Counted from the first letter of the stretch, positions 1-32,000 are shown. The stretch is DNA of 32,000 nt from an uncultured Actinomycetes bacterium (GCA_963843975.1 CAWJMG010000003.1:1740001-1772000); one strand, 5' to 3'. Numbers and translations are program-made. Notes: a model not told the origin generated them from the sequence alone.

Positions 1-353
1 CGGCGCTCGGCGAGCGGGTGGCGTCGTGGCTCGTGGCGCCGTGGGCGTCGGGTGCTGACGCCGAGCATCCGGTGTGGGACTGGCAGGCGCATGCCTGGGG
101 TGGTCCGCGTCGTGTGCCGGCCGCGCCGGTGGTGCTGCTCGAGGGCGTCGGGCTCGGTGGTGCGCCGCTGCGGCCCCACGCCTCGCTGGTGGTCTGGCTC
201 GACGCCGACCCGGAGCTGCGCATCAGGCGCGTCGCCGAGCGCGACGGAGCCGAGGTCGCGGCGCACATGGACGCCTGGCGGGAGCGCGAGGCGGCCTGGC
301 ACGCGACCGACCGGACCGCGGAGCAGGCCGACGTCGTCCTCGCCACCGGCTGA
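1..353 (+). CDS. C-terminal part of a small P-loop kinase-like protein (uridine kinase / nucleotide kinase family); the 5' end lies outside the window
   Basis: The frame is open from the window edge to TGA at 351-353, with strong G/C at codon position 3. Residues VVLLEGVGLGG...LVVWLDADPELRIRRVAERDG resemble the Walker-B/lid region of small nucleoside or nucleotide kinases. Family call is from recollection only. Confidence 0.45.
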   Translation, partial: ALGERVASWLVAPWASGADAEHPVWDWQAHAWGGPRRVPAAPVVLLEGVGLGGAPLRPHASLVVWLDADPELRIRRVAERDGAEVAAHMDAWREREAAWHATDRTAEQADVVLATG

Positions 354-397
354 GCGTCGCTGCGCACGCCCGTCTGGTCCGTGCGAGGCTCGGTGCC

Positions 398-637
398 ATG
401 CAGCAGAGGGACGTCGTCGGGCCGGGCGGGCGACCGCTGTCCGAGCCGCACCCGTCTCGGCTCGCACCGGACCATCCCCGGAGGGGCGAGATCCTCGCCG
501 CGCACGATGCGGCGCTCGCCCACGAGGAGGACGGCTACGTCGACCCGGCGTCGGGCTGGTGGGTCTTCTCGGCTGCCCACCTGCTCGACCGCGGGCACTG
601 CTGCGAGAACGGCTGCCGGCACTGCCCCTATGTCTGA
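398..637 (+). CDS. DUF5522-like small protein with a C-terminal Cys cluster
   Basis: ATG at 398 lies in the frame of the 74..637 ORF. The C-terminus WWVFSAAHLLDRGHCCENGCRHCPY matches the hallmark I recall for DUF5522 proteins. Confidence 0.6.
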   Translation: MQQRDVVGPGGRPLSEPHPSRLAPDHPRRGEILAAHDAALAHEEDGYVDPASGWWVFSAAHLLDRGHCCENGCRHCPYV

Positions 638-658
638 GCTGGGGCGTCTGACCCGGGG

Positions 659-904
659 CTACTGGACGTGCAGCGCCTTGCGAGGGCAGGCGCGGGCGGC
701 CGCATCGGCCTGGCGCTGAAGGGACTTCGAGCTCAACGGGTCGCCCGACACGATGGGGTAGCCCCAGCTGTCGACTGCGACGAGGTCGGGCGCGAGGTGC
801 GAGCAGATGCCGACGCCGTCGCACACCGACGGGTCCAGCCGCAGGTGCGGGTGCGCCGGGTCGGCCTGGGGCCGCGCGGCACGCATCGGGGAGACGCGGC
901 TCAT
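659..904 (-). CDS. Small single-cluster ferredoxin, last gene of the ApbE operon
   Basis: This is the last 81 codons of the 659..2329 ORF. ATG at 904 overlaps the TGA of the upstream gene (ATGA, 901-904). The motif CDGVGICSHLAP...ACP is typical of small actinobacterial ferredoxins. Confidence 0.75.
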   Translation of the reverse strand: MSRVSPMRAARPQADPAHPHLRLDPSVCDGVGICSHLAPDLVAVDSWGYPIVSGDPLSSKSLQRQADAAARACPRKALHVQ

Positions 905-2211
905 GACTCCTCCTCCGGCAGCGGCATGACCGAGTGGTTGGGTGCGTCGCACGTGCGTCCCTTGCGGTGCCGGTGGACGTCGTCGGAGAAGACGTGCAGG
1001 CCGGACACCAGCATGCGCAGCGCGCCGTCGGGGTGGCGGCACGCTCCGCGCCCGGAGATCTCGCCGACGTACTTGTCGAGCGTGGCGCGACCGGAGCGGG
1101 AGAGCTTGCCGGCGGTGAGGTCGTCGACGAGCGAGGACGCCGCGGTGAGCCCGAACAGGCACGGGCCGCACTGGCGGGCGGACTGACCGGCGAGGTAGCG
1201 CAGCAGCCTGGCCGACTCCTCGATGCCGCACGCGTTCGCGGGCAGCGGCCCGACGAGGCCGGCGCCGACGGACAGCCCATGGTCGCGGAGCGCGGCGTTG
1301 TCGACGGGCAGGTGGGCGATGCGGTCCCAGGGCACCCACGAGCCGCCGTACCCGCCGAGCAGGACCGCCTGCGGGAGGCGGCCGTCGGGCGATCGCCAGG
1401 TGTGGGCGACCACGTCGCCGAAGGTCTCGTCCGGGCCGACCTCGACGACGGCGCGGTAGGTGTCGTTGATGACGGTGAGGAGGCTGGTCGGCGCGTAGCC
1501 GGCGACGCCGACGTGGGAGAGCAGCCCCGCGCGCGCCAGCGTCTCCGCGTTGTTGACGAGCACCGGCCGCTCGCCCTCGGACCACGGCCGGGCCGGGTCG
1601 GCGACCCAGCGCGGCAGCGTCGGGCCGCCCTCGAGGGTGCGGATGATGCCGGTGGCCTCGCCCGAGAGATAGCGGTCGGGCGCTGCGATCACGCGGATGG
1701 GCGGGTCGATCTCGCCCGCGGCCGCGCGCTCGGCGAGGGCGCGCGTGATCGAGCGGGCGGTCGCGAAGGCGCCGTCGTGGATCCAGACGACACCCTCGTT
1801 GGCCGCGAGCACCTCGATCGCGGCGACGAGGCCGTCGAGCACGAGGTGCGGTCGCGTCTGCAGGAGCACGGCGTCCTTGGCGCATCCGGGCTCGCCCTCG
1901 GCGGCGTTCGCGACGACCGTCGCACCGGGCCCGTGGGCCAGCACCGAGCGCCACTTGGCTGCGGCCGGGAAGTGACCGCCGCCTCGCCCGGTGAGGTGCA
2001 CGGCCTCGATCGCGGCGAGCAGGTCCTCGCCGAGCTGGCCGAGGTGCGAGAGGCGCGGCCCGAACGCTTCGCGGTGGGCCGCGAGGTCCTGGCGCGTCGC
2101 GCCGGTGAGCGACTCGGTGCCGTGCAGCGGCAGCACGGCCGCGTCGTCGAAGATCCGCGTGCCGCGGCGGGTGGCCGCCGCATCGTCCGCGAGGTGCAGG
2201 TGGTGGCTCAT
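901..2211 (-). CDS. NuoF-like protein (NADH-ubiquinone oxidoreductase-F iron-sulfur binding region family)
   Basis: 436-aa ORF. GRGGGHFPAAAKW resembles the NuoF nucleotide/FMN site. SARQCGPCLFG and GRGACRHPDG resemble the NuoF 4Fe-4S region. Four-nt ATGA overlaps occur at both ends (2208-2211 and 901-904). Confidence 0.8.
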   Translation of the reverse strand: MSHHLHLADDAAATRRGTRIFDDAAVLPLHGTESLTGATRQDLAAHREAFGPRLSHLGQLGEDLLAAIEAVHLTGRGGGHFPAAAKWRSVLAHGPGATVVANAAEGEPGCAKDAVLLQTRPHLVLDGLVAAIEVLAANEGVVWIHDGAFATARSITRALAERAAAGEIDPPIRVIAAPDRYLSGEATGIIRTLEGGPTLPRWVADPARPWSEGERPVLVNNAETLARAGLLSHVGVAGYAPTSLLTVINDTYRAVVEVGPDETFGDVVAHTWRSPDGRLPQAVLLGGYGGSWVPWDRIAHLPVDNAALRDHGLSVGAGLVGPLPANACGIEESARLLRYLAGQSARQCGPCLFGLTAASSLVDDLTAGKLSRSGRATLDKYVGEISGRGACRHPDGALRMLVSGLHVFSDDVHRHRKGRTCDAPNHSVMPLPEEES

Positions 2212-3002
2212 CCGAGCCTCCGGCCGCGGGTGTCGCCCTCTGGCTGGACCACGTGGGCCGACGACGGCGCGGCGGCACGGCCGGTGAGCTCGGAGGCGCG
2301 GACCGAGGCGAGCGCCTCGACCTCGTCACGCGGCCGGTCGCTGGTGTAGCGGCTCACGGCGACGGCGACCACGAGGCCGCCGGTGCCGACGTACAGCGCG
2401 AGCAGCGTCGGGGTGTCGATGCCGGCGAGGACGCCGTGCAGCCACACGAGCACGAGGGACACGATGGCCACCTTGTGCACCGGCCACCACACGCGTCGGG
2501 CGAGCCGACCGGCGAGCGCTGCGGTGAGACCCGCCGCGAATCCGGCGTACAGGCCGATCACGCCAAGGGTCACGGGCATCGGGCGGTACGTCGAGCCCAT
2601 CGGCACGAACGCGCCCCACCAGCCGACACCGGCGTACTTGTCGGTCGCGAGCACCACGATGTGGAGCACGGTGAACACGAGCGTGAAGACCGACAGGCTG
2701 ACGTGCGCCCGGATGCGCGTGGCAGCACTGGGCCAGCTGATGCGCGCCCTGGCCGGGTGCGAGAGCACGAGGCCGAACAGCACGAGCCCGACGAGCAGGA
2801 GGTACGACGTGATGCCGGCGGAGCGCCCGAGGATCCAGGGCGCCATCTTGTCGCCGGCGACGCGCTGGACGCCGACGCCGACGAGCCAGCTGGTCGCGAC
2901 CGCGCTGACGGTGACGCCGAGGACGAGACCGGTGCGCATCACGACGGAACGTGCGTCGATGCGGGACTGCCGGTCGACGCTGTCGACTCGCTCACGAGAC
3001 AC
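2208..3002 (-). CDS. Ferric-reductase-like (MsrQ/YedZ-type) transmembrane heme-b protein
   Basis: 264-aa ORF with about six hydrophobic helices. His residues inside helices (LSH, RAH, VLH, PVH, WLH) fit a bis-heme ferric-reductase transmembrane domain. GTG at 3002 overlaps the ApbE stop by 11 nt; ATG at 2939 is an alternative start. Confidence 0.75.
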   Translation of the reverse strand: MSRERVDSVDRQSRIDARSVVMRTGLVLGVTVSAVATSWLVGVGVQRVAGDKMAPWILGRSAGITSYLLLVGLVLFGLVLSHPARARISWPSAATRIRAHVSLSVFTLVFTVLHIVVLATDKYAGVGWWGAFVPMGSTYRPMPVTLGVIGLYAGFAAGLTAALAGRLARRVWWPVHKVAIVSLVLVWLHGVLAGIDTPTLLALYVGTGGLVVAVAVSRYTSDRPRDEVEALASVRASELTGRAAAPSSAHVVQPEGDTRGRRLG

Positions 3003-3969
3003 GGGACACCTGCCAGGCTACGTAGGGACGCATCTCCCGGCTGACGCCGACGTGACCGCCGGTGTCGATCCAGAGGGCTGCGAGGCCGTGCTCGTCGGCG
3101 AAGGACCGGATGGACCCGCGACCGAGCACGAAGAGGGACTTGCTCCAGACCTCGGCGATGCCGGGATCGGCGCCGACCACGGTCACCGACGCGAGGTCGG
3201 ACTCGGCGGGCATGCGCGTGCGAGGGTCGATGAGGTGGTGCACCTGGCGTTCGCCGACGGTCCACGAGCGGATCCGGGTGGACGAGGTGGCGATGCCGCG
3301 GTCGGTCACGCGCAGCACCGCTGCGGACTCGCCGCCGAAGGGGTTCTCGACGTCGACCATCCAGCCGGTGCCCTCGGGGCCACCGCCGAGCGCCATGAGG
3401 TCTCCCCCGGCCTCGGCAAGCACGGCGTCGCCGCTGCCCGCGAGGATCTCCGATGCCCAGGTGACCGCGAGGCCCTTGCCGATGCCGCCCAGGTCGACGG
3501 GTTCGGGGCCGATGCGCACCGACGAGCGCTCCTCGTCGAACTCGGGCTTCCAGCGGCGTACCGGCTGCCAGCGCCGACGCGCCTTCGGGAGCTCGTGGTC
3601 GGGCATCGCGAGGGTGCGCTCGGCGAAGGGCAGCGAGCGGTCATAGCCGATCGACTTCAGGACCGTGAGGACCCGCGGGTCGAAGAGGCCGTCGGTGAGC
3701 CGGTGGGCCTCGGCGGCGAGCACGAGGGCCTCGAAGCACTCGGGCGCCACCTGCTGCCACTGCGTGCCGGCGGCGTTCGCCCGCATGAGATCGCTCGCGG
3801 GGTCGAAACGCGTGCAGGTGGAGGCCACCGCCTCGACCGTCTCCTGCGCCTTCGCGACCGCGGCCTCGGCGCCCGCTCCCGGGCGCACGACCCAGAAGCG
3901 GACGTCTGAGGCCATCGAACGGAAGGTGTGCTGCAGGTCAGAGCGGTCGGGGCGGAGGTCCACGGGCAT
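2992..3969 (-). CDS. apbE: FAD:protein FMN transferase (ApbE family)
   Basis: 325-aa ORF. The N-terminus FRSMASDVRFWV aligns with the usual ApbE F-x-AMGT start. The motifs DLGGIGKG, RGIATSS and HHLIDPRTG-like HHLIDPRTRMP are ApbE hallmarks. No hydrophobic signal peptide or lipobox precedes them. Confidence 0.9.
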   Translation of the reverse strand: MPVDLRPDRSDLQHTFRSMASDVRFWVVRPGAGAEAAVAKAQETVEAVASTCTRFDPASDLMRANAAGTQWQQVAPECFEALVLAAEAHRLTDGLFDPRVLTVLKSIGYDRSLPFAERTLAMPDHELPKARRRWQPVRRWKPEFDEERSSVRIGPEPVDLGGIGKGLAVTWASEILAGSGDAVLAEAGGDLMALGGGPEGTGWMVDVENPFGGESAAVLRVTDRGIATSSTRIRSWTVGERQVHHLIDPRTRMPAESDLASVTVVGADPGIAEVWSKSLFVLGRGSIRSFADEHGLAALWIDTGGHVGVSREMRPYVAWQVSRVS

Positions 3970-4427
3970 CAGCCTGAGGCGCCGGTGGTCGTGTTGGTCG
4001 GCGGCGGCGGCGTCGCCGGCTTCGGGGCCGGCTTGGTGGCGGGCTTGCTGACCGTGGTCGTCTTCTTGGTCGAGGTGGTGCCCGACGAGGAGGACTTCCG
4101 GGTGGTGCCCGAGCTCGAGTACGAGCGCGAGGAGGTGCCGCTGCTGCCCGAGCCGGTGACGACGGAGGTCGCCTTCTTCCTGAGCGCGTCCACCTTCTTG
4201 GTGAGGGCCGCGATCTTCTTCTTCTCCTTCGCGACGTCCTTGCGGAGCTGCGCGACGGCGGGGTCGACCGTGGGCGTGGCCGCGGCCGGCGTGGTCGCGG
4301 CGGGTGCGGCCGCGGTCACCGGCTGGTTCTCTGCCGCCCAGACGGTGGTGCCGGTGAAGACGGCGGCTGCGAGCGGGGCCACGAGGGCCGCCGCGGTCCA
4401 GCGCGCACGGGTGCCGCGGTCAGTCAT
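3969..4427 (-). CDS. Secreted or membrane-anchored coiled-coil, Lys- and Ser/Thr/Pro-rich protein (paralog B)
   Basis: ATG at 4427 is preceded by GAGGGTGG. The N-terminus RARWTAAALVAPLAAAVFTGTTVWA is signal-like. The heptad-like stretch VAQLRKDVAKEKKKIAALTKKVDALRKK is followed by S/T/K low complexity, and the protein ends PPPPTNTTTGASG. Its stop shares one nt with the apbE ATG (TGATG at 3967-3971). Confidence 0.65.
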   Translation of the reverse strand: MTDRGTRARWTAAALVAPLAAAVFTGTTVWAAENQPVTAAAPAATTPAAATPTVDPAVAQLRKDVAKEKKKIAALTKKVDALRKKATSVVTGSGSSGTSSRSYSSSGTTRKSSSSGTTSTKKTTTVSKPATKPAPKPATPPPPTNTTTGASG

Positions 4428-4890
4428 CGTCGCCACCCTCGTGCTCGTCGTCGTCCTCGCCACCGGTGCTGCCGCTCGCCTGCGTCGTGGTGTGCGGCGT
4501 CGGCTTGGGCGCCGGGGCGGTGCTGTGCGCCTGCGAGCGGGTGGTGGTCCTGGTCTCGTGCGTGCGGACCGCGGTCTGGGCGCGGGCAGCGGCGCGGGCC
4601 GCGGCCTTGGCCGCCGCGAGCTTCACGGCCTTGGCGTGCTCGAGCGCCTTCGCGGCCGCCGACACGTCGGTGCCGAGCGCCTCGCTCGTGGCGCGGAGGG
4701 TGGCGAGCTCGTCCTCGAGCAGCGAGATGCTGCCGTCGGCGACCGCCGGGGCGGACTCGGGGGTGGTGGCGGCTGCGGGCGACGCCGTCGTGAGCGCTGC
4801 GGTGAGCCCCGATGCGACGGCCACTCCGCCGGTCGCCAGAACCCCCGTCGCTGCCACGGCTGTGGCGATCATTCTCTGCGTAGGTCGCAT
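4420..4890 (-). CDS. Secreted coiled-coil, Ala/Thr-rich protein with an acidic tail (paralog A); first gene of the operon
   Basis: ATG at 4890 is preceded by GAGGAGGA five nt upstream. The N-terminus MRPTQRMIATAVAATGVLATGGVAVASG is signal-like. The Ala-rich helix LLEDELATLRATSEAL...AAKAAARAAARAQ follows, and the tail is APAPKPTPHTTTQASGSTGGEDDDEHEGGDDD. The longer TTG/ATG-extended ORF (to 4998) runs through the upstream repeat region and is unlikely. Confidence 0.65.
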   Translation of the reverse strand: MRPTQRMIATAVAATGVLATGGVAVASGLTAALTTASPAAATTPESAPAVADGSISLLEDELATLRATSEALGTDVSAAAKALEHAKAVKLAAAKAAARAAARAQTAVRTHETRTTTRSQAHSTAPAPKPTPHTTTQASGSTGGEDDDEHEGGDDD

Positions 4891-4954
4891 GTCGTCCTCC
4901 TCGTTGCCGTGGGTCAAGCATCGGCAATCCCGGGCCGGAGATCCCCCCCGTGAG

Positions 4955-4993
4955 GTCCAAGAATCGGTCCGGCTTGTCCAAGATCTGTCCAAG
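4955..4993 (-). promoter_or_regulatory. Three direct repeats of GTCCAAG (+ strand; CTTGGAC on the coding strand) upstream of the ApbE operon
   Basis: Exact 7-mers lie at 4955-4961, 4976-4982 and 4987-4993, spaced 21 and 11 bp apart. They sit 65-103 nt upstream of the ATG at 4890, in a locally lower-GC stretch. Confidence 0.45.
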
Positions 4994-5131
4994 GTCACCG
5001 AGGGTGAGCAGATAACGGTCGCCCCGTGACGCTGAACGGGTGATGCGGCGTGCTCAGCGCGAGCGGGTAAGGCTCCCCTCAGTGACGATCGCAGCCGTCG
5101 CCGAGCCCGGCCCGCCCTGCCGCCGGCGCCT

Positions 5132-6046
5132 CTAGAGGGTTGCCGCCGCGAACGTGTCGCAGCGCCGGGCGTCGCCCGTGGAGTAGCCGGTCGAGAGCCA
5201 GCGCTGACGCTGCGCGGAGGTGCCGTGGGTGAACTGCTCGGGGATGACGCGGCCCGCCGTCCGCTGCTGGATGCGGTCGTCTCCGATGACGCTGGCGGCG
5301 TCGAGCCCGTCGGCGATGTCGGCCTGGGTCAGGCTGTCGACGAAGCCGGTGCGGACGGCGTTGCGCGCCCAGACCCCGGCGAAGCAGTCGGCCTGCAGCT
5401 CGAGCCGCACCGCGCCGCTCTCCGGCCCCTGGCGGTCGCGGCCGACGAGCGTGTCGTAGCCCGTGATGTGCTGGACGTGGTGGCCGTACTCGTGGGCGAT
5501 CACGTACGTCTCGGCGAACACGCCGCCCTGGGCACCGAAGTCGCGACGCAGCTGGTCGAAGAACCCGAGGTCGAGGTACACCGTCTCGTCCGCCGGGCAG
5601 TAGAAGGGGCCGACGTCTGAGGTCGCGGGGCCGCAGCCGGTGTCGACGCTGCCGGTGAAGAACACCGTGACGGCCTTGCGGTAGGGCGTCTTCCCGCCGA
5701 GCGCCGTGCCCCAGTACGCCTGCACGCTGTTGACCGCGGCGACGATGCGGCACTCGGGGATCGTGTCGGCGTCGGCGCCGGTCCGACAGGTGGCCGCGAG
5801 GTCCTGGCCGGTCTGGGTGCCCTGCACCTGCTGCTGCGTGCCGTCGCCGCCGAAGCCTCCGCTCAGCAGGAAGATCACCACGCCCATCGCGATGAGCCCG
5901 GTGATGCCGCCGCCGAAGATCTTGTACGCCGCCCCGCCGGCCATCACGGCGCCCGCGCTCCCACCCCCGCCGCCCCCGGACGAGGAACGTCCACGGCGGT
6001 CCTGGATCTGCGAGGTGTCGAGCTGCGCGTCGTCGTCGAAGTCCAC
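5132..6046 (-). CDS. YpfJ-family neutral zinc metallopeptidase, membrane-anchored
   Basis: HEYGHH zinc motif, N-terminus DFDDDAQLDTSQIQDRRG, a Gly-rich linker and one TM segment, as in YpfJ-like proteins. GTG at 6046 has GGGAGG upstream; the track's longer start at 6100 is possible. Confidence 0.8.
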   Translation of the reverse strand: MDFDDDAQLDTSQIQDRRGRSSSGGGGGGSAGAVMAGGAAYKIFGGGITGLIAMGVVIFLLSGGFGGDGTQQQVQGTQTGQDLAATCRTGADADTIPECRIVAAVNSVQAYWGTALGGKTPYRKAVTVFFTGSVDTGCGPATSDVGPFYCPADETVYLDLGFFDQLRRDFGAQGGVFAETYVIAHEYGHHVQHITGYDTLVGRDRQGPESGAVRLELQADCFAGVWARNAVRTGFVDSLTQADIADGLDAASVIGDDRIQQRTAGRVIPEQFTHGTSAQRQRWLSTGYSTGDARRCDTFAAATL

Positions 6047-6137
6047 CTGAGGCCTCCCTGCTCCCGGGCCCACCGTAGGGCGGGAGCCCCTGCGGCGCAC
6101 CGGGTCGTGGGACCGATGTACCGGCGCCGCGCAAGAC

Positions 6138-6166
6138 GAAGGCCCGGCTCGAGGAGCCGGGCCTTC
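6138..6166 (-). terminator. Perfect 13-bp-stem hairpin downstream of the acidic-protein gene
   Basis: gaaggcccggctc-gag-gagccgggccttc (arms 6138-6150 and 6154-6166). It lies about 100 nt after the 6270 stop on the minus strand and has only a weak T run. A second 8-bp stem lies at 6199-6220. Confidence 0.5.
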
Positions 6167-6269
6167 GTCGAGGGGCCGGCGAGAGCCAGCCCCGACACGC
6201 GGCCGGTGAGGGCCGGCCGCGTGCGGGATCGTGCGGGTGATTCGGCGCAGCGATGCTGCGCTGGTGCGA

Positions 6270-6818
6270 CTAGTTGTCGCCGTGACCCTGGTCGGCGGTG
6301 CCGTCGTCGTCGCTGGACGCGGTGCCGGTGGTGCCGGCCGACGGGGAAGCGTCGTCCGAGCCGTGGCCGCTGCCGGAGTGGTCGTCGTCGCCGTCGTCGT
6401 GGCCCGAGCTGTTCGAGCCGCGGCCCGAGTTGTCCTCGTCGGAGTCGTTGTCGTCGGCCTCGTCCGCGTCGTCGTCGCCGTTCAGGTCGTCGCTCACGCC
6501 GTCGGGACGGTCGCCGCCGTGGTCGTCACCGGCGTCGTGGGTGGCGCTGACGGTCGGGTCGGCCGACGCGGTGCTGTCGTCGTTGACGTCCTCGGTGGCG
6601 TCGTCGGAGACAGAGGCGGTCGCCGTCGGGTCCGCGGAGACGCTGTCGTCGGCCGACGGGCTGTCGTCGGCGGACGGCGACTGGCTGGGGTTCGCGTTCT
6701 CGAGCTGGTCCTGGACCGAGTCGGTGCCGCGGGCCGGGAGCGTCGCCGCGGCGGCGGCGGTGCCGCCCACGAGCACGACGGCCGTGGCCATGACTGCTGC
6801 GATCTTGATGTTCCTCAT
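6270..6818 (-). CDS. Secreted, extremely acidic Asp/Ser/Gly/His-rich low-complexity protein
   Basis: 182-aa ORF with AAGGA upstream of the ATG. The signal-like N-terminus is MRNIKIAAVMATAVVLVGGTAAAAA. The rest is dominated by D, S, G and H (for example GDDHGGDRPDG and HDDGDDDHSGSGHGSDD). No recognisable domain. Confidence 0.6.
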   Translation of the reverse strand: MRNIKIAAVMATAVVLVGGTAAAAATLPARGTDSVQDQLENANPSQSPSADDSPSADDSVSADPTATASVSDDATEDVNDDSTASADPTVSATHDAGDDHGGDRPDGVSDDLNGDDDADEADDNDSDEDNSGRGSNSSGHDDGDDDHSGSGHGSDDASPSAGTTGTASSDDDGTADQGHGDN

Positions 6819-6901
6819 GGTGGCTGTCCTTCGCTTCTTCGTTGACGTCCCCTGACGAGAAGGACGCTACGGAGGCGTCGTCCGAGAAGTCACCGGAGAT
6901 C

Positions 6902-6925
6902 GTCCAACGTTCATCCAAGGCTTGG
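6902..6925 (-). promoter_or_regulatory. Second copy of the 11-bp-phased GTCCAA(G)-type repeat, upstream of the acidic-protein gene
   Basis: GTCCAAc at 6902-6908 and aTCCAAG at 6913-6919 are spaced 11 bp apart. The second copy is part of the palindrome CCAAGGCTTGG (6915-6925). The site is 84-107 nt upstream of the ATG at 6818, in the same orientation relative to the gene as 4955-4993. Confidence 0.4.
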
Positions 6926-6973
6926 CTCACCTTCTGCCGAGCCCTCGACGGCCCTCTGACCTGCGGCGATGTG

Positions 6974-8219
6974 TCAGACGAGGCGGATGCGCACGGGGCC
7001 GGCGTCAGCGCGGACGCCCTCGAGCACAGATGCGGGCACCCGGAGCACGCGACCGGGCACGGCCGGCCAGGGCAGCGTGCGGCGGGCGATCTCGCGGCCG
7101 TCCTGGTGCACCGCGATGCGCGGCGCGAGGCGCCGCTCGTCGGTCCAGAGCAGGATCCGGCGGCGCGCGGGCACGCCGTCGCCGGGGCGCACGAGGTTGG
7201 GCGCGACCCAGGTGAACGGCGGGTCGGCGACCAGGGGGACGCCGGGCGCGGGGGTCGACGCCGCTCCCCCGCCGAACCATCGGCGCACGGAGTCGGCGAC
7301 GTGGCGGCCGTCGAGAGCTGCGACGTCGGCGGTGTCGACGGGGTGCACCAGGTTGCCGACCGCGAAGACGCCGGGGTGCGACGTGCGCAGGCGTGCGTCG
7401 ACCTGCGGCCCGCGGGTGCCGGGGTCGAGCTCGATGCCGCCGAGGCGGGCGAGCTCGTGGTCGGGGATCCAGTCGCCGGTCGTCACGACGACGTCGCACG
7501 GCACGTGGCGGCGCAGCCCGGTGACGAGGTCCTGGACGTCGACGCCCTCCACGCGGTCGTGGCCGACGATGCGCACGACCCGCGTGCGGGTGGCGACGGG
7601 GACACGCAGGCCGACCGACGCGGGGACGCGCAGCGCGGCGTACGACTCGCCGTGGCTGCGCTCGGTCGTCATGAGCACCGTGCTGCACCCGGCCTCGCGC
7701 AAGGTGAGGACGGCGGACCAGCTGACGCAGCTCGGAACCGACGACGACGGCGCGCGTGCCGACCGCACGGTGCTGCAGGTGGACGAGGTGCTGCAGCAGG
7801 CCGGTGGTGAGGACGCCGGAGGGCCGGTCGCCGGCGATGAGGCGGGCCGTGCGCGGGCGCTCGCGCGCGCCGGTCGCGAGGACGACGGCGTCGGCCGAGA
7901 CGGTGACGCGTCCTTGAGGAGTGGTGACCTCGACCGTGCGCTCCCCCGCCCAGCCGGTGACCATCGCCTCGGTGCGGATCTCTGCGCCTGCGTTGCGGGC
8001 GGCGTCGACCAGGCGGCGCGCGTACTTCGGGCCCGTGGTGACGGTGCGCAGATCGCGGACGCCGTACCCGGTGTGGTCGCTGTGCCGCGGGATGCCGCCC
8101 GCTTCAGCCTCGCGGTCGAGGACGAGCACGCGGCACGCGGGCGAGAGCGCCGCAGCCGCCGAGAGCCCAGACGGACCGCCGCCGATCACGAGGACCTCGG
8201 TGCGCAGCCCGACGCTCAT
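6974..8219 (-). pseudogene. NAD(P)/FAD-dependent oxidoreductase (GlpB-like partner of the G3P dehydrogenase), interrupted by one extra base near 7727
   Basis: The N-terminus from ATG 8219 (VLVIGGGPSGLSAA) is in the frame of the 7005..11621 ORF. The C-terminus (VSWSAVLTLREAGC...GVFAVGN) is in the frame of 6974..7768. The junction reads ggt tcc gag ctg C gtc agc tgg. The length of 1246 nt is 3n+1. ATGA overlaps the upstream gene at 8216-8219. Confidence 0.8.
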
Positions 8220-9602
8220 GTCGTGCCGCGCACGTGCTCGTCGAGCAGCCGGGTGACCTCGGCGCCGCAGTAGAAGCCCTGGCAGCGGCCCATGAGCGCT
8301 CGGGTGCGGCGGCGCAGACCGTCGACGTCGGTCGGCGGAATGGTGCTGGCGAACGCGTCGCGCACCTCGCCGCGGGTGACGCGCTCGCAGAAGCAGACGA
8401 CCCGGCCGTACTCGGGGTCGGCCGCGATGCGCGCGTCGTCGGCGTACGGGCGCGGGAAGGCCTCGCCGACGTTGGGCATCCGCGGCGTGGGCGGCAGGTC
8501 CGTGCGCACTGACAGCACCAGGCCCGCCTCGCGCAGGAGTGCGACGACGTGCTCGGCCAGGGCCATCGACGCGGTGAGGCCGGTCGAGCGGATGCCGCCG
8601 AGGAGCACGTACCGCTGCGCGGCGTCGAGGTCGACGACGTAGTCGCTGTGCTCGGTCGCGGCGCGCAGGCCGGCGTACGTCGTGGTGACCTCCTCGTCGA
8701 GGAGCACCGGCATCAGGGCGCGGCCCTTCTCGAGGAGCGTGGCGAGGCCCGCCTCGGAGGTGGACGTGCCGGTGCGGTCGTCGAGGTCCTCGGCCGTGGG
8801 GCCGAGCATGACGTTGCCGTACACGGTCGGGCTGATGAGCACGCCCTTGCCGCGCGAGGACGGCACCGGCAGCACGATGCACGGAGCCAGCGGCCGCGCG
8901 AGCTTGTCGAACACGATGCAGCTCGCCGCGGCGCGGCACGACGGTGAAGCGGTCGTGGCCGAGCATGCGGTCGAGATGGTCGGCGCCAAGGCCGGCAGCG
9001 TTGACGACCCAGCGCGCGCTGATGTCGCCGCGGTCGGTGCGCAGCACCGTGCGGTCGTCGCCGACCTCGACCGCTGCGACCCGGTGGCGCAGAAGGAGAT
9101 GCGCACCGCGGTGCACGGCCTCGGTGGCGCAGGCGAGGGCCGCGGTCCACGAGCAGATGATCGACTCGTCGGGGATCGAGAGGCCGCCGAGCGCACCGGG
9201 CCCGAGAGCGGGTACGCGGAGGTAGACCTCGTCGGCGTCGACGATCTCGCCGTGGTCGTAGCCGTTGTCGCGCGCCTTGGCGAGCAGCTTCGGCAGCGCC
9301 GCGAGCTCCTCGTCCGTCCACGCGACGAGCAGCGCGCCGACGCGCTCGACCGGCACGCCCGCGGGCCCGGCGTACTCCGACAGCAGCTCGTAGCCGCGAC
9401 GGACGAGCCGGCTCTCGAGCGAGCCGGGGGTGGCGTCGAAGCCGGTGTGCAGGATCGCGGTGTTGGCCTTGCTGGTGGCGTCGCCGACGTCGCCCTTGGC
9501 CTCGATGAGCGCGACCGTCAGGTCGTATCCGCTGAGCTCGCGCGCGACCGCACAGCCGACGATGCCGCCGCCGACGACCGCGACGTCCACCTCGAGGGTC
9601 AC
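8216..9602 (-). pseudogene. FAD-dependent glycerol-3-phosphate dehydrogenase-like oxidoreductase with a C-terminal BFD-like [2Fe-2S] domain, interrupted by one extra base near 8918
   Basis: GTG at 9602 overlaps the glpK stop (GTGA). The N-terminus is VAVVGGGIVGCAVAREL. The junction reads cgc ggc gag ctg C atc gtg ttc (RRGEL|IVFDK). The C-terminus CFCERVTRGEV...GRCQGFYCG is BFD-like. The length of 1387 nt is 3n+1. Confidence 0.8.
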
Positions 9603-11027
9603 GACTGATCCTGACCCAGGCCCGCGTCCACCGCATGCCGCCAACGGGCGAGGTGATCGCGCGCACGGTCGGTCGACCACGTCGGCTCGTACGTGCGGGA
9701 CGGCGTCCAGCCTCCGACGACGTCGGCGACCGACGCGGCCGGCTCGAGACCGATGCGCGCTGCGGCAGCGACGCCGAGCGCGGTGGCGTCTGCGCTCGGG
9801 TAGACCTCGACGGGTACCTGGGCCAGATCGGCCTGCGCCTGCATGAGGAACTCCGACCGGGTGAGGCCGCCGTCGACGCGCAGCCGCGGCACCGCGTGGC
9901 CGACGTCGCCCTCGACGACGCCGAGCAGGTCGACCACCTGCGCCGCGATGCCGCGCAGCACACCCGCGACGAGGTCGGCACGTGTGCTCGCGAGGTTGAG
10001 GCCGGTGAACGACGCCGTGGCGTCGGCCCGCCACCAGGGAGCAGCGAGGCCGGCCAGCGCGGGGACGAACAGGACGGCGTCGCTGTCGGACCCGGCGGTC
10101 GCGGCGTCGACGGCGTCGGCGCGGTCGAGGAGGCCGAGGTCGACGAGCCAGCGCACGGCGGAGGCGGCGGTGTAGACCTGCCCGTCGAGGCAGTACGTCG
10201 TCTCGCCCCGCAGCCTCGCCGCGACCGAGGTGGTGAGGCCGGCGTGGCTCCGCGGTGCCGTTGCTCCGGTGGCCGTGAGCAGGAACGCGCCGGTGCCGAA
10301 CGTGCACTTCGTCTCGCCGAGGTCGCGGCAGTCCTGCGCGAGCAGCGCCGCCTGCTGGTCGACCATGAGCCCGACGACCGGCACCTCGCCGCCGAACGCG
10401 GTCGTCGTCCCGATCACCTCGTCGCACGCGACGAGCCGCGGCATCCGCTCGCCCTCGAGGCCGAAGAGGCTCGAGGAGGTCGCTCGACCACGTGACGCTG
10501 TCGATGTCCAGGACGAGCGACCGGCTGGCGGTGGTGACGTCGGTGACGTACTCACCCGTGAGGCGGTGCAGCAGCCACGAGTCGGTGGTCGTCACGACTC
10601 CGTCGCGGGTGAGGTGCTCGCGGATCCACGCCATCTTCGGCGCGGAGAAGTACGGGTCGAGGACGAGCCCTGTCGTGCGCGCGATCGCGTCGGAGTGGTC
10701 GCGGAGCCGCGCGCACACGCTCTCCGCACGGCCGTCCTGCCACACGAGCGCGACGGTCAGCGGCTCACCCGTGGCGGGGTCCCACGCGAGCACGGTCTCG
10801 CCCTGGTTGGCGAGGGCCACCGCGTCGATCCCTGTGCCGGCCTGGTCGACCGCGCGGCGACCTGCCTCGAGCACCGAGTCGAGCAGCGCGCGAGGGTCCT
10901 GCTCGACCCGCCCGTCGGGGAGGTACGACGGCCGCACCGCGACCTCGGCCGAGGCAAGCACAACTCCGTCCTCGACGACGAGGGCCTTGGTGCCCGACGT
11001 CCCCTGGTCGAGGGCGAGCACCCGCAC
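9599..11027 (-). pseudogene. glpK: Glycerol kinase (FGGY family), interrupted by one extra base near 10469
   Basis: GTG at 11027 has GAGAGGGG upstream. The product is collinear with E. coli GlpK as I recall it (LALDQGTSGTK, NQGETVLAW, DPYFSAPK, MVDQQAALL, CTFGTGAF, VDGGLTRSEFLMQ). The junction reads gac ctc ctc gag C ctc ttc ggc (DLLE|LFGLE). The length of 1429 nt is 3n+1. Confidence 0.85.
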
Positions 11028-11174
11028 GAGCTGCCCCTCTCGACGCCCCGACCGTTGACGCCGCGAGTGTTCCACAGGCTCTCGGGGCCGGCCCTCCAAC
11101 CTCCAGACGGAGACGCGGGTACCACGCCGAGATATCTCCAGCGCGGCGGCCACGTATCCGGAACTATCGCTCGG

Positions 11175-11447
11175 GTGGACTCGCTGACCGCGTGGGACTG
11201 GATCCTGATCTGCGTGGCACCGATCGCCTTCTTCACCTACGCGTCCTGGTCTCAGCCGGACCTGGCCCTGTGGGCGCGGCTCATCCCGTCGCTGGGGTGG
11301 GTCACCCTGATGACAGCCGTGCTGATCGAGGGCCCTCTGTGGCTGGTCGTCGCGGGGATGGTGACGCTGCCGATCGGAGTCCTGATGTTCCGTTGGGCTC
11401 GGGATGGCGGAGGCCCGGAGTGGTTCCACCGAAAGGTTCGCCAGTGA
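11175..11447 (+). CDS. Small hypothetical membrane protein (about 90 aa, 3 TM)
   Basis: GTG at 11175 lies in the frame of the 10230..11447 ORF. There is strong G/C3 bias and three hydrophobic segments (WILICVAPIAFF, LGWVTLMTAVLI, LWLVVAGMVTLPIGVL). It is divergent from glpK. The start is uncertain. Confidence 0.5.
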   Translation: MDSLTAWDWILICVAPIAFFTYASWSQPDLALWARLIPSLGWVTLMTAVLIEGPLWLVVAGMVTLPIGVLMFRWARDGGGPEWFHRKVRQ

Positions 11448-11578
11448 ACCGGCGGCGCGCAGATGTGCCGATCGCGATCGCATCGGGCAGTCGGGATTCG
11501 GGCCGTGACTGTCCACAGGTTGTGGACGTCGGATCGCTGGAAGTCGTTGGGATTGCTCGGGTTTCAGCGTTGTCGGGG

Positions 11579-11607
11579 TTGCGGATTGATTCATACACAT
11601 GTACGAT
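11579..11607 (+). promoter_or_regulatory. Possible promoter giving a leaderless DUF222/HNH transcript
   Basis: TTGCGG (11579-11584), a 17-nt spacer, then TACGAT (11602-11607), then 6 nt to ATG 11614. The region is lower in GC. By-eye match only. Confidence 0.3.
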
Positions 11608-11613
11608 GCTGGC

Positions 11614-13224
11614 ATGCCCACTCACGACGCCACGCCGCAGGTCTGCGACCTGTCGGGTGCGTCGCTGGGCGAGGTCGCCGGGTTCCTCGACGCGTGCGCG
11701 CACCGCATCGGTGAGCTGGTGGAGTCGGGTGCGCATCGTGAGCTGGACGGTGCTTCGCAGGTCGGCCTGGTCCGTGAGCTGAACCGTGCGGCGGGTGTGG
11801 CCGAGGCTGCGCAGGCGGTGGTCGGCCTGGCGTCGCACCGGTCCGGGGAGCTGCGGCAGGAGGGCTACTTCTCGGTCAAGGGCCTGCTGGCCGACGGGGT
11901 GGGGGTGTCGGGGGCGCAGGGGTCGCGGGTGTCCAAGCTCGGCACCGCGATGGAGCGCTACCCGCTCATCCGCCTCGGAGTCCTGGCCGGGCGGATCAAC
12001 CCCGACTCTGCCCGGGCCGCGTGCGAGGGCATCAACTCCGCGACCTCGGACCTGCGCGGCACGGCCAGGCAGGAAGCCCGCGACCTCGGCGAGGCGATCA
12101 TGGTCGGGGTGTGCGAGACCGCCACCACCACCGAGGTGGAGAAGACCGCCGCCGCGTTGATCTTCCGCCTCGACCCCGAGTCCGCCGCCCGCCGCGCCCT
12201 CGAAGCACTCGAGAAGCGGCACGTGAAGGTCGGCACCATCGGCGAGACCGCCGTCGTCCGGATGGTGCTCGATGCCTGGACCGGGGCGCAGCTGGTCACC
12301 CTGCTGGAGACCAAGGTCGACGAGTGGTTCCGCACCGGGTCGCTGCCCGAGCATCTGCAGCCCACCGGCGACGACGACGAAGACACCCGCCGCCGCACCC
12401 TCGAACGGCCACGGCTGCTGGCCGAGGCGTTCGCCGAGCTCATCGAGGAGATGCTCGGCCTGGCCGGCACCCGCGGCGGGTCCCCGGTCAACGTGACCTT
12501 CCTCGGCTCGGGCGACGTCCACGCCGACGGCGGCGCCGCGGAGATCCTCGTCCCCGGCCGTGAAGCCGCCCCCGTGCCGGCGGAGACGCTCGAGCGCGCG
12601 ATGTGCGAGGCCGAGGTCACCGACATCCACATCGTCGGCCTCGTCCCCGACCGGTCATCCCTCGGGCAGATCGCCCGCAACGACCGTCGCGTCCGCGAAG
12701 CAGCCCGGTGGGTGCACCCCGGCGACCTCCTCGGCCACGACCACGACCACCACGACACCGACGACGCCAGCCACGCTGACGACGCCGCTCGTGACCACGC
12801 CGGCGATCCGCACGACCTCACCGGGCAGTGCGCGCACGTCCACTGCGTCGCCCGCCGCCACCGCTTCGCCACCCGCGACCAACGCGCCGCCCTCGCAGCC
12901 CGCGACCGGCACTGCCGGTTCCCCGGCTGCCGCGTCGACCCGTCGCGCTGCCGCGCCCACCACGTCCGCACCTGGACCCAAGGCGGCGCGACCTGCCTGT
13001 CGAACCTGGTGCTCCTGTGCCCACGGCACCACGCCCTGGTCCACGAGCTGCGCTGGACCATCCACCCCGACGACACCCTCGACCCCGGCCACCCCGACCG
13101 CTGGCGCTTCGTACCCCCGAAGCATGGCTACGTCGGCAAAGACGGCGCCCTCCTCGCCGAACGCATCAGACGAGGACAACCACCCGAACCACCCGGCTCA
13201 CCACCCAGACACGCCGCCGCCTGA
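11614..13224 (+). CDS. DUF222 + HNH endonuclease protein (REP13E12-type)
   Basis: 536-541 aa; ATG at 11599 is the alternative start. The long helical N-terminal region is DUF222-like. The C-terminal HNH motif is CRFPGCRVDPSRCRAHHVRTWTQGGATCLSNLVLLCPRHHALVHE. Confidence 0.85.
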   Translation: MPTHDATPQVCDLSGASLGEVAGFLDACAHRIGELVESGAHRELDGASQVGLVRELNRAAGVAEAAQAVVGLASHRSGELRQEGYFSVKGLLADGVGVSGAQGSRVSKLGTAMERYPLIRLGVLAGRINPDSARAACEGINSATSDLRGTARQEARDLGEAIMVGVCETATTTEVEKTAAALIFRLDPESAARRALEALEKRHVKVGTIGETAVVRMVLDAWTGAQLVTLLETKVDEWFRTGSLPEHLQPTGDDDEDTRRRTLERPRLLAEAFAELIEEMLGLAGTRGGSPVNVTFLGSGDVHADGGAAEILVPGREAAPVPAETLERAMCEAEVTDIHIVGLVPDRSSLGQIARNDRRVREAARWVHPGDLLGHDHDHHDTDDASHADDAARDHAGDPHDLTGQCAHVHCVARRHRFATRDQRAALAARDRHCRFPGCRVDPSRCRAHHVRTWTQGGATCLSNLVLLCPRHHALVHELRWTIHPDDTLDPGHPDRWRFVPPKHGYVGKDGALLAERIRRGQPPEPPGSPPRHAAA

Positions 13225-13327
13225 CCGACCCCACCCTCCGACCGCCTCGACCCGACGCCACACCAGGCGCTCGGGTCACAGGCATGTCCACCGGCAGAGT
13301 GACGCGAGCGGGCGCGATACTCCGGAC

Positions 13328-13807
13328 ATGACTGCCACAGCCGCTGCTTCAAACCCGACGTACACCCCGGGCCGGGCGCCGATCGACGGGACCGCCCGGA
13401 CCCTCGTGCTGGTGGGCCTCGTGATCGGGGCGGCGCTCGACATCGCCTACTGGGCGCTGTGGTTCACCGCGCGCGATGTCGTCGCCAGCGAGACGACCGA
13501 GGCCTACTACCAGTTCGAGCAGGCGTTCCCGCTCGCCGACCTGTGGCTGCTCGTCCTCATCGTCGGCGCCTTCGTCACGGTTCTGCAGCGACGACCGTCC
13601 GCACTGTTCTGGCTGCTCGTCGGCGGCGGTGCCGGCATCTACCTCGGCTGCATGGACGTGCTGTACGACGTCGAGCACAGCATCTTCACCAGCGGCGGAG
13701 GCGGCGCGATCGAGGCGGTCATCGTGACCGCGACGTTCGTCCTCAGCATCAGCCTGCTGCGCTGGTCGTGGCGGAGGCGCCACACCCTCCTCGCGCTCGA
13801 GGCCTGA
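13328..13807 (+). CDS. Hypothetical 4-TM membrane protein
   Basis: ATG at 13328 lies in the frame of the 12560..13807 ORF. There are four hydrophobic helices and strong G/C3 bias. No family recognised. Confidence 0.6.
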   Translation: MTATAAASNPTYTPGRAPIDGTARTLVLVGLVIGAALDIAYWALWFTARDVVASETTEAYYQFEQAFPLADLWLLVLIVGAFVTVLQRRPSALFWLLVGGGAGIYLGCMDVLYDVEHSIFTSGGGGAIEAVIVTATFVLSISLLRWSWRRRHTLLALEA

Positions 13808-13815
13808 CCCAAGGG

Positions 13816-14235
13816 TCAGTGCAGGAGGACGTCGTCCGGGCCGGGGCCGTACTCGTTCTGCAGGCGCTTGGACGGCTGCACGGTCAGCACCAGCAGCCAG
13901 ATGCCGCCGATGAACGGCACGAACTGCACGAAGTAGAAGGCACCCGAGTAGCCGGCGTCGTGCAATCGCCGGACGCAGACCGAGATGGACGCCGGCAGCG
14001 ACACCAGCACGGCGATCAGGAGGGCCACGCCGCTCCAGCCGCGCCAGGCGTCGATCGCGAACCCGAGCACGAAGAAGAGTGCGAGGAACAGCTGGAACCA
14101 CCAGAACTCCGAGCGGCTCGAGCGCCCGCGCGTCTGGAACGAGCCGCGCACCGCGCGCGTCAGCGCCTCGAACGGCCCGACCTTCATGGGCACGCCGATC
14201 GCGCCGCTCTCCAACGACCCGGCCCACTGGCTCAT
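13816..14235 (-). CDS. DUF805 (YhaH/YhaI-like) inner-membrane protein
   Basis: ATG at 14235 has GGGGGAG upstream. The motifs GRSSRSEFWWFQLF and RRLHDAGYSG are DUF805 hallmarks. The gene starts 10 nt after the pentapeptide gene stop. Confidence 0.7.
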   Translation of the reverse strand: MSQWAGSLESGAIGVPMKVGPFEALTRAVRGSFQTRGRSSRSEFWWFQLFLALFFVLGFAIDAWRGWSGVALLIAVLVSLPASISVCVRRLHDAGYSGAFYFVQFVPFIGGIWLLVLTVQPSKRLQNEYGPGPDDVLLH

Positions 14236-14245
14236 CCGCTCCCCC

Positions 14246-14860
14246 TCATTCGTCGACGACGTCAAGCCCGAGCGACGTCGCCACCTGCACAGCCTGCTGC
14301 CACAGCACCCGTGCACCGGCCAGCGACACGACCGACGGGTCGAGCGTGGCGAGGTCGGAGCCGCGCAGGTCGGCACGCGAGAGGTCCGCGTTGTGCAGCC
14401 ACGCGCCGGTCAGGTCGCAGTCGCGCAGCGTCGCGCCGGCCGCCTTCACGCCCGTGAGGTCGGCCTCGCGCAGCCGTGCGCCGGTGAAGGCTGCCTTGCC
14501 GAGGTCCGCGCAGGCGAGGCCGACCAACGACCAGTCGCCGCCCTCGACCGTGAACGAGGTGAACGTGCAGCGGTCGAACCACGAGCCGGTCATCTTGCAG
14601 CCCTCGAACCGCGCGTCGAAGAACGACGACTGCACGAACGCGCAGTTCAGGAACGCCGACCCGGTGTGACGGGAGGCGTTGAACCGGACGTCGCGGAACA
14701 CGCAGCCGGTGAACGTCGAGCCGGTGCTCACGAGCTCGGTCATGTCGACCTCGCGGAACAGCACGCCGTCGTAGGTGTCGCCGCTGAGCGTGCGCCCGTC
14801 CCAGTCCTCGCCGTCCACCTCGTCGGTGGTCGGCGGCAGCGGGCGCGCCTCTCGTGCCAT
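14246..14860 (-). CDS. Pentapeptide-repeat protein (MfpA/Qnr-like)
   Basis: 204-aa ORF made of A(D/N)LxX-type pentapeptide repeats (ADLTGVKAAGATLRDCDLTGAWLHNADLSRADLRGSDL). Confidence 0.85.
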   Translation of the reverse strand: MAREARPLPPTTDEVDGEDWDGRTLSGDTYDGVLFREVDMTELVSTGSTFTGCVFRDVRFNASRHTGSAFLNCAFVQSSFFDARFEGCKMTGSWFDRCTFTSFTVEGGDWSLVGLACADLGKAAFTGARLREADLTGVKAAGATLRDCDLTGAWLHNADLSRADLRGSDLATLDPSVVSLAGARVLWQQAVQVATSLGLDVVDE

Positions 14861-15166
14861 GCGACGAACCTATCGACCGATCCGCGCACGTGCGAAGGCT
14901 TCGCAGGCGTGGGATGCGCGCCGGGCGAGGTCATGATCGAATGCGCGCATGTCGGACGACCTGCGCCTCGTGAAGCGACGCGTCGTCGACCTCATGCGGG
15001 TGGTCTCCACCGCCTGTCGGCCCTGAGCCCACGCCCGCCCGGCCGACCTGCCGTCGATCTGCGACGGCGCGACCGCGCTCGTCCCTGAGCCGTCGCTGCA
15101 CCTCCCCCTGCACTGCACCGCGCGGCGTCGCCGTGCCGTCTTCCGCCCCACCCGAGAGGAATCCCC

Positions 15167-15745
15167 ATGTCCGTCCTGCCCGAGGTCCTCGCCGCGAACG
15201 AGGCCTACGCCGCCGAGTTCGGCGCGAAGTCCGAGCTCGCCCTGCCGCCCGCCCGACAGTTCGCGATCCTCACCTGCATGGACGCGCGCCTCGACCCGGC
15301 GAAGTACGCCGGACTCGCCGAGGGCGACGCGCACGTGATCCGCAACGCCGGCGGTCGCGCGAGCGACGACGCGATCCGCTCGCTCGTCATCAGCTACAAG
15401 CTCCTCGGCACGAAGGAGTGGTTCGTCGTCCACCACTCCAACTGCGGCATGGAGTTCTTCACCAACGACGTCATGACGGGCCTGCTCGCCAACAGCCTCG
15501 AGACCGCTGCACTGGGCGCCGACGGGTTCTACGACGTCGGCACCGGCCCGGGCTCGCCCGAGGGCCAGTTCATCAACTTCCTCACGATTACCGACCAGGC
15601 GACGAGCGTCACCGACGACGTGCGCCGCATCCGCAACCACCCGCTCGTCCCGGCCGGCATCCCGATCTACGGCTACATCTACGACGTGACGTCGGGCCGC
15701 CTCGTCGAGGTGCCCACGGCCACCGAGGCCGGCAAGGCCTCCTGA
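15167..15745 (+). CDS. Beta-class carbonic anhydrase
   Basis: CMDARLD (CxDxR) and HHSNCGM (HxxC) zinc-ligand motifs. GAGAGGAA lies upstream of the ATG. Confidence 0.85.
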
Positions 15746-15749
15746 CCGC

Positions 15750-16390
<641 letters not shown>

Positions 16391-16394
<4 letters not shown>

Positions 16395-18037
16395 AGCTCC
16401 TCCAGCCCCGGGCGCCGGAACTTCTCGGCCGCCACGACCACGAGCGCCGTCAGCACCACCAGCACGACCGAGAGCGCGGCGGCCTGGCCGCTGTTGGACT
16501 CCCCTGGGCGCGACAGCAGCCGGCCGATCTGCACGGGCAGCGTGGGGGCGTCGGCGCGCACGAGGAACGAGGTGGCGCCGAACTCACCGAGCGACACCGC
16601 CGCGGCGAGCCCGGCGCCGACGCCGAGCGCGCGGCCGAGCACCGGCAGATCGACCGTGCGCCAAGCGCGCAGCGGCGACGAGCCGAGGGTCGCCGCCACC
16701 TCGCGCAGACGCGGGTCGACGGCGCGCAGCACCGGCAGCACCGTGCGCACGACGAGCGGGATCGCCACGAGCGCGTGGCCGACCGGCACCATGAACCAGC
16801 TGCCGCGCAGGTCGAACGGCGGCACCGCGAACGTGATGAGCAGGCCGAATCCGAGCGTGACCGCCGATGTGCCGAGCGGCAGCATCGACGCGGTGTCCAG
16901 CGCCGCGCTCCCCCGGCGGGCGTACGCGATGGCGCAGGCTGCGAGACCGCCGACCACGAGGGCGACGACCACGGCGACGACGGCGTACGTCAGCGACACC
17001 CGTACCGACTCCCACGCAGCTACGTCGCGCGTGCTCGGGCCGTCGGTGCCGAGGGCCCGCCACCAGTCGAGGCCCCACCGGTCGCCGACGCGCAGCGAGT
17101 CGTGCAGCAGCGCGAGCAGCGGTGCGGCCACGAGTGCGCCCAGGGCCAGGGTGACGCCGATCGCGCCGCGGTCGAGGCGGGAGCGCGGTGGCGTCGGCGC
17201 GACGTCGGCGCGCGCGAGCCGCTGCCGGACCGCCAGCCGCCGCTGCAGCCGGCCGGCCACCACGAGCACGAGCAGCACCGCGACGAGCTGCAGAACCGCG
17301 AGCGTCGCGGCACCGGGCAGGTCGAACAGCTGCACCGTGCGCCGGTAGATCTCGACCTCGAGCGTCGTCGTGGTCGGACCTCCGAGCACCAGCACGACTC
17401 CGAACGACGTGAAGGTGAAGAGGAAGACCAGTGCGGACGCCGCCAGCACGGCCGGACGCAGCAGCGGCCAGGTGACCGTGCGCAGCACCCGCCACGGCGA
17501 GGCGCCGAGCGTCTGTGCGGCGGCCTCGTAGCGGCGGTCGAGGTGCGCCCAAAGGCCACCGACCACGCGGATCACGATGGCGAGGTTGAAGAACACGTGC
17601 GCGACCACGATCGCCCCGAGGGTGCCGACCCACGCCTCGGGCAGCAGCGCGCGGAACGCCGTGCCGACCACGACCGTCGGCAGCACGAACGGCACGGTGA
17701 GGAGCGACAGCAGCGCGCGCCGTCCCCGGAAGTCCAGCCGGTGCAGGGCGTACGCCGCCGGCAGCCCGACCACGAGCGTGGCCGCAGTCGAGAGAAGAGC
17801 CTGCAGCGCGGTGAACCCGACCACCCGCCACGTCGGCGCCGACGTGAGCACGGCGAGACCCTCGGCGGAGAGCCCACGCGCGAGCACGGTGAGCAGCGGC
17901 CACGCGAAGAAGAACGCGAGGAACACCGCCGGGACGACGCCGAACCACCACGCCGGCGGCGGCTGGACGCGCGCCGAACCGACCGGGCCCGCCGACGACG
18001 GCGGCCCCGGTGCGCGGGTCGGCAGCAGCGTGGTCAG
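16391..18037 (-). CDS. thiP: Two-domain ABC permease of the thiamine (or iron-type) uptake system; start codon uncertain
   Basis: About 12 TM segments and two MalFG-type halves. No ATG, GTG or TTG lies in frame between 18136 and the first TM segment. A CTG at 18037 overlaps the thiB TGA (CTGA). GTG at 18136 is the nearest conventional start and would overlap thiB by 103 nt. Confidence 0.8.
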
Positions 18038-19146
18038 CGCAACGTCACCTGGTCCCAGGCGTCGACCCAGGCCGTCCGCTGCTTGTCGATCTGCGCGGGG
18101 TCGAGGGTCAGGGGTGAGGACGGCACGGCGGCCCACTTGGTGAAGACGTCCGGCAGCGGCGTGCCGTCGACGGCGGGGAACACGAACATCGACAGCGGCA
18201 CGTCTGCCTGCACCTCGGGCGAGAGCAGCCAGTCGACGACGGCGCGCGCAGCCTCCGGGTTCGACGTGCCGCGCAGGACTCCGGCGTACTCCACCTGGCG
18301 GAAGCACGACGACGTCATGACCGACGACGCCGGCTTGGTCGGCTTCGGGTCCGAGGCGTACACGATCTCGGCCGGGGGCGACGACGCGTACGACACGACC
18401 AGTGGCCGCGATCCCTTGCCGCCCACGGTGTACTCGCCCTCGTACGCCTCGGTCCAGCCGTTGACGACCTTCACGCCGTTCGCGCGCAGCTTGGCCCAGT
18501 AGTCCTGGTAGCCGTCCTCGCCGTACGTCGCGATCGTCGCGAGCAGGAACGCGAGGCCCGGCGAGGATGTCGCGGCGTTCTCGACAACGAGCAGGTCCTT
18601 GTACGCCGGGTCGACCAGCTGGTCGAGCGTCGTGGGGACGGCGAGGCCCTTCGCCGCGAACCAGGAGTCGTCGGCGTTGATGCAGACGTCGCCGTAGTCG
18701 ACGGGCGTGACGACGCCGTCGGTCGCCGCCTTCAGCGCGTCGGGGACGGCGGACGCCGCGGGCGAGACGTACGGGTCGAAGACGCCGGCGGTGAGCGCAC
18801 GCGACAGGAGCGTGTTGTCGACGCCGAAGAGGACGTCGCCCTCGGGGTTGCCCGCCGTGAGCGCCGCCTTGTTGACGACCTCGCCGGCATCGCCGCCGGT
18901 CACGATCTTCACCGTGATGCCCGACTTCTTCTCGAAGTCGGTGAGCAGCTGCTCGGTGAGGGCGAACGAGTCGTGCGTGAGCAGCGTGACCGTCGTCGGC
19001 GCGAAGGTCGACGGCACCGCGCTAGGCGATGACGAGGTGGGCGAGATCGACGTGGAGCTGGACGACGCGCTGCCGCACGCGGCGAGCAGCAGCGCGGACG
19101 TCGTCACGACGACCGCGGTGAGGGGCCTGGAGATGGTGGTGCGCAA
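18034..19146 (-). CDS. thiB: Thiamine ABC transporter substrate-binding lipoprotein
   Basis: 370-aa ORF with a TTG start at 19146. Lipobox LLLAACGS. Periplasmic-binding-protein length and composition. It lies directly behind a TPP riboswitch. Confidence 0.8.
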   Translation of the reverse strand: MRTTISRPLTAVVVTTSALLLAACGSASSSSTSISPTSSSPSAVPSTFAPTTVTLLTHDSFALTEQLLTDFEKKSGITVKIVTGGDAGEVVNKAALTAGNPEGDVLFGVDNTLLSRALTAGVFDPYVSPAASAVPDALKAATDGVVTPVDYGDVCINADDSWFAAKGLAVPTTLDQLVDPAYKDLLVVENAATSSPGLAFLLATIATYGEDGYQDYWAKLRANGVKVVNGWTEAYEGEYTVGGKGSRPLVVSYASSPPAEIVYASDPKPTKPASSVMTSSCFRQVEYAGVLRGTSNPEAARAVVDWLLSPEVQADVPLSMFVFPAVDGTPLPDVFTKWAAVPSSPLTLDPAQIDKQRTAWVDAWDQVTLR

Positions 19147-19152
19147 GGAGAC

Positions 19153-19246
19153 CGTCCCTCCGCCGGCATTACCCGGATCAGGTTCGAGGGTCGGTGGCGG
19201 TCGGCCACCCTCTCAGCCCGGCGTTCCTCCGAGCTCCCCTGGTGTG
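19153..19246 (-). promoter_or_regulatory. TPP (THI-box) riboswitch
   Basis: The minus strand reads AGGGGAGC...GGGCTGAGAGG...ACCCTCGAACCTGATCCGGGTAATGCCGGCGGAGGGA. This matches the conserved CUGAGA and ACCUGAUCNGGNUAAUNCCNGCG cores. The 3' GGAGGGA doubles as the Shine-Dalgarno sequence, 8 nt before the TTG start. Confidence 0.9.
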
Positions 19247-19302
19247 AAGTTGTGGTGCCACCCTACGGCCGCGCGAGAGGCCCGGCCACCACGGGCGTCC
19301 GC

Positions 19303-20091
19303 TCAGGCGTCGGGCGCTGTCTCGGGCGAAGCGTCGGGAGCGGTGCCGCCCTCGGCCGCCTTCTTCGCCTCCCGGTCGGCCCGGGCCTTGGCCACGAACG
19401 CCGGCACGTCGACGTAGGTGAGCTCGCCGAGCTCCACGAGAGCGTCGCGGATGACTGCCACGATCTCGTCGCCGCTCATCGTCCGGGGGTCGATGGGCAG
19501 CGGCGGCGAGAAGCGCACCCGCGCCTTGCGGCGCAAGCAGCTGCCGTCGGGGTACGTCGTGGCGACGGCGTACACCGGCACGTCCGGGTGCCCCTCGATC
19601 AGCGGCATGAGCACCCGCTGGTGCAGCTTGTAGAGCGACGTGCGGCTCGGGCCGCGCGTGCCCTCCGGGTAGATGCCGATCTTGGCGTCCTCGTCGAGGG
19701 CGAGCGACGCCATCTCGAGCGCCCACGCCGTCGACGCCTCGTCGCCGCGGCGCAGGGGGATCTGCCCCATCCACCGGAAGAAGACAGCCGACTTCCCCTC
19801 GAACCACTCGGCCTTGGTGAACGCGACCACGTGCCACCACGTCGACATCAGCGCGACCACGGGGTCGAGGGTGCCCTGGTGGTTGGCGGCGAGGATGCCC
19901 GCCCCTGGCAGGACGTTCTCCTTGCCGGCGACGTCGAGATCGACCTTGATGTTCACGGCGCGCAGGGCGGTGAGGACGGTGCGGTACATCCGCGAACGGA
20001 CAGGGCGACCGATGTCGACCCCGGGGAACACCTCGGCGGCCTGCGCCATGAGCGCGTCGTACCGGGCGTCGTTCTCCCTCTTCGCTGTCAT
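19303..20091 (-). CDS. Lysophospholipid / 1-acyl-sn-glycerol-3-phosphate acyltransferase family protein
   Basis: HX4D motif NHQGTLD and YPEGTR motif. ATG at 20091; TTG at 20103 is the alternative start. Confidence 0.8.
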   Translation of the reverse strand: MTAKRENDARYDALMAQAAEVFPGVDIGRPVRSRMYRTVLTALRAVNIKVDLDVAGKENVLPGAGILAANHQGTLDPVVALMSTWWHVVAFTKAEWFEGKSAVFFRWMGQIPLRRGDEASTAWALEMASLALDEDAKIGIYPEGTRGPSRTSLYKLHQRVLMPLIEGHPDVPVYAVATTYPDGSCLRRKARVRFSPPLPIDPRTMSGDEIVAVIRDALVELGELTYVDVPAFVAKARADREAKKAAEGGTAPDASPETAPDA

Positions 20092-20170
20092 CGAGCCATC
20101 CAACAGGTCGGGCCGGGCCCCCGTCGACCGGACGTCGACAGGGACCCGGCCCGAGCAGCCGGAGTGCTGG

Positions 20171-20560
20171 TCAGTTGCGGGCGTCGTTGACGGCCCGCTT
20201 GACCAGGAAGAACGGGAGGATGAACGCCGCGAGGGCGCCGAACAGCCACACGACGATCGTGGCGCCGAACCAGGTGCCGATGCCGTCGATGTCGAAGTAG
20301 CCCGAGATCAGCGAGGTCAGGAACAGCGCGACGAACGTGCTGATGAGACCCACGCCGCCCATGAACGCGCCGGCCTTGCGCTCGGTGAGGCTGCGCACCA
20401 TGGGCGACAGGATCGCCTGGATCAGCGCGAAGATCGCCGCGACGACGAAGTAGCTGAGGCCCACCTTCACCGAGAATCCCGGGAAGATCAGGTCCGCGAC
20501 GATGATGCCGACCAGTGCCGACACGAAGTACACGACGAGGTTGATCAGGAAACGGATCAT
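20171..20560 (-). CDS. Four-TM 'phage holin 4' superfamily membrane protein
   Basis: 129 aa with four hydrophobic helices. The N-terminus MIRFLINLVVYFVSALVG is typical of actinobacterial proteins annotated this way. No lysin or phage genes are nearby. Confidence 0.6.
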   Translation of the reverse strand: MIRFLINLVVYFVSALVGIIVADLIFPGFSVKVGLSYFVVAAIFALIQAILSPMVRSLTERKAGAFMGGVGLISTFVALFLTSLISGYFDIDGIGTWFGATIVVWLFGALAAFILPFFLVKRAVNDARN

Positions 20561-20649
20561 GGCAGGAAGGTAGACCCACGCCCCTGCTCCGCTCAGGTGA
20601 TCGGCGCAGGAACCGTCGTGGTGTCGGCGGGGCTGCGTAGGGTCGCCAC

Positions 20650-21192
20650 ATGGGCGATCGCCGGGCCGTGTTCCTCCGTGGCATCAACGTCGGCACGGGC
20701 AACCGCATCTCCATGACCGACCTCGCCGCCGTCGTCACCTCGGTCGGCGTCGCCGACGTCCGCACGCTGCTCAACTCCGGCAACGTCGTCGGCACCTCCC
20801 GGGCGAAGCCCGAGGCCTTGGCGGCGACGGTCTCCGCCGCCCTGCGCGACCAGGTCGGCCTGTCGGTCGACGTGGTGGTGCGCAGCGACGACGAGATCGA
20901 CGCCGTCGTGGCCCTCGACCCGCTGGGCGACATCGCCGACAACCCGTCGCGCTACCTGGTCACGTTCCTCGAGCGCGAGCCCGGTCCGGATGCCGTGGCG
21001 CGGCTCGAGGCGGCCGACACCGGCGACGACGTCTGGCAGCTGCACGGCCGCGAGCTCTACTTCTGGCTCCCCGCCGGCATCGCCGACAGCCCGGTGCAGA
21101 AGCTGCTGATGAAGAAGGTCCTCGGCGTCACCTGGACCGGTCGCAACTGGGCGACGGTGCTCAAGGTGCAGGCGGCGATGCGCTCGCGCTGA
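20650..21192 (+). CDS. DUF1697 domain protein
   Basis: The N-terminus AVFLRGINVGTGNRISMTDL and the motif TLLNSGNVV match DUF1697 as I recall it. Confidence 0.7.
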   Translation: MGDRRAVFLRGINVGTGNRISMTDLAAVVTSVGVADVRTLLNSGNVVGTSRAKPEALAATVSAALRDQVGLSVDVVVRSDDEIDAVVALDPLGDIADNPSRYLVTFLEREPGPDAVARLEAADTGDDVWQLHGRELYFWLPAGIADSPVQKLLMKKVLGVTWTGRNWATVLKVQAAMRSR

Positions 21193-21343
21193 CGGGCTGC
21201 TCGTCCACGCCCTGCATGCGCTTGTCCCGGTCGGCCGGCACGCTGCAGCACGACTCGACCTTCGTGCGTCCGCGCAGCGCCGAGACGACCAGCACGAGGA
21301 CGGGCAGCAGCACGAGCGCGGCGACGAGCAGCTTCACGAGCAT
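21161..21343 (-). CDS. Small single-TM protein with a CC motif (hypothetical)
   Basis: 60 codons from ATG 21343 with strong G/C3 bias. The sequence is MLVKLLVAALVLLPVLVLVVSAL followed by RGRTKVESCCS. The 3' end overlaps the convergent DUF1697 gene by 32 nt. No clear SD. Confidence 0.4.
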   Translation of the reverse strand: MLVKLLVAALVLLPVLVLVVSALRGRTKVESCCSVPADRDKRMQGVDEQPVSASASPPAP

Positions 21344-21360
21344 GGGACCAGGGTAGGCGC

Positions 21361-21732
21361 TCAGGACCCGTCGGTCGCGTCGTCCCCCGGCACCGGGCGC
21401 AGCAGCGTCGTCCCGGCCTCGGACACGAGCAGCACGTCGTCGCCGTCCGCCGCCTCGACCCGAAGCGGGTGGCCGAGGGCCGTGAGGACGCGGTGCTCCT
21501 GCGCCATGAGCTCCTCGGGCCCGGCCATCATCGTGGTGGCGAGGGCACCGAACCGCAGGATGTCGCCCTCGAGCGCGTACTGGCCCATGAGGCGGTTGAC
21601 GGTGGCGCGGCCGGAGACCCGGCCGTCGGTCCCGAAGGCGATGTCCGGCGAGGACGACGCCAGCACGGGCTCGCCGTCGAGGGCGACGACGGCGAAGGTG
21701 CGACCTGCGAGGACGACCGGCTCGGTGCTCAT
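21361..21732 (-). CDS. META (HslJ-like) domain protein
   Basis: 123 aa. The stretch GRVSGRATVNRLMGQYALEGDILRFGALATTMMAGPEELMAQE fits the META-domain pattern. No signal peptide. Confidence 0.65.
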   Translation of the reverse strand: MSTEPVVLAGRTFAVVALDGEPVLASSSPDIAFGTDGRVSGRATVNRLMGQYALEGDILRFGALATTMMAGPEELMAQEHRVLTALGHPLRVEAADGDDVLLVSEAGTTLLRPVPGDDATDGS

Positions 21733-21744
21733 GCCCGGATCCTG

Positions 21745-22518
21745 TCAGCGGGCGGCGAAGGCCGCCACGGCTGCCTGGGCCTCGGGGGTGCCGAGCTGGT
21801 GGGCGATGGAGTCGGCCTCCTCGACGGCGTTCTCCTCGCGCGTGGTCGCCCACGAGCCCTTCACCATGCGCTTGGCAGCGGCGAGCGCCGACGGGGAGAA
21901 CGTCGCGAGCCGTGCCGCGATCGCGTCCGTCCGCGCGACCATCTCGTCGTCGGTGTCGACCACCTCGGCCACGAGCCCCCACGTCAGGGCGTCGTCCGCC
22001 GAGAGCGGCTCGTTGCTCAGCAGGTGCCGCAGCGCGCGCTGCTGCCCGACGACGCGGGGCAGCAGCCAGGAGACGCCGGCATCCGGCGTGAGGCCGATGC
22101 CCGGGTAGCCCGCGACGAACTTCGTGCCGCGCGCAGCCACGGCGATGTCAGCGTTGAGCACGAACGACAGCCCGGCCCCGGCGACCGCGCCGTGCACCCC
22201 GACGACGACGGGCTTGGGCAGCTCGCCGAGACCGCGCAGACCCGACTCGGCCAGCTCGGCGAGCTCGTGCAGGCGCGCCGACGGGTCGGCGTCCCCGAGG
22301 AACGACGTGACGTCGCCCCCGGCGCAGAAGCGCTTGCCGGCGCCGCGGACGACGACGACGCGGACGTCGTCCTCGCGCAGCCGATCGACGACCTGGGAGA
22401 TCTCGAGCGCCATCGGCAGGTCGAAGGCGTTCGACACCTCCGGCCGGTTGAGCACGGCGGTCGCGATCCCGTCGGCGACGGTCAGCTGAAGGGCGGAGGC
22501 CCGGGTCTCATCGGTCAC
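21745..22518 (-). CDS. Enoyl-CoA hydratase/isomerase (crotonase) family protein
   Basis: VVVVRGAGKRFCAGGDV and the VHGAVAGAGLS oxyanion-hole motifs. GTG start at 22518. Confidence 0.9.
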   Translation of the reverse strand: MTDETRASALQLTVADGIATAVLNRPEVSNAFDLPMALEISQVVDRLREDDVRVVVVRGAGKRFCAGGDVTSFLGDADPSARLHELAELAESGLRGLGELPKPVVVGVHGAVAGAGLSFVLNADIAVAARGTKFVAGYPGIGLTPDAGVSWLLPRVVGQQRALRHLLSNEPLSADDALTWGLVAEVVDTDDEMVARTDAIAARLATFSPSALAAAKRMVKGSWATTREENAVEEADSIAHQLGTPEAQAAVAAFAAR

Positions 22519-22525
22519 GCACCCA

Positions 22526-23215
22526 CTATGGCGCGTCGGAGTCCCCGTGCCGGTGCAGGATCTCGATCTCGACGTCGGCGACCCGGTCGTGCCCGGTGGC
22601 GTGCACGACGATCCCGGACACGAGCGCGACGTCGACGGGAGCGGCGGGCGACGAGAGCTCGCCCGCCAGCAGCCGCAGCTCGTCGACCGCGGCGCGACGT
22701 ACGAGCTCGGTCGTCGCGACGAGGTCCGGCACGGCCCCCGCGCCTACGGTCTCGTGCAGCCGCGCGATGAGCAGCGACTCCTCGACGTCGTGCCGGTCGA
22801 GCACAACCCCGGACACCCCGGCGGCGAGGGCCTCCTGCGCGACGGAGATCGCGCCGCAGGCCGACGTCGTGCCCGGGACACCGGCGCGGACGACCGAGCC
22901 GACCACGCCGTCCTCGAGGCCCACGTGCGGGAGCGCCAGGACGAGCAGCCGGTGCCGCACGCCGTCGAGCGGGGCGTGGCCGAGGGCTGCACCTACGCCG
23001 GTGCGGCCGAGGAGCGGGAGGCCGCCGAGGCTCGCGAGGTCGAAGAAGTGGCCCCACCTGCGCCGCACGTCGCGGCGGAAGTCGGCCATGAGCTCGTCAC
23101 GGCAGACCGACAGCAGCGGCAGCGCCGTCGTGGGGGTGAAGCCGGCCGGGCCGAGCTCGGTCTCGACGAGGTCGAGGAACGCGTCGACGTCGACGGCGTC
23201 GGCATACGGCTGCAC
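22526..23215 (-). CDS. Hypothetical protein, possibly of the LCIB/LCIC-like beta-carbonic-anhydrase-fold family
   Basis: 229 aa. Cys38-x-Asp40 (VCRDE), His97 (LPHVG) and Cys120 (SACGA), plus SLGGLP, fit the ligand order and spacing I recall for LCIB-family proteins. Unsearched. Confidence 0.35.
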   Translation of the reverse strand: MQPYADAVDVDAFLDLVETELGPAGFTPTTALPLLSVCRDELMADFRRDVRRRWGHFFDLASLGGLPLLGRTGVGAALGHAPLDGVRHRLLVLALPHVGLEDGVVGSVVRAGVPGTTSACGAISVAQEALAAGVSGVVLDRHDVEESLLIARLHETVGAGAVPDLVATTELVRRAAVDELRLLAGELSSPAAPVDVALVSGIVVHATGHDRVADVEIEILHRHGDSDAP

Positions 23216-23286
23216 GTCTCAATCCTGGTGCGCGCACCTGATCGACGCAGGCGTACGGCGCGTGTCCCCGCTCACCCCGCGCAGGG

Positions 23287-24141
23287 TCAGCGCGAGGTGA
23301 CGAAGACCGCGCGGCTCGAAGCGAGGTCGGCCTTCGCCGCCGACAGGCGCGTGCCGCCGTAGCGGATCCGCCAGGTGCCGCTCTCGGTCTGGGTCACCCT
23401 TGCCGATCCCCGGTAGTACGTACGGTGCGTCGACCCGGGGACGAGCGTGACGGTGGTGACCGCGCGCTCGACGCCGGTGCGCGACGGCGTGAAGGTCAGC
23501 GTGGCGGTGCGGGTCGGTCCGGCGGGTGCCGCGAGCGCGACGCGGACGATGAACGGCGTGCCCTTGCTCGACGGCGTCGCCATCGGCACGATCGTGGCGG
23601 TCGTCGGCGTCGCCGACGAGGTCGCGCCCGGCTCGGGGCAGCTGCCGCCGATGAAGCGCATCGTGTTCCAGCGGATCGGGACCGACGGGTGCGCGGCCCA
23701 CGGCTCGACGACGGTGCCGAGGCCGATGAACTGCGTGTCGCGCGACAGGATGTTGGCGCGGTGGCCGGGCGAGTTCATGTAGGCCTTGAACATCGACTCC
23801 GCGGAGCCGGTCGTGTAGGCGACGTTCTCGCGCGCCGACGACCAGTCGCAGACGGTCCCGGCCTTGGTGGCGTACGCCGGGTCGTGCTGGAGGCGGTCGA
23901 CCGAGGCGTTGCGGCTCGACCAGGCCGAGGCCTGGGCCGACAGCGGCGCGTAGAGGGCGAGGATCGGAAGGCCGGCCTTGGCGCGGGCCTGGTTGATCAG
24001 CACCAGCAGGCGGGCGTCGTACCCGGGCGACGCGCTCGCGGCGGAGGCGGGGGCTGCGGGGACGGCCACGAGCAGCACGGCGCCGAGGACCGCCACGAGC
24101 AGGGCGGCGAGCCGGCGTGCGGCGTTCGGGCGGGTCGTCAT
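23287..24141 (-). CDS. Secreted CAP (SCP/PR1-like) domain protein with a C-terminal beta-rich domain
   Basis: ATG at 24141. Signal peptide RRLAALLVAVLGAVLLVAVPAAPASA. CAP-like motifs LINQARAKAGLP, ENVAY and YMNSPGHRANIL. Confidence 0.75.
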   Translation of the reverse strand: MTTRPNAARRLAALLVAVLGAVLLVAVPAAPASAASASPGYDARLLVLINQARAKAGLPILALYAPLSAQASAWSSRNASVDRLQHDPAYATKAGTVCDWSSARENVAYTTGSAESMFKAYMNSPGHRANILSRDTQFIGLGTVVEPWAAHPSVPIRWNTMRFIGGSCPEPGATSSATPTTATIVPMATPSSKGTPFIVRVALAAPAGPTRTATLTFTPSRTGVERAVTTVTLVPGSTHRTYYRGSARVTQTESGTWRIRYGGTRLSAAKADLASSRAVFVTSR

Positions 24142-24285
24142 GACACGTGACGGTAGGTGACCGCGCTCCGGCAGTGTCAAGCCGCCGATCGCGTGAACGG
24201 ACGCAGATGATGTACGCAGAGTGACGATCCTCACGGCAGCCTCAGGCCTTCGGCCCCCGGGGTCAAGGTCGACCGGGGAGCGCCG

Positions 24286-26172
24286 ATGACTCCAGGTATG
24301 AGGTCGTCGACGCCCGCGCACCGCCGGTCACGTGCCGCGGCGCTCGCGCTCGGCACCGTGCTCGCCGTGGTCGGGCTCGCCGCGGGGGTCGCCCCCGCCA
24401 CCGGGGCCGCGGTCTCCGCGCCCGCAGCGACCGCCCCCAAGGCGGCAGCCCCGGTCACGCCGCAGTTCACCGAGGCCATCGACTCCCAGGCCGAGTACCA
24501 GGGGCAGGCCCTGTGCGAGCCTGCGCCGAAGCCCGGCACCCGGGCCCTCGGCGCCCTGATCCAGGCGACCTACCCGGCGTACCCGACGATCGGCTACGAG
24601 CGCAGCTGCGCGAGCGGCGGCCAGAGCGAGCACAAGGACGGCCGCGCTCTCGACTGGATGGTCAGTGTCCGGACGCCCGCGCAGAAGGCGGCGGCTGACG
24701 CGTTCCTCGCCTGGCTCCTCGCCCCTGACGCGAACGGCGTCCCCGCCGCGATGGCCCGCCGCATCGGCGTGATGTACGTCGGATGGGACGACCGGATCTG
24801 GCGCGGTTACGGCGCGACCGGCTGGAAGGGACTGTTCGACTGCCAGACGAACCCTGCCCGCGCGACGACGACGTACGACACCTACTGCCACCGCAACCAC
24901 ATCCACATCTCGCTCACGTGGGACGGCGCCCGCGGCTGGACCTCGTTCTTCGACGGCAGCCCGCTCACGACGCCCGACTGCGCCGCGCCGACGACGGCCG
25001 TCACCGTGCCCGCGGCCGCGGCCCTGCAGCTCGTGCCCGTGCGCGCCGTCCGCGTGCTCGACACCTCGACGGCGGCCGGCACCCCCGTGCGCTGCCGGGC
25101 GAGCGGCCCGAGCTGGGCCGGTCAGAAGCGCGCGGTCGCCGCCAAGGTGACCGGACTCGGCGGCATCCCCAAGGCGGGGGTCTCGGCCGTGCTCGTCCGC
25201 GTCTACCCGCTCGGCACCAACACGACCACGACGCTCTCGGTCTGGACCGCGGGCGCCTCGGCCCCCGCCGCGGCGGCTGCGTCGAGCGGCTACGCGAACC
25301 GCCTGGTCTCGTCGACGTACGTCGTGCCCGTCGCCTCGGACGGCACCATCCGCGTGCAGTCGGCGTACGGCGCGACGCACGTGGCTGTCGACGTCCTCGC
25401 CTGGGCGCCGACCGCGAGCGCGGCCGCCGTCGCGACCGTGGGCGGCAACGTCCACGCCCAGGCCTCGCTTCGCGCGGCGACCGTGACGGTCGAGCCCGGT
25501 GCGACGGTGCTCGTCCCGCTCGCGGGCACGGCCGGCATCCCCCAGGCCGGCCTGACCGGTGTGCAGCTGCGGGTGTCGGCCTCCGCGCCCTCGGCCGGCG
25601 CGACGGGCACGGTCCGCGTGGGATCCGTTGGCACCGACGGCATCGCAGCCCTCCCCCGTCGCTTCACCGTCGCCTACAGCGGCACGCTGATCCGGTCGTC
25701 GTCGGCCACCATCGCCTCGACCGACGGCCGCGTGGCGGTCGCCAACGACGGCGCGGTCCCCGTGACCGTCGCCGTCGACGTCGCCGGCTGGTACGGCGCC
25801 GCCGACGACTCCACGGGTGCCCGCTACGTGCCGCGCTCACCGCTCAAGGTGCTCGACTCCTTGACCGGCGTCGGCATCTCCGCGCCGCTGACCGCCGATG
25901 TGCCCGCGACGCTGACGCTCGCACCGGCCGCCCTCCCCGCGGGCACCACCGGGCTCGTGCTGTCGGTGCAGACCCGGGGACGGTCCGGCGCGGGCTCGCT
26001 GCTCGTCGCGCCGGCCGGCGCAACGGCCGAGGGACGCAGCGCCGACCTCGTCTCCTCGATCTGGTCGACCGACCTCGTGGTCGTGCCCGTCGGTGCCGAC
26101 GGCACGCTGTCGCTGCTCGCGACCGGCACGGGCGCAGACGTCCGCGCGTTCGTCGTCGGCTACCTGCGCTGA
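24286..26172 (+). CDS. Secreted LAS-type (peptidase M15 / DD-carboxypeptidase-like) zinc hydrolase domain plus three tandem domains of about 120 aa
   Basis: GGGGAG lies upstream of the ATG. The N-terminus is signal-like. H115-x6-D122 (SEHKDGRALDW) and H205-x-H207 (HRNHIHIS) form the LAS-enzyme zinc-ligand pattern. Three C-terminal repeats follow. Confidence 0.6.
   Translation: MTPGMRSSTPAHRRSRAAALALGTVLAVVGLAAGVAPATGAAVSAPAATAPKAAAPVTPQFTEAIDSQAEYQGQALCEPAPKPGTRALGALIQATYPAYPTIGYERSCASGGQSEHKDGRALDWMVSVRTPAQKAAADAFLAWLLAPDANGVPAAMARRIGVMYVGWDDRIWRGYGATGWKGLFDCQTNPARATTTYDTYCHRNHIHISLTWDGARGWTSFFDGSPLTTPDCAAPTTAVTVPAAAALQLVPVRAVRVLDTSTAAGTPVRCRASGPSWAGQKRAVAAKVTGLGGIPKAGVSAVLVRVYPLGTNTTTTLSVWTAGASAPAAAAASSGYANRLVSSTYVVPVASDGTIRVQSAYGATHVAVDVLAWAPTASAAAVATVGGNVHAQASLRAATVTVEPGATVLVPLAGTAGIPQAGLTGVQLRVSASAPSAGATGTVRVGSVGTDGIAALPRRFTVAYSGTLIRSSSATIASTDGRVAVANDGAVPVTVAVDVAGWYGAADDSTGARYVPRSPLKVLDSLTGVGISAPLTADVPATLTLAPAALPAGTTGLVLSVQTRGRSGAGSLLVAPAGATAEGRSADLVSSIWSTDLVVVPVGADGTLSLLATGTGADVRAFVVGYLR
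25024..26169 (+). repeat. Three tandem protein-domain repeats inside the hydrolase gene
   Basis: The repeats cover about aa 247-375, 385-506 and 512-628. They share the pattern VRVLD...G...G(I/L)P..G..(A/G)V.L.V...........(V/L)VPV..DG.(I/L).....G...V..DV.G(W/Y). The similarity is at protein level, not nucleotide level. Confidence 0.55.
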
Positions 26173-26213
26173 CCCTTGGCGCCGTGCGCTGCGGCGTACG
26201 GCAGGATCTGCGC

Positions 26214-26993
26214 GTGACCGCACACCGAAGCACCACCGGACGCCGCGGCGTCGCCGTCGTCACCGGGGCCAGCAGCGGCATCGGCGCCGCGACCGCACGA
26301 CGTCTCGCCGCCGACGGCTTCGCCGTGGTCGCGGCCGCGCGCCGCGTCGACCGCCTCGCCGCCCTCGCCGCCGAGCACCCGGCCATCACAGCGCTGGAGC
26401 TCGACGTGACCGACCCGGAGTCGGTAGCCGCCTTCGCCGCCGCGGTGCCCGAGTGCAGCGTGCTCATCAACAACGCCGGCGGCTCGTACGACCTCGCGCC
26501 CATGGCCACCGGCGACCCGGCGACCTGGGAGCGCACGTACGACGTCAACGTGGTCGGCACGCTGCGGGTCACGCAGGCGCTGCTGCCCGCGCTGGTGGCG
26601 GGTGCCAGCGACGACCGCACCGCGACCGTCGTCCTCCTCGGCTCGACCGCCGGGCACAGCGTGTACGAGGGCGGCGGCAGCTACACCGCCGCGAAGCACG
26701 CCGTCGCCGCCATGGCCGCGACGCTCCGCCTCGAGCTCAACGGCCAGCCCGTCCGCGTCACCGAGATCGCCCCCGGCATGGTGCGCACCGACGAGTTCGC
26801 GCTCAACCGCTTCGACGGCGACGCCGACCGCGCGGCAGCGGTGTACGCCGGCGTCGACGCGCCGCTGACGGCCGAGGACATCGCCGACTGCATCTCGTGG
26901 GTCGTGACCCGACCGGCGCACGTCGACATCGACCTCATGGTCGTGCGCCCGGTCGCGCAGGCCGCCAACCACAAGGTCCACCGCCGCACCTGA
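26214..26993 (+). CDS. SDR-family short-chain oxidoreductase
   Basis: GTG at 26214 lies in the frame of the 24783..26993 ORF. Motifs VTGASSGIGAA, NNAG and the catalytic YTAAKHA. Confidence 0.9.
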   Translation: MTAHRSTTGRRGVAVVTGASSGIGAATARRLAADGFAVVAAARRVDRLAALAAEHPAITALELDVTDPESVAAFAAAVPECSVLINNAGGSYDLAPMATGDPATWERTYDVNVVGTLRVTQALLPALVAGASDDRTATVVLLGSTAGHSVYEGGGSYTAAKHAVAAMAATLRLELNGQPVRVTEIAPGMVRTDEFALNRFDGDADRAAAVYAGVDAPLTAEDIADCISWVVTRPAHVDIDLMVVRPVAQAANHKVHRRT

Positions 26994-27149
26994 TCCCGAC
27001 ATGGGCCGGGCCCGCCGACCGTGCTGCCAGGTCTCCCCCGTGCGGAGCTGGCTGCCGGTCGTCGGGCCCGTCCAGGCACTCTCCTCCGACCGCCTACCCC
27101 GTCCGGACCATTCGGGACGAGCCGAAGTCGACGCGTCGCGGCCCTCGCG

Positions 27150-28153
27150 TCAGTCCGCCCGCGGCTGCTCGGGGTTTGCCTCGATCAGGGCCCGCCCGAC
27201 CCGCGTCGCGCGGTAGTGCACCTCGCGGCCGTGCCGGTCCGACGACACGAGGCCCGCGTCGCGCAGGACGGCGAGGTGCTCGCTCACCGTCGCCATGCTC
27301 ATGCCCGAGACCGCCGCCAGCGCGGACGTCGTCATCGGCGACGCCGTCGCCCTCAGCACCCGCGCCCTGGTGCGGCCCATGAGCGAGGCGAGGCCGTCGA
27401 TGGTGGTCGGGGCGCCCTCGTCCCAGATGACGCCGAGCGACCGGGTCGGGAAGACCAGCCGGGTCGGTCCGCCCGGTACGGCGGCGATCGACGCGCGTGG
27501 GGCGTTGAAGGCGCTCGGCACGATCATGAGCCCGGTCCCGCGCCGGTCGACCTCCTGCGCCACCGCCGTGGGCGACACGACGAGGGTCTCGCCGTCCCAG
27601 GCGATGCGGGGGTGCAGCCTCTCGAGCATGACGCCCATGCCCCGGTCGGCGGCAATGCTCGTCCACCAGCCGATGTCGGCCTCGACGTGGCGTCGGATCG
27701 TCGGCCACCAGGGCCGCACGAGCGCGTCCCACGCCGTGCCCAGCGCCGAGGCGAGGCGTTCGCTTCCGCCGTCGCCGGACAGGGCCGCACGCAGCTCGGC
27801 CGCCGGTTCGTCGACGACCTCCAGCACCGCGGCGCGGACGAGCCGTCGGGCAGGGCCGCGAGCGCATCGAGGTCGGCGCGGATGTCCGAGGCCCCGCGAT
27901 CGGTGACCGGATCCAGGGACAGGGGCGGTCCGAGCAGCTCGGGGGTGAGCCCGTCGGGTCGGGTCAGCGGCGCGAGCATCACCAGGTCGGGGTGGTCGAG
28001 ATGGTGCGACACCGCGCGCAGCCACCCGTCGTACGGGCCGGGCGAGGTCGCCCCCTGAGCCGTACGCAGAGCCAGCATGAGCTCGAGGATCGCTGAGGTG
28101 GCGAAGCGAGTACGCAGGATGTCGTCGCCGCTGAGGGTGACGCGGTGCTCCAC
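27150..28153 (-). pseudogene. ArsR-type winged-helix regulator with a DUF5937-like N-terminal domain, with one base missing near 27842
   Basis: The N-terminus from GTG 28153 (GGGGAGGG upstream; VTLSGDDILRTRFATSAILELMLAL) is in the 27524..28243 frame. The C-terminus, with wHTH TSALAAVSGMSMATVSEHLAVLRDAGLV, is in the 27150..28157 frame. The length of 1004 nt is 3n-1. The exact shift position is inferred, not seen. Confidence 0.7.
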
Positions 28154-28307
28154 GCACCCTCCCCTCTCGTCTCCCCGACGTCGGCGACCGGGCGCGGTCG
28201 CCGTGCGCATCGTATGTAAGCGACGCCGTCCGAGGCTCGTCATGGCCGAAGCGTCACCCGGTGAGTCGCGGCCCTACCCTGGGGCCGACCCGACCCCGGA
28301 GGCACCC

Positions 28308-29153
28308 ATGCCCGGCACGTCCCGCACCGCCCGCCCGGCCGAGCGCTCTGTCGTCGACACCGACACCGTCGCGCAGTTCCGCGTGAACGGCGCGGTCGTG
28401 GTGCGCGGGCTGTTCACACCCGACGAGGTCGCGACCGTCGAGCGCGGCATCGAGCGCAACCTGGCCGAGCCGTCACCTCTCTTCCTCGTGGCGAGCCGCG
28501 ACGGGGATCCCGGCCGCTTCGTCGAGGACTTCTGCAGCTGGCAGCGCATCCCGGAGTTCGAGGAGATCGCGTTCGAGTCGCGCGCCGCCGATGCCGCAGC
28601 CGCACTCATGCAGAGCGGCACCGTGCGCCTCTTCCACGACCACGTGCTCGTGAAGGAGCCGGGCACCGCGCAGGAGACGCCCTGGCACCAGGACCAGCCC
28701 TACTACAACGTCGACGGCGTCCAGAACTGCTCGATGTGGATGCCCGTCGACCCCGTAGCGCCCGAGTCGACGCTGGAGTTCCTCGCCGGCTCGCACCTCG
28801 GCGGCTGGCTCATGCCCCGCTCGTTCATGGACTCCCAGGCCAAGTGGTTCCCCGAGGGCACCCTGCACGAGCTTCCCGTCATCGAGGGCTTCCGCGACCA
28901 GCACGAGATCCTCGGCTGGGCGCTCGAGCCGGGCGACGTCGTCTTCTTCCACATGCTCACCGTCCACCACGCGTACGGCGTCCCCGGCGCCCACCGCCGT
29001 CGCGCGTTCTCCCTGCGATTCCTCGGCGACGACGCCGTCCACGCGCCGCGGCCGTGGCGCACGTCGCCGCCGTTCGAGGGCCTCGAGGCCGAGCTGCCGG
29101 CCGGCGTCCCCATGGACCACCCGCTGTTCCCGCTCCTGCGCGCCTCCGACTGA
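28308..29153 (+). CDS. Phytanoyl-CoA dioxygenase (PhyH) family Fe(II)/2-oxoglutarate oxygenase
   Basis: ATG at 28308 has GGAGG seven nt upstream; ATG at 28242 is the alternative start. WHQDQPYY carries the HxD iron ligands, and a distal His lies in MLTVHHA. Confidence 0.75.
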   Translation: MPGTSRTARPAERSVVDTDTVAQFRVNGAVVVRGLFTPDEVATVERGIERNLAEPSPLFLVASRDGDPGRFVEDFCSWQRIPEFEEIAFESRAADAAAALMQSGTVRLFHDHVLVKEPGTAQETPWHQDQPYYNVDGVQNCSMWMPVDPVAPESTLEFLAGSHLGGWLMPRSFMDSQAKWFPEGTLHELPVIEGFRDQHEILGWALEPGDVVFFHMLTVHHAYGVPGAHRRRAFSLRFLGDDAVHAPRPWRTSPPFEGLEAELPAGVPMDHPLFPLLRASD

Positions 29154-29183
29154 GACTGCTCGCCTGACCCCCTCGACGGAATA

Positions 29184-29202
29184 GCCCTCGCCGGGCGAGG
29201 GT
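29184..29202 (+). terminator. Short hairpin after the PhyH gene
   Basis: gCCCTCGC-cgg-GCGAGGGt, 30 nt after the stop, followed by tgcgtg (a poor U tract). Confidence 0.3.
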
Positions 29203-29254
29203 TGCGTGAGGACGTGAGGCCCGGATCCGCGGGCGGGGACGCGGGAGGGCATAC

Positions 29255-31129
29255 GTGAGCACTGACGACGAGGCACCGACCCGTTCGCTGTGGGGCGGCG
29301 GCTCGGCGATGACGTCGTACCTCCGCACCGAGAGCGGCAGCTCTGTCGTGCTCCTTTCTGCGGCGCTGCTCGGGCTCGTGTGGGCGAACGTCGCGACGTC
29401 GTCGTACGACGAGTTCTGGGAGACGGCGCTCTCGATCGGCTTCGGCGACCACGTGCTGTCACTGCCCCTGCGCGAGTGGGTCAACAGCGGGCTCATGGCG
29501 TTCTTCTTCTTCGTCGTCGGGCTCGAGACGCGGCGAGAGCTCGACCTCGGCGAGTTCCGCGAGCGGCGCAACCTGCTGCTGCCGGTCGCCGCAGGCGTCG
29601 CGGGCATGGTGGCTGCCGGCCTGCTCTACCTCCTCGTCACGCGCGGCACCCCTGCCGCCGCCGGCTGGGGCATCCCTCTCTCGACCGACACGGCGTTCGC
29701 CCTGGGGGTGCTGGCCTTCGCGGGTCGCGGCAACCGCCGGCGCCTCCGCGCGTTCCTGCTGAGCGTCGTCGTCACCGACGACATCGCGATCCTGTTCGTG
29801 ATCGCGTTCGCGTTCACCGAGTCGCTGCAGGTCGGCGCCCTCGCCGTCGCGATCGCCGTGCTCGCGCTCATCGTCGTGCTCGCCCGTCGCCGCCGGCGCG
29901 GCGGTGCGGTCTACCTCGTGCTCGGCATCGTCGCGTGGGTCGCCATGCACGACGCCGGCGTCGACCCGGTGATCGTGGGCCTGGTCGTCGGGCTGCTCGC
30001 GATCGCGCATCGCCCCGACCGCGAGACGCTCGAGGGCGCCTCGCACCTCTTCCGCGACTTCCGCGAGCAGCCGTCCGCCGCCCTGGCCCGCACCGCCGAG
30101 GTGGGTCTGCGGTCGGCGGTGTCCCCCAACGAGCGGATGCTCACGATCTGGCACCCGTGGAGCAGCTATGTCGTCGTCCCGCTGTTCGCCCTCGCCAACA
30201 CCGGCTTCCCCATCCCGTGGGGCTCCCTCGGCGCGGCGCTGACCTCGACCGTCACCATCGCGGTCGTCGTCGGCCTGGTCGTCGGCAAGCCGCTCGGCGT
30301 GATCCTCACGTCGTGGCTCGCCGTACGGCTCTCACTTGGACGCATCACGACGCCGATCGGGTGGGCCGGCGTGCTCGGCACCGCCACGGTCTCCGGCGTC
30401 GGCTTCACCCTCAGCCTGCTCATCGCCACGCTCGCCTTTGACGGCGAAGACCTCGAGCACGCCAAGCTCGGCGTGATCGTCGCGGCGGTCGTCTCGACGC
30501 TGCTCACCTGGCTGGTCTTCCGCGTCACCGACGCGCTGCCCGAGAAGCGCCGCGAGCGCGCGCTCTTCGGATCGTCGGCCCTGCCATCGGACCTCGTCGA
30601 CGACGTCGACCCCCAGGGCGACCACGTGCGCGGCGACCTCGACGGCGAGGTGACGCTCGTGGAGTACGGCGACTTCGAGTGCCCCTACTGCGGCCAGGCC
30701 GAGCCGATCGTGCGCGCGCTGCTCGAGGACGAGGTCGGTCTGCGCTACGTCTGGCGGCACCTGCCGCTGCGCGACGTCCACCCGCACGCCCAGCTCGCCG
30801 CCGAGGCGTCGGAGGCGGCCGCCTCGCAGGGCGCGTTCTGGGAGATGCACGACCTCCTGCTCGACCACCAGGGGGCGCTCACCGTCTCCGACCTGCTGCA
30901 GTACGCCGACGGGCTCGGTCTCGACGTGAAGCGCTTCGCGCGCGAGCTCCGCGACCGCCGTCACGCCCAGCGCATCGAGGGCGACGTCGACTCCGCCGAC
31001 GCCAGCGAGGTGTCCGGCACGCCGTCGTTCTTCATCAACGGACAGCGCTACACCGGGCCCGTCGAGGAGGAGCCGCTCCGCGAGGCCCTCGAGCTCGCGC
31101 GCCAGAACGCACGGGCCGCGGCCTTGTAG
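29255..31129 (+). CDS. nhaA: Na+/H+ antiporter NhaA fused to a C-terminal DsbA-like thioredoxin-fold domain
   Basis: GTG at 29255 has GGGAGGG upstream. The NhaA core carries INSGLMAFFFFVVGLE-like WVNSGLMAFFFFVVGLE and the VVTDDI Asp pair. The C-terminal roughly 170 aa carries FECPYCGQ (CxxC) and GTPSFFING, which are DsbA-family motifs. Confidence 0.85.
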   Translation: MSTDDEAPTRSLWGGGSAMTSYLRTESGSSVVLLSAALLGLVWANVATSSYDEFWETALSIGFGDHVLSLPLREWVNSGLMAFFFFVVGLETRRELDLGEFRERRNLLLPVAAGVAGMVAAGLLYLLVTRGTPAAAGWGIPLSTDTAFALGVLAFAGRGNRRRLRAFLLSVVVTDDIAILFVIAFAFTESLQVGALAVAIAVLALIVVLARRRRRGGAVYLVLGIVAWVAMHDAGVDPVIVGLVVGLLAIAHRPDRETLEGASHLFRDFREQPSAALARTAEVGLRSAVSPNERMLTIWHPWSSYVVVPLFALANTGFPIPWGSLGAALTSTVTIAVVVGLVVGKPLGVILTSWLAVRLSLGRITTPIGWAGVLGTATVSGVGFTLSLLIATLAFDGEDLEHAKLGVIVAAVVSTLLTWLVFRVTDALPEKRRERALFGSSALPSDLVDDVDPQGDHVRGDLDGEVTLVEYGDFECPYCGQAEPIVRALLEDEVGLRYVWRHLPLRDVHPHAQLAAEASEAAASQGAFWEMHDLLLDHQGALTVSDLLQYADGLGLDVKRFARELRDRRHAQRIEGDVDSADASEVSGTPSFFINGQRYTGPVEEEPLREALELARQNARAAAL

Positions 31130-31149
31130 GGCTGGGTAGCCTCAGCCGC

Positions 31150-31584
31150 ATGCCTATCAAGCTGGAGAACGTCGGCATCGCCGTCCGCGACCTCGACGAT
31201 GCCATCGCCTTCTTCACCGACCTCGGTCTCACCGTCCTCGGCCGCGACACCGTCAGCGGCGAGTGGACCGACACCGCGGTCGGCCTCGACGGCAACCACT
31301 CCAGGATCGCGATGCTCCAGACCCCGGACGGCCAGGGCACGCTCGAGCTCTTCGAGTACATCCACCCCGCCGCCATCGAGACCGAGCCGACGCGCCCCAA
31401 CGAGATCGGCATGCACCGCGTCGCGTTCTCCGTCGACGACATCGACGCCGCCCTGGAGATCGCCGCCAAGCACGGGTGCCATCCGCTGCGCGGCGTGGCG
31501 ACGTACGAGGACATCTACAAGCTCACCTACCTGCGCGGCCCCAGCGGCATCATCGTGATGCTGGCCCAGGCCCTGCAGAAGTAG
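31150..31584 (+). CDS. VOC (glyoxalase/bleomycin-resistance/dioxygenase) family protein
   Basis: ATG at 31150 lies in the frame of the 30679..31584 ORF. The stretches LENVGIAVRDLDDAIAFFTDLG and GMHRVAFSVDDIDAAL are typical VOC beta-alpha-beta-beta-beta modules. Confidence 0.7.
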   Translation: MPIKLENVGIAVRDLDDAIAFFTDLGLTVLGRDTVSGEWTDTAVGLDGNHSRIAMLQTPDGQGTLELFEYIHPAAIETEPTRPNEIGMHRVAFSVDDIDAALEIAAKHGCHPLRGVATYEDIYKLTYLRGPSGIIVMLAQALQK

Positions 31585-31593
31585 CGGCCGGGA

Positions 31594-31980
31594 GTGCACG
31601 TGCTGGAGACATCGGAGGCGGTCGCCTTCCTGCCGTCGCAGGACCTCGAGCGTTCGGAGCGGTTCTTCGCCGGCGTGCTGGGCCTCGAGGTGATGAGCCG
31701 GTCTCCCTTCGCCACGGTGTTCCGCGTCGGGGGCGCCACGCTGCGCGTCACGAAGGTCGACGAGCTGCGACCGCAGCCGTTCACCGTCTTCGGGTGGGTT
31801 GTGCCGGACCTCCGCGCCGTGATCCGCGAGCTGCACGACCGCGAGACCGAGCAGCTCCGCTACGACGGCATGGGCCAGGACGACGACGGCATCTGGACGA
31901 CGCCCGGCGGCGACCTCGTCGCCTGGTTCCACGACCCCGACGCGAACGTCCTGTCCCTGACCCAGCTCGCCCAGGAATGA
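31594..31980 (+). CDS. VOC family protein (second, divergent copy)
   Basis: 128-aa ORF. GTG at 31600, with GGGAG upstream, is an alternative start. Contains SERFFAGVLGLE and WFHDPDANVLSL. Confidence 0.6.
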   Translation: MHVLETSEAVAFLPSQDLERSERFFAGVLGLEVMSRSPFATVFRVGGATLRVTKVDELRPQPFTVFGWVVPDLRAVIRELHDRETEQLRYDGMGQDDDGIWTTPGGDLVAWFHDPDANVLSLTQLAQE

Positions 31981-32000
31981 GCTGGCACCGGCACAACCAG

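Follow-up and report, generated by a model that had tools for sequence, protein, structure and literature searches.

The stretch of DNA analysed here, referred to below as the window, comprises 32,000 nucleotides from an uncultured Actinomycetes bacterium (GCA_963843975.1, CAWJMG010000003.1:1740001-1772000). A six-gene operon lies on its minus strand. Its genes, and the short motifs that matter for this work, are as follows in the order of reading.

4420..4890, minus strand: tail protein A, 156 aa, a paralog of tail protein B that shares its architecture and has an additional acidic extension at the C-terminus
4474..4494, minus strand: HTTTQAS in tail protein A, at the tag position equivalent to HTYTGAS and HGSTGAS of relatives
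3969..4427, minus strand: tail protein B, 152 aa, with a hydrophobic leader or anchor, a coiled-coil, a Ser/Thr/Pro-rich spacer and a C-terminal tag
3972..3995, minus strand: the tag NTTTGASG of tail protein B, read from the translation, with Ser151 as candidate FMN acceptor
2992..3969, minus strand: ApbE-family protein without a signal peptide (PF02424, 168 bits)
2208..3002, minus strand: six-helix membrane protein resembling MsrQ and ferric reductases, containing the His pairs H99/H113 and H185/H199
901..2211, minus strand: NuoF-like NAD(P)H/FMN/[4Fe-4S] protein, 436 aa (PF01512 and PF10589)
2095..2115, minus strand: ESLTGAT, at residues 33-39 of the NuoF-like protein; this near-match to the acceptor motif of ApbE is specific to the lineage and judged non-functional
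659..904, minus strand: small single-cluster ferredoxin, 81 aa (PF13459, Fer4_15, E 4e-8)

The stop codon of tail B overlaps the start of apbE (TGATG, with one base shared with the ATG of apbE), and the start of the ferredoxin gene overlaps the stop of the NuoF-like gene. The gene order apbE, membrane protein, NuoF-like protein, ferredoxin recurs in Actinomycetota, Chloroflexota and Dormibacterota. In the set of 80 syntenic loci that we have collected by scanning species-representative genomes, the ferredoxin gene follows the NuoF-like gene in 78. The six genes probably encode a transmembrane electron conduit. A scan of the operon for promoters and terminators was uninformative. Immediately ahead of the operon, this strand of the window also encodes a putative neutral zinc metallopeptidase (5132-6100; PF04228, 236 bits).

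The membrane protein in the window has no Pfam match, PF01794 included. It shows 31% identity (E 7e-9) to a paralog in the same genome, and this paralog, together with distant orthologs, matches PF01794 with 35-36 bits, the cut-off being 28. Within each of its His pairs the spacing, as read from the translation, is 14 residues. The paralog belongs to a second copy of the whole module:

L091 2998-6467 (contig C1:277024-280466), minus strand: paralogous module in the same genome, with a tail protein, ApbE, a PF01794 protein, a NuoF-like protein and a ferredoxin

The tail protein of this second copy ends in ATSGGS and lies immediately upstream of its own ApbE. We have also observed that the second-copy ApbE does not lie in one frame but in two (5228-6043 and 5098-5685), suggesting either a frameshift or an error in the assembly. 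Similarly, the ApbE and NuoF-like genes of two metagenome-assembled relatives (L039, 5261-8235; L025, 5298-6232) are spread over several frames, and these broken frames are likely frameshifts or assembly errors as well.

Pfam and NCBIfam searches with tails A and B have returned nothing above the cut-offs, just faint noise of a coiled-coil-like kind. What the tail proteins share is a positively charged N-terminus, a hydrophobic stretch and a low-complexity spacer rich in Ser, Thr, Pro and Ala, and beyond the hydrophobic stretch they continue for 71-221 residues (median 112) up to the C-terminus. A coiled-coil-like stretch is found in tail B and in some relatives. In addition, the tails of clade I (L016-L036) have in common a W-x-x-x-H-D-P just past the hydrophobic stretch, e.g., WAGSHDP or WAQAHDP, which suggests that the N-terminal helix region may be functional in itself, beyond the role of a cleaved leader. 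At the corresponding position (~4320-4345) tail B of the window reads WAAENQP.

At the C-terminal end of tail B, NTTTGAS fits the acceptor motif of the NqrC/RnfG type in the form that allows Asp or Asn at the first position, while the review PMC12052999 gives Asp alone. In tail A, whose orthologs read HTYTGAS (L011) and HGSTGAS (L014), the Gly of the motif has been replaced by Gln in this genome, and for this reason tail A may be a poorer substrate, or none. The tag-bearing peptides of interest as candidate acceptors are PPTNTTTGASG and HGTESLTGATRQD.

For the syntenic loci, we took the ORF with a stop codon that touches or overlaps the start of apbE, and searched its last nine residues with a loose pattern, [ST][GKR][AGSQ][ST], and a strict one, [ST]G[AGS][ST]. 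Of 59 loci, 52 have the loose tag, compared with 47 out of 1960 background ORFs from the same loci (2.4%); these counts are motif-based, and the frame choice by GC3 picked the wrong tail frame in a few loci. With the strict pattern, 44 of the 59 loci are still positive, while the background drops to 0.8% of the 1,960 ORFs. The pairing of tail and apbE has held even in three loci where apbE is relocated downstream of the ferredoxin gene (L055, L079 and L080). Seven further loci, in which a neighbouring apbE is not detectable, have tail-like genes too, six of them before the membrane-protein gene and one after the ferredoxin (L042). When tested with an Asp/Asn criterion, the first tag position is variable (N, D, H, Q, S and others). 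That is, the tags often start with a residue other than Asp or Asn, and the Gly-Ala pair varies to GG, GS, KA or RA.

Such a position and length are in line with what is known about ApbE substrates. A seven-residue terminal tag is enough for ApbE, and replacing its first Asp with Ala has only a minor effect in the system examined (PMC12052999). As far as that review relays it, the engineered Flavin-tag of Tong et al. (2021) is a short terminal peptide which suffices for modification and works best at the terminus, and the tail tags are likewise terminal. FMN_red proteins (Huang et al. 2024, mSystems, PMC11334425) have been proposed to carry a natural motif on an unstructured C-terminal extension, as the tails do. 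Different from both of these systems, however, the protein that bears the tail tag is of low complexity and contains no flavoprotein domain. A literature search for domain-free flavin tails or Tat-linked flavinylation has found only the papers of Meheust and Huang and the ApbE review.

The putative enzyme for this modification matches PF02424 over profile positions 13-266 of 266, at 168 bits against a cut-off of 25.6. Its product starts with MPVDLRPDRSDLQHTFRSMASDV. In the 43 in-frame codons upstream of the start we have found no earlier ATG, GTG or TTG and no hydrophobic stretch, so that the earlier description of an ApbE lacking a hydrophobic leader or lipobox agrees with both the translation and the upstream codons. 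The same pattern extends to the 58 syntenic orthologs, in which the conserved core begins ~10-25 residues past the likely start and no hydrophobic segment lies directly upstream of that core. Cytosolic ApbEs have been documented (PMC12052999). The Klebsiella pneumoniae enzyme also has no signal peptide; the soluble fumarate reductase that it flavinylates, however, is a cytoplasmic protein containing an FMN_bind domain, whereas the conserved candidate substrate here has an export or anchor leader. Overall, the leaderless pattern supports the first-pass annotation in that this ApbE is probably cytoplasmic.

The Asp and Thr of the canonical A-D-A-x-x-T, which we take to be Mg2+ ligands, are replaced throughout the clade of the window, which reads AEVWSK. 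For comparison, the aligned stretch is ADALST in 1vrm and ADAWDT in 4xgw (3pnd was aligned too). A more distant clade, including the second copy in this genome, has A-N-x-A-[ST]-T at this site. Actually, non-canonical Mg sites are found in the tail-linked leaderless ApbEs of L011-L090 generally (ApbE residues about 262-282, window ~3130-3190). Since the Mg-site residues are altered in this way (Asp to Glu and Thr to Lys, or Asp to Asn in the more distant clade), the activity or metal dependence of the window ApbE may differ. Other signatures of the family are present: the window protein has VHHLIDP, corresponding to the His of H-x-[IV]-D-P, and DLGGIGKG, corresponding to the FAD motif G-G-x-x-K-G, and the clade keeps both HH[IL][IV]DP, with the conserved His that is presumably the catalytic base, and GG[IA]xKG.

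Considering the remodelled metal site, we have weighed the reading that this leaderless ApbE-like protein transfers flavin to none of the operon's proteins, but might be an FAD pyrophosphatase, an enzyme of flavin trafficking or a transferase of some other group, with the tag serving, e.g., for docking or processing. ApbE-family FAD pyrophosphatases are known (PMC4767422), and the replaced Asp and Thr (AEVWSK here, ANxAST in the distant clade) would fit such a role, the more so as DALAT is retained in the two paralogs of this genome that adjoin FMN_bind genes. We consider it unlikely nevertheless, because the conserved His and the GG[IA]xKG motif are retained, because the tail end has the form and position of an acceptor motif, and because the tail gene stays with apbE when the latter is relocated.

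A transferase may also act on a substrate encoded elsewhere. The operon itself contains no FMN_bind domain (PF04205) in any of its proteins, but the genome has four such domains in other places, three with SGAT and the fourth with TSAT, on which the window ApbE could act in trans. These domains, however, adjoin two other ApbE paralogs, which have the canonical Mg site with D-A-L-A-T, and the operon-linked ApbE clade travels with tail genes across phyla. Thus we regard an acceptor in trans as very improbable.

The acceptor first proposed is the NuoF-like protein. Its ORF matches PF01512 (Complex1_51K, 100 bits) and PF10589 (NADH_4Fe-4S, 47 bits), the FMN-binding and the Fe-S domain of NuoF, respectively. 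Since its score against the NuoF equivalog TIGR01959 is 116 bits, far under the cut-off of 558.65, the protein is NuoF-like and not NuoF proper. In this family, C328, C348, C351, C391 and C421 are invariant (window 901-2211). The motifs GRGGGHFP..KW and N..EGEP, presumably the non-covalent FMN and NADH sites of NuoF, are invariant too, and because of this its FMN is most likely held non-covalently, as in NuoF. In the cluster motif known from NuoF, the first Cys is replaced here (QSARQCGPC), so another Cys probably completes the [4Fe-4S] cluster.

The AlphaFold2 model of this protein (85 sequences) has a mean pLDDT of 88.4. Residues 21-70 reach 94-97, with a mean of 95 for the block 31-40, and disorder is confined to residues 1-14. 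The best Foldseek matches of the model are HydB, NfnB and NuoF (TM ~0.75), with 429 alignment columns, gaps included, against the mycobacterial NuoF. Thus residues 33-39 lie within an ordered N-terminal domain rather than in a loose stretch, and the "N-terminal extension" described at first is mostly ordered. The NuoF-like protein has the fold and the FMN and NADH motifs of the NADH-FMN-[4Fe-4S] subunits NuoF, HydB and NfnB; different from these, its operon has no NuoE partner gene.

The first-pass annotation had noticed ESLTGAT at codons 33-39 (2115 down to 2095), and minus-strand translation of 2095-2115 gives exactly these residues. Compared with the acceptor motif D-x-x-[ST]-G-A-[ST] of NqrC/RnfG, the segment departs solely by Glu for Asp. 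We have then measured how often such matches occur by chance, using a crude ORF set of 1.54 million residues from the same genome. One [ST]GA[ST] core is found per 3,187 residues, in keeping with the annotation's own estimate of once per few thousand. The seven-residue motif with D, N or E at the first position occurs 33 times, or once per 46,557 residues, which corresponds to a chance of ~1% for a protein of 436 aa and ~2.4% over the four leaderless proteins of the operon. A match of this kind is infrequent, but hardly striking when more than one protein is considered and the first position is relaxed. Besides, the known acceptor motifs sit in FMN_bind, NqrB/RnfD, DUF2271 or DUF3570 folds, and not in NuoF.

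In 120 homologs of the NuoF-like protein (47-96% identity), the consensus of the aligned segment is GT-ESLTG-V-x-x-x-DL, and the individual positions are distributed as follows.

Position 33: Glu in the window; Glu in 84 of 120 homologs
Position 36: Thr in the window; Ser or Thr in 69 of 120
Position 37: Gly in the window; Gly in 103 of 120
Position 38: Ala in the window; Val in 53 and Ala in 11 of 120
Position 39: Thr in the window, the would-be acceptor; Ala in 33, Glu in 22, Thr in 13, Asp in 11 and Ser in 9 of 120

The full motif is found in only two of the 120 homologs, P0001 (96% identity) and P0074. At 86-89% identity it is already gone, with TGVE, TGVS and TGAA in P0002-P0004. The would-be acceptor is Ser or Thr in 22 of 120, so that independent drift at positions 38 and 39 predicts (11/120) x (22/120) x 120 = ~2 full motifs, and two are observed. 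The family thus keeps an E-S-L-[TS]-G turn, which makes up five-sevenths of the motif. Since this turn alone is conserved, the motif in the window has been completed by two unconstrained residues. In contrast to the NqrC/RnfG-type motif, neither the Ala nor the acceptor Thr is conserved among the NuoF-like proteins. In the system tested, changing the acceptor Thr to Ala abolishes flavinylation, and changing Ala to Val halves it (PMC12052999).

The syntenic loci give the same picture. In none of the 80 NuoF-like genes have we found [DN]xx[ST]GA[ST], and at the column of ESLTGAT none of the other 79 aligned genes has [ST]G[AGS][ST], so the window is the sole row with this pattern in the column of residue 36. 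The paralogous NuoF-like protein in the same genome (37% identity) does not have the motif either. We further aligned the four folded proteins with those of the window (80 rows for the NuoF-like protein, 80 for the ferredoxin, 73 for the membrane protein and 60 for ApbE), and in every column [ST]G[AGS][ST] is limited to two rows at most. Therefore, the four folded operon proteins have no conserved acceptor motif, and the tails are the only conserved candidates. The check proposed with the original observation, namely that TGAT should be kept in orthologs from clusters with apbE, has failed in both sets.

The reading in which Thr39 receives covalent FMN from a cytoplasmic ApbE, if only in this lineage, is very improbable: ESLTGAT is present and kept in P0001, neither ApbE nor the NuoF-like protein has a leader, the first motif residue can be replaced with minor effect (PMC12052999), and motifs close to the flavin site, whether engineered or natural, can turn non-covalent flavoproteins into covalent ones (PMC10722498; the FMN_red proteins), but all of this is outweighed by the early loss of the motif among close homologs, its absence from the 79 other loci and the paralogous operon, the well-ordered segment, the intact non-covalent FMN site and the far better conserved candidate in the tails. 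Of the original proposal, then, the shared compartment of the two leaderless proteins stands as judged from sequence, and the role of the NuoF-like protein as covalent FMN acceptor is not supported. Within the NuoF family, covalent flavinylation would have been a first. As the motif is formally acceptable and a leaderless ApbE is in the same compartment, ESLTGAT may be modified incidentally in this organism.

Overall, we consider it likely that ESLTGAT is a chance match specific to this lineage, that ApbE instead modifies the tags of the tail proteins, that the FMN of the NuoF-like protein is bound non-covalently, and that the operon as a whole serves as an electron conduit. The Ala-Thr completion of the E-S-L-[TS]-G turn would have arisen by drift in this lineage only. 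Electrons would pass from NAD(P)H to the NuoF-like protein with its FMN and Fe-S cluster, then to the ferredoxin, and from there to the MsrQ-like membrane protein with two haems. The leaderless ApbE would put FMN on the Ser or Thr that ends the C-terminal tag of the two small tail proteins, and these tags would be "flavin tags" of natural origin, held by flexible tails near the outer haem.

A class of related loci has been described before. MsrQ-like flavinylation clusters have been catalogued mainly in Actinobacteria, 31 of them with a NuoF-like gene (Meheust et al. 2021, eLife 10:e66878, PMC8238504). The operon in the window resembles this subset in combining apbE, a six-helix two-haem protein of the ferric-reductase type and a NuoF-like protein with PF10589, and in both the proposed flow would start at NAD(P)H and cross the membrane to reach a flavinylated protein. 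It differs in four respects. The domain that marks the catalogued acceptors, FMN_bind, has all its hits elsewhere in this genome; the proposed acceptor is a C-terminal tag on a protein without domains; the membrane protein stays under the PF01794 threshold, although it has the bis-His spacing and is homologous to the paralog and orthologs that match; and ApbE has no signal peptide, a class which the survey discarded, as its screen retained only ApbE and FMN_bind genes bearing signal peptides (PMC8238504). The operon is a variant of the catalogued MsrQ-like/NuoF-like class with a candidate acceptor for which no earlier description was found.

If the tails are the substrates, the compartments need to be reconciled. 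Their N-terminal leader or anchor predicts a C-terminus on the outside, while ApbE has no leader and looks cytoplasmic. Flavinylation of the tails would therefore have to take place ahead of export, and we put this forward as a hypothesis. As for the export route, a twin arginine before the hydrophobic stretch is found in 32 of 50 tails, compared with 135 of 488 crude background ORFs, which is a moderate enrichment only, and TatC is encoded in the genome. Arginine-rich leaders are common in high-GC genomes, and tail B of the window has no twin arginine but reads TRARW at this place; for these reasons Tat export of the tails is suggested as a hypothesis only.

Based on the above analyses, we tentatively propose, with a little less than even confidence, a more general scheme, in which the clade of leaderless ApbEs with a remodelled metal site flavinylates domain-free tails in the cytoplasm, and these are then exported by Tat or Sec or become anchored. 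The exported tails would present flavins on a flexible leash beside the MsrQ-like conduit, which the NuoF-like dehydrogenase would feed. Listeria uses FAD export (PMC9973259); flavinylation of the tails before export, if true, would remove the need for it. Resolving the compartment puzzle of ApbE and the tails would show whether flavinylation can precede export.
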